NCBI GenBank assembly: GCA_964588985.1
Contig: CAZPQW010000003.1
Location: 1 to 64,000 of the forward strand
From: an uncultured Solirubrobacteraceae bacterium
Lineage (GTDB): Bacteria; Actinomycetota; Thermoleophilia; Solirubrobacterales; Solirubrobacteraceae
Length of the DNA stretch: 64,000 bases
Direction: 5' to 3'
Shown: positions 1-64,000 of the stretch, piece by piece
Layout of the letters: every line of letters starts with the position of its first letter
How positions within the stretch are numbered: the first letter of the stretch is position 1
Notes under the pieces: generated by a model
Seen by the model: the letters and a program-made list of their open reading frames with translations, nothing else
The model's database searches: none
What the model was told of the DNA's origin: nothing
Made by a program: the position numbers and the translations under genes

Positions 1-50
1 CGCCGATGGTACTTGGCCCGCAAGGGCCTGGGAGAGTAGGACGCCGCCGG
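1..50 (+). rRNA. rrf: 5S rRNA, 3' portion (truncated by window edge)
   Basis: cgccgatggtact...gggagagtaggacgccgccgg matches the conserved 3' half of bacterial 5S rRNA (GCCGAUGGUA...GAGAGUAGG); followed by a T-run and hairpin. Confidence 0.9.
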
Positions 51-68
51 TTTTTTCTAGAAGCAGAC

Positions 69-92
69 ACGGGCCGCCACCAGGCGGCCCGT
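69..92 (+). terminator. Hairpin, probable rRNA operon terminator (may also serve the convergent minus ORF)
   Basis: acgggccgcc-acca-ggcggcccgt, perfect 10-bp stem. Confidence 0.6.
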
Positions 93-130
93 CGTCGTTC
101 TCGGGGGCGACGCCTGACGAGCTGACGAGG

Positions 131-445
131 CTAGTTCGAGCGCGTCTGGCGCTGAAGCTCACGGCCGCCGGCACGTGTACGCGCCCCGGCAGTGCTCGCC
201 GGGGCGGACTCGCCACCCACAGGACACAGGCAAACATGCGCCACCGGCCCAGGAGTCCCCGGCCGACGGCTGGGAAGACGCCCACGCAGCGGCGCTCGAT
301 GCGGATGGTTCGCCCCGGGCCGCTCGTCCTGATCGACCTCCCAGTCGACCGCGTAGTCGTCCTCGAGCAACAGGAACGAGCGGGTGAGGCGAAGGGCACC
401 GAGCGCGCGCTGCCCAAGCAGTGATGATCTCGCAGAAGAGAACAT
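131..445 (-). CDS. Small hypothetical protein (~104 aa), candidate SOS-regulated
   Basis: ATG at 445 lies inside a LexA-type box, downstream of -10 TATCTT; core ALRLTRSFLLLEDDYAVDWEVD looks protein-like. Confidence 0.5.
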   Translation of the reverse strand: MFSSARSSLLGQRALGALRLTRSFLLLEDDYAVDWEVDQDERPGANHPHRAPLRGRLPSRRPGTPGPVAHVCLCPVGGESAPASTAGARTRAGGRELQRQTRSN

Positions 446-498
446 GTGTTCGTAAGATAGGTTTGCCCTCGGACGGAACCGACACGAACAGACGTACG
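439..498. promoter_or_regulatory. Two LexA/SOS-type boxes plus a minus-strand -10
   Basis: aGAAC-ATGT-GTTCG at 439-452 and CGAAC-AGAC-GTACG at 485-498; Gram-positive consensus is CGAAC-N4-GTTCG. Confidence 0.65.
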
Positions 499-723
499 TA
501 TCGGTTGGGTGCGGGGAATCTGGCTCTGGAATGCGGCATCCAGGGGTGAGCGGCTGCAATGAGAGTTGCATGCGGACGAGCTTTCGCGAGGCGGGCGATC
601 CGATTCGACTCCAATGCAGGGGCCCGAGGCGCCGGCTCGAACTCCACTCGGTAGATGGCTGTTACGCTTGCCAGGCGGATCACCGACAGGCCCACAGCGG
701 GCGTGAGGCGGCGCGCACAGCTC

Positions 724-2022
724 ATGGAGAAGTTCGTCATCGAAGGCGGCGTCCCGCTGTCCGGCACGATGGTTCCCGCCGGAAACAAGAACGGGGCACT
801 TCCGATCCTCGCCTCCAGCGTCCTCACCGAGGACGAGGTGGTCGTGCGCAACGTCCCGCGCATCCGCGACGTCGAGGCGATGCTGGAGATCCTGGCCGCT
901 ATCGGAGTCGACGTCAGCTGGCGCGGCCCCAACGAGGTCGCGCTGTGCGCCGCGCACGTGCACGAGGTCGAGATCGACCGCGAGCTGGCCGAGCTGATAA
1001 GAGCCTCTTTCCTGCTCGCGGGCCCGCTGCTCGCGCGCTTCCACCGCGCGGTGATGCCGCCGCCCGGAGGCGACGTGATCGGCCGCCGCCGGCTCGACCC
1101 GCACCTCGACGCGTTCCGCGCGATGGGCGCCGTGGTCGAGTGCGGGACGGAGATCGTGCTCGACGCGCCACGCGGACTGCGCCCGACCGACGTGTTCATG
1201 GACGAGCCGTCGGTGATGGCCACCGAGAACGCGCTGATGGCGGCCGCGCTCACGCCCGGCACCACCGTGATCGGCAACGCCGCGTGCGAGCCGCACGTGC
1301 AGGACCTCGCGCGCATGCTCGTGAAGATGGGCGCCGACATCCAGGGCATCGGCTCGAACCTGATCACCGTCAACGGCGCGGAGCGCCTGCACGGCTGCGA
1401 GCACGACGTCGCACCCGACCACATCGAGATCGGCAGCTTCATGGCGCTCGCGGGCGTCACCGGCGGCGAGCTGCGCATCAAGGACACCGTCCCCGGCGAC
1501 CTGCGCATGATCCGCCTCGTGTTCGAACGCGTGGGCCTGCGATCCGAACTGGACGGCAACGACGTGATCGTGCCCGGCGGGCAGAAGCTCGTCGCGCAGG
1601 CCGACGTGGGGGAGTACAAGAGCAAGATCCAGGATGGCCCCTGGCCCGCGTTTCCCGCTGACCTCACCTCGATCGCCGTGGCGCTCGCCACACAGGCGGA
1701 GGGGTCGATCCTCGTGCACGAGTGGATGTTCGAGAACCGCCTGATCTTCACCGACAAGCTGATCCTGATGGGCGCCGACATCGTCATGTGCGACCCGCAC
1801 CGCGCGATCGTCACCGGCCCGCGCACGCTGCGCGGCGAGCGCGTCGAGTCGCCCGACATTCGCGCCGGTATGGCGATGCTCCTGGCGGCGCTCTGCGCGG
1901 AGGGACGCTCCGAGATCGGCAACATCCGTCAGATCGACCGTGGCTATGAGCGCATCGACGAGCGGCTGCGCGAGCTCGGCGCGCGCATCGAGCGCGTGGC
2001 CACGGAGCCCGTTCCCGCGTAA
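724..2022 (+). CDS. murA: UDP-N-acetylglucosamine 1-carboxyvinyltransferase (alternative start 655)
   Basis: MEKFVIEGG..LSG, GNKNGALP, RASFLLAGPLLAR, SVMATEN, PAFPADL, DIRAG, IDRGYE. Confidence 0.96.
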   Translation: MEKFVIEGGVPLSGTMVPAGNKNGALPILASSVLTEDEVVVRNVPRIRDVEAMLEILAAIGVDVSWRGPNEVALCAAHVHEVEIDRELAELIRASFLLAGPLLARFHRAVMPPPGGDVIGRRRLDPHLDAFRAMGAVVECGTEIVLDAPRGLRPTDVFMDEPSVMATENALMAAALTPGTTVIGNAACEPHVQDLARMLVKMGADIQGIGSNLITVNGAERLHGCEHDVAPDHIEIGSFMALAGVTGGELRIKDTVPGDLRMIRLVFERVGLRSELDGNDVIVPGGQKLVAQADVGEYKSKIQDGPWPAFPADLTSIAVALATQAEGSILVHEWMFENRLIFTDKLILMGADIVMCDPHRAIVTGPRTLRGERVESPDIRAGMAMLLAALCAEGRSEIGNIRQIDRGYERIDERLRELGARIERVATEPVPA

Positions 2023-2034
2023 TCTCGGGTCGGC

Positions 2035-3063
2035 ATGATCCACCCGATCCCCAGCGGCACCCGCGACGTGCTGCCCGACGAGACGCGCGAGGTGCGCGCG
2101 ATCACCGACACCCTGCGGCGCGTGTTCGAGCGCCACGGCTACGGCGAGGTATACACGCCCGCGCTCGAGTACGAGTCGGTGCTCGCCCGCGCAGACATGG
2201 CCGAAGCCCAGCCCGCGTACCGCGTGTTCGACGAGTCCGGCGCGGTGCTCGCGCTGCGCTCCGACATGACCGTGCCGATCGCGCGCGTCGTCGCCACGCG
2301 CTACGCCACCAGCGAGCCGCCGCTGCGCTTCTGCTACTTCGCCCACTGCTACCGCGGCGTGCGCCCGCAGCGCGGGCAGCCGCGCGAGATGCTGCAGGCG
2401 GGCATCGAGTTGATCGGCTCGCCCGCGCCGCAGGGGACAGCTGAGGCGCTCACCGTCCTCTGCCACGCGCTCGACGCCACCGGCCTGAAGGACTACCGCA
2501 TCGGCCTCGGCGACGCGTCGCTGTTCCCCGCGCTGATGGCCAGCCTGCGCGTCCCCGAGGGCATCCGCCCGGGTCTGCTGGAAACGCTCGTGCTGCGCGA
2601 TTTCGTCGCCCTGCAAGAGATGCTCGCCGACGCCGGCCTCACCGGCGAGGCCACCGAGCTGCTGCTCGGTGTTCCACAGCGCCGTGGAGGACCCGAGGTG
2701 CTCTCCGACGCCCCCGGCCCCGCCGAGGAGGCCGTCACGGGCCTGCGACGCGTACACGAGCTGCTCGAGCCCGCGGTGGCGGAGCGCGTGATCTTCGACC
2801 TCGGCCTGGTGCGCAACATTGGCTACTACACCGGTGCGGTGTTCGACGTCTACGACCCCGCGCTCGGCACGCCGATCGGCGGCGGCGGGCGCTACGACGA
2901 GCTGCTCGGGCGCTTCGGGCGCGGCCTGCCCGCCGTCGGGTTCGCACTCGGCGTCGACCGCCTGCACATCGCGCTCGCCGGCGAGGAGCGCGGCACGGGG
3001 GCGCTGCTGGCCGGGACCGGGAGCGAGAAGAGCGGCGCCCACGAGACGGGGGCGGGCGCGTGA
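2035..3063 (+). CDS. hisZ: ATP phosphoribosyltransferase regulatory subunit
   Basis: PSGTRD, LRSDMTVPIAR, QAGIELIG, YYTG, GGGRYD; precedes short hisG. Confidence 0.93.
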   Translation: MIHPIPSGTRDVLPDETREVRAITDTLRRVFERHGYGEVYTPALEYESVLARADMAEAQPAYRVFDESGAVLALRSDMTVPIARVVATRYATSEPPLRFCYFAHCYRGVRPQRGQPREMLQAGIELIGSPAPQGTAEALTVLCHALDATGLKDYRIGLGDASLFPALMASLRVPEGIRPGLLETLVLRDFVALQEMLADAGLTGEATELLLGVPQRRGGPEVLSDAPGPAEEAVTGLRRVHELLEPAVAERVIFDLGLVRNIGYYTGAVFDVYDPALGTPIGGGGRYDELLGRFGRGLPAVGFALGVDRLHIALAGEERGTGALLAGTGSEKSGAHETGAGA

Positions 3064-3731
3064 GCTCGCTCAACGGCCTCACGATCGCGGTTCCCCGCGG
3101 CGCGCTCTTCAAGGGCACCGTCGACCTGCTCGAGGGGCTCGGCATGGACACACAGGAGCTGCGCGCAAACGACCGCAAGCTGCTGTTCGAGGACATCGAC
3201 GTGATCACCATGCGCCCCTCCGACGTGCCCACGTACGTCGAGGCGGGTGCCGCGGACATCGGCGTGACGGGTAAGGACGTGCTGCTCGAGGGCGCCGCGC
3301 GACCGGGGCAACATGGCCGCGCGGTGTATGAGCTGTTCGACCTCGGCTATGGGCGCTGCACGATGGTGCTCGCCAGCGAGGCGGGGCCCGACCCCGCGGT
3401 GGAGGCGCTCAGGCGCCTTGGCGTGATGCGCGTCGCGACCAAGTACCCGCGGATCGCCGCGCGCCACCTCGAGGAGACCGGTCGTCAGGCGGAGATCGTG
3501 GAGGTGAAGGGCTCGGTGGAGCTCGCGCCATTGACGAAAATGGTCGAGGCGATCGTCGACCTCACCGCCACCGGCACCACGCTGCGTGAGAACAACCTCG
3601 TCGTGCGCGAGGAGATCCTCGTGTGCACCGCGCGTCTGATCGCGAACCCCGTGTCGCACAAGCTGAAGGCCGCCGCGATCGACGACCTGCTCGAGCAGCT
3701 CCGCAGCGCGCCGGCCCTCGGCGGAGGCTGA
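3060..3731 (+). CDS. hisG: ATP phosphoribosyltransferase, short form
   Basis: RPSDVPTYVE, ADIGVTGKD, VATKYP, GSVELAP, IVDLTATGTTLREN. Confidence 0.96.
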   Translation: MSSLNGLTIAVPRGALFKGTVDLLEGLGMDTQELRANDRKLLFEDIDVITMRPSDVPTYVEAGAADIGVTGKDVLLEGAARPGQHGRAVYELFDLGYGRCTMVLASEAGPDPAVEALRRLGVMRVATKYPRIAARHLEETGRQAEIVEVKGSVELAPLTKMVEAIVDLTATGTTLRENNLVVREEILVCTARLIANPVSHKLKAAAIDDLLEQLRSAPALGGG

Positions 3732-3732
3732 C

Positions 3733-5043
3733 GTGCGGATCGAGCGCGTCGACGCACAGCAGCTCGAGCGCCTCGGCGGAGCCGCCGCCGCGGCCGAGCA
3801 CGTGCGCTCGCTCATACCCACCGGCGGCTCGGTCGCCGACGCGGTGGGCGCGATCGTGGAGTCGGTTCGTGTGGACGGCGATGCGGCGGTGCTGCGCCAC
3901 ACGAGCGCCTTCGACCTCTCAGGCGGCGAGCCGAGGCCGCTGCGCGTATCCCCGGAGGAGCTCGACGAGGCGATCACGCAGCTGCCACTCGACCTCGTCG
4001 CGGGCCTGCAGGTGGCGATCGCGAACGTCGCGCTCGTCGCCGAGGCCGGGGTCAACCACGATCGCTCCGTGGATCTGCCCCAGGGCCACACGGTGCTGCT
4101 GCGCGAGGTGCCCGTCGGCTCCGCCGCGGTCTACGTTCCCGGCGGGCGCGCGGCGTATCCGAGCACGGTCGTGATGGGCGTCGTCACGGCGCGCGCGGCG
4201 GGCGTGATCGACGTGGCGGTGTGCGCGCCGCCGGGACCCGACGGGCAGATCGACCCGGTGATCCTCGGCACGTGCCGTCTGTGCGGCGTCGAACGCGTCT
4301 ACCGCATGGGCGGCGCGCAGGCGATCGCCGCGCTCGCCCACGGCACCGACACGGTGGAGCGCGTCGACGTGATCGTCGGGCCGGGCAACCTCTACGTGCA
4401 GGAGGCCAAGCACCAGCTCTCCTCGATCGTGGGGATCGACGGCTTCGCCGGCCCGAGCGACCTGCTCGTCGCGCTCGGCGCCGAGGTGGGCGAGCGCGAG
4501 ATCGAGCTCGCGGCGCTTGACATGCTCGCGCAGGGCGAGCACGGCGAGGGCAGCCTCGTCGTGGCGGTCTCGCCCGCCGCGTCCGTGTGCGACGCGCTTG
4601 CCGTGACCCTGGAGCGGCTCGTGGTGGAGCGCCCCACGGTCGGCGACGCGGCGTTCGCGATCGTGGAGGTGTCGAGCGCGCGCGAGGCGATCGCGCTGGC
4701 GAACGCGTTCGCGCCCGAGCACCTGCAGCTGATCGGCTCGGAGATCGAGACACTCGCCCAGATCGTGCGCTCGGCCGGCTGCGTGTTCGTGGGCTCCGAC
4801 AGCGCGACCGCGTTCGGCGACTACGTCGCGGGCTCCAACCACGTGCTGCCCACAGCGGGCGCCGCGCGCTTCGCCTCGACGCTCTCCGCGCGCCACTTCC
4901 GCCGCACGATGTCCGAGGTCCGCGTCACCCCCGACGCGGCCGTGAAGCTCGCCGCGGCGGGCGCGCCGGTGGCGCGCGCGGAGGGCTTCGACGTGCACGC
5001 GGAGTCGATGACGGCGCGAGTGCGCGAGAATCCATCCTCATGA
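3733..5043 (+). CDS. hisD: Histidinol dehydrogenase
   Basis: YVPGGRAAYPS, GGAQAIAALA, GPGNLYV, AGPSD, APEHL, GDYVAGSNHVLPT. Confidence 0.96.
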   Translation: MRIERVDAQQLERLGGAAAAAEHVRSLIPTGGSVADAVGAIVESVRVDGDAAVLRHTSAFDLSGGEPRPLRVSPEELDEAITQLPLDLVAGLQVAIANVALVAEAGVNHDRSVDLPQGHTVLLREVPVGSAAVYVPGGRAAYPSTVVMGVVTARAAGVIDVAVCAPPGPDGQIDPVILGTCRLCGVERVYRMGGAQAIAALAHGTDTVERVDVIVGPGNLYVQEAKHQLSSIVGIDGFAGPSDLLVALGAEVGEREIELAALDMLAQGEHGEGSLVVAVSPAASVCDALAVTLERLVVERPTVGDAAFAIVEVSSAREAIALANAFAPEHLQLIGSEIETLAQIVRSAGCVFVGSDSATAFGDYVAGSNHVLPTAGAARFASTLSARHFRRTMSEVRVTPDAAVKLAAAGAPVARAEGFDVHAESMTARVRENPSS

Positions 5044-5633
5044 GCCGAACATCGACCATCGAGCGCAAGACCGGCGAGACCGACGTGCGCCTCACGCTCG
5101 ACCTCGACGGGGTCGGCCAGGGCACCCGCACGACCGGCGTGGGCTTCCTCGACCACATGCTCGACCTGCTCGCCCGCCACGGCCACCTCGACCTGGGCGT
5201 GAGCGTGACCGGCGACCTGCAGACGGGCGCGCACCACACCGCGGAGGACACCGCGATCGTGCTCGGCCAGGCGATCGACAGGGCGCTCGGCGATCGCGCG
5301 GGCATCGCGCGTTACGGCTCGGCGACCGTGCCGATGGACGAGGCGCGCGCGAGCTGCTCGATCGACATCTCCGGCCGCCCGTTCACGCTGTTCGAGGCGG
5401 AGCTCCCGCCCGGCGCGACCGGCGGCTTCGAGCACGAGCTGACGGAGGAGTTCTTCCGCGCGCTCGCCAACGCGGCCAAGCTCACGCTGCACCTGCGCGT
5501 GGAAACGGGCAGCAACGCCCACCACATGATCGAGGCGGCATTCAAGGCATTCGCGCGCGCGCTGCGCCAGGCGGTGGCGATCGACCCGAGCGAGACGGGC
5601 GTGCCGAGCACCAAGGGCACGCTCACCGCATGA
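5040..5633 (+). CDS. hisB: Imidazoleglycerol-phosphate dehydratase
   Basis: RKTGETD, GFLDHML, HHTAED, PMDEA, NAHHMIEAAFKA, PSTKG. Confidence 0.96.
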   Translation: MSRTSTIERKTGETDVRLTLDLDGVGQGTRTTGVGFLDHMLDLLARHGHLDLGVSVTGDLQTGAHHTAEDTAIVLGQAIDRALGDRAGIARYGSATVPMDEARASCSIDISGRPFTLFEAELPPGATGGFEHELTEEFFRALANAAKLTLHLRVETGSNAHHMIEAAFKAFARALRQAVAIDPSETGVPSTKGTLTA

Positions 5634-6295
5634 GCACGCTCGTGGAGGAGCCGGTGGAGATAGCGATCGTCGACTACGGCATGGGCAACCGCCGCTCGGT
5701 GGAGAAGGCGCTCGAGCACGTGGGCGCACGCGTGAACGTCACCCGCGACCACGACGAGCTGCGCGCCGCCGCGGGGCTGGTCGTGCCCGGGGTGGGAGCG
5801 TTCCCGCGAGCGATGGAGAACCTGCGCAACCAGGGCCTCGACGAGTTGATCCGCGAGCGCGTGCACGCGGGCACACCCGTGCTGGGCATCTGCCTGGGGA
5901 TGCAGCTGGCGTTCGACTCCTCCACGGAGCTCGGCGGCGCGGCCGGCCTCGGCATCGTCCCCGGCGAGGTTCGTGCGCTGGCGCCCGGCGCCCTGAAGCT
6001 GCCGCACATCGGCTGGAACGAGGTGCGCTTCACGAAGCCCGACTCGCCGCTCGTGGCGGACCTCCCCGAGAGCTGCGCCTTCTACCACGTGCACACGTTC
6101 GCCGCCGCGCCCGCCGATGAGCGTGACGTTCTTGGCGTGGCGGAGTACGGGCAGCCGTTCGTCAGCGCGGTCGAGCACGGCTCCTTCTACGGCGTGCAGT
6201 TCCACCCCGAGAAGTCCTCCGCGGCGGGGCTGCGCCTGCTCGCGAACTTCGCGCGCATCTGCATCCGCGCCGCGGCGCCCCTCGCGACGACGTGA
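5630..6295 (+). CDS. hisH: Imidazole glycerol phosphate synthase, glutaminase subunit
   Basis: DYGMGN, PGVGAF, GICLGMQ, PHIGWN, QFHPEKS. Confidence 0.96.
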   Translation: MSTLVEEPVEIAIVDYGMGNRRSVEKALEHVGARVNVTRDHDELRAAAGLVVPGVGAFPRAMENLRNQGLDELIRERVHAGTPVLGICLGMQLAFDSSTELGGAAGLGIVPGEVRALAPGALKLPHIGWNEVRFTKPDSPLVADLPESCAFYHVHTFAAAPADERDVLGVAEYGQPFVSAVEHGSFYGVQFHPEKSSAAGLRLLANFARICIRAAAPLATT

Positions 6296-7020
6296 AGCTC
6301 TACCCGGCGATAGACATCCTCGGCGGCAACGCCGTGCGACTCGTGAAGGGCGACTTCGACGCGAAGAAGGTCTACGACGAGGATCCCCTGTCGGCCGCGC
6401 GCGGCTGGGTGGAGGCGGGTGCGCGCGAGCTGCACGTGGTCGACCTGGACGGCGCGAAGAACGGCGCGCCCGTCAATCTCGAGCACCTGAAACGGATTTC
6501 TGATGAGTTGGATGTCCCGGTGCAGTACGGGGGCGGACTGCGCTCTGGCGAGGCGGTCGACGACGCGCTCGCCGCGGGTGCCGCGCGCGTGATCCTCGGC
6601 ACCGCGGCGTTCAAGGACCCCGAGCTTTTGCGACGCGCACTGGACACACATGGGCCCGAGCGCGTGCTCGTGTCGGTCGACGTGCGCGGCGGGCGGGTGT
6701 CGACGGCGGGTTGGACCGAGACGACCGAGCCGAGCACCGCCGCGGTGCTCGAGCGCCTGTACGAGAGCGGCGTGCGTCGGCTGGTCTACACGAACGTGGA
6801 TCGTGACGGGATGCTCGAAGGCCCGGACGTGGAGGAAGTGCGCGAGGTGGTGAGCTCGACGAGCGCCACCGTCGTCTACTCGGGCGGTATCGGCCAGCTG
6901 GCGGATCTGGAAGCGCTGGCGGGGCTCGCGGCGCCGAACCTCACGGGCGTGATCGTGGGCAAGGCGCTCTACGAGGGTCGCTTCACCGTCGCGCGGGCGC
7001 TTGCCGTTCTGGACGACTGA
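6292..7020 (+). CDS. hisA: ProFAR isomerase
   Basis: PAIDI..G.AVRL..G, HVVDLDGA, QYGGGLR, RDGML.GP, IVGKALYEG. Confidence 0.95.
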   Translation: MKLYPAIDILGGNAVRLVKGDFDAKKVYDEDPLSAARGWVEAGARELHVVDLDGAKNGAPVNLEHLKRISDELDVPVQYGGGLRSGEAVDDALAAGAARVILGTAAFKDPELLRRALDTHGPERVLVSVDVRGGRVSTAGWTETTEPSTAAVLERLYESGVRRLVYTNVDRDGMLEGPDVEEVREVVSSTSATVVYSGGIGQLADLEALAGLAAPNLTGVIVGKALYEGRFTVARALAVLDD

Positions 7021-7068
7021 TCGACTGCTCACCACCCGCACACCCGGCTCGTCGCTACGGTTAGAGAC

Positions 7069-7848
7069 GTGCACTACAAGCGCGTGATCCCCTGCCTGGA
7101 CGTGGACGCCGGTCGTGTTGTGAAGGGTGTGGAATTTCTCGACATCCGGGATGCGGGCGACCCGGTGGAGCTGGCAGCTCACTACGATCGCGAGGGCGCC
7201 GACGAGCTGGTGTTCCTCGACATCACCGCCACGCACGAGAAGCGCGACACGATCGCGAAGCTCGCGCGCCACACCGTGGACGAGGTGTTCGTGCCGTTCA
7301 CGATCGGCGGCGGCATCCGCTCGGTCGCCGACGCGCAGGCGGTGCTCGACGCGGGCGCGGACAAGGTCTCGATCAACTCCGCCGCGCTGCAGCGCCCCGA
7401 GCTGCTGGACGAGCTCGCGGCCGTGTTCGGCGCGCAGTGCGTGGTGCTCGCGATCGACGCGAAGGCTCGCGCGGCCTCCGAGCACCCGGGAGAGCAGGCG
7501 GGCTGGGAGGCGTATCTCGCTGGCGGGCGCACCCCCACGGGCCGCGACGTGGTCGGGTGGGCGCGCGAGGCGGTCGAGCGCGGGGCGGGGGAGATCCTGT
7601 TGACGAGCATGGATCGCGACGGGACCAACGAGGGTTATGACCTGCCGCTCACCGCGGCGGTCAGCCATGCGGTCGGCGTCCCGGTGATCGCCTCCGGCGG
7701 CGCGGGCGAGCTGGAGCACCTCGTGGAGGCGCTCGCCGCCGGCGCGGACGCGGTCCTGTGCGCGTCGATCTTCCACTACGGCCGGCACACCGTGGCCGAG
7801 GCCAAGGCGCACCTCGCGGCGGCGGGGATACCCGTACGCGAGGTGTAG
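7069..7848 (+). CDS. hisF: Imidazole glycerol phosphate synthase, cyclase subunit
   Basis: [48 protein letters not shown]. Confidence 0.97.
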
Positions 7849-7860
7849 GCGGTCGATTCG

Positions 7861-9123
7861 ATGGCGAGCGGCGCACAATTGCTCGACGCGCTGCGCGTCC
7901 ATCCGGGCGGGAGTGAGCTGCTGGCTCTCGCGCACACCGGGGAGACGGACGTGGCGCTCGTGGGCGGCGCGGTGCGCGACATGTTGCTCGGCCGCTCGCC
8001 GCGTGAGCTCGATGTGGTCGTGGGCGAGGGAGCGGCGCCACTGGCCGAGAGGCTTGCCGAGAGCGTCGGGGCCGCCGGCGCTGCGGATCCGCGCGTGACG
8101 GTGCACGAGCGTTTCGGAACCGCGATGGTGGAGTGGGACGCGGGCCGTGTGGACGTCGCGGAGCGACGCGCCGAGTCCTATCCGGTGCCGGGAGCCCTGC
8201 CCGAGGTCCGTCGGGGAAGCGTGGAGGAGGATCTCGAGCGCCGTGACTTCACCGTCAACGCGATCTTGCTGCCACTAGGCGGCTCGATGGTGGGGGAGCT
8301 CGTGTCCGCTGAGCACGCGCTCGAGGACCTCGTCGCGGGACGGCTGCGCGTGCTGCACGATCGTAGCTTCGTCGACGATCCCACCCGCCTGCTGCGCCTG
8401 GCCCGCTACAGCGCGCGCCTCGGGTTCGAGATCGAGCCGCACACCGCCGAGCTCGCCGCGCAGGCGCTCGCAGCGGGGGCGCTCGCGAGCGTCTCGCTGG
8501 CTCGTGTGGGCGCCGAGCTGCGCCTCGCCCTCGGCGAAGCCGACCCGGTGGCCGCGTTCGCCGCTCTCGACCAGCTCGGCGTGTTCACGGCGCTGGAGCC
8601 GCGACTGCGCTTCGACCACGACCTCGCGCGCGCCGCGCTCGATCTGCTGCCCGAGGACGGACGTTCGGATTTGCTGCTGCTCGCTTCGCTGCTGCTGCCC
8701 ATCGCGGTCGACCCGAGCGAAGATCCCGAGCCGGTGATGTTCGAGCTCCTCGACGGGTGGGAGCTCACCGTGGCCGAGCGCCAGCGCGTGATGCGCACGG
8801 CGCTGGTCGCGCCGTCGCTCGACACCGAGATGGAGCTGGCGGACATGCCCTCCGAGCTGTATGACGCGCTGTTCGCCCACACGATCGAGGCGGTGGCTCT
8901 CGGCGGGGCGCTCGGCAACGCTGCCTCCGCGGCGCGCGAGTGGATCGAGACGCTGCGCCACGTCGAGCTGCAGATCACCGGAGCGGACCTGCTCGCCGCC
9001 GGCATCCCCACGGGTCCGGAGATCGGGCGACGCCTCGGGGCGGTGCTCGGGCGCAAGCTCGACGGCGAACTGGAGGACGGGCACGACGCGGAGCTGCGAG
9101 CGGCGATCGAGGAGGGCGGGTGA
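7861..9123 (+). CDS. Class II tRNA nucleotidyltransferase (CCA- or A-adding) / poly(A) polymerase family
   Basis: VGGAVRD, ELDVV, RFGT, EDL.RRDFTVNA, SF.DDPTR.LR, GPEIG. Confidence 0.88.
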   Translation: MASGAQLLDALRVHPGGSELLALAHTGETDVALVGGAVRDMLLGRSPRELDVVVGEGAAPLAERLAESVGAAGAADPRVTVHERFGTAMVEWDAGRVDVAERRAESYPVPGALPEVRRGSVEEDLERRDFTVNAILLPLGGSMVGELVSAEHALEDLVAGRLRVLHDRSFVDDPTRLLRLARYSARLGFEIEPHTAELAAQALAAGALASVSLARVGAELRLALGEADPVAAFAALDQLGVFTALEPRLRFDHDLARAALDLLPEDGRSDLLLLASLLLPIAVDPSEDPEPVMFELLDGWELTVAERQRVMRTALVAPSLDTEMELADMPSELYDALFAHTIEAVALGGALGNAASAAREWIETLRHVELQITGADLLAAGIPTGPEIGRRLGAVLGRKLDGELEDGHDAELRAAIEEGG

Positions 9124-9806
9124 GCTCGAGCGAGCTTCGACGGGAGCTCCCGGGCGCAGGGCACGCGCTGTTCACCGACCGCTCTCACGGCAACCTGTCG
9201 AGCGTCGGCGGGGACGGCGCCGAGCACGGCGAGCAGGCTCGTGAGGATCTGCGCGAGCTGCTCGGGCTCAGGCGTCTGGCGCGGGGGTTTCAGGTCCACG
9301 GCATCGCGGTTCGGCGCATCGACGACGAGAGCGAGGGCGATCCTGACACCACCGCGCGCGTGGAGGCAGACGGACAGGCGACGACGCTCGCCGGTGTCGG
9401 GGCGATGGTGTTGGGCGCCGACTGCCTGCCGGTCGCACTCGGCTGCAGCGGTGCGGTCGGGATGGTCCACGCGGGCTGGCGGGGCCTTGCCGCGGGTGTC
9501 CTGGAGGAGGGTGTACGGGCGGTGGGCGAGCTCGGCCATGGCGAGGAGATCGTGGCGATCGTGGGTCCCTGCGCGGGCGTGTGCTGCTACGAGGTGGGGT
9601 CCGAGGTGCACGACGCGTTCGCGGGCGCCCACCGCGAAGGCGCTCGCATCGACCTGCGCGCAATCGCGCACGAGCGGCTGCTCGCCGCAGGTGTCATCGA
9701 GGTGCGCGACGTGCTCGCGTGCACGATCTGCGACGAGCGGTTCTTCTCCCACCGCCGCGAAGGCGAGCGCGCCGGCAGGCAGGCGGGGGTCGCATGGTTG
9801 AGCTGA
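9120..9806 (+). CDS. pgeF: PgeF/YfiH/YlmD family protein
   Basis: FTDR..GNL, QVHG, ADG, ADCLPV, HAGWRG, CCYEVG, FFSHRR; GTG overlaps upstream stop. Confidence 0.9.
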   Translation: MSSSELRRELPGAGHALFTDRSHGNLSSVGGDGAEHGEQAREDLRELLGLRRLARGFQVHGIAVRRIDDESEGDPDTTARVEADGQATTLAGVGAMVLGADCLPVALGCSGAVGMVHAGWRGLAAGVLEEGVRAVGELGHGEEIVAIVGPCAGVCCYEVGSEVHDAFAGAHREGARIDLRAIAHERLLAAGVIEVRDVLACTICDERFFSHRREGERAGRQAGVAWLS

Positions 9807-10465
9807 TCGGCGACCTGCGCGCGGAGCGGATCCGCGCGCAGCTCGAGCACGTGAGGGGGGAGATCGACGCGGCGCTCGAGCGCGGCGGACGCCCGTCTGG
9901 GACGGTGGAGATCCTGGCGGCGACGAAGTACGTCGCGTGCGAGGACCTGCCGATCCTCGCCGAGGCGGGCGTGCGACTGGTGGGCGAGAACCGTGCGCAG
10001 GACCTGCAGGAGAAGGTGGCCGCGCACGGCGAGCTGTTCGAGTGGGACTTCATCGGCCAGCTGCAGAGCCGCCGCGTGCGCCTGATCGTCCCGCGCGTGC
10101 GCCTGATCCACTCGGTCGCGTCGGACTCCGCGCTGCGCGAGCTCGAGCGCCACCGGGATCTCGCGAAGCCCGGCCTGCGGATCCTCGTCGAGGTGAACCT
10201 CGCGGGTGAGGCCGACAAGGCGGGCATCTCGCCGACGGAGCTCGACGCGTTCATCGAGCGCTCGCCGCTGCCGGTGGCGGGCCTGATGACGATGCCGCCG
10301 CTCTCGCGGACCCCGGAGGACAGCCGGCGCTGGTTCGCCGAGCTGCGTCGGCTGGCGGGCGAGCGCGGCCTGCAGCACACCTCGATGGGCACCTCGCAGG
10401 ACTACCTCGTCGCCGTCGAGGAGGGCGCCACAATCGTGCGAATCGGCACGTATCTCTATCATTAG
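9794..10465 (+). CDS. yggS: PLP homeostasis protein YggS/YlmE
   Basis: LAATKY, GENRAQ, FIGQLQS, GLMTMPP, SMGTSQDY..AVEEGATIVRIG. Confidence 0.92.
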   Translation: MVELIGDLRAERIRAQLEHVRGEIDAALERGGRPSGTVEILAATKYVACEDLPILAEAGVRLVGENRAQDLQEKVAAHGELFEWDFIGQLQSRRVRLIVPRVRLIHSVASDSALRELERHRDLAKPGLRILVEVNLAGEADKAGISPTELDAFIERSPLPVAGLMTMPPLSRTPEDSRRWFAELRRLAGERGLQHTSMGTSQDYLVAVEEGATIVRIGTYLYH

Positions 10466-10539
10466 ACTCTCTTGACGGCGCACGACCCCTCGCATCGGCA
10501 GGGAAACCCGCTCGCCGGGCGAACACGCATCTGAGACCT

Positions 10540-11100
10540 ATGGCATTCCGTGACTCCTGGCACAGCGCGCTCGTGTACTTCGGCCTTGCCGAGGAGTATC
10601 ACGACGACTTCGAGGAGGACGCGGGTGGGGTGGGTCCTGAGTCTGAGATCGAGGATCGCTACCGCGAGCGGCCGAACGTGCGCCGCCTGCGCCGCCGTCG
10701 CGACGAGTACGACGACATCTTCGCCGACGACGACGATGCCGACGTGACCGCCGTCGGCTCGCGCGCCGGCCGCGGATCGCGCGCCACGACCGTCCTCAAA
10801 CCGGTCGCCAACCGCAACGGCGACGTGCGCGTGCACCTCGTCGTGCCGAAGTCGTTCAACGACGCCCAGCAGATCGCGGACAAGTTCAAGGACTCGATCC
10901 CCGTGATCCTCAACCTCCAGGGCTCCGACACCGACCTGTCCAAGCGCCTGATCGACTTCGCCTCCGGGCTCACCTACGCGCTCGACGGCGGCATGCAGAG
11001 GATCGCCGACAAGGTCTTCATGCTCACGCCGCGCAACGTCGAGATCTCCGCCGAGGAGAAGGCGCGGCTGATCGAGAAGGGCTTCTTCAACCAAAGCTGA
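10540..11100 (+). CDS. sepF: Cell division protein SepF
   Basis: P.SFNDAQ.IAD, VILNL, KRLIDFASGL.YALDG, FMLTP. Confidence 0.95.
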   Translation: MAFRDSWHSALVYFGLAEEYHDDFEEDAGGVGPESEIEDRYRERPNVRRLRRRRDEYDDIFADDDDADVTAVGSRAGRGSRATTVLKPVANRNGDVRVHLVVPKSFNDAQQIADKFKDSIPVILNLQGSDTDLSKRLIDFASGLTYALDGGMQRIADKVFMLTPRNVEISAEEKARLIEKGFFNQS

Positions 11101-11864
11101 TGCAGGTCGGGCTGATCGGTTGCGGAAACATGGCTCGCTCGCTCGCGCGGGGGTGGGGGCAGCCGGTGCTGTGCGCCGATCCGGTGGCGGAGCGGGCGCG
11201 GGATCTCGTGGCGGAGCTGGGCGGCGAGGCGCTTGCGAGCAACGCGGAGGTCGCCGAACGGGCTGAGCTGGTGGTGCTGTGCCACAAGCCCGCGCAGCTC
11301 GACACGGTTGCCCTGGACGTGGCGCCGCACGCGAAGGCGGTCGCATCGATCCTCGCCGCCACGCCGCTCCCGGCCCTGCATGCGGCCTACCACGGCAGAC
11401 CCGTCTACCGCTTCATCCCCTCTCTGCCCGTGGAGGTGCGCCAGGGCGCGGTCGTGCAGGCAGCCGGCCCCGCGCAGGACGCCGTACTCGACGCCGCCGT
11501 GAGCGAGCTGTTCGCGCAGCTCGGAACGCTCGTGGTGCTCGACGACACGCTCGTCGACGTGGCGATGGGGCTGATGTCGTGCGGGCCCGCTTACGTGGCG
11601 CTGGTCGCAGAGGCGCAGGTCGACGCGGGTGTGCGGCGCGGGATACCCGCCGCGCAGGGCGCGGAGCTGGTCGTGCAGACGCTCGCGGGCACCGCGGAGC
11701 TGCTGCGACGTCGCGGCTACGACACGGTCGCGGTGCGGCGCGAGGTCTCATCGCCGGGTGGGCTGACGGCGCGCGGGGTGGACGCGCTCGAGCGCGCGGG
11801 CCTGCGCACGGCGTTCAGCGACGCGCTCGACGCCGTCCTCGAGCCTCCGCGCCCACGCCGATGA
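11100..11864 (+). CDS. proC: Pyrroline-5-carboxylate reductase
   Basis: GLIGCGNMA, HKP, SCGPAY, VSSPGGLT..G...LE. Confidence 0.92.
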   Translation: MQVGLIGCGNMARSLARGWGQPVLCADPVAERARDLVAELGGEALASNAEVAERAELVVLCHKPAQLDTVALDVAPHAKAVASILAATPLPALHAAYHGRPVYRFIPSLPVEVRQGAVVQAAGPAQDAVLDAAVSELFAQLGTLVVLDDTLVDVAMGLMSCGPAYVALVAEAQVDAGVRRGIPAAQGAELVVQTLAGTAELLRRRGYDTVAVRREVSSPGGLTARGVDALERAGLRTAFSDALDAVLEPPRPRR

Positions 11865-12163
11865 TCCTCGCGACCGCCCGCACGCAGATCGCGGACTTCC
11901 TCTCCACGCTCGTGTACGTCTACACGCTGCTGCTGATCCTGTACGTCGTGATCCAGCTGCTGTTCTCCGTCGGCATCAGGCCGCCGTACTCGCTGTGGAC
12001 CGATCGCGTGATGGGCTTCCTGCACGACGTATGCGAGCCGTTCCTGCGCCTCTTCCGTCGCTTCCTGCCGCAGATCGGCGGGTTGGACTTCAGCCCGTTC
12101 CTGGCCATCATCACGTTGCAGATCGTGAACAACGTCGTGGTGCTCGGCATCATCCACGGCTGA
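11861..12163 (+). CDS. yggT: YggT/YlmG family membrane protein
   Basis: CEPFLRLFRRFLPQIGGLDFSP. Confidence 0.9.
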   Translation: MILATARTQIADFLSTLVYVYTLLLILYVVIQLLFSVGIRPPYSLWTDRVMGFLHDVCEPFLRLFRRFLPQIGGLDFSPFLAIITLQIVNNVVVLGIIHG

Positions 12164-12170
12164 GCGCGAG

Positions 12171-12668
12171 ATGGAGCCGGCTGCAGAGCGTGCTCGCCGC
12201 GGCTTGCGGCCCGGGTGGGCCGCGTGGGTGCGCGCGACGCTCGTGCTGATCGTCGTCGTGGCCGCGGACCAGTTGAGCAAGCGCGCGGTCGAACACGGAA
12301 TCGTCCCCGGCGAAGAACACCGCGTGCTGCCCGGCGTGGGCCTTGTCGACACGCGCAACCACGGCGTCGCATTCGGCTTCCTGCCCGGCAGTCACGTCGC
12401 GATCACCGTGCTGATCGGCCTCGCGCTGCTCGTGCTGCTCGTGTACTTCACGCTGCACGCCTCGCGCCCGCTTATCTGGCTGCCCACCGGCATGCTCGTG
12501 GGCGGCGCGCTCGGCAACATCCTCGACCGCGTGCGCGACGGCTCGGTGACGGACTTCATCAAGCTGCCGCTCGGCTGGCCGCCGTTCAACCTCGCCGACG
12601 CATCGATCACCGCGGGCATCCTCATCCTGTTCGTGCTGATCGACCGCTCGCGTCACACCGAACCGTGA
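12171..12668 (+). CDS. lspA: Lipoprotein signal peptidase II
   Basis: DQLSK, N.GVAFG, GGALGNILDR, VTDFI, FNLAD. Confidence 0.94.
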   Translation: MEPAAERARRGLRPGWAAWVRATLVLIVVVAADQLSKRAVEHGIVPGEEHRVLPGVGLVDTRNHGVAFGFLPGSHVAITVLIGLALLVLLVYFTLHASRPLIWLPTGMLVGGALGNILDRVRDGSVTDFIKLPLGWPPFNLADASITAGILILFVLIDRSRHTEP

Positions 12669-13369
12669 ACGACGCCGCCGCAGTCGACTTCACGATCGCC
12701 TTTCAGGACGAGCACCTGATGGTCGTCGACAAGGGTCCTGGGGTGGTGGTGCATCCGGCGCGCGGGCACCGCGAGAACACGCTCGCGCAGATGCTCGCGC
12801 CGCTGCTGGCCGGCGGCGAGGACGAGGAGGGCGAGTTCGACCGCACGGGGATCGTCCACCGACTCGACCGCGACACAACAGGGCTGCTCGTGGTGTCGCG
12901 CTCGCAGGAGGCACACCGTCTGCTGCAGGCGGCGCTCGCGGTGCGAGAGATCGAACGCGAGTACCTCGCGCTCGTCGAGGGGCGTCCGCCGGCGCGCACG
13001 GGCACGATCGACGCGCCGATCGGCCGTGATCCACGCGTGCGCACGCGCATGGCGATCGACGGCGCGGGGGCGCGCGAGGCCCGCACCCACTTCACGATCG
13101 AGCGCTCGCTCGCGGACACGACGCTGCTGCGCCTCAAACTGGAGACCGGTCGCACGCACCAGATCCGCGTGCACCTCAAGGCGATCGGACACCCGGTGTG
13201 CGGCGACCCCGAATACGGCACGCCGGGACTGCTGGGGCTCGAGCGTCAGTTCCTCCATGCGACGCGCCTCGCGTTCGACCATCCGATCACGGGCGAGCGC
13301 GTGGAGGTCCACTCGCCGCTGCCCGCCGACCTGCTTGCCGCGTTGAGGAGCGCCGAGCGGGTATCCTGA
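12665..13369 (+). CDS. RluA-family pseudouridine synthase (no S4 domain visible)
   Basis: VDK..GVVVHP, GIVHRLDRDTTG, TGRTHQIRVH, GD..YG, FLHA. Confidence 0.92.
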   Translation: MNDAAAVDFTIAFQDEHLMVVDKGPGVVVHPARGHRENTLAQMLAPLLAGGEDEEGEFDRTGIVHRLDRDTTGLLVVSRSQEAHRLLQAALAVREIEREYLALVEGRPPARTGTIDAPIGRDPRVRTRMAIDGAGAREARTHFTIERSLADTTLLRLKLETGRTHQIRVHLKAIGHPVCGDPEYGTPGLLGLERQFLHATRLAFDHPITGERVEVHSPLPADLLAALRSAERVS

Positions 13370-13503
13370 AGCTTCAATTCGGATCTTCGACCCGTGCGGT
13401 CGTGGATCGGGCCCTGCCCGGAGCAACGACCGTCCTGGTCACCGTCTCCGGGTCCGCTCCATTCGCACGGACTTTCAATCGCATACATAAAGGGAGTAAG
13501 CCC

Positions 13504-14667
13504 GTGGCTGACGTTGGCATTGCGGAGCTGCTGGAGGCCGGCGTCCATTTCGGCCACCAGACGCGCCGTTGGAACCCCAAGATGCGCCGTTTCATCCATG
13601 GTGAGCGCGGCGGCATCTACATCATCGACCTGCTGAAGACCCAGTCCCTGCTCGCGCAGGCGCAGGAGTTCGCCGGTACGCTCGCGCATCGCGGCGGCGT
13701 CGTGCTGTTCGTGGGCACCAAGAAGCAGGCGCGCGACACGGTCAAGGAGGTCGCCGAGGCGTCCGACATGCCGTACGTCAATCACCGCTGGCTCGGTGGC
13801 CTGTTGACGAACTTCCAGACGATCAGCCAGCGCATCCGTCGTCTGCACGACCTCGAACGCTACGAGGCTGAGGGCCAGCTGGCGCTGCTGCCGACGCGTG
13901 AGCGGATGGCCGCGCAGGCGGATCTCGAGAAGCTGCGGGCGAACCTCGGCGGCGTGAAGAACATGCAGCGCGTGCCCGACGCGATGTTCGTGATCGACCT
14001 GAAGACGGAGGAGATCGCGGTCAAAGAGGCGAGGCGCCTGCGGATCCCGATCATCGGCCTGGTGGACACCAACTGCGACCCCGACGGGATCGACTTCGTG
14101 GTTCCCGGCAACGACGACGCGATCCGCTCGTGCGCGCTGATCACCCAGGCGATCGGCCAGGTCGTCTCCGAGGGTCACGGCGTGTTCCGCGCCCAGGAGG
14201 AACTGGCGCGCAAGGAAGCCGAGGAGAAGGCCCGCATCGAGGCCGAGGCGCGCGCCAAGCGCGAGGCCGAGGAACAGGCCAAGCGCGAGGCCGAGGAGCA
14301 GGCCAAGAAAGAGGCTGCGGAGAAAGAGGCCGCGGCACGAGCGGCTGCGGCTCAGGCTGCCGCTGCGCAGGAGGCGCCCGCGGCACCCGAGGCCCCCGTC
14401 GCGCAAGCACCCGAGGCCCCGGCTCCGGCGGTCGAGACCCCCGCGCCTGTGGTGGAGGCGCCGGCTCCGGCTGTCGAGGCTCCCGCCCCGGTCGTCGAGG
14501 CGCCGGCTCCGGTCGTCGAGACACCCGCACCGGCGGCAGAGCCTCCGGCCGCCGCGGAGGCGACCGAGACGGCACCGGCCGCCGCCGAGCCCGCGGCCAC
14601 CGAGGAGCAGCCGGCAGCGGCTGCGGACGACAACGAGCAGACGACAGCGGAGACGAGCGCATCATGA
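13504..14667 (+). CDS. rpsB: 30S ribosomal protein S2 with long Ala/Glu/Pro C-terminal extension
   Basis: LLEAGVHFGHQTRRWNPKM, FVGTKKQA, RWLGGLLTNF, DTNCDPD, PGNDDAIRS; SD gggag. Confidence 0.97.
   Translation: MADVGIAELLEAGVHFGHQTRRWNPKMRRFIHGERGGIYIIDLLKTQSLLAQAQEFAGTLAHRGGVVLFVGTKKQARDTVKEVAEASDMPYVNHRWLGGLLTNFQTISQRIRRLHDLERYEAEGQLALLPTRERMAAQADLEKLRANLGGVKNMQRVPDAMFVIDLKTEEIAVKEARRLRIPIIGLVDTNCDPDGIDFVVPGNDDAIRSCALITQAIGQVVSEGHGVFRAQEELARKEAEEKARIEAEARAKREAEEQAKREAEEQAKKEAAEKEAAARAAAAQAAAAQEAPAAPEAPVAQAPEAPAPAVETPAPVVEAPAPAVEAPAPVVEAPAPVVETPAPAAEPPAAAEATETAPAAAEPAATEEQPAAAADDNEQTTAETSAS
14254..14560 (+). repeat. Coding tandem repeats in the rpsB tail (24-nt AKREAEEQ units; ~21-nt APAP[AV]VE units)
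   Basis: gccaagcgcgaggccgagga[a/g]cag twice from 14254; repeated gcgccggctccgg..gtcgag units. Confidence 0.8.
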
Positions 14668-15269
14668 GCACGGTTGAGATATCTGCAAAGGACGTGAAGG
14701 CCCTGCGTGAGCGCACCGGCGCGGGCATGATGGACTGCAAGAAGGCCCTCACCGAGTCCGAGGGCGACATCGAGAAGGCGATCGAGATCCTGCGCGTCAA
14801 GCAGGGCAAGAAAATCCAGGATCTCGGCGAGCGCGCGGCGACCGAGGGCACGGTCCAGGCATACGTGCACGCCGGCTCGAAGGTGGGCGTGCTGATCGAG
14901 GTCGACTGCAACACCGACTTCGTCGCCAAGAACGACGACTTCGTGACGTTCGCCCGCGAGGTCGCGATGCAGATCGCAGCCTCGCCGACCGTGCAGTTCG
15001 TCAGCCGCGAGGATGTCCCGGAGGACAAGCGCGACGCGGAGGCTCGCGTGTACGAGCAGGAGGCCGCCGACAAGCCCGAGAACATCCGCGAGAAGATCGT
15101 CACGGGCAAGCTCGACTCTTGGTACGGGACCGTGACGCTGCTCGAGCAGGAGATGCACAACCCGAAGTTCGAGGGCAAGACCGTCCAGCAGCTGCGCGAC
15201 GAGCTGACCGCGACCACAGGCGAGAACGTGGTCATACGCCGGTTCGTTCGTTTTGCCATCGGCCAGTAG
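14664..15269 (+). CDS. tsf: Elongation factor Ts, short form
   Basis: VKALRERTGAGMMDCKKAL, EVDCNTDFVAKN, GENVVIRRF.RF. Confidence 0.96.
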   Translation: MSTVEISAKDVKALRERTGAGMMDCKKALTESEGDIEKAIEILRVKQGKKIQDLGERAATEGTVQAYVHAGSKVGVLIEVDCNTDFVAKNDDFVTFAREVAMQIAASPTVQFVSREDVPEDKRDAEARVYEQEAADKPENIREKIVTGKLDSWYGTVTLLEQEMHNPKFEGKTVQQLRDELTATTGENVVIRRFVRFAIGQ

Positions 15270-15297
15270 CCCGACGCGGGTATAGGCTCTGGCGCCG

Positions 15298-16035
15298 ATG
15301 GCACCTGCCTTCAAACGGATCCTGCTGAAGCTCTCCGGCGAGGCGCTGATGGGCTCGCTGGACTACGGGACCGACCCGGAGCGGGTGGCGGGCGTCGCCA
15401 GCCAGGTGACCGATGTTCGCGACCAGGGCGTGGAGGTGGCGATCGTCGTCGGTGCGGGAAACATCTACCGTGGCATGAAGGGCGCCGCCGCCGGCATGGA
15501 TCGCGCGACGGCGGACTACATGGGCATGCTCGCCACGGTGCTGAACGCGCTGCCTCTGCAGGACGCCCTGGAGAAGATGGGCACCGACACGCGTGTGCAA
15601 TCCGCGCTCGGGGTGTCCGAGGTCGCCGAGCCCTACATCCGCCGGCGCGCGATGCGCCACCTGGAGAAGGGGCGCGTGGTGATCTTCGCCGCCGGCACCG
15701 GCAACCCGTTCTTCACGACCGACACGGCCGCCGCACTGCGCGCCGCGGAGATCCACGCGGAGATAATCCTGATGGCCAAGAACGGCGTCGAGGGTGTCTT
15801 CACGGCCGATCCGGCGATCGACCCGAGCGCGGAGTTCATCCCCGAGATCACCCACATGGAGGCGATCGAGCGGCGCCTGCGGGTGATGGACTCCACCGCG
15901 CTCGCCCTGTGCATGGAGAACGGCATGCCCCTGAACGTGTTCAACATGGACGACGAGAGCAGCCTCGCGCGGATAATCTCAGGAGAGCGCGTGGGCACTC
16001 TCGTATCCACATCTCAAGGAGAGGACGATGGCTGA
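15298..16035 (+). CDS. pyrH: UMP kinase
   Basis: [35 protein letters not shown]. Confidence 0.97.
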
Positions 16036-16597
16036 GAACGTGATCGACGAACTGCTCGAGGACGCGGGCGAGCGGATGAGCAAATCGGTCGAGTCCACGC
16101 AGCACGAGTTCTCCTCCGTGCGCACAGGGCGCGCGAGCCCGTCGCTGCTTGACCGTGTGGTCGTCGACTACTACGGCGCGATGACGCCGCTCAACCAGCT
16201 CTCCACGATCTCTGCGCCCGAGGCGCGGCTGCTGACCGTGCAGCCGTACGACAAGTCCTCGATCAAGGCGATCGAAAAGGCGATCAACGAGTCCGACGTG
16301 GGCCTCAGCCCCGGCAACGACGGCAACATCGTGCGTCTCGTGGTCCCCGAGCTGACCGAAGAGCGCCGCAAGGAGCTCGTCAAGGTTCTGCGTAACCTCG
16401 CCGAGGAGGGCCGCATCTCGATCCGCAACGTGCGCCGCGACACGATGCAGCACCTGCGCGAGCTGAAGGCAGAGGGCGAAGCGTCCTCCGATGACGAGCA
16501 CCGCGCGGAGGTTGAGCTGCAGAAGCTGACGGACGGGCGGATCGGCGAGCTCGACACCGTGCTCAAGGCCAAGGAAGAGGAGATCCTCGCAGTCTGA
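16028..16597 (+). CDS. frr: Ribosome recycling factor
   Basis: [39 protein letters not shown]. Confidence 0.97.
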
Positions 16598-17280
16598 TGG
16601 CCGCCGCCGGGGAACCCGTCGCGGCGCGCTACGTGGCGGTCATCACCGACGGCAACGGACGCTGGGCGCGTGCGCGCGGGATACCCGTCAACGACGGGCA
16701 CAGCGCGGGCGCCGACACCGTCAAGGCGCGGCTGCGCGACGCGGCGGAGCTGGGGATCGAGGAGTTCACCGTGTACTCGTTCTCCACCGAGAACTGGTCG
16801 CGACCGCCCGAGGAGGTGAGCGGCCTGATGGAGATGTTCTCCGCGCGCATCGCCAGCGAGACCCCGGAGCTCCACGACGAAGGCGTGCGCATGCGGTTCA
16901 TCGGCCGGCGCGAGGGCATCAGCGAGCGCCTCGCCGAGCAGATGGACTGGGCCGAGGAGATGACCGGCTCGAACACGCGGATCACGATGTTCGTCGCGTT
17001 CAACTACGGCGGGCGGGCCGAGATCGTCGATGCCGCCCGGCGATTCGACGGGAGCACCGAAGAGGAGTTCCGCGCGTGCCTGTACGCGCCCGAGATGCAC
17101 GATCCCGATCTGATCATCCGCACGAGCGGCGAGCGGCGCCTGTCGAACTACCTGCTGTGGCAGTCCGCCTACTCCGAGCTGGTGTTCCGCGACGAGCTGT
17201 GGCCCGACTTCACGCGCGCGGCGCTCGAGCAGTCGCTGGCCGAGTACGCCGAGCGGCGACGACGCTTCGGCGGGCGATGA
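16597..17280 (+). CDS. uppS: Polyprenyl (undecaprenyl) diphosphate synthase
   Basis: ITDGNGRWA, YSFSTENWSRP, NYGGR.EI, IRTSGE.RLSNYLLWQ. Confidence 0.95.
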   Translation: MAAAGEPVAARYVAVITDGNGRWARARGIPVNDGHSAGADTVKARLRDAAELGIEEFTVYSFSTENWSRPPEEVSGLMEMFSARIASETPELHDEGVRMRFIGRREGISERLAEQMDWAEEMTGSNTRITMFVAFNYGGRAEIVDAARRFDGSTEEEFRACLYAPEMHDPDLIIRTSGERRLSNYLLWQSAYSELVFRDELWPDFTRAALEQSLAEYAERRRRFGGR

Positions 17281-17290
17281 TGGGCCGCTG

Positions 17291-18199
17291 ATGGCGATCG
17301 GTCCCGACATGCCGCGCGGCCAACGCGCGGTACGACGAGCGCGACCGGTCGTGGGTGCGCGACGCGTCCCGGGCGATCGCGCTCCTCGGCGCTCCCGGCG
17401 AAGAGAGCCGCGCTCGGATCTCAGCTCGAGGGTGCTCGCGGCGATCCCCGCGATCGCCGTCGCGCTGTTCCTGGTGATCGAAGGGGGGCTCGTGTTCGCC
17501 GTCGGGATGATCGTGCTCGGCGGCGTTTGCATGCACGAGCTCTACGGCATGTACGAGCGCGCCCACCCTGTGCGGCTCGCCGGGTTCGTGACGCTCGCGG
17601 GGCTCGTCCTGGCGGCGCTCTACGGCGACCAGTTTCAGGTGCTGCTCATCGCCGTCGCGGCCGTGCCGCTGGTGTTCGGGCTCACGCTGCTCTCGCCGCG
17701 GCCGTCGGTGGGGGGGATCGCGGTGACGCTGCTCGGCATCTACTGGATCGGGTTCGCGTTCGCCCACGCGATGCTGCTGCGCGGGCTGCCGCAGGGGAAG
17801 GGGATCGTCATCGACGTGCTCGTCGGCACGTTCCTCGGCGACACCGGCGCGTATCTCGGCGGGCGGATGTTCGGCAGTCGGCCGCTCGCTCCGCACATCT
17901 CGCCGAACAAGACCGTCGAGGGCCTCGTGATCGGCATGCTCTGCGCGGTGCTCGGCGTGTGGATCGCGCACCTCTACCAGGAGCAGTGGCTCTCCGGCAC
18001 GCACGCGCTCGTGCTCGGGCTGGGGATCGCGCTGCTCGCGCCGGTGGGGGACCTGTTCGAGTCGTTCGTCAAGCGCGAGGCGAAGATCAAGGACTCCGGT
18101 GGCCTGTTCGGCGCTCACGGCGGCGCGCTCGACCGCCTCGACGCGGTGATGTTCACCGTCGTCGTCGGCTATTACGTCTGGTTCGCCTACGTCCACTAG
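17291..18199 (+). CDS. cdsA: Phosphatidate cytidylyltransferase
   Basis: DTGAY..GR.FG, SPNKTVEG, GDLFES..KR...IKDSG...HGG.LDRLD. Confidence 0.94.
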   Translation: MAIGPDMPRGQRAVRRARPVVGARRVPGDRAPRRSRRREPRSDLSSRVLAAIPAIAVALFLVIEGGLVFAVGMIVLGGVCMHELYGMYERAHPVRLAGFVTLAGLVLAALYGDQFQVLLIAVAAVPLVFGLTLLSPRPSVGGIAVTLLGIYWIGFAFAHAMLLRGLPQGKGIVIDVLVGTFLGDTGAYLGGRMFGSRPLAPHISPNKTVEGLVIGMLCAVLGVWIAHLYQEQWLSGTHALVLGLGIALLAPVGDLFESFVKREAKIKDSGGLFGAHGGALDRLDAVMFTVVVGYYVWFAYVH

Positions 18200-18268
18200 A
18201 CAGTAAGCATCCAAGCGGTGTAGTTTTGTCAGTGGACCGAGGGATCCAAGGCTACGAGGGAGAGGACC

Positions 18269-19846
18269 ATGGAGCGAGCGCGTGACCGGGCAAGGACAGC
18301 GACGCGACGGCGGGGAGGCATCCAGAGCGCTCGCATGGCGGCGCTCGCGCTGCTTACGAGCGTCATGCTGGCCGCCGGCGCCTCGAGCGCCTCGGCGGTG
18401 ATCGTCAAGCTCTCGAGCGGGAAGACCGTCAGTTATCAGCCGCTGCGCGGGGCCGCGGCCCAGAGCCTCTTCCAGCCGTTCGCCCCCACGGGCAACCTCG
18501 TCTACCACGGCGGCCCGGTGATGACGTCGAACACGAACTACGCCTTCTACTGGGCTCCGAGCGGCTCGCCCGCGTACCCCAGCGGCTACCAGGCCGGCGT
18601 CAACAGGTACCTCGAAGATCTCGCGCATGACAGCGGCGGCAGCCAGAACGTGGACTCCGTGGCCGTCCAGTACACCAACTCCGCGGCCGAAGCCGTCAAA
18701 TACGACTCGCACTTCGCGGGCGCGATCGTCGATACCGACCCGTACCCCAAAAACGGCTGCAGCGAGGCGGCGATCTGCCTCACCGACGCCCAGCTCCAGG
18801 CGGAGCTCAAAAGCTACGTGAGCTCCCACGCGCTTCCCAAGGACCTCGCGCACGAGTACTTCATGCTCACGCCCCCCGGCGTCGAAAGCTGCTTCGACTC
18901 GGCCGGCGCCGAATGCTCGGCCGGGGCGACCAACGCGGCGTACTGCGCCTACCACGGCTACATCCCCGTGACCGGAGGCACGATCGTCTACGCCAACGAC
19001 CCCTACGTGGGCGGCAACCCGGGCTGCGACACGGGCGAACACCCGAACAACAACCTGTCGGACTCGGCGCTCATGGGTGGGCTCAGCCACGAGCACAACG
19101 AGTCGATCACCGACCCCGAACTCGACGCGTGGTACGCGTCAAACGGGGAAGAGAACGGCGACAAGTGCCGCACCTTCAAAGCGTCCAGCGAATTCGGGAC
19201 GCCGCTCGGCACCGCTTCCGACGGCTCGCCCTACAACCAGCTGATCAACGGCGACGAGTACTGGTATCAGCAGGAGTGGAGCAACGAAGGCAGCGCCTGC
19301 AAGCAGCGCAGCGCGGTCGTCAAACCGCAGGTGACGAAGCTCGCGCCCAAGACCGGTCCGGCCGTCGGTGGCACGGCCGTGACGATCACCGGCACCGGCT
19401 TCACCGGCGCCACGTCGGTCAGCTTCGGCGCCACCGCTGCGACGAGCTACACGGTCGACTCGGGCACGAGCATCAGCGCGGTCGCGCCCGCGGGCACCGC
19501 CGGCAGCGTCGACGTGGTCGTGACCGGCCCGGGCGGGACGAGCGCGACGTCGAGCACGGACCTCTTCAAGTACAAGTCGCCGACGGTCACCGCCGTCAGC
19601 CCCAGCAGCGGCCCGAAAGCGGGCGGCACGAGCGTGACGATCAGCGGCAGCGGCTTCGCGCTCGGCTCCGCCACGACGTTTAAGTTCGCCGCGAGCGTCG
19701 CCGCGTCGGTGAACTGCGTCTCGACCAGCTCCTGCACCGTGATCGTGCCGTCGCGCGCGAAGGCGGGTGTCGTGGACGTCAAAGCGACCGTCGGGACCGT
19801 CAAGAGCCCCAAGAACGCACCCGCGGACCACTTCACGTACCTCTGA
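18269..19846 (+). CDS. Secreted Cys-rich protein: Phi-1/EXORDIUM-like domain plus two IPT/TIG domains (copy 1)
   Basis: Signal peptide ...AGASSASA; LVYHGGPVM, YCAYH, SHEHNESITDP, ENGDKC, YQQEWSN; two P..GP..GGT.VTI.G.GF repeats. Confidence 0.8.
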   Translation: MERARDRARTATRRRGGIQSARMAALALLTSVMLAAGASSASAVIVKLSSGKTVSYQPLRGAAAQSLFQPFAPTGNLVYHGGPVMTSNTNYAFYWAPSGSPAYPSGYQAGVNRYLEDLAHDSGGSQNVDSVAVQYTNSAAEAVKYDSHFAGAIVDTDPYPKNGCSEAAICLTDAQLQAELKSYVSSHALPKDLAHEYFMLTPPGVESCFDSAGAECSAGATNAAYCAYHGYIPVTGGTIVYANDPYVGGNPGCDTGEHPNNNLSDSALMGGLSHEHNESITDPELDAWYASNGEENGDKCRTFKASSEFGTPLGTASDGSPYNQLINGDEYWYQQEWSNEGSACKQRSAVVKPQVTKLAPKTGPAVGGTAVTITGTGFTGATSVSFGATAATSYTVDSGTSISAVAPAGTAGSVDVVVTGPGGTSATSSTDLFKYKSPTVTAVSPSSGPKAGGTSVTISGSGFALGSATTFKFAASVAASVNCVSTSSCTVIVPSRAKAGVVDVKATVGTVKSPKNAPADHFTYL

Positions 19847-19952
19847 TCTCGGTCATGGGAGCAAGCCTCGACTGACTGGACAACGAGCATGGCGGCGGTG
19901 TAGCGTTGTGAGTGCAGCAAGACATCTGGGCGGCTTACGGGGGGAAACAACC

Positions 19953-21536
19953 ATGGAGCGAGTGCGTGATCGGGCAGGGGCAGTGACGCTGAGGCGGGGT
20001 GGCATTCCGAATGGGCGCGTGCTTGCGCTCGCGCTGTTCGCGACCGCGATCCTGCTCGCCGCAGGCGCGTCGAGCGCCTCGGCGGTGATCGTCAAGCTCT
20101 CGAGCGGCAGGACCGTCAGCTACCAGCCGTTGAAAGGCGTCGGCGCCCAAAGCCTCCTCCAGCCATTCATCTCCACCGAAAACCTCGCCTATCACGGCGG
20201 CCCGGTGATGACGTCGAATACCAACTACGCCTTCTACTGGGCTCCGAGCGGCTCGCCCGCGTACCCCACCGGCTATCAGACGGGCGTCGACAAGTACCTG
20301 GAAGATCTTGCGCACGACAGCGGCGGCGAACAGAACGTCGACTCCGTGGCGGTCCAGTACACGAGCGGCTCCGGCGAAGCCGTCAAATACAAATCGCACT
20401 TCGCCGGGGCGATCATCGACACCGACCCGTACCCCAAAAACGGCTGCAAAGCGGCGGCGATCTGCCTGACCGACGCCCAGCTTCAGACGGAGATCAAGAG
20501 CTACGTGACCTCTCACGCTCTGCCGAAAGACCTCCTGCACGAGTACTTCATGCTGACTCCGCCGGGCGTCGAAAGCTGCTTCGACTCGGCCGGCACAGAA
20601 TGCTCCGCCGGGGCGATCAACGCCGCCTACTGCGCCTACCACGGCTACATCCCCGTGTCGGGAGTCAACATCGTCTACGCCAACGACCCCTACGTGGGCG
20701 GCAACCCGGGCTGCGACTCGGGCCAGCACCCGAACAACAACCTGTCCGACTCGGTGCTGATGGGTGGGCTCAGCCACGAGCACAACGAGTCGATCACCGA
20801 CCCGAAGCTGAACGCGTGGTACGCGCCCAGCGGGGAAGAGAACGGCGACAAATGCCGGACCTTCGAACCAGGGAGCGAATTGGGCCTGACGCTCGGCTAC
20901 GCGCCCGACGGATCTCCCTTCAACCAGCTGATCAACGGCGACGAGTACTACTACCAGCAGGAGTGGAGCAACAAAGGCAGCGTCTGCAAGCAGCGCACGG
21001 CGACCCCGCTGGTGACCCCCGAGGTATCGAAACTCGCACCCACGACCGGTCTCGCGGCGGGTGGCACCTCTGTGACGATCACGGGCACCGGTTTCACCGG
21101 CGCCTCGGCCGTCAAGTTCGGCTCGACGCCGGCCGCGAGCTTCAAAGTGAGCTCCTGGACGTCGATCACGGCGGTCTCGCCCCCGGGCACCTCTGGATCC
21201 ATCGATGTGACGGTCACGACGCCTGCAGGCACGAGCGTGACGTCGAGCGCCGACCTGTATCTCTTCCAGCCGCCGACCATAACCGGCGTGAGTCCCAACA
21301 GCGGCCCGATGGCCGGCGGCACGATCGTGACGATCACAGGCAGCGGCTTCGCGCTCGGCTCGGCGACCAAGATCAATCTCGCGCGCCCCGCGACCGGCGT
21401 CGAATGCGCCTCGACGAGCGTGTGCACCGTGGTCTCGCCTCTGCACGACAAACCCGCGGTGGTCAACGCGCAGGCGATCGTCAACGGCTACGTGAGCCCG
21501 AAGAACATCCCCGCCGATCAATTCACGTACTTCTAG
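19953..21536 (+). CDS. Secreted Cys-rich protein: Phi-1/EXORDIUM-like domain plus two IPT/TIG domains (copy 2)
   Basis: N-terminal domain near-identical to 18269-19846, same MER.RDRA start; IPT/TIG part more diverged. Confidence 0.8.
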   Translation: MERVRDRAGAVTLRRGGIPNGRVLALALFATAILLAAGASSASAVIVKLSSGRTVSYQPLKGVGAQSLLQPFISTENLAYHGGPVMTSNTNYAFYWAPSGSPAYPTGYQTGVDKYLEDLAHDSGGEQNVDSVAVQYTSGSGEAVKYKSHFAGAIIDTDPYPKNGCKAAAICLTDAQLQTEIKSYVTSHALPKDLLHEYFMLTPPGVESCFDSAGTECSAGAINAAYCAYHGYIPVSGVNIVYANDPYVGGNPGCDSGQHPNNNLSDSVLMGGLSHEHNESITDPKLNAWYAPSGEENGDKCRTFEPGSELGLTLGYAPDGSPFNQLINGDEYYYQQEWSNKGSVCKQRTATPLVTPEVSKLAPTTGLAAGGTSVTITGTGFTGASAVKFGSTPAASFKVSSWTSITAVSPPGTSGSIDVTVTTPAGTSVTSSADLYLFQPPTITGVSPNSGPMAGGTIVTITGSGFALGSATKINLARPATGVECASTSVCTVVSPLHDKPAVVNAQAIVNGYVSPKNIPADQFTYF

Positions 21537-21581
21537 GCCGCTCTGCGGGGGCGCTCGCGCCCGCATACGTATGATCGGCGC

Positions 21582-22739
21582 ATGACTGTGCGCAAGCGCA
21601 TACTCGTGCTCGGCTCGACCGGCTCGATCGGGGTGCAGGCGCTCGACGTGTGCTCCCGCAGCGAAGAGCTGGAGATCGTGGGCCTGTCCGCCGAGCGCTC
21701 CTGGGAGGCGCTCGTCGAGCAGGCGCGCGCTCACGGCGTCGCGCGGATCGCGCTCGCCGACGAGGACGCCGCCGCGCGCGCGTCGGAGGCGTGGACCGAC
21801 GGGCAGGTGCTCGGCGGTCCGGAGGGGCTCGTGCGCCTGGTCGTGGAGTCGGGCGCGGATCTCGTGCTCAACGCGCTCGTCGGCTCGGCCGGCCTCGGCC
21901 CGACCGTCGCGACGCTCGGAGAGGGGATCGACCTGGCGCTCGCCAACAAGGAGTCGCTCGTCGTGGGCGGCGAGCTGGTCACCGCGCTCGCGGAGGCCAC
22001 CGGCGCGCAGATCGTGCCCGTCGACTCCGAGCACACCGCGCTTCACCAGCTGATCGCGGGACAGCCGCCCGGGGCGGTGCAGCGGATGACGATCACCGCC
22101 AGCGGCGGCCCGTTTCGCGGCCGCGGACGCGACGAGCTGCAGGACGTGACCGTCAAGCAGGCGCTCGCGCACCCCACCTGGGCGATGGGCGGCAAGATCA
22201 CGATCGACTCCGCCACGCTCATGAACAAGGGCCTGGAGGTGATGGAGGCCCACCACCTGTTCGGGACGCCGTATGAGCGGATCGACGTGGTCGTCCACCC
22301 GCAGTCGCTGATCCACGGGCTCGTGCAGCTCGCCGACGGCGCGATGCTCGCGCACCTCGGCCCGCCCGACATGCGCATCGCGATCTCCTACGCGCTCCAC
22401 GGCGGTGAGAGCGTGCACCTGCCGATCGAGCCGCTCGTCCTCGCGACCGTGCGCGAGCTCACGTTCGAGCCGGTCGATCTCGACGCGTTTCCCTGCCTGC
22501 GCCTCGCGCGCGAGGCCGCGCAGGCGGGCGGGACCGCGCCGTGCGTGCTCAACGCCGCCAACGAGATCGCCGTCCACGCGTTCCTCGAGGGGCGCCTGCG
22601 CTTCCTCGAGATCCCCGCGGTGATCGAGGACGCGCTCGAGCGGCTCGGAAGCGAGCCGGTGCGCTCGTTCGAGTCGCTCTACGAAGCCGACCGGCAGGCG
22701 CGCGACCTCGCCGGGGAGACCGTCGCGGCGCTCAGCTGA
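21582..22739 (+). CDS. dxr: 1-deoxy-D-xylulose 5-phosphate reductoisomerase
   Basis: LGSTGSIG, LANKESLV, PVDSEH, TASGGPF, HPTW.MG.KITIDSATLMNKGLE, NAANE. Confidence 0.97.
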   Translation: MTVRKRILVLGSTGSIGVQALDVCSRSEELEIVGLSAERSWEALVEQARAHGVARIALADEDAAARASEAWTDGQVLGGPEGLVRLVVESGADLVLNALVGSAGLGPTVATLGEGIDLALANKESLVVGGELVTALAEATGAQIVPVDSEHTALHQLIAGQPPGAVQRMTITASGGPFRGRGRDELQDVTVKQALAHPTWAMGGKITIDSATLMNKGLEVMEAHHLFGTPYERIDVVVHPQSLIHGLVQLADGAMLAHLGPPDMRIAISYALHGGESVHLPIEPLVLATVRELTFEPVDLDAFPCLRLAREAAQAGGTAPCVLNAANEIAVHAFLEGRLRFLEIPAVIEDALERLGSEPVRSFESLYEADRQARDLAGETVAALS

Positions 22740-22799
22740 GGGCTGCAACCACGACTTCAAACCGGCGGAAGCCGACGCTCGGCCTGCCACACTGAGCCC

Positions 22800-23912
22800 G
22801 TGAGCCTGCTCCTGACACTGCTGGGCATCGTCGTGCTGATCGTGCTGCACGAGCTCGGGCACTTCACCGTCGCCAAGCTCGTCGGCATGCGCGTCGAGCG
22901 CTTCTCGTTGTTCTTCCCGCCCACGATCTTCCGCGTCAAACGCGGCGAGACGGAGTACGCGATCGGCTCGATCCCGGCGGGCGGCTACGTGAAGATCACA
23001 GGCATGAGCCCGGAAGAGCTCAAGGACCTCGATCCGGAGGTCCACAGGCGCGCCTACTACACCCAGGCTCCGTGGAAGCGGATCGTGGTGATCCTCGCCG
23101 GACCCGGCGTCAACATCGCGATAGCGTTCTTCCTCTTCTGGGCGGTTCTGCTCAGCGGCAGCCTCAACGGCGCCTCGACGCTCGGGAGGCTCGACCCCGC
23201 GGTGCCCACGATCGTCACGAGCACGACCATCCACGGGATTGAGCCGGGTAAGGCTGCGGACGGGCTGCTGAAAGCTGGCGACGAGATTGTCAGCGTCGAC
23301 GGCAAGCCCGCGTCGGAGGAAGAGGCTGTCACGAGGATCGCCTCCCACCGCTGCGCGGGCACGGTGACGAACGGATGCCGCTCCGTCACGCCCGTGACCT
23401 TGACCGTTCAGCGCGCCGGTCGCCTGGTGACACTCTCGGTGCATCCTCGCTACGACGACAAGGAACGACGCATGTTGATCGGATTCAAGTTCGATCCTCC
23501 GTCGGTCAAAAGCTTTGGCATGCTGAGCGCGGCGGGGGCTGCCGGGAGCGCAATGTGGCACGTGACGACCGGGACGATCACCGGCTTCGGTCAAGCGCTC
23601 ACGAGCTCGAAGGTCCGCCACGAAGTGCGCAGCATCGTCGGCATCACCGAAGTGGGCAACGAACAGGTCAGCGCCGGCCCCGCCGACGCGCTCGTGTTCC
23701 TCGGCTACCTGTCGCTGATCCTCGCCGTCATCAACCTGTTCCCGTTCCTGCCGCTCGACGGGGGACACGTGCTGTGGTCGGTGGCGGAGAAGCTGCGCCG
23801 CAAGCGCATCTCGCTGCTCGCGATGTACCGCTTCAGCTCGGTCGGCATCCTGCTGCTGGTGTTCCTCGTGTTCAACGGCGTGAGCAACGACATCAGCCGG
23901 CTGGCGGGCTGA
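22800..23912 (+). CDS. rseP: RseP-like site-2 protease (M50) with PDZ domain
   Basis: HELGH, GGYVKI, AGP.VN, NL.PFLPLDGGH. Confidence 0.93.
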   Translation: MSLLLTLLGIVVLIVLHELGHFTVAKLVGMRVERFSLFFPPTIFRVKRGETEYAIGSIPAGGYVKITGMSPEELKDLDPEVHRRAYYTQAPWKRIVVILAGPGVNIAIAFFLFWAVLLSGSLNGASTLGRLDPAVPTIVTSTTIHGIEPGKAADGLLKAGDEIVSVDGKPASEEEAVTRIASHRCAGTVTNGCRSVTPVTLTVQRAGRLVTLSVHPRYDDKERRMLIGFKFDPPSVKSFGMLSAAGAAGSAMWHVTTGTITGFGQALTSSKVRHEVRSIVGITEVGNEQVSAGPADALVFLGYLSLILAVINLFPFLPLDGGHVLWSVAEKLRRKRISLLAMYRFSSVGILLLVFLVFNGVSNDISRLAG

Positions 23913-24036
23913 AACCGCGAAGGAGTCATCGCCTTTGGCCCGGTGAATCACTCGCCAAGGCTGCACGGTCTCGACGGGGCCTCGCGATCCGCAAGGTTGG
24001 TTTCCTCCGCCCGCTTTCCAAGCTTATGGGATCGGA

Positions 24037-24084
24037 GTTGGCAGGAAGAGCAGTATTTCGCTATATTCTGATGATCGTGCCAGC
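24037..24084 (+). promoter_or_regulatory. Promoter of the AbiE-like operon overlapped by an imperfect inverted repeat
   Basis: -35 TTGGCA 24038-24043 and -10 TATATT 24062-24067; arms 24037-24058 and 24063-24084 match 15/22 as inverted repeats. Confidence 0.6.
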
Positions 24085-24823
24085 CTCTATCTTAGATACC
24101 AGCGATGTCGTCGGCGCTGTGCGGAAGCTCGCCGCGCAGCACGGGGGTACCGCGTCCATCGCCGAGTTGCGCGCCGAGCTCGACCTATCCGAGCGCACCT
24201 TGCACCGCGGGCTCAGCCGCCTCATCGCGGCTGGCACGCTGTTCCGCGTGAGCCGGGACCGATACAGCGACAACCCCCCTGCCGACGCACCCACGGGAGA
24301 GGCCAAGAAGATCGTGCGTGTTATCGAGCGCCTAGACGCAGACGCGCATCTCTCCGGCTACGACGTGCTCGCTGGCTTCGGCCACCAGTTCGTCTATGAG
24401 TACCCGCATCTCGTCTACTGCCATCCCCCTCACGCCGATGGCGTCGCCGGCGCCCTGGCCAGCAGCGGCTTCGTGGTGCTGGCGGCCGGACCGGGCGCCC
24501 TGCGTGGACCGGTCATGCCTCGGACTGTGCTGCTTCGCCGCCAGCCTCTCATCGGATCGCGCGCGCTCGTGCGCGGTGCGGTCGCGACCCCAGAGAAGGC
24601 TTGGGTGGACCTGCTGCGCGAGACCCGCCGAAGCGACGTGCCATTCGGCTACGGCGAGCTGGGACGCCTGCTGCGGGCGATGAGCGACCAGCAGATCAAC
24701 GCGCGAGCGCTGCGGGGCTATGCGCGGCGCACCGGGTACGCGGACTGGCTACTGGCAGCCACCGGAGAGCGACCTCCCGACGGACCGGCACAGATCCAGC
24801 TCGCGGCAGGCTACGCCGCGTGA
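24071..24823 (+). CDS. AbiEi-like type IV antitoxin / wHTH regulator (start may be GTG 24077)
   Basis: N-terminal wHTH (SIAELRAELDLSERTLHRGLSRLIAAGTLFRVSRDRY); ATPEKAWVDL motif; coupled to a nucleotidyltransferase. Confidence 0.7.
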   Translation: MIVPASILDTSDVVGAVRKLAAQHGGTASIAELRAELDLSERTLHRGLSRLIAAGTLFRVSRDRYSDNPPADAPTGEAKKIVRVIERLDADAHLSGYDVLAGFGHQFVYEYPHLVYCHPPHADGVAGALASSGFVVLAAGPGALRGPVMPRTVLLRRQPLIGSRALVRGAVATPEKAWVDLLRETRRSDVPFGYGELGRLLRAMSDQQINARALRGYARRTGYADWLLAATGERPPDGPAQIQLAAGYAA

Positions 24824-25992
24824 GCATCGACGATCGCCTCGATCTGTTCAAGGCCGAGTGGATCAGCGATCCCGAACAGCTCAAGACCGTCGCGCGCACG
24901 TCCAGGTACAACGACCTCTTCACGGCAGAGATCGCCGCGTGGTGCGCAGAGGTCCACGAGCACCTGCGCGATCTCGAATCGATGGTCGGCGTCGAGCTCA
25001 TCCTCATGGGCGGCAACGCCGCGTCGCTGAGATTCGACGCCATAAAGCAGCGCGGCTCGCGAGACAACGACTACCTCACCGTCGCAAGCCACGAGGACAT
25101 CCAAGGACTCATGGACGCCTTCGCCGATCGCTTCGCTGCGCTACATCCCCTGTTTCTGCCCAGCGTCTATGAGCCGATCCGACCCACGCACGAGCTGAAC
25201 ATGATGACTTACGTCATCCCGGTCGCCCTGCGACTGGATCACGGTCGCGCGAGCAACAACACAGTCAAGGTGGAGTTTCACTTCGAGACCGATCTGCCGC
25301 CAGTCGAAACGCTCACCGGGCGCATGGGTCCTACTCAGCGGCCAGTGCTCGCGCGCGTGCCCGAGTTGCCCTACCAGTTCGTTCTAAAGCTGATGACGCT
25401 CGCCGCCGCGCCAGTCGGGATTGACGAAGACCGTCGCGCGGACGCTGTACCCCGCCAGCTCTACGATCTCGACCTGCTGCTCGCGACATTCACCGACGAG
25501 ACGCAATGGCAGACGATGGTCGGCTACTGCACGACGCGTTATGCCCGTGAATGCGCGCACTGGAACGTCCAGGTCGCTCCCGGAGAGCCCTCCGCATCGG
25601 TACAGCAGCGGCTCGCATCGTGGGCCGACTGCACCGATCCGTCAGGCCAGCGCTGGAGGACTATCCGCGCGGTTCAGCAGTCGCAGCTACGCCGCGCAGT
25701 TCACCGCGAACCTTGGGGATGGCGCGCACGCTGCCTGCGGCTCGCCACCGCAGCACAGTGCATTGAACTCGAGGACGGATGGACCATCTGGCAACAAGCA
25801 CTCGCGACGGCCGCGATCGTCCCAGCGACCAAAGCCAGACATTTCAGGGCTGCGCTAAGCGACCTGGGCGGCACTGCCCCGAAGTCGCTGCCGCTGGAGC
25901 TACATGAGTTCGTGTGGGACGCACTCAACGCTGGCGATGGGCCGATCGAGACGCGCATCGCAACCGCGCGAGCGGTTCTCAGCGCTGTGTGA
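24820..25992 (+). CDS. AbiEii/AbiGii-like nucleotidyltransferase toxin
   Basis: LILMGGNAA...RGSRDNDY (cf. GGTA...R.S.D.D), VKVEF, KLMTL, RQLYDL; GTGA overlap with upstream gene. Confidence 0.72.
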   Translation: MSIDDRLDLFKAEWISDPEQLKTVARTSRYNDLFTAEIAAWCAEVHEHLRDLESMVGVELILMGGNAASLRFDAIKQRGSRDNDYLTVASHEDIQGLMDAFADRFAALHPLFLPSVYEPIRPTHELNMMTYVIPVALRLDHGRASNNTVKVEFHFETDLPPVETLTGRMGPTQRPVLARVPELPYQFVLKLMTLAAAPVGIDEDRRADAVPRQLYDLDLLLATFTDETQWQTMVGYCTTRYARECAHWNVQVAPGEPSASVQQRLASWADCTDPSGQRWRTIRAVQQSQLRRAVHREPWGWRARCLRLATAAQCIELEDGWTIWQQALATAAIVPATKARHFRAALSDLGGTAPKSLPLELHEFVWDALNAGDGPIETRIATARAVLSAV

Positions 25993-26025
25993 GTCAGCGC
26001 CAAGTCCGAGTAACACTCCGCCCGC

Positions 26026-26634
26026 TCAGCTCTCGGGCGCCCGCACGCACACCCAGCTCTTGACCAGCGGACCGAAACGCTCGGGCAGCGCCGGTCCGAA
26101 CAGCGCCTCCATCTCCGCGCGCCGCAGCAGCGCGATCTCCTCCCAATCGCCCGCCACCCCGAGACGCCAGTAGCGCCGGCGCAGCCCCGCTGGCAGCCAG
26201 TGCGCGAACGGCAGCAGCGCGTGCGGCTCGATCGGGAACGAGACCGCCGGGGTCTGCACGAACCAGCCGCGGCCCACGCGGCGAACCTCTGCGGCGAACG
26301 CCGCGCGGCGCGCCGGCGGAACGTGCTCGATCACGCTCGAGCAGTACACGAGGTCGAACTCGCCGTCCACGAACGGCAGGCCCGCCGCGGCATCCGCGCG
26401 CACGAATGGGCCGGGGTAGTCCGGGCGCTCCGCGAGGTCAGCTCCGGTGATGTCGAGCGTCGGCTCAAGCCCCCGCAACCCGAGCGCCCCGCAGCCCACG
26501 TCGAGCACCCGCGCACCCTCCGGCAGCCTCGTCAGCGCGAAGAAGCGCTCGTGGCGGGCGGTGCGTGCCTGAGCGGCGAGGGGGGAGGCGAGACGCGCGA
26601 GCGGACCGCGCGCGGTGGCGTACACATCGGGCAT
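26026..26634 (-). CDS. Class I SAM-dependent methyltransferase
   Basis: VLDVGCG, LPF.DGEFDLVYCSSVIEHV, VQTP..FPIEPH. Confidence 0.88.
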   Translation of the reverse strand: MPDVYATARGPLARLASPLAAQARTARHERFFALTRLPEGARVLDVGCGALGLRGLEPTLDITGADLAERPDYPGPFVRADAAAGLPFVDGEFDLVYCSSVIEHVPPARRAAFAAEVRRVGRGWFVQTPAVSFPIEPHALLPFAHWLPAGLRRRYWRLGVAGDWEEIALLRRAEMEALFGPALPERFGPLVKSWVCVRAPES

Positions 26635-26648
26635 CGTAGAATCAGCCT

Positions 26649-27938
26649 ATGGCTTCCAAGCGGCAGATCCTCCTCGGCGGCATACCCATCGGCGGCGGCG
26701 CGCCCGTCGCCGTTCAGACGATGACCAAGACCGAGACCGCGAACCTCCAGGCGACCATGGATCAGATCCGCACCGTCGCCGACGCCGGCGCGGACATCGT
26801 GCGCGTCGCCGTCCCACGCGAGCAAGACGCCGAGGCGCTCAGGACGATCGTCGCGCAGTCGCCGATCCCGATCATCGCCGACATCCACTTCAACCACACG
26901 CTCGCGCTCAAGGCGATCGAAGCGGGGGCGCACTGCGTGCGGCTGAACCCCGGCAACATCGGCGGACCCGAGAAGGTCGCCGAGGTGATCGCGCTCGCCA
27001 AGCAGCGCGGCACGCCGCTGCGCGTAGGCGTCAACTCCGGGTCGCTGCCCAAGCACCTGCGCCAGCTCGAGTACGACAACCCCGTCGAGGCGCTCGTCAC
27101 CGCCGCGATCGAGACCGTGCAGCTGATGGAGAGCCTCGACTTCAAGAACTTCAAGGTCTCCATGAAGAGCACATCTGTCCCCAACACGATCGCCTCCAAC
27201 CGAATGCTCTCGGAGAAAATCCCCTACCCGCTGCACCTGGGCGTCACCGAGGCCGGCACCAAGTGGTCGGGGTCGCTCAAGTCAGCCGTCGGGCTCGGCA
27301 CGCTGCTCGCCGACGGCATCGGCGACACCATCAGGATCTCGCTCTCCACGTTCCACGCCGAGGAGGAGGTCAAGGTCGCGTGGGAGATCCTCAAGGCGCT
27401 CAAGTTGCGCGAGAAGGGCCCCGTGCTGATCGCGTGCCCCACGTGCGGGCGGCTGCAGTTCGACATGGACCGCGTCGTCGTCGAAGTCGAGCAGCGCCTC
27501 GAAGCCTATGAGGACCCGATCGAGGTGTCCGTGCTCGGTTGTGCGGTGAACGGCGTCGGCGAGGCGCGCCACGCCGACTTCGGGATCACCGGCGCCAAGG
27601 ACATGGGGATGATCTACTCCAAGGGCGAGCCGCTCAGGAAGGTTCCCACAGACCGGCTCGTCGACGAGCTGTTCAAGGAGATCGACCGCTACTACGCCGC
27701 CGGCAAGACCGTCCAACGCGACGAGACCGCCGCCGCCGAGGCGCGCGCCTGGCTCGCCGAGAACGAGGACGACACCGCCATGACCCCCGAGCGGATCGCC
27801 GCCCTCGAAGCCGCCGCCGCCGAGAACGACGAGATGGCAGGCGCGGTGCTCGAGTCGATGCTGCAGGCGGAGCCTGTCGGCGCCGTCATGGACGAGGCCG
27901 TATCGCCAGTCGCCGGAAGGCGCTTCTCCCGGAGCTGA
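26649..27938 (+). CDS. ispG: HMBPP synthase
   Basis: IGGGAPVAVQTMT, ADIHF, RLNPGN, RVGVNSGSL, HLGVTEAG, CPTCGR, GCAVNG.GEA. Confidence 0.97.
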   Translation: MASKRQILLGGIPIGGGAPVAVQTMTKTETANLQATMDQIRTVADAGADIVRVAVPREQDAEALRTIVAQSPIPIIADIHFNHTLALKAIEAGAHCVRLNPGNIGGPEKVAEVIALAKQRGTPLRVGVNSGSLPKHLRQLEYDNPVEALVTAAIETVQLMESLDFKNFKVSMKSTSVPNTIASNRMLSEKIPYPLHLGVTEAGTKWSGSLKSAVGLGTLLADGIGDTIRISLSTFHAEEEVKVAWEILKALKLREKGPVLIACPTCGRLQFDMDRVVVEVEQRLEAYEDPIEVSVLGCAVNGVGEARHADFGITGAKDMGMIYSKGEPLRKVPTDRLVDELFKEIDRYYAAGKTVQRDETAAAEARAWLAENEDDTAMTPERIAALEAAAAENDEMAGAVLESMLQAEPVGAVMDEAVSPVAGRRFSRS

Positions 27939-28005
27939 GCCCCGGGGACGCACCGCGCAACCCGCGCGGCGGAGCGCCCCCGGCGCGGAGCCCTTAAATC
28001 CTTAT

Positions 28006-28608
28006 CTACGCCGCGGAGAAGCGCTCCGCGACCTTGCCCCAGTCGACCACGTTCCACCACGCGTCGAGGTAGTCCGGGCGGCGGTTCTGGTACTTCAGGT
28101 AGTACGCGTGCTCCCACACGTCCACGCCCAGCAGCGGCGTCTGGCCGTCGGAGATCGGGTTGTCCTGGTTGGCGGTTCCGATGACCGCGAGACCGGAGCC
28201 GTCGTGTACCAGCCACGACCAGCCCGAGCCGAACTGGTTGACGCCCGTTTCCTTCAGCTTCGCCTGGAAGTCCGAGAACGAGCCGAACGTCGAGGAGATC
28301 GCGTCCGCCAGCTCGCCCGAGGGCTCGCCGCCGCCAGTCGGGCTCATGCTCTCCCAGAACAGCGAGTGGTTGTAGTGGCCGCCGCCGTTGTTTTTCACCG
28401 CCTTCAGCTTGTCCGCCGGGACCTGGCTCAGGTCCTTCAGCACGTCCTCGATCGCCGCGTCCGCCAGCGGCGTGCCCTCGAGGGCCGCGTTGACCTTGTC
28501 CACGTAAGCCTGGTGGTGCTTGTCGTGGTGGATTTCCATCGTCGTCTTGTCGATGTGCGGCTCGAGCGCGTCATACGCATACGGAAGCGGCGGTACTGAG
28601 TAAGCCAT
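28006..28608 (-). CDS. sodA: Fe/Mn superoxide dismutase
   Basis: [45 protein letters not shown]. Confidence 0.96.
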
Positions 28609-28734
28609 CTGGGCTCCTTATCGATATTTGGATCGCTGATCGCGGATTACCGCTGTTCTATCAAAGGGCCTACCCCATGCGTGAGCGCGGTACACGGGTG
28701 CGGCGCGCCGCATGGATTAGGCTCTGCCGTCGAT

Positions 28735-30024
28735 ATGACCCGACTGAGCCAATACCTGCTGCCCACCGAGAAGCACGCGCCCGCCGACGCGGAGGCGATC
28801 TCGCACAAGCTCATGGTCCGCGCAGGGCTCATCCGCCAGATGGGCGCCGGCATGTGGACATGGCTCCCAGCCGGCTGGCGCGTGCACCAACGCGTCGTCG
28901 CCATCGTCCGCCACGAGATGGACGCCATCGGCGCCCAGGAGATGCTCATGCCCGTGCTGCAGCCCGCCGAGGTGTGGCGCAAGACCGGCCGCCTCGACAT
29001 CGACGAGTTGTTCAAGCTCACCGACCGCAAGGGCTCCGAGCTCGTCCTCGCCATGACCCACGAGGAGGCCGTCACCTTCCACATCGCCCAGACCGTCCGC
29101 TCCTACCGCGACCTGCCGCAGGTCGTCTACCACTTCCAGGTCAAGGAGCGCGACGAGCCGCGCCCGCGCGCCGGCGTGCTGCGCACACGCGAGTTCGTCA
29201 TGAAGGACTCCTACAGCTTCGACCGCGACCAGGCCGGGATGGAGCGCAACTACGCGCTCCACGTCGGCGCCTACGACCGCATCATGGACCGCACCGGGCT
29301 GCGCTGGTACCGCGTAGAGGGCGACGTCGGGATGATGGGCGGCGTCGGCGCGCACGAGTACATGGCCCCCTGCGCCGCCGGCGAGGACGAGGTCGCGCTC
29401 GGCTCCGACGGCTACGCCGCCAACATCGAGGTCGCCCAGAGCAGCCCCGACGTGGAGAAGGTCGGGGACGGGTATATGCGAGGCGGTGAGCCGCTCACGA
29501 TCGAGCCCGCGATCGAGATCGGCAACATCTTCAAGCTCGGCACGCGCTACTCCGAGCCGCTCGGCGCCACCTATCTCGATGAGACCGGCGCCGAGGTGCC
29601 GATCTGGATGGCCTCCTACGGCATCGGCCCCGCACGGATCGTCGCCGCCGCCGTCGAGCAGTTCGCCGACGAGCACGGCATCTCCTGGCCCAAGGCATTG
29701 GCGCCATTTGCCGTGCACCTCGTCACGCTCGGCAAGCCCGGCACGCCCGAGCGCGAAGCCGCCGACCGCGTCTACGACACGCTGCGCCAGGGCGGGGTGG
29801 AGGTGCTCTACGACGACCGCGACCTCGGCCCGGGCGAGAAGTTCGCCGACGCCGAGCTGCTCGGCTGCCCGCTGCGGCTCACCGTCGGGCGGCGCTCGCT
29901 CGAGTCCGGCGAGATCGAGGCGCAGATCCGCCGCGGGCGCGCTGAGGCGCCCGCGCTGGCGCTCGGAGGCGAGCCCGCACAGCTCCTGCGACAGCTGGAC
30001 GAGCTGTGGCAGAGCCTCGCCTAG
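28735..30024 (+). CDS. proS: Proline--tRNA ligase, compact form without a full editing insertion
   Basis: SHKLMVRAG, THEE, SYRDLP, RDE.RPR.G.LR.REF.MKDSYSF, IE.GNIFKLGTRYS, YGIG. Confidence 0.95.
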   Translation: MTRLSQYLLPTEKHAPADAEAISHKLMVRAGLIRQMGAGMWTWLPAGWRVHQRVVAIVRHEMDAIGAQEMLMPVLQPAEVWRKTGRLDIDELFKLTDRKGSELVLAMTHEEAVTFHIAQTVRSYRDLPQVVYHFQVKERDEPRPRAGVLRTREFVMKDSYSFDRDQAGMERNYALHVGAYDRIMDRTGLRWYRVEGDVGMMGGVGAHEYMAPCAAGEDEVALGSDGYAANIEVAQSSPDVEKVGDGYMRGGEPLTIEPAIEIGNIFKLGTRYSEPLGATYLDETGAEVPIWMASYGIGPARIVAAAVEQFADEHGISWPKALAPFAVHLVTLGKPGTPEREAADRVYDTLRQGGVEVLYDDRDLGPGEKFADAELLGCPLRLTVGRRSLESGEIEAQIRRGRAEAPALALGGEPAQLLRQLDELWQSLA

Positions 30025-30641
30025 GGAGCGCCGAGCGCTCGCGCCTGACCGTCAGGCGGCTGTTCGGCCTCGACCGCTCCGGGCCGCCGCCGGTCGAGAC
30101 GCAGGCCGGCCAGCCGCTGCGTCCCTGGACGATCCCCAACGCGATCGGCTTCACGCGCCTCGCGCTGATCCCAGTCTTCCTCGTAGTCGAGCTCTCCAGC
30201 ACAGGCGGAAACGGCGCGCTCGGCGCGACGCTGTTCGCTGTCATCGGCTGGGGCGACTACGCCGATGGCATCGCCGCACGTCTCACTCGCCAATACAGCC
30301 GTCTCGGCGCGCTCATGGACCCCGTCACCGACCGCCTGCTCGTCGTCTCCGGCGTCGTTGTCACCTGGCGTTTCGACCTGCTGCCGCGCTGGGCGCTCGC
30401 GGTCCTCGCCGCGCGCGAGCTTGCGATGCTCGTGCTCGGGCGCTACGCGCTCTCGCGCGGCGTCGAGCTGCGGATCAACTGGCCCGGACGGCTCGCGGTC
30501 GCGCCCGTCATGGGCTCGTTCTTCTTCGCTATGGCCGGCCTCGAAACGGTCGGTGAGTGGATGCTCTACGTCGGCCTCGCGATGGCGCTCGTCGCGACCG
30601 TGATGTATGCGCGGTCGAGCCTCGCCGAACTGCGCGAATAG
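30006..30641 (+). CDS. CDP-alcohol phosphatidyltransferase (PgsA2-like)
   Basis: TIPNAI, D.ADGIAAR...QYSRLGALMDPVTDR. Confidence 0.9.
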   Translation: MAEPRLGSAERSRLTVRRLFGLDRSGPPPVETQAGQPLRPWTIPNAIGFTRLALIPVFLVVELSSTGGNGALGATLFAVIGWGDYADGIAARLTRQYSRLGALMDPVTDRLLVVSGVVVTWRFDLLPRWALAVLAARELAMLVLGRYALSRGVELRINWPGRLAVAPVMGSFFFAMAGLETVGEWMLYVGLAMALVATVMYARSSLAELRE

Positions 30642-30703
30642 CCTCAAGCTCAGCCTGACCTTTTGGGCTATACTCGGGGTCCTGAAAGTCCGCGAGAGGA
30701 GAA

Positions 30704-30964
30704 GTGGCAACGATGGACGAGACGTTCCCCGACCTTGGCTCGCTGACGGATGTCGAACTGAAAGACGTCATCCGGTCGCTCACCGAGGAGGAGACCGAGA
30801 TCTCCTACAAGCGGCGCATCCTGCACGGCAAGATCGACATCCTGCGCGCCGAGCTCGTCAACCGCCTGCGTCACAAGCACGACGGCGGCGAGGTCATGAT
30901 CACCGGCGATGACGTGCAGCGGCTCACCGACATCCTCGCTCACCGGCAGCCCGACACCGACTAG
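30704..30964 (+). CDS. Single-motif RsiG/AmfC-like c-di-GMP-binding anti-sigma factor
   Basis: E-TEI-S-YK-R-RIL-H-GKI-D-ILRAEL resembles the RsiG ExxxSxxRxxxQxxxD motif. Confidence 0.7.
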   Translation: MATMDETFPDLGSLTDVELKDVIRSLTEEETEISYKRRILHGKIDILRAELVNRLRHKHDGGEVMITGDDVQRLTDILAHRQPDTD

Positions 30965-30973
30965 GCACACGCC

Positions 30974-31444
30974 GTGGCCCTGCACTGCACCGAGTGCGGC
31001 TTCGTCAACGGCGAGGGAGCCAACTACTGCCAGCGCTGCGGCTCGCTGCTGCAACGCGCCGACGGTGGGGAAGGGGATCCGGTCACCGCCACGTACCGCA
31101 TCGACGAGGCCGGCGACTTCGTGCCGGTCGAGATCGAGGAGGTCATCCGCCACGGCCCCGCGCTCGTCATCCGCGCGGGCGGCGGACGGGAGGGCGAGAG
31201 CTTCGTCGTCGACGGCGAGCGCATGAGCATCGGCCGACGCCCCGACTCCGAGGTGTTCCTCGACGACGTCACCGTCTCGCGCGACCACGCGCTGCTCATC
31301 AGTCGCAGCGACGCCTGGTACCTCGACGATTGCGGATCGCTCAACGGGACCTACGTCAACCGCTCGAGGATCGAGTCCCACCATCTCCAGGAGGGCGATG
31401 AGGTGCAGATAGGCAAGTACAAGCTCACGTTCCACGCGCGCTGA
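30974..31444 (+). CDS. Zinc-ribbon plus FHA domain protein (GarA/OdhI-like)
   Basis: CTECG...NYCQRCG; IGR.PDSEVFLDDVTVSRDHA, GSLNGTYVNR, QIGKYKL. Confidence 0.88.
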   Translation: MALHCTECGFVNGEGANYCQRCGSLLQRADGGEGDPVTATYRIDEAGDFVPVEIEEVIRHGPALVIRAGGGREGESFVVDGERMSIGRRPDSEVFLDDVTVSRDHALLISRSDAWYLDDCGSLNGTYVNRSRIESHHLQEGDEVQIGKYKLTFHAR

Positions 31445-32253
31445 TGGCCGTCCACACGACACCCACCGACACCGCAGGCCTCGCCAGTACCCGTGAGGGT
31501 GACGTCGAGCTGGTTGAGCCAGTCCCCGCTGTGGGCGAACTTGGCAAGCGCCAGAAATCGCTCACCATCGGCGCGGTGTGCAAGGCGCTCGCGCAGGAGT
31601 TCCCCGACATCTCGATCTCCAAGATCCGCTACCTCGAGGATCAGAAGCTGCTCACCCCGCGTCGCACCCCCGGCGGCTACCGCCTCTACACCCAGGGCGA
31701 CGTCGCGCGGCTGCGCACGATCCTGCGCATGCAGCGCGACGAGTTCCTGCCGCTGCGCGTCATCCGCCAGGAGCTGGCGGCTGGGCGAGCCGGCGAGACG
31801 GCGCCCGCGCCAGGACGCCCCGCCCGCGATGGCACGCGCACGTGGCGCTCGAGCATGAGCGTCAGCGACGGCGCCGGAGCGCTCTACTCGATCGACGACG
31901 TGCTCGAGGAGACCAAGGCCGAGGCGAAGCTCGTGCGCGAGCTGGAGGAGTACGGCGTCGTCAAGGGCGAGCTGCGCGGCGGCGTGCGTTACTTCGACGA
32001 GACCGAGCGCGAGATCATCGGCGCCGTCGCCGAACTCGCGCGCTACGGGGTCGGCGGGCGCAACCTCAGGGTGTTCCGCTCCTCCGCCGACCGCGAGGCC
32101 AACCTGCTCCAGCAGATCCTCGCGCCCGCGCTGCGCTCGCGCAACCCCGAGCGGCGCAAGGAGGCCGTCGAGGCGCTCGAGAACCTCGCCGCGGTCGCCA
32201 CCCACCTCAAGCACCTGTTGCTTATCCGAGACCTCCGCAAGATCGTCAGGTGA
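31444..32253 (+). CDS. MerR-family regulator (Rv1828/FtsR-like)
   Basis: TIGAV...L..EFPDISISKIRYLE, RTPGGYRLY, QRDEFLPLRVI. Confidence 0.88.
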   Translation: MAVHTTPTDTAGLASTREGDVELVEPVPAVGELGKRQKSLTIGAVCKALAQEFPDISISKIRYLEDQKLLTPRRTPGGYRLYTQGDVARLRTILRMQRDEFLPLRVIRQELAAGRAGETAPAPGRPARDGTRTWRSSMSVSDGAGALYSIDDVLEETKAEAKLVRELEEYGVVKGELRGGVRYFDETEREIIGAVAELARYGVGGRNLRVFRSSADREANLLQQILAPALRSRNPERRKEAVEALENLAAVATHLKHLLLIRDLRKIVR

Positions 32254-32789
32254 GCGACGCCCGCCCGCCCGCCGAGCTGCGCTCGCTGATCCGCGACATA
32301 CCCGACTTCCCCAAGCCGGGGATCCTCTTCAAGGACATCACGCCGCTGCTCGCCGACGCCGGTGCGCTCGCCGACGCGGTCAGGCAGCTCGCCGACCACG
32401 CGCGCCCGCTGCAGGTCGACTGCGTGATCGCCGCCGAGGCGCGCGGCTTCCTGCTCGGACCCGCGCTCGCGCTCGAGCTCGGCGCGGGGTTCGTGCTCGC
32501 GCGCAAGCCCGGCAAGCTCCCCTACGAGACCGTCAGCGCCGAATACGAGCTCGAGTACGGCGAAGGGCAGCTCGAGCTCCACACCGACGCGGTCGCCAGC
32601 GGCCGGCGCGTGCTCGTGCACGACGACCTGCTCGCCACCGGCGGCACCGCCGCGACCCTGTGCGAGCTCGTCGAGCAGCTCGGCGGCCAGGTCGTCGGCT
32701 GCGGCTTCCTGATCGAGCTCGCGTTCCTCGGCGGCCGCGCCCACCTCGCGCCGCACGACGTGCACGCGCTGCTCACCTACGACTCCTGA
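32250..32789 (+). CDS. apt: Adenine phosphoribosyltransferase
   Basis: PDFPKPGILFKDITP, EARGF, RKPGKLP, Y.LEYG, DDLLATGGT. Confidence 0.96.
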   Translation: MSDARPPAELRSLIRDIPDFPKPGILFKDITPLLADAGALADAVRQLADHARPLQVDCVIAAEARGFLLGPALALELGAGFVLARKPGKLPYETVSAEYELEYGEGQLELHTDAVASGRRVLVHDDLLATGGTAATLCELVEQLGGQVVGCGFLIELAFLGGRAHLAPHDVHALLTYDS

Positions 32790-32807
32790 CGAACTAACCT
32801 TGGCCTC

Positions 32808-33290
32808 GTGCCGACTGCTCGCAGAAGCCGCACCATCGCCGCGCCCGTCGAGGATCTGTGGGCGCTCATCGACGACCCCCACCACCTGCCGCGCTGGTGG
32901 CCGCGCGTGGAGCGCGTCGAGGACGTTGAGGGGGACGCGTTCACCGAGGTGATGCGCACGCGCAAGGGCAAACTCGTGCGCGCCGACTTCGACGTCACCC
33001 ACCGCGACGAGCCCGAGCACACGCTCACGTGGTCCCAGCGCGTGCACGGCACCCCGTTCGAGCAGGTGCTGAGCTCTGCCGAGACGCAGCTGTGGCTCAC
33101 TCCCAGCGAAACCAGCCGCAGGAGCACCGACGTGACGCTCGAGCTGCGCCAGGAGATGGTGCGCTACTCCGGCCGCTCCAGCGGACTGTTCATGGGCCTA
33201 GCGCCGCGCTTCGGAAGCACGATGGTGCGCCGCGCCGCGGCGGCAACGCTCGACGAGGCGCTCGACGGGCTGGAGCGAGTCAGTGGCTGA
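32808..33290 (+). CDS. SRPBCC/START-fold protein
   Basis: SRTIAAPVEDLWALIDDP..LPRWWP; C-terminal helix ...LDGLE. Confidence 0.75.
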   Translation: MPTARRSRTIAAPVEDLWALIDDPHHLPRWWPRVERVEDVEGDAFTEVMRTRKGKLVRADFDVTHRDEPEHTLTWSQRVHGTPFEQVLSSAETQLWLTPSETSRRSTDVTLELRQEMVRYSGRSSGLFMGLAPRFGSTMVRRAAAATLDEALDGLERVSG

Positions 33291-34929
33291 GCTGTCGGCC
33301 GCACCGCAGATGCGCTGGTGGGGGTGGGGAGACCCTGAGCACCCCGCCGCGCTGCCGGCACACGCGCTCGGCTTCCTGCGCGAGACCGTCGGGGTCGCCG
33401 AGCGCCCTTCGCCGCCCGTCGCCCTCGAACACGTGCGGCTCGACCCGCCCACGCTCCCCGAGGATCTGCTCGCGAAGCTGCGCGCGATCCTCGGCTCCGA
33501 CGGTGTGCAGGATTCGCACGTGGCGCGTGTGCTGCACGCCGCCGGCAAGGGCTACCCGGACCTCGTGCGGATGCGCGCCGGCGAGCCGGAGGGCGCCCCC
33601 GACGCGGTGCTCTACCCGTCAGACCACGAGCAGCTGCGCGCGGTGCTCGCACTGTGCGGGCGCTCATCGCTCGCGGTCGTGCCGTTCGGCGGCGGCACGA
33701 GCGTCGTCGGCGGCGTCGCGCCTCTGCGCGGCGAGCACAGCGGCGTGGTCGCGCTTGACATGGCGCGCATGGGAGAAGTGCTGGAACTCGACCGCGACTC
33801 GGCGACCGTCACAGTCCAGGGCGGCATGCGCGCGCCCGCGCTCGAGCGCCATCTCGCCGCGCGTGGGCTCACGCTCGGGCACTTCCCGCAGTCCTTCGAG
33901 TACGTCTCGCTCGGTGGCTGCGCCGCGACGCGCTCGGCCGGACAGGCCTCCACCGGCTACGGGTCGATCGAGAAGCTCGTGCTCGGGCTGCGCGTCGCGG
34001 CTCCCAAGTGCGACATCGAGCTGCCCGCGGTCCCCGCGAGCGCCGCCGGGCCCGGCCTGCGTCAGCTGCTCGTCGGCTCGGAGGGCACGCTCGGGGTGAT
34101 CAGCGAGGTCGCGCTGCGCGTGCGCCCCGCACCGACCGAGCGGATCTACGAGGGCGTGTTCTTCGAGGACTTCCTCGCCGGCACGCAGGCGCTGCGCACG
34201 CTCGCGCGCGAGCACGTGCTGCCTGACGTGACGCGCCTGTCCGACGAGCAGGAGACGCGCATGTCGCTCGCGCTCGCCGGCACGGGCGGCCTGAAGGGCA
34301 GGCTCGGGCGGGCGTATCTGAGCGCGCGCGGGTACGCCGGCGGGTGCCTCGCGATCTTCGGCTTCGAGGGCTCGCCCGCGGACGTCGCGAACCGGCGCGG
34401 GCGCGCACTCGAGCTGGCGCGCTCCAGCGGCGGCCTCGCGGTCGGGCGCTCGCCCGGTGCGGCGTGGCGGCACAGCCGCTTCGCCGGCCCCTACCTGCGC
34501 GACGAGCTGCTCACGCTCGGCGTGATGGTCGAGACGCTCGAGACCGCCACGCAGTGGTCGAACATCGCGCGCCTGCACCGCCAGGTGGCGGACGCGATCG
34601 CGCGCGCCCTGGAGTCGCACGGGACGCCCGGCCTCGTGATGTGCCACGTCTCGCACGTCTACGAGACGGGCGCGTCGCTGTACTTCACGTTCATCGCACG
34701 CCAGAGCGAGGACGATCCGATCGGGCAGTGGCGCGCGGTCAAGCACGCCGCCGGCGACGCGATCGTGGACGGCGGCGGCACGATCACCCACCACCACGCG
34801 GTCGGGCGCGATCACATGGGGTGGATGTCGCGTGAGATCGGCGAGGGCGGGCTCGACGCGCTGCGCGCGGTGAAGGCCGAGCTCGACCCCGCCGGGATCA
34901 TGAACCCCGGGAAGCTGCTCGCGCTCTGA
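33283..34929 (+). CDS. FAD-binding oxidoreductase, alkyl-DHAP synthase (AgpS)-like
   Basis: WWGWG, PFGGGTSVVGG, GHFPQSFEY, GSEGTLG, CHVSHVY..GASLYFT, THHHAVG, NPGKL. Confidence 0.85.
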   Translation: MAELSAAPQMRWWGWGDPEHPAALPAHALGFLRETVGVAERPSPPVALEHVRLDPPTLPEDLLAKLRAILGSDGVQDSHVARVLHAAGKGYPDLVRMRAGEPEGAPDAVLYPSDHEQLRAVLALCGRSSLAVVPFGGGTSVVGGVAPLRGEHSGVVALDMARMGEVLELDRDSATVTVQGGMRAPALERHLAARGLTLGHFPQSFEYVSLGGCAATRSAGQASTGYGSIEKLVLGLRVAAPKCDIELPAVPASAAGPGLRQLLVGSEGTLGVISEVALRVRPAPTERIYEGVFFEDFLAGTQALRTLAREHVLPDVTRLSDEQETRMSLALAGTGGLKGRLGRAYLSARGYAGGCLAIFGFEGSPADVANRRGRALELARSSGGLAVGRSPGAAWRHSRFAGPYLRDELLTLGVMVETLETATQWSNIARLHRQVADAIARALESHGTPGLVMCHVSHVYETGASLYFTFIARQSEDDPIGQWRAVKHAAGDAIVDGGGTITHHHAVGRDHMGWMSREIGEGGLDALRAVKAELDPAGIMNPGKLLAL

Positions 34930-34936
34930 ACGGTGC

Positions 34937-34968
34937 TCTCAGAAGACTCTGAGAACCCGTGCTACGCT
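34937..34968 (+). promoter_or_regulatory. Palindrome and -10 box upstream of the TA operon
   Basis: tctcaga-agac-tctgaga at 34937-34954; TACGCT at 34963-34968, 7 nt before ATG. Confidence 0.5.
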
Positions 34969-34975
34969 GTGCGAC

Positions 34976-35242
34976 ATGAGAGTCGTTACTCATCGTGAGA
35001 TGCGCAATCAAAGCGGTGACATCCTGCGTCGCGTGGCCAACGGAGAGACCATCCAGGTCACCAACAACGGACAGGTCGCAGCGGTGATCGGGCCGCCGGG
35101 CGACGATCCACTCGCGGACCTGGTCTCCCGAGGTCAGGTGAGGGTGGCGCGAACACACCCGTCCAGCCTGCGGTCAATCGTTCGACGCAAGAGCACGGCC
35201 GACAGCCAGGCGATAGTGGCCGACGTCCGTGGCCGCTGGTGA
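34976..35242 (+). CDS. Type II antitoxin, Phd/YefM family
   Basis: REMRNQSGDILRRV.NGETI.VTNNG..AA.I.P. Confidence 0.88.
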   Translation: MRVVTHREMRNQSGDILRRVANGETIQVTNNGQVAAVIGPPGDDPLADLVSRGQVRVARTHPSSLRSIVRRKSTADSQAIVADVRGRW

Positions 35243-35637
35243 CGACCAGCTATCTGGATACCTCAGCCGCGATGAAGCTCGTCCTCGACGAGCCGCAATC
35301 CGAGGCGCTGACCGCAGAGTTGGCAGGGCAGGACGATCGGCGGCTGGTCTCCTCCTGGTTGCTGCACACCGAGATGCACTGTGCCGCGGGGCGCCACCCC
35401 GAAGATGTCGACCCTGAGGCGGTGGGGACCGTGCTTGATTCCGTGAGCCTGATCGACCTCACACGCGGAGATCTGCTCGCGGCCGGCACGCACGCGCCGC
35501 TGCGATCCAACGACGCCATCCATCTCGCCGTCGCGCTCAGGGTCGGCGCCGATGAGATCGTCACTTACAACGGGGAGCTTGCTGAGCGGGCGACAGCGGC
35601 CGGCCTGCCTGTGCTGTCACCGGGAACCGGTTCGTAA
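35239..35637 (+). CDS. vapC: VapC PIN-domain toxin
   Basis: YLDTSA..KLV..E, LRS.DAIHLA.A, IVTY; GTGA overlap with the antitoxin. Confidence 0.88.
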   Translation: MTTSYLDTSAAMKLVLDEPQSEALTAELAGQDDRRLVSSWLLHTEMHCAAGRHPEDVDPEAVGTVLDSVSLIDLTRGDLLAAGTHAPLRSNDAIHLAVALRVGADEIVTYNGELAERATAAGLPVLSPGTGS

Positions 35638-35664
35638 CCTCCGAGCGACTTGTGCCACAGCCAG

Positions 35665-35705
35665 TGGCGAGACCGGGACTCGAACCCGGGACACCACGAT
35701 TTCAG
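35665..35705 (-). pseudogene. 3' half of a tRNA, probably tRNA-Phe(GAA); att-site-like fragment
   Basis: Minus strand reads ctgaaatcgtggtgtc-ccggg-ttcgagt-cccgg-tctcgcca: intact T-arm and acceptor 3' strand, no D-arm or 5' half. Confidence 0.75.
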
Positions 35706-36676
35706 CCCTGCAGTTTGAACGGGCCGCGCAGCACCACGTGACCGGGCTTGGTGGGGTGCGCGCTCGTCTCGCGCGTGAGCAGGATTTCGCGGAAGGAGCC
35801 GGCGTCGCTCGGCAGCAGCGCCCCGCCGGCGAGTTTGTGATCGGAGCCGACGTTCGGCGCCTTGCTCACCGCCTCGGCGCTCGTGTGCGAGTTGTACAGC
35901 CACACCGCGTAGAAGAAGTGCTTCGACGGAGGCAGATGTTCGGCGGCGATGTAGAACGCGCGCTTGCCGTTTTCGGCGAGGACCTCGACGACCCCGATGC
36001 TCCTGCTCTTCGAGTCCGGCGATTTGATCGGCAGCTGCGCGCTGACCGTCGGCCCTGCCGTTTTCGATGTGCCGGTGCTCGTGGTGGAGGATTTCGCGCT
36101 CGATTTGGGGTGCGAGCCGCCGTTGTTCGCGAGCAGCACCACGGCCACCACGACGGCGATCACGATCGCGCCGAGCAGCAGCGCGCCGCCGAGGCGAGAG
36201 CTGGGCGGCTGGGTCGAGGCTATGGGTGAGCCGCTGCGTGGCGCGGCCGACAGGTCCGCGATGCTTTCGCCGATCCTTGGAGCCTGCGTGGTGGGCGTCG
36301 TGGCGAGGGCTGGCGTGGTCGTCGCCGGTGGGATGTCGGGGAGCTCCGCGGGGCCGAGCGCAGCGAGCTCGTCCGCGAGCGCCTGCGCCCACGCGCGGGC
36401 GGGCTCGGCGGAGCCGAGGTGGGTGCGCGTCCTCAGGCGCTCTGCGATCCCCGGCTGCTGGCCGAGCAGGTAGTCGGCGATCTCCTCGCGCCGGTCCGGT
36501 GTGAGCTCGCGCGCCTGGCGCGGCGCGAGCACCGCGAGCGCGGCGTGGGCGCGGTCGTGCACCGCGGTCTCCGCGATCCCGAGCAGGACGGCCACCTCGG
36601 CGTAGGTCTTGCGCTGGCGCAGGAGTAGGGAGAGCGTCGCGCGCTGGTCGGGGGGGAGCTCGTCCAATCTGCCCAT
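35702..36676 (-). CDS. Sigma-70 region-4 HTH fused to anti-sigma-like helices, a TM segment and an extracytoplasmic RskA-like domain
   Basis: LDELPPDQRATLSL...KTYAEVAVLLGI.ETAV.DR; EEIADYLLGQ...RTHL; TM LGGALLLGAIVIAVVVAVVLL; FYAVWLY. Confidence 0.65.
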   Translation of the reverse strand: MGRLDELPPDQRATLSLLLRQRKTYAEVAVLLGIAETAVHDRAHAALAVLAPRQARELTPDRREEIADYLLGQQPGIAERLRTRTHLGSAEPARAWAQALADELAALGPAELPDIPPATTTPALATTPTTQAPRIGESIADLSAAPRSGSPIASTQPPSSRLGGALLLGAIVIAVVVAVVLLANNGGSHPKSSAKSSTTSTGTSKTAGPTVSAQLPIKSPDSKSRSIGVVEVLAENGKRAFYIAAEHLPPSKHFFYAVWLYNSHTSAEAVSKAPNVGSDHKLAGGALLPSDAGSFREILLTRETSAHPTKPGHVVLRGPFKLQG

Positions 36677-36748
36677 GGTGTGTGTCCTCTGCCGCGGCGG
36701 GCGCGTGCGCGCCGGCTGCGACGGACCGTAGGCTATCGTGGCGGCGGG

Positions 36749-37165
36749 ATGGCCACAGTCAGCGCGGAGCAGATCAACGCACACCTGCAGGGCTTCGACC
36801 GCCTATACGGCCTCGAGATGATCCACTGCTCGGACACCGAGGTGCGCGCTCAGCTGCCCGTTCGCGACGAGATCAAGCAGCCCGCGGGGCTCGTGCACGG
36901 CGGCGTTTACGCGTCGATCGCCGAGTCGATGACCTCGATGGCGACCCATCTGGCGGTGCTCGAGAACGGCGACGCGGCGATGGGGCTGTCCAACAACACG
37001 AGCTTCCTGCGCCCGATCACCGAGGGGACCGTGCACGCGCACGCCACGCGCGTGCACCGCGGACGCACCACGTGGGTGTGGGACGTGCGCTTCAGCGACG
37101 ACGCCGAGCGCACGTGCGCGGTGACGCGCATGACGATCGCCGTGCGCCCCGCCGTCGCGCGGTAA
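36749..37165 (+). CDS. PaaI-family thioesterase
   Basis: QPAGLVHGGVYASIAES, FLRP, HRGRTTWVW. Confidence 0.9.
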   Translation: MATVSAEQINAHLQGFDRLYGLEMIHCSDTEVRAQLPVRDEIKQPAGLVHGGVYASIAESMTSMATHLAVLENGDAAMGLSNNTSFLRPITEGTVHAHATRVHRGRTTWVWDVRFSDDAERTCAVTRMTIAVRPAVAR

Positions 37166-37183
37166 CGCCGCGGAGGCTGGTCG

Positions 37184-37756
37184 CTAACCGAGCGGGTGCA
37201 GCGGCGGCGGGATCTGAGACGAAGACAGGGGCGTGGCGCCGAAGCCGGTGTCGGGGAGCGGCGCCGGCAGCGGAGCTTCGGGCTCGCTCACCTCGTTGAT
37301 CGCCACGACGGTCCTTGCGGCGGCGAGCGCGAGCTGCGGGTTCGAGGCGTAGATGCTCACCACCACGCCCGCGGTCGGTATCGAGATCGACCTGCCCGCC
37401 TGCGCGATCGTCGCCGGTACGCCGCGGATCGAGCTCACGCTGCTCGGCGCGGCGCCGCCGGGGACGAAGCTGTTGTCCGGCGAGGTGACGACGCGCAGCG
37501 GCGCCACGCACACCGACTGCCCGCCGCGCAGGCAGTTGCCGTACTGCAGCGTATAGGCGCCGCCTGGATCATGCGTGGATTCGGTGAGCTGCATGCCCTC
37601 GAAGCGCGAGCCCAGCCAGTAGACCGGGTAGGGCGCCTCGATCACGCCCTCCAGGGTGTTGGCGGAGACCGCCTGGTTCTGCAGCGTGTCGCCGCAGTCG
37701 CCGAGCGCAAGCGCGAGCATGCACAGCCCGGTGAGCGATATGAGACTGCGACGCAC
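37184..37756 (-). CDS. Putative lipoprotein of unknown function
   Basis: MRR plus hydrophobic stretch ending LALGDC-G; PYPVYWLG motif. Confidence 0.6.
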   Translation of the reverse strand: MRRSLISLTGLCMLALALGDCGDTLQNQAVSANTLEGVIEAPYPVYWLGSRFEGMQLTESTHDPGGAYTLQYGNCLRGGQSVCVAPLRVVTSPDNSFVPGGAAPSSVSSIRGVPATIAQAGRSISIPTAGVVVSIYASNPQLALAAARTVVAINEVSEPEAPLPAPLPDTGFGATPLSSSQIPPPLHPLG

Positions 37757-37778
37757 GCCGGGGAGAGTAACGAGCGCT

Positions 37779-39551
37779 CTAGCCTCGATACCTGTTGGTG
37801 ATCGGCATCCGCCGGTCGCGCCCGAACGCGCGGGCTGTGATCTTGATCCCGGGGGGCGCCTGGCGGCGCTTGTACTCCGCGAGATCCACGAGGCGGATCG
37901 CGCGGTCCACGTCCGCCTCGGGCAGGCCCTGTGCGATCAGCTGCTCCCGGCTGCGGTCGAGCTCGACGTAGCCCTCGAGGATCCGGTCGAGCACCTCATA
38001 CGGTGGCAGCGAGTCCTCATCGCGCTGGTCGTGGCGGAGCTCCGCCGACGGTGCGCGCTCGACGATCGAGTCGGGGATCGGGCTGAGCGCCGGCTCGGCG
38101 CCGTCGGCGCTCGCGCCGATCGTGGCGGGCGCGGCGTCGGAGTTGCGCCACTCGCACAGCCGGTAGACGAGCGTCTTGGGCACGTCCTTGATCACCGCGA
38201 AGCCACCAGCGAGGTCGCCGTAGAGCGTGGTGTAGCCGACCGACATCTCGGACTTGTTGCCGGTGGTGAGAACGAGCCAGCCGAACTTGTTCGACAGCGC
38301 CATCAGCAGGTTGCCGCGCACGCGCGCCTGGATGTTCTCCTCCGTCAGATCCGGCTCGTGCCCGGCGAACGCCGCGCCGAGGGCGTCGTCGTAGGCGAGC
38401 ATCACCCCCTCGATCGGCAGCTCGAGTGCGCCCGTGCCGAGCGCCGCGGCGAGCGCGCGTGCGTCGTCCTGGGTGTGGGTGGAGGAGTAGGGGGAGGGCA
38501 TGATCGTGGTGCTCACCAGCCGCGGGCCGAGCGCGTCGGCTGCGAGGCACGCGACGAGCGCGGAGTCGATCCCGCCGGAGAGCCCGAGCACTACGTGCCC
38601 GAAGCCGTTCTTCTGTACGTAGTCGCGCAGGCCGAGTGTGAGCGCGATGTAGATCTCCGCCTCGGCTGGCGCGAGCGGATCGGCTAGCGCTGACGGTGGT
38701 GGGGGAGCGGGAGCCGTGGCGGGAGCGCTCTCTCTGGCGGGGAGACTCGGCAGGACCGCGACCTCGCGCTGGGAGCGCCGCGCGGCGGGGCGGTGCCCGG
38801 CGTCGCGCAGGCGCGCGGCCGCGGCCGCGTCGAGGTCGATGTCGCACACGAGCAGCTCCTCGCGGAACTGCGCAGCGCGCGCGATCGTGCGCCCGGTGTG
38901 GTCGATCACGCACGAGTGCCCGTCGAACAGCAACTCGTCCTGACCGCCGACCAGTCCGCAGAAGGCGATGCACGCGAGGTTGTCGCGCGCGCGCTGCGCG
39001 AACATCCGCTCGCGCTCGGCGCCCTTACCGGCGTGGTAGGGGGAGGCGGAGATGTTGAGGATCAGCGTCGCGCCCGCGATCGCCTCGTCGCTGGCGGGCG
39101 GACCTGGCTCCCAGATGTCCTCGCACACCGTCAGCCCGACACGGTGCGAGCCGATGTCGATCACCGCGCCGGCGGAGCCCGCCTGGAAGTAGCGCTGCTC
39201 GTCGAACACGCCGTAGTTGGGCAGGTACACCTTGCGGTAGATCGCACGCACCTCGCCGTCGGCGATTACCGCGGCCGCGTTGTACACGTCCTCCGCGCGC
39301 TCGGGAAAGCCGACCACCGCGACCGGGCCGTGGACATCCGGGGCGAGCGAGCGCAAAGCCGCGCCGGCGTCGGCGAGGAAGTGCTCCTTCAGCAGCAGGT
39401 CCTCGGGCGGGTAGCCGGTGAGGACCAGCTCGGGGAACAGGACCAGGTCGGCCTGAGCCTCGATCGCCGCGCGGATGCCCTCGCGTACGCGCTCGGTGTT
39501 GCCGGCGATGTCGCCGACGGTGGCGTTGATCTGGCAGAGGGCGATCCGCAC
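37779..39551 (-). CDS. nadE: Glutamine-dependent NAD+ synthetase
   Basis: Nitrilase domain (FPEL..TGYPPEDL, LPNYGVFDE.RYF, CEDIW) plus synthetase domain (GLSGGIDS, ENIQAR.RG, TGNKSE, GY.TLYGD, EYKRRQ). Confidence 0.96.
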   Translation of the reverse strand: MRIALCQINATVGDIAGNTERVREGIRAAIEAQADLVLFPELVLTGYPPEDLLLKEHFLADAGAALRSLAPDVHGPVAVVGFPERAEDVYNAAAVIADGEVRAIYRKVYLPNYGVFDEQRYFQAGSAGAVIDIGSHRVGLTVCEDIWEPGPPASDEAIAGATLILNISASPYHAGKGAERERMFAQRARDNLACIAFCGLVGGQDELLFDGHSCVIDHTGRTIARAAQFREELLVCDIDLDAAAAARLRDAGHRPAARRSQREVAVLPSLPARESAPATAPAPPPPSALADPLAPAEAEIYIALTLGLRDYVQKNGFGHVVLGLSGGIDSALVACLAADALGPRLVSTTIMPSPYSSTHTQDDARALAAALGTGALELPIEGVMLAYDDALGAAFAGHEPDLTEENIQARVRGNLLMALSNKFGWLVLTTGNKSEMSVGYTTLYGDLAGGFAVIKDVPKTLVYRLCEWRNSDAAPATIGASADGAEPALSPIPDSIVERAPSAELRHDQRDEDSLPPYEVLDRILEGYVELDRSREQLIAQGLPEADVDRAIRLVDLAEYKRRQAPPGIKITARAFGRDRRMPITNRYRG

Positions 39552-39571
39552 GTGCGGATCGTATCGGCGCC

Positions 39572-39724
39572 CTAGCGGTGGACGCCGAGGATGCTGCGCC
39601 AACGACCGCCGCGCCACCGTTTGGGCTTGGGCTCGCGCTTCGGAAGTGCGACAGCCCCGACGCCCGGCGGGACCCTCTTCGGCATCGGGCTTGGTGGAGC
39701 CGGTTTGGGTGAGGAATCCGTCAT
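39572..39724 (-). CDS. Small Pro/Lys/Arg-rich peptide (50 aa), below the ORF-track cutoff
   Basis: MTDSSPKPAPPSPMPKRVPPGVGAVALPKREPKPKRWRGGRWRSILGVHR; ATG 2 nt after the upstream stop. Confidence 0.35.
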   Translation of the reverse strand: MTDSSPKPAPPSPMPKRVPPGVGAVALPKREPKPKRWRGGRWRSILGVHR

Positions 39725-39726
39725 TC

Positions 39727-40197
39727 TCACGTCAACAGTGTAGTGACGAGCGCGACAGCAGAGGCGCTGATCTCGAACATCAGGCCCACGATCGCACGCG
39801 TCACATGCTGAGCTGTGTTCTCTAGGTTCGGAACGTTGTCGTTGTGCAATTGATCCAGGTAGACAGCGGCCGAGGCTTCCATTTGGTGCAGCTCAGCTTC
39901 GTGCGCTCGACCCTGTGCGAGAAACTGGCCTCCGGCGATGCCCGTTGAGAAGCCGCGAGGGAACAGCGCTGCACAGGACTCGACGGCACACCAGATATAT
40001 GCGACGGCCGCGCCGCTGAATGGAATCGCGACGAGCGCCGGGCCCTTCCCGACCGCAACTGCTGCCACTGGTACGACGATCGAAGCAGCGGACAGGACGT
40101 TGGTCGCTCTTTCACGGAGTTTGGCCTCCATCCTCTGCTGTGCGTCAAAGGTCGCTTGTGACAATGAAAGTGCCAGTTCCTCTGGTGTGCTCGCCAT
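39727..40197 (-). CDS. Hypothetical membrane protein (about 3 TM)
   Basis: Hydrophobic segments, -10 TAGCGT 7 nt before ATG, less GC-biased codons than neighbours. Confidence 0.6.
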   Translation of the reverse strand: MASTPEELALSLSQATFDAQQRMEAKLRERATNVLSAASIVVPVAAVAVGKGPALVAIPFSGAAVAYIWCAVESCAALFPRGFSTGIAGGQFLAQGRAHEAELHQMEASAAVYLDQLHNDNVPNLENTAQHVTRAIVGLMFEISASAVALVTTLLT

Positions 40198-40262
40198 GAG
40201 CAGCACGCTACGGCGTGGTTAGGATCCTTTCGTCGAGCGAGCCGCAGAGGGCTAGGCGCAAG

Positions 40263-41726
40263 TCAGCTTGTGCCGGCAGCGGTGCTGCGGGGCGCCGCCG
40301 CCTTCTTCTTGGCGATCCGCGTGCCGCGCGTGCTCACACCGGCGGCGCGGGAGAGCGCGCCGATCGCCCACTTGAGGTCGAGCGCGATCGCGTCGAGCTC
40401 GGGCAGCGCGTCGTAGTCGCCGAGCAGTCCGAAGCCGAGATGTCCGTCGTAGCTCATCACGGCGATGCCGAGCGCCTGGCGCTGGGCGAGCGGGACGACG
40501 GGGTAGAGGACCTCGAGCCTCTGCCCGAGCAGGTACAGCGGGAACTGCGGCCCGGGCACGTTCGTCACGACCAGGTTGAAGAACGGCTGTTTGGCCTGCA
40601 GGCGCGCCGCCTGGCTGAGGATCGTGGGGGGCGCGAAGCCGGCGAGGTTGGTGAGGGCCTGCGCGCCGACGGCCTGGCCGGACTTCTTCAGGTCCTCCAT
40701 CGCGGCGGTGACGGCGCTGAGGCACTCCGCGGGGTTCTCCACCCCGACCGGCAGCGGGGCCCACATCGCGGCGACCTGGTTGCCGAGCGCGCCGCGCTGC
40801 GCCTTCGTGCGGACGGACACGGGGACCATCGCCTTCAGCACAAGGCCGTCGGTGGGGAAGTCGCGGTTGCGAAGGTAGCGCCCGAGGGCGAGGCTGACGG
40901 ACGTGAGGACGACGTCGTTGAGCGTGCCGCCGAGCGAGTCCTTGATCGCCTTGAAGTTGGCCAGGTCCGCGTCGAGGAACGTGTAGCGGCGATGCGGGCC
41001 GATCTCGACGTTGAACGGGCTCGGCGGGGCCGGCGCGCTGATGCCCGCGATGGTGGTCGCGCCGATGCTCGTGAGGTTGTCCTTCACCTGCGCGAGCGCC
41101 TTGCGCGGGGCGCGCAGCAGCGCGCGCCCGCCACGGAGCATCTCCGCGGGAACGGTCGATCGCTCGACGAGCGCCTCGCCGAGCAGCTTCGCCGGCCCGG
41201 GCAGCGGCTTGGCGCTCCAGGTCGATGCCGGTGCCACAGGCGCGGGTTCGCGGGAGGTGTCGAACAGAACCGTGGTGATGTCCACCCCGGAGATGCCGTC
41301 GACGAGTGCGTGGTGGGTCTTCGCGATCAGCGCAAAGCGCCCTTTGGACATGCTCTGCACGAGCCAGATCTCCCACAGCGGCTTGGAGCGATCGAGACGC
41401 TGGGAGAACAACCGTCCGGCGAGGCGCTTGAGCTCGCCGTCGTCCGCGGGCTTCGGCAGCGCGGTGTGGCGTATGTGGTAGTAGGGGTTGAAGTGCGGGT
41501 CGTCGGTCCACACGGGCCGGCCCTGGCCGAGCGGTACGTGGGCGAGGCGCTGGCGGTAGCGCGGCACGAGGTGCAGCCGGCCCAGCACGTGGTCGATCAG
41601 CTCCTGCAGCGTCGGTGCGGCGCCCTCGAACACCATCACCGACGCTACGTGCATGTGCGCGGTCGAGTGGTCCTCGAGGTGCAGGAACGTCGAGTCCAGT
41701 GCCGTCAAGCGGTCGGGATTGGCCAT
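40263..41726 (-). CDS. Wax ester synthase / diacylglycerol acyltransferase
   Basis: LTALD..FL.LE, LDRSKPLWE, HHALVDG, TLNDV, NLVVTNVPGP. Confidence 0.93.
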   Translation of the reverse strand: MANPDRLTALDSTFLHLEDHSTAHMHVASVMVFEGAAPTLQELIDHVLGRLHLVPRYRQRLAHVPLGQGRPVWTDDPHFNPYYHIRHTALPKPADDGELKRLAGRLFSQRLDRSKPLWEIWLVQSMSKGRFALIAKTHHALVDGISGVDITTVLFDTSREPAPVAPASTWSAKPLPGPAKLLGEALVERSTVPAEMLRGGRALLRAPRKALAQVKDNLTSIGATTIAGISAPAPPSPFNVEIGPHRRYTFLDADLANFKAIKDSLGGTLNDVVLTSVSLALGRYLRNRDFPTDGLVLKAMVPVSVRTKAQRGALGNQVAAMWAPLPVGVENPAECLSAVTAAMEDLKKSGQAVGAQALTNLAGFAPPTILSQAARLQAKQPFFNLVVTNVPGPQFPLYLLGQRLEVLYPVVPLAQRQALGIAVMSYDGHLGFGLLGDYDALPELDAIALDLKWAIGALSRAAGVSTRGTRIAKKKAAAPRSTAAGTS

Positions 41727-41793
41727 GTGGTCGATTGTTGCCGGTCTGGCACCTCGCGTCAACGACCTGGGGGAAAGCTTTTCCGTGCGGGGC

Positions 41794-42036
41794 TCAGTCC
41801 TCCGGTGTCTCGCGTACGTGGGCGAGCGCCATCTGCTCGGCCATCCGCAGCAGGCCGATCAGGCAGTGCGGACGGACGTCCGCGCCCGGGCGCATGGCGA
41901 CCGAGGAGCCATGCGGCCCGAGTACCTCCACGATCGTGCACACGTCGCCGATCTGGCAGTCGTTGCCGAAACGTTCTTCGAGCGCCTCCATCTGTTCGGC
42001 GACGACCTGTCCGATCTTGCTCGCGTCGAGCGACAT
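41794..42036 (-). CDS. Small hypothetical protein
   Basis: SD aggagg before ATG; host-like codon usage. Confidence 0.6.
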   Translation of the reverse strand: MSLDASKIGQVVAEQMEALEERFGNDCQIGDVCTIVEVLGPHGSSVAMRPGADVRPHCLIGLLRMAEQMALAHVRETPED

Positions 42037-42193
42037 TTGAAGCCTCCTGGGTGGAGTGGGGAACAAAAGAGCTTGATCATGCCCTAAGCGCGCCGCCGCT
42101 CACAGCCCCGTATTGACTGGGTTCCCTGTACGCCTTGTGCTCTTAGTCACAAGTCTGTGTGCGTGATCACAGAGGAAAGTGCCTGCAAACGGC

Positions 42194-42216
42194 TAGCATT
42201 TGCGAACGATTGTTCG
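42194..42216 (+). promoter_or_regulatory. -10 box followed by a perfect LexA-type box
   Basis: TAGCAT at 42194-42199; CGAAC-GATT-GTTCG at 42203-42216. Confidence 0.65.
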
Positions 42217-42219
42217 ACT

Positions 42220-42390
42220 CGCCGAGTCGTCTTCTGGATGGAGACGAACGGGGGACCCACTGCCGGATCGCCAACACAGGTGATCCGGATGGGGCGAATC
42301 GGCTGCTGATGCAGCTGTAACGCCCGGCTGACATGCGTCTGTTTCGCATGCGTGGCCGGCCGTGAGCCCGACAGCTAACCCCGCAGGCGG
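42220..42390 (+). ncRNA. c-di-AMP (ydaO/yuaA) riboswitch
   Basis: cgccgagtc...gaacgggggaccca...ggggcgaatc...gagcccgacagctaaccccgcaggcg, hallmark segments; sits upstream of a cell-wall enzyme. Confidence 0.88.
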
Positions 42391-42413
42391 AAACGCAAGG
42401 AGGTTCACACAAC

Positions 42414-43061
42414 ATGTACGTCCCCGCGACGCCTGCGCAGGCTGCGCCGACCCTGGCTCCGGCCGGGATCGTCTCGACCGTGCCCGCGACGCTTGTAACG
42501 CCGGTACCCACCGCTCTGCGGGTGCGCCGGTCGCAGCTGAACGTCCTCGAGGGCAGCCGCGTCAGGATCGCCGGCGCCCTGCTCGAGAACCGTCACGCGG
42601 CGGAACCCGGCCTGGTGGTGTCGCTGCAGGAGCTCGGCCGCCACGGCTGGAGGACGCTCGCGCGCACGCACACGGGCGCGCACGGTCGCTTCCGGCTGCG
42701 CTACCTGCCGCGGAGTCTCGGCAGCCAGCTGGCGCGGCTGCGCTTCGCCGGCAACGCCACCGCACGCGGCTCGCACACGCGACTGGGACGCCTGAGCGTG
42801 TTCCGCCTCGCCGGCGCCTCCTGGTACGGCGGCGGGGGCACGACGGCCTGCGGCGGCGCTCTGACGAGCAGCACGCTCGGCGTGGCCAACAAGACGCTCC
42901 CGTGCGGAACGATGGTGACGCTCCACTACGGCAGTCGCACCGTGCGTGTGCCCGTGATCGACCGCGGGCCATATGTGGCGGGCCGCGAATTCGACCTCAC
43001 CGAAGCGACGAAGCGCGCGCTGGGGTTCGGCGACACGGGCAACGTCTGGAGCACGAACTGA
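42414..43061 (+). CDS. RlpA-like (DPBB) lytic transglycosylase with an N-terminal Ig-like region
   Basis: ASWYG, VANKTLPCGT.V, VPVIDRGPY..GREFDL; SD aaggagg. Confidence 0.85.
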   Translation: MYVPATPAQAAPTLAPAGIVSTVPATLVTPVPTALRVRRSQLNVLEGSRVRIAGALLENRHAAEPGLVVSLQELGRHGWRTLARTHTGAHGRFRLRYLPRSLGSQLARLRFAGNATARGSHTRLGRLSVFRLAGASWYGGGGTTACGGALTSSTLGVANKTLPCGTMVTLHYGSRTVRVPVIDRGPYVAGREFDLTEATKRALGFGDTGNVWSTN

Positions 43062-43139
43062 GCCCGAGATAGGCGCTGAGGCTGGGCGTGTTCGTGCAGA
43101 GGTTGGGTTTTGGCGTGACGGTTCGTTGAATCACCTGGA

Positions 43140-44246
43140 ATGTCGATCGCGATGAAGCCGTCACGCACCCAACTGTGGATGGAGAGCCTCGGCGAGTGGA
43201 GCTGGCCGGGGCAGGGCGGCGCGGCCGCGGCGGAGGTGCTGCCGCCGTCGTGGGTGCCCGCGTTTCCGCCGCGTCGCGAACACGCCCAGCCGATCGGCGT
43301 CGGCTCGGCGTCGCGCCAGGCAGTGCGCCGGCGCGCCCTGCTCGTGGCGGTGCTGCTGAGCGCTCTGCTCTCGACGGGCGTGGCGCTTGCGCTGCGGGGG
43401 CAACTGGGCATCGAGAGGCTGATCGGGATCGGCGCCAGCCAGCCGGTTGCGCAGGCGCTGCCCGCGAGCTTCGAGCAGCCGTCGCCGCTGTTCTCGCTAC
43501 CCACCCTCACCAAGGTCAGCGAGGATGAAGCGGGAAGCGTGATCGACACCGCGAGCTACCACTCCAAGGCGCTGCACGGCACGGGATCCTTCCTCACGTA
43601 CCTGCCGCCGGGCTATGCGAGCACAAACGCCCACTATCCGGTGATGTACATGCTCACGGGCACCGATCAGTCCGATTCCGCGTTTCTGCAGATCGGCGTG
43701 CAGGGCGAGCTCGACCATCTGATCGCAAAGCGCGAGATTCCGCCGCTGATCGCGGTGATGGTCCAGGGCGGGCCTGGGTCGAATCTGTGGCGCAACCACT
43801 ACGAAACCTACATTCTCGAAGTGCAGGAGATGGTTGACCGGATGCTGCCGACGGTCGCGGCGCGCGGGGCGCGCGCGGTGGTGGGGGACTCGATGGGCGG
43901 GTACGGGGCGATGAACGTCGCGCTGTCCAATCCGTACCGGTTCGGTGTGGTGGAGAGCTGGTTGGGGTTCTTCAATGGGCTCGACTCAAATCTGCGCACC
44001 GATAGAAAGGTGTTCTCTCGACTCGGCCTGCACGCCTTCGTGTATGGCGGGGCATCGGATCGCATCGCCGACCCGAGCGAGAACGCTCCGTTCGCTGCCG
44101 CTCTGCGTGCTGCCGGTGCGGATGCGAAGAGCGTGGTGTATTCCGGCGAACACAACGTCGGGACCCTCGAAGCTCATCTGTCGACCGCGCTCAAGTTCGC
44201 TGGACGGGCGCTTGTCGCCGCGACTGCTGTAACGCCCGCACGCTGA
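43140..44246 (+). CDS. Membrane-anchored alpha/beta-hydrolase (putative esterase family)
   Basis: TM segment, YLPPGY, YPVMY.L.G, GDSMGGYGA, terminal GEH. Confidence 0.8.
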   Translation: MSIAMKPSRTQLWMESLGEWSWPGQGGAAAAEVLPPSWVPAFPPRREHAQPIGVGSASRQAVRRRALLVAVLLSALLSTGVALALRGQLGIERLIGIGASQPVAQALPASFEQPSPLFSLPTLTKVSEDEAGSVIDTASYHSKALHGTGSFLTYLPPGYASTNAHYPVMYMLTGTDQSDSAFLQIGVQGELDHLIAKREIPPLIAVMVQGGPGSNLWRNHYETYILEVQEMVDRMLPTVAARGARAVVGDSMGGYGAMNVALSNPYRFGVVESWLGFFNGLDSNLRTDRKVFSRLGLHAFVYGGASDRIADPSENAPFAAALRAAGADAKSVVYSGEHNVGTLEAHLSTALKFAGRALVAATAVTPAR

Positions 44247-44487
44247 CATCGCAGGTTCAGAGCCCATTCGCTCAAATGTGCGGAGCGGGCGGCTCTAGGC
44301 GTTTGAAAAGCACAGCCAGGCTGGCAGGGTCACGACACAAAAAGGCTTGTTACCTTTTTCGCCGTCCGGCGTTTCCGGGCGGGCAGACCAAAAACGGGGG
44401 GTTGTAGCCTGGAGCTGAGCTCAGCCATGATGCCTGAGTCGTCAGAGTCGCCTCATTCAGCGCGCTCCATCAGTCAAGGAGCATCGC

Positions 44488-46320
44488 ATGAAAAATGCAA
44501 AACGACTCGGACTGTTGCTTATCGAGATGTTCGCGCTCGGTGCATACCGGGCCGCGCCGGAGGCCTTAGCACTAGGAGTACAGGTCTGTGCGGCCGTTGC
44601 GGGCAAAGTCGTCTGTGGAAGCATTATGTTGTAACAAGCCTACAATCGAATTGCGTGCAGAACAGAAGAGATAACGCTGAGGTGAAGGAAGTCGGAAAGT
44701 CTGCATTGCTCATTCAATGTGGTGCTTGTGAAAGGTGAAAGGCTAGTTGGGACGACATCGATCATGTGTCTCCTTTGAGCCCGTAAGTGTTAGGGGGTGG
44801 GAACGATGGATCGCATTGGGGCTCTCAAGGTGAGCAGGTTCGCATTGGTGGGGGTCGGTGTTTGGGCTCTTGTTGTCTTCTCGGGATTCATGGCGTCGGC
44901 GCCCGCTGGGGCAGCATGTCCTAGCGCTGGTTTTCGTGTCGGTCGATCAGCCGGCTCGCCGGATTGCCGTGCACACGAGCAGGCCTCACCGGTAAACGAG
45001 GGAGTGTGTGAAAGCGGATATCGGCAGGCGGGCGGAGCCCCGTTGGGCCAATCCGTCGCCAGCGGTTCCTCTGGGCCGTCAGGCAACTTACCGCGATGGG
45101 TGCCGGTTCTGGTGCCGGTGCCTGTGAAGAAAGGTTCCAAGAAGAAACGCAAGAAGGGGCATACACGCCGTCACGGCCGATGCGTGGAGAAGAAGGGTAA
45201 GGGAGCAAGCAAGGCACGAAAGACCAATAAGAAGCGGGAGGCGCGGTTCCTGAGATTCGGAATGAATCGCGCTCGAGGTGTGCACATCACCCTTGTTGCG
45301 AGCTTTGCGCTGATTGTGCCGCCGGTCGGGACGGGGACAGCCGCGACGCCTCACTGGTCAGCGGGTTCGCGATGACGCAGTCGCGCAAATGGCGATCAGC
45401 CTCTCAGGCGCGTCAGTCTCACGACTCCGCCGGGGCTGCTGGGCGTGCTCGAGAGCGTCGAACGGTGCCCCGAAGCCACAGGCGAACGCCGGGACCTGCT
45501 CCGCGGGCTCGCTGATCGGGTTGGGCTAGATCGTTGTAGGCCCGGGTTCCGCGCCGCTGACGATCGCCGGCAGCAAGGTGTATCTGACCAGTCCGTACGC
45601 AGGCAAGCCGTTCGGGCTGTCGGCCGTCGCTCAGCCCAGGCCGGCCCGTTAGCTTGGCTGGGAACACAGGTCTGGGCACGGATGTCGTGCGCGCCTCGAT
45701 CGCTATCCGACCCACACCCGGACGCTGACCGTCATCAGCGACCAGCTGCCACGACAGCTGAACGGCGTGCCGCTGAACATCCGGATGATCCACGTCGACA
45801 TCATCCGCGAAGGGTTCATGTTCAACCCGACGAACCGCAACGCGATGGCGATCGAGACGACGTCCGCGAATGCAACCGGAACGACTGCGAGCAGCCCGAT
45901 CCCGTTCCAGGCGGTCAACTGAGCAATCCTGCCCTTCAAGCCGAAGTTCACGGTCGCACTCAGGGCAAGACGAGCAAGAAGAACGGAGTATCGCTACACG
46001 TGAGGGTTACCTCAGGTGCGGGTCAGGCGAACATCGCAAAGGTCAAGGTGGACCTTCCGATACAGCTTCCGTCGCGACTCTCGACACTGCAGAAAGCGTG
46101 CATCGACAGCGTGTTCGACGCGAACCCCGCGTCTTGTCCTGCGGCGTCGGTCGTCGGACAGGCGACCGCCGTGACGCCTCTGCTCGCGCATCCGCTGACC
46201 GGGCCTGCCTATCTTGTCTCACACACCGGCGCTGCATTCCCGGACCTCGAGACGATCCTGCAGGGCGAAGGGATCACGCTGATCCTCGACGCGACATGAA
46301 GATCAAGAAGCGCGTCACGT
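44488..46320 (+). pseudogene. Decayed copy of the secreted-protein cassette at 49068-56811
   Basis: Signal-peptide ORF 44488-44634 with SD aaggag; PDCRAHEQASP fragment and basic tail in 44797-45375; frameshifted fragments ending [25 protein letters not shown]...GPAYLVSH. Confidence 0.75.
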
Positions 46321-46736
46321 AACAGCGCTGGCGCCGAGCACTCGTATTCGAGTCCGCAAGGCCGATTCTGCACGGAGTGTTTCTCGGCTGGCGCGAGGTC
46401 CGATGGCGAAAAACCACGGAATTCAGCGCAATTCGTGTCAGCGGACTTTCAGAGAACTACTCGTGCGGAAAATTCCGCTCTTGTGGACCTGGTGATCATG
46501 TTGCTAGAACATCGTCCGTTCCAGTCCTCGGGATCTAAGTGACCCGAGGGCAATAGAAAGGGAAGTGAAAGCACGAAACCTCAAACACTTGAGGCGTCCT
46601 CTCCTGCTCCTTGGGGCGCGCCTTGAGAGCCCGCTCGACGAATCTCTGTGCGTTGGGCGACCTCGAACGGGCGCCGCGTCTCTCCGACCCAGCGGAGGGC
46701 GCGGCGTCCGCCCTCTTTCAGAGCAGAGTACCGCAC

Positions 46737-46762
46737 CATACTGGCCGGCCAGCCAGTATGAT
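46737..46762 (+). promoter_or_regulatory. Inverted repeat overlapping the -10 (TATGAT) of the P450 gene
   Basis: catactggc-cggcca-gccagtatg. Confidence 0.55.
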
Positions 46763-46796
46763 CTGTTCGTCTTTTACAGCGATCCGGGAGGGCGGA

Positions 46797-48029
46797 ATGG
46801 CGGCAGTGGGCAGCGATCTCGACGAGGTGCTCGTAGGCGAGCGCGAGCACTGGCAGGATGGCCCGCCGCACGAGCTGTTCGCGCGCATGAGGGGCGAGTG
46901 CCCGGTGCACTGGACCGCCCGCGTGACCGAGTACCCGACCGAGGCCGGGTTCTGGTCGGTGACCACGGCCGATGATGTCCACACGGTCAGCCGCGACTGG
47001 AAGACGTACTCCTCCGAGCTCGGCGGGATCACAGCCGTCTCCGAAGTCTTCCCGCTCGAGCTGACGCGCGCGATGTTCATTGGGATGGACCCGCCGAAGC
47101 ACGACCGCATCAAGGCGCTCTTTCAGGCCGGCTTCACGCCCAAGCGGATCGCCGACCACGAGCAGGCGATCAGGGAGATCGTGAGGGACGTGCTCGACAA
47201 GCTCGAGGGCCGCGACACGTGCGACCTCGTCGCCGACATCGCCCAGCCGGCCGTCTCTCGGGTGATCGGCAGCTTCATGGGGATCCCCAGGGAGGACGAT
47301 GCGGTGTGGGCGAGCCTGATGAACTCCGCGCTCGGCGCCGGCGATGTCGACCTCAACCCGGGCGGCATCGACGACGTCCTGCAGAAGGACATCCCCGAGA
47401 TCTTCGAGCGCTGCAGGAAGCTGATCGCCGAGCGCCTCGAGAACCCGACGGACGATCTCACGAGCGTGCTGGTGCACGCGGAGGTCGACGGGCAGAAACT
47501 GGAGGAACACGAGATCGTGATGGGCTTCTTCCTGCTCGTGGCCGCCGGCAACGACTCCACCAAGGCGACCTACTGCAGCGGGATGCGCGCGCTGATGGAA
47601 GACGGCGAGCAGATGCGGCTGTTGCTCGAGGACCCGTCGCTCGTGCCTGATGCGGTGGAGGAGTCGCTGCGGATGTTTCCCGCGTTCGCGCACTTCCGCC
47701 GCACCGCGACGTGCGACACGGAGCTGCACGGGCAGGAGATCAAGGAGGGCGAGAAGGTGGTCATGTGGTACGTGTCCTCCAACCGTGACGAGACGCGCTA
47801 CGAGGACCCGAACCGCTTCGACCTGCGACGCAAGGCGGAGCACCAGGCATTCGGCGCCGGCGGGCGGCACTTCTGCCTCGGCACCGCGCTCGCGCGCCTC
47901 GAGCTGAAGGTGATGATCGAGGAAACACTCGCGCGCTTCCCGAACATGCGGCTCGCGGGAACACCGACGTACGTCGAATCGCCGTTCATCAATCAGCTCA
48001 AGACGCTGCCTGTTCGGCTTGTACACTAG
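46797..48029 (+). CDS. Cytochrome P450 (CYP124/125/142-like)
   Basis: MDPPKH, AGNDST, EESLR, FRRTAT.D.E, FGAGGRHFCLG. Confidence 0.93.
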   Translation: MAAVGSDLDEVLVGEREHWQDGPPHELFARMRGECPVHWTARVTEYPTEAGFWSVTTADDVHTVSRDWKTYSSELGGITAVSEVFPLELTRAMFIGMDPPKHDRIKALFQAGFTPKRIADHEQAIREIVRDVLDKLEGRDTCDLVADIAQPAVSRVIGSFMGIPREDDAVWASLMNSALGAGDVDLNPGGIDDVLQKDIPEIFERCRKLIAERLENPTDDLTSVLVHAEVDGQKLEEHEIVMGFFLLVAAGNDSTKATYCSGMRALMEDGEQMRLLLEDPSLVPDAVEESLRMFPAFAHFRRTATCDTELHGQEIKEGEKVVMWYVSSNRDETRYEDPNRFDLRRKAEHQAFGAGGRHFCLGTALARLELKVMIEETLARFPNMRLAGTPTYVESPFINQLKTLPVRLVH

Positions 48030-48091
48030 ATAAAAGCCCGATTGTCCGACTCGGTCAGCAGAGTTGCCCGGGTTGCGCTTACGATCCGGCG

Positions 48092-48664
48092 GTGCCAAGC
48101 GGTCCGGAATTGCAAACAGAGCGTCTCCGTCTGCGTCCATGGCGGCGCGAGGACCGTGTGCCGTGGGCGCTGATGAGCGCGGACCCGCTCGTCATGGAGC
48201 ACTTCCCCGCAGTGCTCTCGGTCGCCGAGAGCGACGCGTTCGTCGAGCGGATGGAAGCGTGCTTCGAGGCGAACGGATTCGGGCTGTGGGCCGTCGAGAT
48301 TCCGGGGGAGGCGCCGTTCGTGGGATGCGTCGGGCTCCTACCCGTCGACATCGAAGCCCACTTCACGCCCGCTATCGAGATCGGCTGGCGCCTCGCACCC
48401 GCCTTCTGGGGGCGTGGGATCGCCACCGAGGCGGCCACCGCGGCGATCAGCTTCGGCTTCGACGAGATGAGGCTGCGGAGCATCGTCGCGTTCACCGCCG
48501 CCCGAAATCTGCCTTCGCGGCGCGTTATGGCGCGGCTGGGGATGCTGCGCGATCCTGCCGAGGACTTTCGGCATCCGGGGCTTCCGGCGGGACATGCGCT
48601 GGCGCCGCACGTGTTGTATCGGACCGATCCGGGGTTGTGGGACGCGCGGATGAGCGGGGATTGA
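48092..48664 (+). CDS. GNAT N-acetyltransferase (RimJ/RimL-like)
   Basis: TERLRLRPW, EIGWRL...WGRGIATEAA, N.PSRRVM.RLGM. Confidence 0.9.
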   Translation: MPSGPELQTERLRLRPWRREDRVPWALMSADPLVMEHFPAVLSVAESDAFVERMEACFEANGFGLWAVEIPGEAPFVGCVGLLPVDIEAHFTPAIEIGWRLAPAFWGRGIATEAATAAISFGFDEMRLRSIVAFTAARNLPSRRVMARLGMLRDPAEDFRHPGLPAGHALAPHVLYRTDPGLWDARMSGD

Positions 48665-48904
48665 CTGAAGTCTCCGATCGTTTCACCTGTTGTCAGGTTG
48701 GTATCTACTGAAGTCTGGCGCGAACCTGTGCTGATGTGAGACGAGGGATGGGTCAAGGCTTCGCTGGTTCTGAAGACGGCACCTGCGGAAACTAGAAACG
48801 GTAGTCTCGCGAGAATTCGTAGTTTTCCAGCACTCAGGTTGATCCCTTCTGCCGGAAAACTGGGGCCCAGCTGAAGTTCGATGTTGATTCAGTAAAAACC
48901 CCCC

Positions 48905-48933
48905 TTGACGAGGATCTGGCCCTCTGGCAGATT
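48905..48933 (+). promoter_or_regulatory. Housekeeping-sigma-type promoter for the secreted-protein cassette
   Basis: TTGACG-N17-CAGATT. Confidence 0.5.
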
Positions 48934-49067
48934 CGCCCCACCGGAACGCACGACTGCAGTATGGGGAGCGGCGTTTTTGGTTCTCAATCTGTCGGCTCTA
49001 TGATGCTCTGTTCAGAAGAATTGAGTGCCATAGGTCGACGCACATACAACAAAAGGAGTAGTTTGAT

Positions 49068-49673
49068 ATGCGATTAGTAAAGGTGATTGGTGCCGCCCTG
49101 ACGGCCGTGTTCGCGTTCGGCGCGATAGTCGCAGCGGGAGCATCAGCGCATTCTTTCGTAGGCAGCTCACCGACACTGTTAGTCTTAGCCAAGAAAGATG
49201 TCGGGCTACAGGTCTTCAAGACCTTAGCTGGAACGCTTGAATGCGAAACCATAGAAGGACATGGCATTACACCGGCAACGCTCAAAACCTTAACGCAGAC
49301 AGTAACGGTTTCGTACAGGAACTGTGTTGCTACAGGCCAGAGCGAGCTCACCGGGAAACCAAACGAGCCAATTTTAGCTGAATATGAATTCAGCGCGGAC
49401 AACAGCGTAAAGATTTTGAAATTAATCTCCATCGTAGCAACCGTGTTCGGAGCCAAATGCACGATTGACGTTCCGGCGCAAGGACCCCTTACAACTATTA
49501 CTTATACAAACCCTAACAACAAAACAATCTTAGTTGCGGCAAACGTTTCAGAAATCGAATCAAAAGCGGTAGGTACCGGTTGCTTAGAGCAATACAGTAC
49601 TTCCAAAACCGGAACGTACGTCGGCAACAGTACGGTCGAAGCAGACGCGGGTGGGTCTATTCAGTGGGAATAA
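49068..49673 (+). CDS. Secreted beta-rich hypothetical protein with 4 Cys
   Basis: SD aaggag; signal peptide ...AAGASA; AT-rich codons; followed by a GC-rich hairpin region. Confidence 0.8.
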   Translation: MRLVKVIGAALTAVFAFGAIVAAGASAHSFVGSSPTLLVLAKKDVGLQVFKTLAGTLECETIEGHGITPATLKTLTQTVTVSYRNCVATGQSELTGKPNEPILAEYEFSADNSVKILKLISIVATVFGAKCTIDVPAQGPLTTITYTNPNNKTILVAANVSEIESKAVGTGCLEQYSTSKTGTYVGNSTVEADAGGSIQWE

Positions 49674-49918
49674 GTAGCATGACAACTGCGCGTTAGCTAA
49701 ATCGCGCGGGCGCTCGTCGGATGGGGACCGCCACAAACACGGGCCCCGTCCGTCGTGGCGTCGTCGGGCCGCGTTCGAGACAGCGAGCGCGGCGAGTTGT
49801 ATAACACCTTTGCAGAAGCTCATTCCGGACCATCTGGTCAATTCGGACGACCGATCTTGCCATAGGGCATTGGTTTGAACTACGGTCCTGGGCGAATTGG
49901 AGTACCTGGTCGGGTGCA

Positions 49919-52195
49919 ATGTTTGGGAGAGGAGTTGTGAAGATGGGAAGTGCATCTGGAAGTGGAGCTATGACATGGAGTCTTAATGTGAGCGTTTGTC
50001 AAGAGCTAGGACGCACGCGAAAAGTTGTAAGTATTCGTATCGGTTTGTGGGTACTAGCGGCGACGCTATGCCTGATTGGGATCGGCGGGATGGATTGGGG
50101 AGCTCAGCCTGCGAACGCTGCTGAATGTGCTAACGAATCATTGCGAGATGCTCAAGCCGCGACGTTCCTTCCTGACTGCCGGGCCTTCGAGCTGGTCAGT
50201 CCGTCGGAAGGTACTCCACATCTCCAGGGGGGCGAAAGTTTTCATCGCGGCGCGCGAGCGGCGACCGCGGGTGGCGGTATCGGATGGTTCTCGTTCTATC
50301 CGCTCTCAGGCTCTCTAGGAGGCGAGTCCTACAGTATTTCCACTCGAAAGTCGGATGGCTGGGCTACCGAACCAGTTGGGCCACGGCTCTCGCCGACGAC
50401 CAGCGCTTTCCCAGAATGCCGCCCAACGATGCTTTTTTCGGCTGATCTGTCCAAGACACTCCTTACAGATGGATTTGCCTCGCCAGGATCTGAACAGCAC
50501 GCCGTATATCAGTGCCCGGGCAATAATCCGGCGTTGGTGCCTGGAGAACCCGAAGGCTTTCAAAATGTGCTCGTCAGAGACAGCGCTAGTGGTTTGTACT
50601 CTCTCGCTAACATCACTCCGACAGGGGTGACACCAGGCGACGCATGGTTCCAGGGCGCCTCGGATGATTTCAGTCACGTGGTGTTCGAAGATGGGGCTAA
50701 ACTGATTGAATCCGCGCCTGTCGGCGCAAGCCTGTACGAGTGGGCATCCGGTGCTGTGAGCTTGGTAACCGTTTTGCCGAATGGCACACCGACCGTTGGC
50801 GTCTCTCCAAATGCCTTCCGGGGAGGAGCTTTCCCTGGTACAGCCCAGATCACCCATCCCGTGTCGGCCAATGGAACCCGAGTGGTGTTCGAAACTGAAG
50901 GAAAACTGTTTTTGCGCGAGAATGTCGAGCAGAAACAGGAAAGCGCTCGCGGTCTGGAAGGCAAATGTCTGGAAAGCGAAAAGGCGTGTACGGTTCAGCT
51001 CGACGTCTCTGAAGTTGGAGGTTCTGGGGGCGGCGGCTCCTTTCTGGCGGCCAATGCAAGCGACACCCGCATCTTCTTTACTGATAACGCCAACGCTAAG
51101 TTGACTGCCGATACGAATGCGGGTAGTGGCCAGCATCTTTATGAATATGATACGCATACGAGTCAACTTAATGATCTAACACCAGAGGGCGATCTCGGTC
51201 TCAATGGATTGAGCGGGATCAGTGATGACGGATCGTATTTGTACGTCGTGGCGCAAGCCGCGCTTATAGCGGGAGCGAACGCAGGCAGTCCCAATCTTTA
51301 CGTGTTCCATGAAGGCATACCGCAACTTATTGCGACCCTTTCAGCGAGCCAGGAAGACGCACGTGATTGGACGCTAAACGAACTCACGGCGCGGGTATCG
51401 TCAAATGGGCGCTACATCGGCTTTAACTCGACCGAACGGCTCACGGGATACGACAATACCCCTGCACGAGGCTTGGACTGCGAAATTGGCGGATTTACGG
51501 CGCCTTGTCTTGAGATATTTCTTTACGATGCGACTCAGAAGGAACTCCACTGCGTGTCGTGTTCTCCAGGTGGCGCGCGTCCGACGGCGCCTGCGGAACT
51601 CCCGCGAATCGAGGCATCAAGCGACAGCTGGGGACAGGGTTACCTAGAGCGTAACGTTGTTGATGACGGACGTGTCTTCTTTGATACCGCAAATCCCCTC
51701 CTTGTTGGGGCGGGGAATGACGTCAGCAACGTATATGAGTATGTGGGAGGGCATCTGAGCCTGATTTCGAGCGGGACGAGCGAAGCCAACTCGTTCTTCT
51801 ACGATGCGAGCTCAAGCGGCAGTGATATCTTCTTTGCCACGACACAACATCTGGTGCAGGGCGACACCGGTGATGGGATGCGTCTGTATGACGCGCGTGT
51901 TGAAGGTGGCTTTTCTGAACCAGAGGTTCCTGCCCCTTGTGGTGGCGAAGGTTGTAGGGCATCGGAAGGGGGCGTAGTCGCCTTGCCGCCTCTGCAGACA
52001 ACAGGTTTGCAGGACTCGGGGAATCTCCCGCTGCCAGAGCACACAGTGGCCGCGACACGTAGGCAGAAGTTTGAACGAGCGCTGCACGCATGCCAGCGGA
52101 GGAAGAGTAAGCGTAAGCGGGTTGTCTGCATGCGTCGTGCACGCAGGCGTTATGGAGCCCGTGCATCTGGCGCTATGTCTGGGGTTGGCAAGTGA
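49919..52195 (+). CDS. Secreted TolB/WD40-like beta-propeller protein with a Cys-pair polybasic tail (true start probably a little downstream)
   Basis: LPDCRAFELVSP, repeated S.DG/S.NG...F blades, YDARVEGGF, tail ERALHACQRRKSKRKRVVCMRRARRRY. Confidence 0.8.
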   Translation: MFGRGVVKMGSASGSGAMTWSLNVSVCQELGRTRKVVSIRIGLWVLAATLCLIGIGGMDWGAQPANAAECANESLRDAQAATFLPDCRAFELVSPSEGTPHLQGGESFHRGARAATAGGGIGWFSFYPLSGSLGGESYSISTRKSDGWATEPVGPRLSPTTSAFPECRPTMLFSADLSKTLLTDGFASPGSEQHAVYQCPGNNPALVPGEPEGFQNVLVRDSASGLYSLANITPTGVTPGDAWFQGASDDFSHVVFEDGAKLIESAPVGASLYEWASGAVSLVTVLPNGTPTVGVSPNAFRGGAFPGTAQITHPVSANGTRVVFETEGKLFLRENVEQKQESARGLEGKCLESEKACTVQLDVSEVGGSGGGGSFLAANASDTRIFFTDNANAKLTADTNAGSGQHLYEYDTHTSQLNDLTPEGDLGLNGLSGISDDGSYLYVVAQAALIAGANAGSPNLYVFHEGIPQLIATLSASQEDARDWTLNELTARVSSNGRYIGFNSTERLTGYDNTPARGLDCEIGGFTAPCLEIFLYDATQKELHCVSCSPGGARPTAPAELPRIEASSDSWGQGYLERNVVDDGRVFFDTANPLLVGAGNDVSNVYEYVGGHLSLISSGTSEANSFFYDASSSGSDIFFATTQHLVQGDTGDGMRLYDARVEGGFSEPEVPAPCGGEGCRASEGGVVALPPLQTTGLQDSGNLPLPEHTVAATRRQKFERALHACQRRKSKRKRVVCMRRARRRYGARASGAMSGVGK

Positions 52196-55100
52196 GCACG
52201 CGCGACTATCCCTATTTGGTTGAGTGTTGGAAGCGCGGAGAGGATATGGGTATGAAGGAACACGGCAGCAACAGAATTTACGAAAAAACGATCACGCGTG
52301 TTGGCCGCGGTATTGCGGTCGCTATAGCGGCTATCGTACTCGCATCGCTCGCGATGGTCATTGACGATTCGGCCGCACTGGCTGCCCAGGTCCACTCAGT
52401 ACTCTCGACCGAATTTGAAGCTGGTGGCGTGTTTCCACTCGGGCTGGCGGTGGATAACTCCTCAAGTGTGTCGACGGGTGATGTGTACGTCACCGACTTG
52501 TTTAGCGCCGGTGTGAAGAAGTTCGATGGATCCGGAGCGTATCTGCCGCCACCGATCACCGGCATTTCGGAAGCTGTCCCGTTCTCTGGCGGCTTCGGCT
52601 TTAGGGCGCAAAACGCAGTGGACGGGAGCGGTGATCTCTTTGTAGCCGACTCAGGTGCGCATGCCGTAGACGAGTTTGGTCCCATGGGCGAATACAGACC
52701 ACCGCAGATCGCGCTCCCCAATGGTGATGAACCAGTCGCTGTGGCAGTAGATGGATCTGGTAGTGTGATCATTGCGACCGCAAAGACTATTTATAAATAT
52801 GACCCAGGTATCTCGAAACTGAGCGTCTTTGCCGAAGAAGCAAGCGAAGGCGAATTCGGAGAAGTAGATGGCGTCGCGGTAGATGATAATCCCGCTAGTT
52901 CGGCGTTTGGTGACGTATACGTCACCGACAATGGGAGGGGCAGTGTCGATGTCTTCGACTCCACCGGGACGTATCAGTCACGGCTGACCGGGCCTCCAGG
53001 CGGCTCCTTTGGCTCGGTCTTCTTTTTCCGCGATGCGGTTGATCCAAAGACGGGTGATCTTTATGTGACCGGCGAAGGCGCGGTTGACGAGTTCGCTCCG
53101 ACGGGGACGTTCGTCTCCCGGATTGCGATCCCAGAAGGAGGGTCTGCAGCAAGCGTCGGGATAGATGCGAAGACGGGAGATCTGTACGTTGCAGATCTTG
53201 AACTCGGGCGAATTGACGTATTTGGGCCACTCATTACGATTCCTGACGTGAGTAGCGATCCCGCGTCTAGTGAGCAGACGACGAGCGCAACCGTGAACGG
53301 GCAGGTTGACCCCGCTGGAGGCAGTGATGTGACCTCGTGTGAGATCGAATACGGCACAACGGAATCGTATGGCGAAACGGCGCCGTGCTCTCCAGCGACG
53401 CCTTACTCAGGGGTGACCAAAGTGAGCACGAACGTTAGCGGGCTAGCCCCTGACACCGTATATCACTTTCGGCTTGTGGCACACAACGCGAACAATGTCA
53501 ATAGCGCCAGTAACGATGCGACGTTTGAAACGAGAGGGCCGGCTAGCATCGGCGAAGAGTCCGCGAGTAGTACCACGCAGACGAGTACACTGCTGCATGC
53601 TCATATTAATCCTCATGGTTTCGCGACGAAATATCGCTTCGAATATGGCACAACCACCGGATATGGTTTTAGCGTGCCTGTGCCTGATGCCGAAGTGGAA
53701 GCGAGCATGACGGAAAGGCCAGTTAGTGTGGAAGTCGTAGGTCTTGAGCTTAGTACTGAATACCATTACAGGTTCGTCGCGGAAAGTGAAGCAGGCGTCG
53801 TCGAAGGGCCCGATAGCACGTTCGTGACGACCCCAGCTGCTGCAGTCGAAGGCCTATCAGCGCTTGCTGATCCTCATGATGCGGTACTTAGGGCCAAGGT
53901 CGAAGATTTTGGCGCTCCGAGCGAATGTGTGGTGGAATACGTCACCGACGCGCGGTTTGTGAGCACTGGCTATTCTAGTCCAGCCGTTGCGGGGTGTAAG
54001 CCGCAGACTCTCGCTGGCGAAGGGCGGACGCTGCAGGCGATCGCCCGGCTGTCAGGACTGAGCGCGAACACGGTCTACCACTACCGGTATTTCATTAGGA
54101 ATGAATTTGGCGAAGCGCGAACTCCTGACGAACGGTTTGTCACGTTCGGGCTTGCGGCATTTGCGCTCGAAGCTAGCGACTCCGAAGCACATCCTTACAC
54201 ACAGGCGGGCGGGCATCCGTATATGCTCACCACGAACATCACCCTGAACACTAACGTCGACCACGTAGGGGGCGGGGAAGGGGCTGCAGGTACGGTTAAG
54301 GATATTCGCGTACATCTTCCAGCGGGCCTGATCGGTAACCCGCAGGCAGTACCGCAGTGCACCCGCTATGACTCCGAACGCCAGAACTGCAGCGCTGCCG
54401 CTGAGATCGGGCTCATGACGGTCAAGCTTATCGGTTATGGGGCCGAATCATTGACTGCGCCATTGTTCAATGTTGTGCCGCGGCGTGGTGTAGCGGCAGA
54501 GTTCAGTGCGCGCTTCAGCAAAGTCGCGAGCGCGTTTATCGTTGGTAGTGTGCGCACCGGGTTTGATTATGGCATCGACGCGGATAGCCTGAATATCGCC
54601 ACGGTCGAGCCTGTAGGGGGAGCCGAAGTGCGGATTTGGGGTGTTCCGGCGGATCCGAGTCACAATGATGAACGACACTGTCCGTCGGGCACTGAACAAT
54701 ATAAAGCGCCTCCGTGTGAAACCAATGCGCCGTTGCGTCCGTTCTTGACGAATCCGACGTCGTGTTCGGCAGAACCACTTGTGACAAGTGTTGAAGCGGA
54801 CACGTATCAGGCGCCAGGCGAGTTCGCGGAGCTTGACACAGCAATGCCAGGCATGACGGGCTGCGACCGCCTGCACTTCACACCCAGGATCTCGGTGCAG
54901 CCGGAAGCGAGCGCGGCTGATTCCCCTACTGGCTCGCATGTCGATCTTCATATCCCGCAGGAAGAAAGCGCTGCTGGTCTAGCGGAGGCCGACTTGAAGG
55001 ATGCGACGGTTGTGCTACCGAAGGGGTTGGCGGTCAATCCGGCGAGCGCGAACGGCCTGGCTGGTTGTTCTGAGGCTCAGATTGAACTGGACGGGCCGGC

Positions 55101-56811
55101 ACCGGCGAGTTGTCTGGATGCATCGAAGGTCGGGACTGTTGAACTGGTGAGTCCGCTTGTGAATCATCCGTTGCTGGGTGCGGTGTATATCGCGAAGCAG
55201 GGTAACGGTGGTCCGGGGCAGGGCTCGAACAAGTTCGGGTCGCTCATTGCTCTATATATTGCGATCGACGATCCGCAGACTGGTGTGGTCGTGAAGCTGG
55301 CGGGAAGGGTCACGCTCGACCCCGCGACGGGTCAGTTGACGACGACGTTCAACGAAAACCCGCAGCTGCCGTTTGAAGACCTTAAGCTGGACTTCTTCGG
55401 TGGTCCGCGTGCGGCACTCCAGACGCCAGCGGCGTGTGGCTCGTACACGGAAGGGAGCGCCTCATTTGCTTCGTGGGCTGAGCCTGGTGTGGCTGTGACT
55501 GCGGGTTTGCAGCCATTCGCTGTCACGTCTGGCCCTGGTGGCTCGCCGTGCCCCTCTGGTGCGTTCGCGCCGGGGTTCACGGCCGGTACCGAGTCGGGCC
55601 AGGCCGGAGCGTTCACGCCCTTCGCGCTGTCGTTCTCGCGTCAAGACGGCGAACAGGGTTTGAGTGGGCTTGAAGCGACGCTGGCTCCGGGCTTGTTGGC
55701 GAAGCTTGCTGGCGTCCCGCTGTGTGGCTCGACGGAAGCCGTGGCGGGGACGTGCCCCGCGGCGTCTGAGATCGGGACGGTGACGGCGGAGGCTGGTGCT
55801 GGCTCGGATCCGGTGTCGGTGAAGGGCCATGTGTATCTGACGGGCTCGTATAACGGCGGTCCATTTGGCGAGGTCGTCGAGGTCCCGGCGGTCGCGGGCC
55901 CGTTCAACCTGGGCACGGTCGTGGTGCGTGGCTCGATCCGGATCAACCCCACCACAGCACAGGCCACGGTCGTCTCGGATCCGTTCCCGACAATGCTCTC
56001 GGGTGAGGGCGCTGGTGTCCCGGTGACGCTGAAGCGGGTCTTGGTGACGCTCGACCGTCCAGGATTCACGTTCAACCCGACCGACTGCAACCAGCTTGCG
56101 GTTACCGGGAAGCTCACGGGTACGGGCGGCGCGAGCGCGTCGGTATCGGCGCCGTTCCAGGTCACCAACTGCGCGAAGCTTCCGTTCAAGCCGACGTTCT
56201 CGGTCTCGACGCAGGCTAAGAGCAGCAAAGCCGGTGGGGCGTCTCTGCGCGTGAAGATCACCTCCAGGTCGGGGCAGGCGAACCTGTCGAAGATCAAGGT
56301 TGCTCTGCCAAAGCAGCTCCCGTCGAGGTTCTCAACGCTTCAGAAAGCCTGTCTGGCGGCGGTGTTCGAAGCGAACCCGGCCTCGTGCCCCGCTGGGTCG
56401 CTGGTCGGGACCGCAAGAGCGGTAACGCCGCTGCTGAAGACCCCGTTCACGGGCCCGGCGTATCTGGTGTCGCATGGCAGCGCGGGGACCCCGGATCTCG
56501 AGCTGGTGCTTCAGAGCGAAGGTGTCACGCTGATCCAGGACGGCAAGACGAAGATCAAGAACGGCATCACCACGAGCACGTTCAATACGATCCCCGACGC
56601 GCCGATCTCCACGATCGAACTGACACTCCCAGAGGGCCCGCACTCGGCGCTCGCCAGCTTCCTAGCCCCGAAAGCGAAATACAGCATGTGCGGGCAGAAG
56701 CTCCTGATGCCGACCCAGATCACCGGCCAAAACGGCGCCTTCATCGAAAAGACCACAAAGATCGCCGTCGCGGGCTGCCCGAAGAAACACAAGGCCAAGA
56801 AGAAGGGCTAG
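52192..56811 (+). CDS. Very large secreted protein: NHL-like propeller, three FN3-like domains, four Cys-containing repeats, basic tail (start may be 52246 or 52252)
   Basis: AVD...GD.YV.D repeats; GL...T.YH[FY]R three times; four LP.GL...C / C...S.[IV]G units; ends GCPKKHKAKKKG. Confidence 0.85.
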   Translation: MSTRDYPYLVECWKRGEDMGMKEHGSNRIYEKTITRVGRGIAVAIAAIVLASLAMVIDDSAALAAQVHSVLSTEFEAGGVFPLGLAVDNSSSVSTGDVYVTDLFSAGVKKFDGSGAYLPPPITGISEAVPFSGGFGFRAQNAVDGSGDLFVADSGAHAVDEFGPMGEYRPPQIALPNGDEPVAVAVDGSGSVIIATAKTIYKYDPGISKLSVFAEEASEGEFGEVDGVAVDDNPASSAFGDVYVTDNGRGSVDVFDSTGTYQSRLTGPPGGSFGSVFFFRDAVDPKTGDLYVTGEGAVDEFAPTGTFVSRIAIPEGGSAASVGIDAKTGDLYVADLELGRIDVFGPLITIPDVSSDPASSEQTTSATVNGQVDPAGGSDVTSCEIEYGTTESYGETAPCSPATPYSGVTKVSTNVSGLAPDTVYHFRLVAHNANNVNSASNDATFETRGPASIGEESASSTTQTSTLLHAHINPHGFATKYRFEYGTTTGYGFSVPVPDAEVEASMTERPVSVEVVGLELSTEYHYRFVAESEAGVVEGPDSTFVTTPAAAVEGLSALADPHDAVLRAKVEDFGAPSECVVEYVTDARFVSTGYSSPAVAGCKPQTLAGEGRTLQAIARLSGLSANTVYHYRYFIRNEFGEARTPDERFVTFGLAAFALEASDSEAHPYTQAGGHPYMLTTNITLNTNVDHVGGGEGAAGTVKDIRVHLPAGLIGNPQAVPQCTRYDSERQNCSAAAEIGLMTVKLIGYGAESLTAPLFNVVPRRGVAAEFSARFSKVASAFIVGSVRTGFDYGIDADSLNIATVEPVGGAEVRIWGVPADPSHNDERHCPSGTEQYKAPPCETNAPLRPFLTNPTSCSAEPLVTSVEADTYQAPGEFAELDTAMPGMTGCDRLHFTPRISVQPEASAADSPTGSHVDLHIPQEESAAGLAEADLKDATVVLPKGLAVNPASANGLAGCSEAQIELDGPAPASCLDASKVGTVELVSPLVNHPLLGAVYIAKQGNGGPGQGSNKFGSLIALYIAIDDPQTGVVVKLAGRVTLDPATGQLTTTFNENPQLPFEDLKLDFFGGPRAALQTPAACGSYTEGSASFASWAEPGVAVTAGLQPFAVTSGPGGSPCPSGAFAPGFTAGTESGQAGAFTPFALSFSRQDGEQGLSGLEATLAPGLLAKLAGVPLCGSTEAVAGTCPAASEIGTVTAEAGAGSDPVSVKGHVYLTGSYNGGPFGEVVEVPAVAGPFNLGTVVVRGSIRINPTTAQATVVSDPFPTMLSGEGAGVPVTLKRVLVTLDRPGFTFNPTDCNQLAVTGKLTGTGGASASVSAPFQVTNCAKLPFKPTFSVSTQAKSSKAGGASLRVKITSRSGQANLSKIKVALPKQLPSRFSTLQKACLAAVFEANPASCPAGSLVGTARAVTPLLKTPFTGPAYLVSHGSAGTPDLELVLQSEGVTLIQDGKTKIKNGITTSTFNTIPDAPISTIELTLPEGPHSALASFLAPKAKYSMCGQKLLMPTQITGQNGAFIEKTTKIAVAGCPKKHKAKKKG

Positions 56812-56918
56812 AAGGCCCGAGCAAGCATTCCGAGATGGCACGGAGGGGGTTCGGCGCCGGGAGCTGCAACAGGTCGATGGCCTGTCCGCAGCGCCTCGGC
56901 GCCGACTACCCTCACCCC

Positions 56919-57629
56919 ATGTGCGGCCGCTACACCAACACCAAGGGCCCTGAAGAACTGAACGAACGCTTCAGGGTCCCGATCGCGGGCGACGCGGGCA
57001 CCCGGCGCTTCAACATCGCACCCACCGAAGAGGTGCTGGCGATCGTCTCGCCCAAGGGCGAGCCCGAGGCGCGGCTGCTGCGCTGGGGCCTGATACCGCC
57101 GTGGGCGAAGGACCTGAAGAGCGCGGGGAACACGATCAACGCGCGGATGGAGACCGTCACGACGCGGCCCGCGTATCGCTCCCTGATCCCGAAGGGCTCG
57201 CGCCGTGCGCTGCAGCTCGCGGACGGCTACTTCGAGTGGATCAAACCGGAGAAGCGCAGCGAGCCTCGTCAGCCGTTCTTCTTCCAGGTCGACGGCGGCG
57301 TACCGTTCGCGTTCGCCGCGCTGTGGACGCCCGCGAAGATCGACGGCGAGTGGATCGAGAGCATCACATTGCTCACGTGCGACTCCGCGCCGAACCGCAC
57401 CGCCGCGGCGATCCACGACCGCATGCCCGTGATCCTCGCCGACCGCGACGCGCAGCTGGCGTGGCTCAACCACAGCCTCGGGGCGGAGGACGCGCTGGCG
57501 CTGTGTGGAGCGCTGCCCGCCGAGCGGCTGTCGGCGCGGCCGGCGAACCCCGCGGTCAACAAGGCCGGGGGCGCGCCCGAGGGGCCCGAGCTGCTCAGCC
57601 CGCCAGCCAGCGCCGCGGGTTCTCCTTGA
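56919..57629 (+). CDS. SRAP (YedK/HMCES) abasic-site processing protein
   Basis: N-terminal MCGRY, FNIAPT, RWGLIP.W, INAR.ET, ADGYFEW, IHDRMPVIL. Confidence 0.94.
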   Translation: MCGRYTNTKGPEELNERFRVPIAGDAGTRRFNIAPTEEVLAIVSPKGEPEARLLRWGLIPPWAKDLKSAGNTINARMETVTTRPAYRSLIPKGSRRALQLADGYFEWIKPEKRSEPRQPFFFQVDGGVPFAFAALWTPAKIDGEWIESITLLTCDSAPNRTAAAIHDRMPVILADRDAQLAWLNHSLGAEDALALCGALPAERLSARPANPAVNKAGGAPEGPELLSPPASAAGSP

Positions 57630-58554
57630 AGATCGTCGCGAACACCGCGTCGTCCATCACGCCGAGATCGCGCAGCGCCGGCACGACCTCGTCGAACACG
57701 AGCGTCATCGACCAGTTGCGGATCGCGCCCGCGGCGGTGAACATCTCCTCGGCCTCCGGCGGGAACCAGTCGATCGTGGCGCAGTAGTCCTGGGAGATCA
57801 TCAGCCGCTCGGCGTGCCCGCGGCGCAGCAGCTCGGCCGCGACCGCGTTGCGCTTGTCGATCGGCAGGTACATCTCCAGGCCATAGCGGTCCAGTCCCAC
57901 GTACACGCCCTTCGCGAGCAGTCCCTCGATGTAGTCGAGGTCCTCGCTGTCGCCGCAGTGGGCGATCTGCACGCGCGTGAGGTCCACTCCCTCCTCCTCG
58001 AAGATCTCCACCTGCCGCGGACCGGTCGCGACGGCGGGCATCGAGTGGGCCATGATCGGCGCGCCCGTCTGCACGCTCGCGCGCGCGACCGCGCGGTGGA
58101 TCTTCTCGACGTTCTCGGTCACGCCGGCCGCGTCGGCTGCGCACTTGAGGAACGCCGCCTTGATGTCCGTCCCCTGGATACCCGTCTCGATGTCCGAGAC
58201 GAAGTGCTCGGCCATCACGTCGACGTCGCGGTTGGCGAAGTAGTGGGGGAGGTAGTCGTAGCTGTAGATGCCCGTGCACGCCACGATCCGCACGCCACTC
58301 TCATCCGCGACGCGCTTCATGAAGCGCACGTCGCGCCCTCCGAACATCGCGGTCGGGTCGACGATGCTCTGCACGCCTTTCGCCTTCGCCGCACCAACCG
58401 CCTCGAGCGCCGCGTCGAGCTCCCCCTGCTCGTCGTAGCGTCCGGGCCACTCCGCGGCGACAGCCTCGTCACGGAAGCGCACGTGCTCGTGCGCGAGCGT
58501 CACACCCAGCTCGCCTGCGTCGATCGCTCCCTGCACCGTCTCCACGCTCGCCAT
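57595..58554 (-). CDS. Phosphotriesterase-related amidohydrolase
   Basis: TV.G.I....LG.TL.HEH, GRD, LKCA, PIMAH, IAHCGD, ISQD, NPRR. Confidence 0.88.
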   Translation of the reverse strand: MASVETVQGAIDAGELGVTLAHEHVRFRDEAVAAEWPGRYDEQGELDAALEAVGAAKAKGVQSIVDPTAMFGGRDVRFMKRVADESGVRIVACTGIYSYDYLPHYFANRDVDVMAEHFVSDIETGIQGTDIKAAFLKCAADAAGVTENVEKIHRAVARASVQTGAPIMAHSMPAVATGPRQVEIFEEEGVDLTRVQIAHCGDSEDLDYIEGLLAKGVYVGLDRYGLEMYLPIDKRNAVAAELLRRGHAERLMISQDYCATIDWFPPEAEEMFTAAGAIRNWSMTLVFDEVVPALRDLGVMDDAVFATIFKENPRRWLAG

Positions 58555-58597
58555 CGAGTCCCCTCGCTATCGAAAGCTGTTTACAAAAGACTACCCC

Positions 58598-59140
58598 TCA
58601 GGTCGCGAAGTGCTTGCCCGCGATCTGCTCGATCGTGCCCTTCGTCCGGATCGTGATCGCACCCAGCAGGCGCTCGATCGCCTTCAGGTCGAGATCCGAG
58701 TCAGACATCCCGCCCGATGGCAGCCAGTAGAGCTCGCGCTCGCCGAAAACCAGCCTGTCCGCGTCGCTCTCCAGCGCCAGTACCGCCCTGCGGTCGGCTG
58801 CCGAGGGACGCGCGCCCAGCAGCGCGACCTGGAGTTTGCCGGTCGATGCCTCCACGTGCGCGCGCTCGAACGGCTCCGTGTCGGCGATCTCGCGCACCTC
58901 GCCGGCGGCGCGGATGAACGTGGGGACGGCGTAGCCGAGCGCCTCCTCGAGCCCCTGCTCGATGCGTGTCGCGACCGTCTCGTCGGGTTGATCCTTCCCG
59001 GCGAAGATCACGTTGCCGCTGGCGCGGAAGCTCGCCACCTCAGCGAAGCCCATCGCGGTGAAGTGCGCGCACAGCTCGAAGTTCGTGAGACGGTGCCCAC
59101 CGACGTTCATGCCGCGCAGGAACGCTGCGTAGAGAGCCAC
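58598..59140 (-). CDS. DUF1697 family protein
   Basis: YAAFLRGMNVGG, ASGNVIF, TIR...T. Confidence 0.8.
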   Translation of the reverse strand: MALYAAFLRGMNVGGHRLTNFELCAHFTAMGFAEVASFRASGNVIFAGKDQPDETVATRIEQGLEEALGYAVPTFIRAAGEVREIADTEPFERAHVEASTGKLQVALLGARPSAADRRAVLALESDADRLVFGERELYWLPSGGMSDSDLDLKAIERLLGAITIRTKGTIEQIAGKHFAT

Positions 59141-59185
59141 GGCGATGAGCGTAGCCGAGCGGGTCGCGGCGGCGAGGGGAGAAGC

Positions 59186-60208
59186 TCAGGCGGCGGTCGC
59201 GGCCCCGGCCTTCTCGGCCAGGATCGCTGCGATGCGAGCACGGTGCCTCTTGGCGTCCCCGAGCAGCGCGGCGTCGAGCTGCGCGCGCTTGTAGAGCCAG
59301 TGGATGTCCGCCTCCCACGTGAAGCCGATCCCGCCGTGCGCCTGGATCGCGCTCGCCGTCACCTCGCGTCCGGCGTCCGACGCGCACGCCTTCGCCATCG
59401 CCGCCGCCTCCGCTAGCTGCCCCGCGTCGGCGTCCGCGGTCCATGCGGCGAACGCCGCGGTCGAGCGCGCCTTCTCGGTTTCGAGCAGCATCTGCGCGCA
59501 GCGGTGCGATACCGCCTGGTAGGCGCCCACGGGCACGCCGAACTGCTTGCGGTCCTTGACGTACTCGACCGTCATCGCGAGCGCCCTGTCGCAAACGCCC
59601 ACGAGCTCCGAGCTGACGGCCACGAGCGCACGGCCGAGCCCCGCGCAGCCGTCCGCGAGCAGCTCACCGCCGTCGCCAGCGCTCACCTGCGCCGCGGAGC
59701 GGGTGGGGTCGATCGACGCGAGCGGACTCACGTCGGCCTCGTCGCTCGAGATAACCCGCGCGGAGCCGTCGTCTTCCACCAGCACGATCAGCTGAGCGTC
59801 CGCTCCGCCGATCACCAGATCCGCAACGCCGTCAACCGCCGCGCCCAGCGCGCCGATCGTCTCGCCCGACGCCAATCCCGGCAGCCAGCGCGCCTGCTGC
59901 TCGGGCGAGCCGCCGTGCTCGATCACGCTCGCCGCCATGATGCTCGGGAGGTAGGGGACGGGGGCGAGCGAGCGCCCCAGCTCCTCGCACAAGATCGACA
60001 GCTCGATCATGCCGAGCCCCTGCCCGCCGTGCTCCTCGGAGATCGCGATCCCCGGCCAGCCCAGCTCGCACAGCTCGCTCCACAGCTCCGCGTCCATATG
60101 CGCGGACTCCGCGTACGCGCGCACCCGCTCTGGCTTCGCGCGCTCGGCCAGCAGGTCGCGCGCCGTGCGCTGGATCTCGCGCTGGTCGTCTGTCAGGCCG
60201 AAGTCCAT
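59186..60208 (-). CDS. Acyl-CoA dehydrogenase (shorter partner subunit)
   Basis: MDFGLTDDQ, EEHGGQG, R.QFG.PVG.YQAV.H, Q.HGGIGFTWE. Confidence 0.9.
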   Translation of the reverse strand: MDFGLTDDQREIQRTARDLLAERAKPERVRAYAESAHMDAELWSELCELGWPGIAISEEHGGQGLGMIELSILCEELGRSLAPVPYLPSIMAASVIEHGGSPEQQARWLPGLASGETIGALGAAVDGVADLVIGGADAQLIVLVEDDGSARVISSDEADVSPLASIDPTRSAAQVSAGDGGELLADGCAGLGRALVAVSSELVGVCDRALAMTVEYVKDRKQFGVPVGAYQAVSHRCAQMLLETEKARSTAAFAAWTADADAGQLAEAAAMAKACASDAGREVTASAIQAHGGIGFTWEADIHWLYKRAQLDAALLGDAKRHRARIAAILAEKAGAATAA

Positions 60209-60260
60209 CAGCTACGCGACCCGAGTACGGAGCCCGAAGGGCGCAGTTCATAAAAATTCA

Positions 60261-61406
60261 TCACACCGCCACCTTCAATCGCGGCAATCCGAGCACGCGC
60301 TCCGCCACGATGTTCTTGAGCACCTCCGTGGTGCCTCCCTCGATCGTGTTGCCGCGCGCGCGCAGCAGCTCGTAGCTCCAGCGCGTGCCGCTCGTCAGTG
60401 CGTCCGGGCCCACCACGTCCACCGCCAGCTGCGTCAACCGCTGGTTGGTGTCCGACCACAGCCACTTCACGAGCGAGCCCTCGGGGCCCGGCTGGCCGTA
60501 GCGCTCGATGTCGGTGAGGCCCTTCCACGCGAGCAGGCGGATCGACTCGCAGCGCACGTGCAGCTCCGCGAGCTCGCCCGCGTAGTTCTCGTACACCCCG
60601 CGCTCGAGCGCCTTGCCGATCAGGTCGTCCAGCAGCTGGCGCAGGCGGATCTGCAGCGCGAAGCCGAGGCCCGCGCGCTCGTTCATCAGCGTCGTCAGCG
60701 CGACCTTCCAGCCGTTGCCGACGCCGCCCACCACGTTCGCGTCGGGGATCCGCGCCTCCTCGATGAACAGCTCGTTGAACTCCGCCTCGCCGGTGATCTG
60801 GCGCAGCGGGCGCACCTGCACCGCGTCCTGCTCCATGTCCATCAGGAAGTACGTCAGGCCCTTGTGCTTGGCCACCTCGCCGTCGGTGCGCGCGACGAGC
60901 ATGCACCACTTCGCGTACTGCGCGCCGCTCGTCCACACCTTCTGCCCGGTCACCACCCAGTCGTCGCCGTCCTTCACCGCGCGGGTTTTGAGCGACGCGA
61001 GATCCGAGCCCGCATCCGGCTCGGAGAAGCCCTGACACCAGATCTCCTCGCCTGAGAGGATGGGCGCGAGGTAGCGCTCCTTCTGCTCGGGCGTGCCCCA
61101 CACCATCAGCGTCGGTCCGCCGAGCAGCAGCCCGAGGACGTTGGCCGCCATCGGCACCCGTGCGCGTCCGATCTCTTCAAAATATATGGCCGACTCGGTC
61201 AGCGTTGCGCCTCTGCCGCCGTACTCGGCCGGCCATGCGGGCGCCGCCCAGCCGGCGTCGTAGAGCCGGCGTTGCCAGTCGCGCCTCCAGCCGTAATGGG
61301 CGTCCTCGCCGCCCTCCGTGGGCTCCGGCGCGGGCGGGTTCTGCGCGAGCCACGCGCGCAGCTCGTCGCGGAACGCGATCTCCTGTGGGCTGAAAGTTAG
61401 ATCCAT
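60261..61406 (-). CDS. Acyl-CoA dehydrogenase
   Basis: WP.EYGGRG, WCQGFSEPDAGSDLASL, GQKVWTS, FNE.F, TIEGGT.EV..NIVAERVLGLPR. Confidence 0.92.
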   Translation of the reverse strand: MDLTFSPQEIAFRDELRAWLAQNPPAPEPTEGGEDAHYGWRRDWQRRLYDAGWAAPAWPAEYGGRGATLTESAIYFEEIGRARVPMAANVLGLLLGGPTLMVWGTPEQKERYLAPILSGEEIWCQGFSEPDAGSDLASLKTRAVKDGDDWVVTGQKVWTSGAQYAKWCMLVARTDGEVAKHKGLTYFLMDMEQDAVQVRPLRQITGEAEFNELFIEEARIPDANVVGGVGNGWKVALTTLMNERAGLGFALQIRLRQLLDDLIGKALERGVYENYAGELAELHVRCESIRLLAWKGLTDIERYGQPGPEGSLVKWLWSDTNQRLTQLAVDVVGPDALTSGTRWSYELLRARGNTIEGGTTEVLKNIVAERVLGLPRLKVAV

Positions 61407-61488
61407 GACTGTTTCTAAAACACTACAGATGCGGGCCGGGGTGCGACTGGCGACCGCGTGGGCGAACGATACTCCGGTTCCCGTCCGC

Positions 61489-62160
61489 TCACGTGATGTC
61501 GATCGGCGTGCCGAGCTTCACCAGCGACCACAGCCGCTCGATGTCCGCGTTGCGCAGGCGGATGCAGCCGTGCGAGGGACGGCCGGGGATCAGCCGCGGT
61601 TCGTCGGTGCCGTGGATCCCCACCACGCCGCCGCCGGGCCATTCGCTGAGCGTCGGCGCGAATGCGCTCGTGCCGAGCGCCAGCGGCCCATACACGGGCG
61701 TGTTCGCCGTCACGAGCTTCTCCATCACGTAGAAGCGCCCGGACGGGGTGACGGTGCTCGCCTTGCCGACGCCGACGGGCGCCTCGAAGATCGCGTGCCC
61801 GTCGCGGAACAGCGTCGCGCGCAGGCGGCGCTTGTCGATCAGCAGGTAGCCGTCGACCTCGTTGAGCGTGCCGAGCGCTCCTCGCGGAACCCAGCCGGTG
61901 CGTCCGTTCGGACGTCCCGGAACCTCGATGCGGATCCACGTGTGGCCCGAGGCGAGCCGCTCGGAGTCGAGCGCCACGTACAGCTCCGCCTGCCCGTCAA
62001 CGGTCAGGAACCGCAGCCGCCCGACGACCGGGGCGTGCGCGGAGGGCGACGCGTGGATCGGCGCTTCCCCAGTCGGGTAGGCCCAGTGCGAGACGGTGCG
62101 CAGGTCCGACAGGCGCACGACAGGGCCCGGCGGCACGGGGAGGGGGGAGACGGCGAGCAC
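61489..62160 (-). CDS. L,D-transpeptidase (YkuD) with an N-terminal SH3-like region
   Basis: VGVG...T.TP.G.F, YGP.A, GIHGT......GRPSHGCIRL.N. Confidence 0.9.
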   Translation of the reverse strand: MLAVSPLPVPPGPVVRLSDLRTVSHWAYPTGEAPIHASPSAHAPVVGRLRFLTVDGQAELYVALDSERLASGHTWIRIEVPGRPNGRTGWVPRGALGTLNEVDGYLLIDKRRLRATLFRDGHAIFEAPVGVGKASTVTPSGRFYVMEKLVTANTPVYGPLALGTSAFAPTLSEWPGGGVVGIHGTDEPRLIPGRPSHGCIRLRNADIERLWSLVKLGTPIDIT

Positions 62161-62170
62161 CGCGGCGAGG

Positions 62171-63616
62171 CTAACCGGTGAACTTCGGCGAGACCACGTT
62201 CGAGCTGCAGCGCACGATCGTGATCGAACGCGACGCCTGCACCGCTTTGGCTGCGGCGGTGGCCTTGATCATCGTGATCCTCGCCTGCAGCCGGTGCGCA
62301 CCCACCCTGAGCTTGCTCGGGTCGACGGTGATCGACAGCAGTCCGCCGTGGGCGCTGTGCGCGGTGAGTCTCCTCAGTTTGTGCCCGTCGAGGTAGAAGA
62401 TCACGCTTGCGACGCCCGCCGACTTGATGCTTGCGCGGAAGCTCGAGCGCACGCAGCCCTGGGGGCCTTTGAGGCTTGGCACGGTCCCAGAGGCGAATGC
62501 CGCTACGCCGGTTTTGCCCGGGGTTTCGGTGGTTTTGGTTCCGAGCGTTCCGCCTGCGGGGGTGGGGGGCGAGGCGGTCGTGGTGGTCGTTTTTTCCTGT
62601 TCTTTTTCTTCTTCTTTTTTAGCCGGAGAGGTGGGCTTGACTTCCGTTACGACCGTGTTGGAGATTTTGGTTTCGGGCGAGCCGTCGCCGTCGGGGGGCG
62701 TGCCGGTGAGCATGACCGTGTTCGCGTAGGAGCCCACGGTGAGGTCGGCGTCGGTGATCAGGTGCGTGCAGAGGTATGCGCTCGAGGCGCCGGGGGCGAG
62801 GACGCCGCCCGCGGGACCGCCGGTGATCGTGCCGGCGTCGCAGCGCGGATCGGTGAAGGCCCCGACCGTCATCGGCACGTTGCCGGGGTTGTTGACGACG
62901 ATCTCATAGCCGATCGTCTGTCCCACTTCGCCCGTCTGCTGGGCGCTCGTGTACGGCGCGCCGGTACCTTCGACGCGCTGGAGCTTTTCCACCGACATTT
63001 CGGGCCGCGGGGGACACGTGACTTTCGCGTGGATGTCGAAGCCGCCGTTCATGCCGTTGGCGGTCGACCTCCTCCATTTGGCGTACCCGTCGATGATGTA
63101 GCTGCCAGGAGGCGCGTTGATGGGCGTGACGTTCGTGCCGGTGGAGCCGTCGAACGTGAACGTGGTGGAGGTGCTGACGTGGTCGACCTTGAGCTTCTCG
63201 GTGACGGTGTTGCCCGGGAGGTTGGGGAATTCCCTGAACGTCCAGGTGATCGACGTGCAGTTGATCAACAGCACGCCGTGGGTCCGTTCGTTCGAGCGCG
63301 CCTTGAGCAGTTTTTCGCTGGGGACGCGTTCGGCGGCCCTCTGTTCGCGGCGGGCCTTCTGCGCGGCCGCGCGTTCTTCCTGCTTGGCCTGCTTGGCGGC
63401 GGCCTTCTGTTCGGCGATCAGCGCCTGCGCTTCGGGAGAGCTCTGCGCGGCGGACTGCGCCTGGCCGGCGGGGGCGAGGATCGCCACGAGCGCCAGGGCG
63501 AGCGCGAGCAGGATCGCGATCAGCGGGAGCGTCTGGCCGCCCCTGCGTCGGGTCGTGACCGAGCCGTCGCGCCTCGGTTGCGACCGGTGCGGCCCTCCGT
63601 TGTTGCGAGTCTGCAT
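62171..63616 (-). CDS. Secreted multidomain protein (Ig-like/DUF11-type modules) ending in PKFTG
   Basis: SD gggaga; long signal peptide; GQTIGYEIVVNNPGNV module; Thr/Pro linker; Ig-like V.FYLDG; C-terminus VVSPKFTG. Confidence 0.8.
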   Translation of the reverse strand: MQTRNNGGPHRSQPRRDGSVTTRRRGGQTLPLIAILLALALALVAILAPAGQAQSAAQSSPEAQALIAEQKAAAKQAKQEERAAAQKARREQRAAERVPSEKLLKARSNERTHGVLLINCTSITWTFREFPNLPGNTVTEKLKVDHVSTSTTFTFDGSTGTNVTPINAPPGSYIIDGYAKWRRSTANGMNGGFDIHAKVTCPPRPEMSVEKLQRVEGTGAPYTSAQQTGEVGQTIGYEIVVNNPGNVPMTVGAFTDPRCDAGTITGGPAGGVLAPGASSAYLCTHLITDADLTVGSYANTVMLTGTPPDGDGSPETKISNTVVTEVKPTSPAKKEEEKEQEKTTTTTASPPTPAGGTLGTKTTETPGKTGVAAFASGTVPSLKGPQGCVRSSFRASIKSAGVASVIFYLDGHKLRRLTAHSAHGGLLSITVDPSKLRVGAHRLQARITMIKATAAAKAVQASRSITIVRCSSNVVSPKFTG

Positions 63617-63878
63617 GTCTCTCCCGTTCCGTGGGTCGCAGTCCCTTGTGGCGCGCGAAACCCCCTGCGTACTGCCCAGCACTCCCGCGCGTCTCCAAGC
63701 ACGGGAGCCATCCGCGTCAAATCTTTGCATATCGCGCGCGCCGTGTCTCTAGTTGTTATCCCTCGTAACAGTTTGACGGCGTGGATGCATCTCGCGACCT
63801 GGCGGTTTTCGCTTTCCAGAGGCAAACTTCGCCGTCGTGGTCCCGTTGAGCGATGCCCGTCGGAGTGGGAGATGACGG

Positions 63879-64000
63879 ATGACCGGCCAACTCGCATCCA
63901 ATGACGGCGAGCGTGACGCCAAGATCGCCGCGCAGGCGTTTCGAGAGCTGCCGGTCCAGCTGATCGACCCAAACCCCTCGCAGCCACGTCAGCGCTTCGA
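63879..64000 (+). CDS. ParB/Spo0J-family protein, 5' fragment (runs off window; not in the ORF track)
   Basis: MTGQLASNDGERDAKIAAQAFRELPVQLIDPNPSQPRQRF contains the I.PNP.QPR..F ParB N-terminal motif; purine-rich SD upstream. Confidence 0.75.
   Translation, partial: MTGQLASNDGERDAKIAAQAFRELPVQLIDPNPSQPRQRF

Follow-up and report, generated by a model that had tools for sequence, protein, structure and literature searches.

To our knowledge, sortases are the only enzymes that join proteins covalently to Gram-positive walls. Protein tethering by L,D-transpeptidases (LDTs), a carbapenem-sensitive enzyme family, is known to us from diderms only, where the protein always acts as the amine acceptor. 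Further pairs of an enzyme and a C-terminal signal are exosortase/PEP-CTERM, archaeosortase/PGF-CTERM and rhombosortase/GlyGly-CTERM, in which the tags contain a transmembrane helix and the enzymes are embedded in the membrane. The accessible part of a 2025 review on LDTs (PMC12729407) describes the known attachments of proteins by these enzymes as Gram-negative cases with the protein as acceptor and states that some of the tethered substrates are recognised via C-terminal residues. LDTs also exchange D-Ala4 for Gly, as reported in the accessible parts of two studies (PMC6428754; bioRxiv 10.1101/2021.02.24.432682), and the YkuD paralogue LdtF/DpaA is presented in the available part of the latter as a Gly-specific carboxypeptidase that strips the terminal Gly from tetra-Gly4 stems. 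A YkuD active site can therefore treat the bond in an L-residue-Gly-COOH end as scissile.

The window studied here, a stretch of 64,000 nucleotides from an uncultured Solirubrobacteraceae bacterium, carries on its minus strand a gene for an apparently secreted protein with a free C-terminal F-T-G and, directly next to it, an LDT gene, a combination that points to a sortase-like route of fixing proteins to the wall. The candidate substrate is a protein of 481 amino acids (62174..63616, from the ATG at 63616 to the codon at 62174), the translation of which ends in RCSSNVVSPKFTG, that is ...VVSPKFTG, followed immediately 3' of Gly481 by a TAG stop (62171..62173) that is kept in relatives. On reading the sequence, neither a hydrophobic segment nor a basic tail was found after the motif. 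The N-terminus, with a stretch of basic residues and a hydrophobic core of 20 residues (~30-49), makes the protein look secreted; judged from the translation, the likely signal peptide comprises residues ~1-53 (63458..63616) with a basic n-region and an A-x-A-like end. A DUF7507 (DUF11-type) beta domain occupies residues 224-311 (62684..62947; PF24346, E=2.2e-15, 57 bits against a cut-off of 27), and the NCBIfam model TIGR01451 matches this region weakly, under its cut-off (E=0.0018). A conserved C-terminal domain with two invariant cysteines, Cys388 and Cys470, follows at residues 373-470 (62207..62500), where a profile built from 106 homologue C-termini scores 180.6 bits; the same profile also matches a second protein of this genome, on contig C1. 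The remaining residues, 471-481 (62174..62206), form the tail S-S-N-V-V-S-P-K-F-T-G, with P-K-F-T-G at 62174-62188.

The LDT gene (61489..62160, minus strand) encodes 223 amino acids from a GTG at 62160, exactly 10 bases past the stop of the DUF7507 gene (spacer 62161..62170), and thus the protein end, the distance and the shared strand are as stated in the original prediction. Its YkuD catalytic domain (PF03734, E=1.7e-21, 77.8 bits against a cut-off of 23.4) covers residues 104-222 (61495..61851) and carries the motif GIHGT...SHGCIR with His183 (61612-61614), Cys199 (61564-61566) and Arg201. Throughout 52 aligned sequences H183, S196, H197, G198, C199 and R201 are invariant, and in keeping Arg201 the enzyme resembles transpeptidases more than amidases of the DpaA type. 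By sequence, and for the catalytic domain only, the closest solved relative is B. subtilis YkuD (1Y7M, E=7.5e-17), with E. faecium Ldtfm (1ZAT) at E=1.2e-12. Compared with solved YkuD chains, an 11-residue insertion with W-P-G-G-G sits before the catalytic His; the clade-specific loop E-W-P-G-G-G corresponds to residues 173-178, and it marks the whole LDT clade without dividing members linked to FTG genes from unlinked ones. The N-terminal beta domain (residues ~17-100; 61861..62112) is weakly SH3b-like, the SH3_3 model (PF08239) giving E=0.014 and 16 bits without reaching its cut-off of 27, and no relative of this domain was found by sequence among solved chains. Pfam and NCBIfam hold no model for the FTG tail or for the LDT clade, and the generic LDT models of NCBIfam match below threshold.

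The open frame of the LDT reaches into the 3' end of the DUF7507 gene, and we also considered that the two reading frames are a single gene that is fused or broken by a frameshift. This was rejected because 98 of the 120 homologues listed retain the stop behind FTG and because the LDTs of relatives start separately and carry signal peptides of their own. The window's LDT itself lacks a signal peptide, as had been noted originally: just 16 residues precede the conserved mature-domain start R-L-S-D-L-R, there is no n- or h-region, and the 36 further codons over which the frame is open upstream include no ATG, GTG or TTG. A signal peptide is present in 47 of 49 relatives, 45 of them identified by script and two further ones on inspection, and in both paralogues of the same genome (contigs C1 and C10), so that its loss in the window's copy is, judged by these sequences, atypical. 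The exported paralogues may therefore serve the window's FTG protein, or the pair may be decaying.

Conservation of the tail had been anticipated and is borne out by the homologues of the DUF7507 protein (125 at E≤0.001): among the 120 listed, 98 end in FTG and 97 in PxFTG, at identities down to 38%, and in 97 of the 98 with an FTG end the last Cys lies 12 residues from the end. The tail is not tied to the Ig-like domain, as it also occurs without it in a contig C10 protein and in proteins of genomes G500 and G254, and a single genome may encode as many as 33 secreted proteins that have it. In other families, it comes after Thr/Pro-rich linkers of secreted proteins, which resemble wall-spanning regions and by this analogy suggest display on the wall.

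Linkage of FTG tails with YkuD genes, the second expectation of the original prediction, proved strong. The window's own genome has 22,185 stop-to-stop ORFs with a length of 80 amino acids or more; merely 4 end in FTG, and three of these four directly precede a YkuD gene, thereby accounting for three of the six YkuD genes of the genome (p ~3e-9 for chance adjacency in a rough binomial estimate). The three proteins are unrelated: the DUF7507 protein, an unassigned protein of 549 amino acids and an Ice_binding/DUF3494 protein. The LDT was also used to find a wider collection of 80 loci, which comprises 49 with an FTG gene upstream, 15 with a convergent FTG gene at a distance of 3-223 bases from the end of the LDT gene, and one with a frameshifted tail. 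Altogether, four arrangements of the genes occur (upstream, downstream, convergent and divergent). In the relatives listed, the LDT mostly starts 0-13 bases past the FTG stop, a spacing that suggests tight coupling.

Homology to the window's protein gave a narrow view, with 2 loci only when it was used as query against metagenomes and an orthologue in just 6 of 151 family genomes by protein search; therefore the tail was sought by a DNA pattern, PxFTG-stop, which is independent of the LDT and was run on the same 151 genomes. It yielded 185 matches versus about 44 in a reversed control (counted by hand). Of 148 places examined, 112 have stop codons and 102 end real ORFs. The LDT clade lies no more than 1.8 kb downstream of 39 of these gene ends and, as a lower bound based on the 145 LDTs listed and a range of -6 kb to +2 kb, at least 49 of the 102 are LDT-adjacent in any orientation; for the other 53 no LDT was found among those listed in this range. 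The controls gave none (0 of 10 non-gene matches, 0 of 8 TGG controls). Pattern matches are present in 64 of 73 genomes with a close LDT versus 24 of 78 without one, although these genomes are related and hence not independent.

Coupling of the two genes extends to their loss. Within a genus sample an LDT is present for 20 of 21 intact tails, and in LDT-less syntenic orthologues, where an acyl-CoA dehydrogenase gene comes directly next, the tail has decayed (to FAG, or by loss) in all four testable cases. The idea that the linked LDTs form one clade held in part: they cluster on the tree but do not make up one strict clade. Within the LDT clade, L019, L031 and the cupredoxin-operon clade L078-L085 lack a neighbouring FTG gene. 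Conversely, many FTG genes have no adjacent LDT, and the signal is far more widespread than one operon. In two other FTG-rich families (f31 and f76) no LDT-like gene was found next to the FTG genes listed, which are dispersed.

Co-folding of the DUF7507 protein with the LDT placed the tail at the catalytic Cys and His, as the original prediction would have it. The ipSAE value was 0.77 (0.75-0.78 between runs) versus 0.02 for the best of three controls, with a partner pLDDT of at least 87 and at least 97% of contacts common to the runs; calibration had put 116 of 157 solved complexes, and 2 of 215 mismatched pairs, at or above the mark. In the predicted interface the substrate contributes all of residues 473-481 of its tail, together with residues 386-388, 438-440 and 465-471 of the preceding domain. 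The catalytic side of the LDT contributes residues 176-181, H183, S196-C199 and R201, so that the whole tail is predicted to sit against His183, Cys199 and Arg201 and the W-P-G-G-G insertion falls within the tail interface, while residues 28, 30-32, 51-58 and 60 of the N-terminal domain touch the last strand of the substrate.

We propose that P-x-F-T-G-COOH is a C-terminal sorting signal for a dedicated clade of LDTs with a weakly SH3b-like N-terminal domain, a YkuD domain and the W-P-G-G-G loop. The FTG protein would leave the cell by means of its own signal peptide, and the LDT, encoded a few bases past the FTG stop and normally exported by a signal peptide of its own, would dock with its N-terminal domain onto the last beta-strand of the substrate, whereupon the free tail could thread into the catalytic cleft. 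Cys199 would then attack the proposed scissile bond, Thr480-Gly481; Gly would leave and a Thr-thioester would form, in analogy to the bond between the L-centre and D-Ala-COOH of a tetrapeptide stem. Resolution of the thioester by a side-chain amine of a peptidoglycan stem peptide would yield an amide between Thr and the wall, the same kind of product as that of sortase, with the protein as acyl donor and no need for a membrane-retention segment.

The proposal builds on the conserved tail motif, on its linkage and co-loss with the LDT gene, and on an active-site interface predicted with confidence. The computational tests thus support the wall-anchoring interpretation, while its core chemistry, that is the cleavage, the acyl-enzyme and peptidoglycan as acceptor, is what we infer from them. 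Cleavage of Thr-Gly by the LDT, with transfer of the protein as acyl donor to peptidoglycan, is in our estimation as likely to be right as wrong. A shade more tentatively, we suggest that P-x-F-T-G-COOH may represent a new, anchor-free class of wall sorting signals in Actinomycetota, read by an LDT of reversed polarity (protein as acyl donor, Gly as leaving group, stem as acceptor), and hence a second, evolutionarily independent sortase-like mechanism. In the literature covered, which lay outside subscription journals, we found no report on the FTG tail or on an LDT using a protein as donor.

Taken alone, the co-folded complex fits a substrate, an inhibitor or a docking ligand alike, and gene linkage and co-loss fit equally well if the LDT binds or trims the tail without ligating it, be it as a Gly-specific maturation carboxypeptidase or because the tail serves as a docking ligand or pseudo-substrate by which the LDT is positioned on the wall or regulated there. 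Precedents are the Gly-specific activity of LdtF/DpaA on tetra-Gly4 stems (bioRxiv 10.1101/2021.02.24.432682, accessible part) and the listing of LD-carboxypeptidase as an LDT side reaction in the accessible part of the review (PMC12729407). The hydrolase DpaA is described there as lacking the Arg conserved in transpeptidases, however, and this residue is invariant here; the removal of a single Gly would serve no obvious purpose, and the Thr/Pro-rich linkers ahead of the tail in other families speak for wall display. We therefore regard binding or trimming as unlikely, if seriously to be reckoned with.

The Thr acyl-enzyme might instead be resolved by an amine of another protein, which would give rise to covalent protein-protein polymers or a cross-linked surface layer in the style of pilus sortases. 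Tandem FTG arrays, some with a single terminal LDT, would agree with such a reaction: four FTG genes on one contig of genome G086 are followed by one LDT, and genome G066 has four FTG genes with identical tails. Domains of the DUF7507/DUF11 type are, furthermore, a typical feature of fibre-like surface proteins. Polymer formation is nevertheless distinctly improbable, as no conserved Lys-containing acceptor motif was seen and as the unrelated substrate families (DUF7507, Ice_binding, unassigned) fit a common wall acceptor better.

A housekeeping sortase could process the FTG tails while the neighbouring LDT makes ordinary 3-3 cross-links, perhaps as part of local wall remodelling. Ruling out sortase by its absence failed, as the enzyme is present in the window's own genome and in all five other genomes tested. 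Moreover, the single classical sortase substrate of the own genome (C10:65830-66318) has L-P-F-T-G followed by a membrane segment and a basic tail, and the shared F-T-G could be a pointer to sortase, as could the dispersed FTG genes of families f31 and f76. On the other hand, in a set of 63 tails T-G is all that agrees with L-P-x-T-G or L-A-x-T-G in register: Pro occupies position -5 (61 of 63), K, R, H or N position -4 and F position -3, and the stop follows Gly where sortase substrates have a hydrophobic segment and a basic tail. In sortase-labelling practice, a motif whose final Gly bears a free carboxylate is a poor substrate for sortases; an LDT donor, by contrast, must have just one residue, with a free carboxylate, past the scissile bond. 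The co-fold sets the tail in the LDT site and the tail decays upon loss of the LDT alone, all of which renders processing by sortase more doubtful still.

Classical, Lpp-like tethering would make the protein the acceptor, its tail Lys or mature N-terminus attacking a stem-peptide acyl-enzyme. All known LDT protein attachments are of this kind, several of them via a C-terminal Lys, according to the accessible part of the review (PMC12729407), and Lys is in fact the commonest residue at position -4, the sole basic position of the tail, in the DUF7507 family (K65, R13, H13, E4, N2 and L1 in the 98 FTG-ending homologues listed). Many members, however, have another residue at this position (R, H, E, N, L, T, S, Q, G or P); K accounts for 25 of the 63 tails and for 15 of the 102 family gene ends found by the DNA pattern (R47, K15, T8, S8, Q8 and others), while F-T-G is invariant. 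Since the x residue varies, the conserved feature is not a Lys acceptor of the Lpp type and the tail Lys was rejected in this role. With the conserved free Thr-Gly end left without a role as well, we consider the acceptor reaction very improbable. That the genes have no direct functional relation, the tail being a structural domain end in inherited synteny, is hardly credible: many loci are indeed orthologous and the counts hence non-independent, but three unrelated families bear the tail beside LDTs in one genome, the genes occur in four arrangements, the tail exists without the Ig-like domain, and co-loss and co-fold would go unexplained.

If the free Thr-Gly end does act as acyl donor, the preferred reading, wall anchoring by the LDT, would establish a second route of surface display and a new reaction class for the carbapenem-sensitive LDT family. 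The rule 'secreted + PxFTG end' would annotate the surface proteome of the abundant, mostly uncultured Thermoleophilia of soil and would cover at least two other actinobacterial families. Possibly, it would also provide protein engineering with a compact ligation tag that has one leaving residue and no membrane segment.

Compared with sortase and LPXTG proteins, the proposed system shares a C-terminal signal with Thr-Gly, a Cys transpeptidase whose gene often lies next to those of its substrates, modular surface proteins as substrates, some of them with Thr/Pro-rich linkers, and a putative product in which the Thr carboxyl is amide-linked to a stem-peptide amine. It differs in that the enzyme has the YkuD fold, that P-x-F-T-G forms the extreme C-terminus, its carboxylate free, instead of preceding a hydrophobic segment and a basic tail, and that Pro is one position further from Thr-Gly. 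With the PEP-CTERM, PGF-CTERM and GlyGly-CTERM systems it has in common a short tag on unrelated secreted proteins, many substrates per genome and an enzyme that is sometimes adjacent, whereas the FTG tag lacks a transmembrane helix and the enzyme is not membrane-embedded. The catalytic sequence is closest to the solved B. subtilis YkuD (1Y7M, 4A1I) and E. faecium Ldtfm (1ZAT), with the same His/Cys/Arg motif, apart from the 11-residue W-P-G-G-G insertion and the N-terminal domain without solved relative. D-Ala4-to-Gly exchange and DpaA/LdtF likewise involve cleavage of an L-residue-Gly-COOH end by a YkuD site, but the substrates there are muropeptides and not proteins, and DpaA, as described in the available part of the review (PMC12729407), is a hydrolase without the conserved Arg found in the window's LDT. 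Finally, in the LDT-dependent tethering of Lpp, OutB, LimB and outer-membrane beta-barrels (LdtA/B/C of E. coli; Dickeya, Coxiella, Brucella, Legionella) a YkuD enzyme also joins protein to peptidoglycan; there, in diderms throughout, the acyl group comes from the stem peptide, and the amine, of a Lys side chain or of the N-terminus, from the protein. Here, in an actinobacterial lineage of the monoderm type, what the proteins conserve is a free Thr-Gly end and no required Lys, and reverse polarity is therefore implied.

In the window (contig C3:1-64000), the gene for the DUF7507 protein (481 amino acids, minus strand, ATG at 63616 to 62174) is followed on the same strand, after a spacer of 10 bases, by the gene for a YkuD L,D-transpeptidase (LDT; GTG at 62160 to 61489, 223 amino acids). 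Judged by eye, the basic N-terminus and 20-residue hydrophobic core of the DUF7507 protein are likely a signal peptide. There follow a charged stretch, a beta-rich region including Pfam DUF7507 (residues 224-311, E=2.2e-15), a Lys/Glu-rich and Thr/Pro-rich linker and a conserved C-terminal domain (residues 373-470) in which two cysteines are invariant, and the polypeptide ends with S-S-N-V-V-S-P-K-F-T-G directly before a TAG stop codon. The LDT consists of an N-terminal beta domain with a weak likeness to bacterial SH3 domains that falls below the cut-off (E=0.014) and a YkuD catalytic domain that is clearly recognisable (E=1.7e-21) and contains His183, Cys199 and the invariant Arg201. Just ahead of the catalytic His, an 11-residue insertion relative to Bacillus subtilis YkuD (residues 168-181, about 61618-61659) contains an invariant W-P-G-G-G; it marks the whole LDT clade and was not found in the generic YkuD genes of the same genome (L003, L004). 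Two genes for acyl-CoA dehydrogenase-like proteins lie downstream on the minus strand, one directly after the LDT gene (60261-61406) and the other beyond it (59186-60208). The original prediction, which noted the P-K-F-T-G end, the adjacent same-strand LDT gene 10 bases on and the lack of an LDT signal peptide, had described the locus accurately in every detail.

Among 22,185 open reading frames of at least 80 amino acids in this 3.41-Mb genome (68% G+C), only four end with F-T-G. Three of them encode unrelated secreted proteins, each with one of the six YkuD genes of the genome directly after it on the same strand (rough binomial p about 3e-9): the DUF7507 protein, a 549-residue protein from contig C1 whose likeness to it is confined to the C-terminal domain, and an Ice_binding/DUF3494 protein with a Lys/Arg-rich tail on contig C10. 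The sole classical sortase-type substrate found in this genome, with L-P-F-T-G, membrane segment and basic tail, is encoded upstream of the C10 pair at a distance of about 4.5 kb (C10:65830-66318, plus strand). Because this substrate carries L-P-F-T-G, a link between FTG tails and sortase is a possible, if less likely, alternative. Sortase is present in every genome checked, here as a single gene (C13:19329-19694), and the F-T-G that both signals contain may hint that they arose from one source. On the other hand, the register of Pro in P-x-F-T-G, the lack of a membrane segment after the motif and the free carboxylate at the tail end all speak against sortase.

The association with LDTs was approached from both sides. 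When the best 80 of 196 related LDT loci, mostly from Solirubrobacteraceae MAGs, were examined, 49 had a same-strand upstream gene ending with F-[TA]-G, 15 a convergent FTG gene whose end lies 3-223 bases from the LDT stop, and one a convergent gene whose tail is frameshifted (L061). The 15 loci without FTG neighbour include one that lies at the end of a contig, two that are syntenic but devoid of the DUF7507 gene (L019, L031), one whose tail is a variant (L066) and L078-L085, which form a clade of their own in cupredoxin operons. The linkage that had been predicted for YkuD genes is thus evident both here and in the own genome. On a quick maximum-likelihood LDT tree the label "upstream FTG" requires 6 changes versus 28.7 with shuffled labels, and none of 500 shufflings came as low as 6. 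One group of 51 rows (support 83, not starred) contains 48 FTG-linked LDTs, and a second group is of the convergent type. Judged from this tree, the linked LDTs are clustered but do not make up the one strict clade that had been considered.

Two further features of these loci deserve mention. Convergent-type LDTs (L057-L075) are preceded by a conserved open reading frame of about 130-290 codons (e.g. L058:2383-2781 and L061:1942-2781) ending with G-A-T-Y-T-Q-D-F-G-V-I-A, which could be a third component. The LDTs of L078-L085, which are sister to the LDT clade and sometimes occur as tandem pairs, come after genes for a cupredoxin-like protein, a 215-residue protein and a protein of 220-238 residues with an Arg/Lys-rich C-terminus.

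With the tail as starting point, an 18-base pattern (codons for P-x-F-T-G and then T-R-R) was searched in 151 genomes of the family regardless of LDTs and yielded 185 matches in 88 genomes, versus about 44 (hand count) for the reversed control. Of these 185 places 150 were listed; two in the unpublished genome G003 were left out, and the remaining 148 comprise 112 true stops and 36 TGG codons. The sequence context was inspected for all 112 stop places and eight of the 36 TGG places. Long open reading frames with high GC3 are terminated by 102 of the 112, and 39 of these 102 FTG genes have an LDT gene of the same clade at most 1.8 kb downstream (37 of the 39 within 600 bases), compared with none of the ten non-gene matches and none of the eight TGG controls. 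Once LDT coordinates were added (145 of 267 LDT matches, taken from the 150 listed with own genome and G003 left out), at least 49 of the 102 had an LDT gene as direct neighbour: 38 downstream, one convergent, eight upstream of the FTG gene and two divergent. The other 53 have no adjacent LDT gene among the matches listed; some stand in tandem arrays. Four FTG genes with near-identical tails are arrayed at G066:C6:586082-596227, where no LDT gene is nearby, and at G086:C11:334668-354993, where one follows the last FTG gene. Of 73 genomes that hold a close LDT (best E<=1e-60), 64 have pattern matches, versus 24 of the 78 others; these tallies include G003 and G142, and their Fisher value overstates significance since the genomes are related.

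The tail itself is conserved, as foreseen. Of 125 homologues of the DUF7507 protein, 120 were listed; 98 of these end exactly with FTG and 97 with P-x-F-T-G (position x over the 98 being K in 65, R in 13, H in 13, E in four, N in two and L in one), and the distance from the last Cys to the end is 12 residues in 97 of the 98. Several of the closest database homologues end with FAG, FAA or FTA. Among 63 LDT-adjacent tails, Pro occupies position -5 in 61, while the invariance of F-T-G is due to selection of tails with an F-[TA]-G end. The notion that the two reading frames are a frameshifted fusion is rejected because the stop codon after FTG, its position being kept in 98 of the 120 homologues, is genuine.

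Tail and enzyme are also lost together. A sample of 101 genomes from this genus yielded 29 loci, 24 of which hold the C-terminal domain; 21 of the 24 have intact FTG tails, 20 of these with an LDT gene next door. Two loci (L252, L256) have decayed tails and no LDT gene, the acyl-CoA dehydrogenase gene having moved up directly after the DUF7507 gene; one further decayed tail, at a contig end, is left out of the count below. Two metagenome orthologues lack the LDT gene and have the same dehydrogenase gene next; one, 86% identical, ends with P-H-F-A-G, and the other, 39% identical, has lost the tail. The motif is therefore gone in all four testable LDT-less orthologues (Fisher p=4e-4), probably through three or more independent events. 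The first dehydrogenase-like gene serves as syntenic anchor, abutting the DUF7507 gene wherever the LDT gene is deleted (L086, L087, L252, L256).

Co-folding paired the LDT (residues 14-223; alignment of 52) with the C-terminal domain plus tail of the substrate (residues 373-481; alignment of 62) and placed the tail at the catalytic Cys and His. The ipSAE was 0.77 (0.75-0.78 in three runs), whereas the best of three controls gave 0.02; partner pLDDT was at least 87, and the runs had at least 97% of contacts in common. In calibration, 116 of 157 solved complexes and two of 215 mismatched pairs had come up to the mark, counts that apply only roughly here because own alignments were used. In the model, LDT residues 28, 30-32, 51-58 and 60 pack on the last strand and disulfide region of the substrate (386-388, 438-440, 465-471), and the whole tail (473-481) contacts the clade-specific G-G-G-V-V-G loop (176-181), His183, Ser196-Cys199 and Arg201. 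Recall of a known structure is an unlikely source of the score, as no comparable solved complex is known to us. The model supports binding of the tail at the LDT site and says nothing on catalysis.

According to the available text of a 2025 review, LDTs need a tetrapeptide donor, i.e. one residue after the scissile bond, and the protein is the acceptor in all known LDT protein attachments, every example given there being Gram-negative (PMC12729407). The accessible parts of further sources state that LDTs exchange D-Ala4 for glycine (PMC6428754; bioRxiv 10.1101/2021.02.24.432682) and that the YkuD paralogue LdtF/DpaA removes terminal Gly from stems (bioRxiv 10.1101/2021.02.24.432682). By analogy, a free L-Thr-Gly-COOH end would therefore be a credible YkuD donor. 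DpaA is described in the same review text as lacking the Arg conserved in transpeptidases (PMC12729407), whereas Arg201 is invariant in the LDTs studied here. We infer that the LDT may cleave between Thr480 and Gly481 and ligate the protein to peptidoglycan.

The window LDT has 16 residues ahead of the mature domain as opposed to 40-60 in its relatives, where a basic stretch and a hydrophobic core are present in 45 of 49 by script and 47 of 49 by eye. The other exceptions are L011, which has the same truncation independently, and L050. The signal peptide appears deleted (region 62113-62268); upstream, the frame is open for 36 codons with a marginal signal-like reading and no canonical start. 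It is possible that this copy is not exported. Along with the losses seen in sister lineages, the absent signal peptide suggests that the pair is eroding or that the C1 or C10 LDTs, which have obvious signal peptides, act on the DUF7507 protein in trans.

In 401 genomes of the phylum the P-x-F-T-G pattern is concentrated in three places: the own family (six of eight sampled genomes) and two other actinobacterial families, f31 (five genomes, 2-6 matches each) and f76 (one 3.8-Mb genome, G500, with 33 matches, all 33 true stops, versus one control match). The FTG proteins of f31 and f76 have signal peptides and Thr/Pro-rich linkers leading straight into P-x-F-T-G. LDT-like genes occur there too (E from 1e-31 to 1e-45) but do not adjoin the FTG genes listed; the evidence for these families covers the signal and does not extend to the enzyme link. 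G500 carries, for example, three tandem FTG paralogues of about 330-380 residues with signal peptides (L219, G500:C1:125179-131392). In secreted f31 proteins (genomes G254, G182 and G489, L224-L235), long poly-Thr or Thr/Pro linkers right before P-x-F-T-G-COOH resemble the wall-spanning regions of sortase substrates.

The original prediction of LDT-mediated wall anchoring through the FTG tail agrees with every computational test available. The analysis establishes the motif, its pairing with a specific LDT clade, their joint loss and the predicted docking at the active site. A literature search that left most subscription journals outside its coverage found no published description of such a system, the available text of the LDT review (PMC12729407) included, and Pfam and NCBIfam hold none. 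We rate the system as a variant, not described before in the sources searched, of transpeptidase-mediated protein sorting and LDT-mediated tethering.
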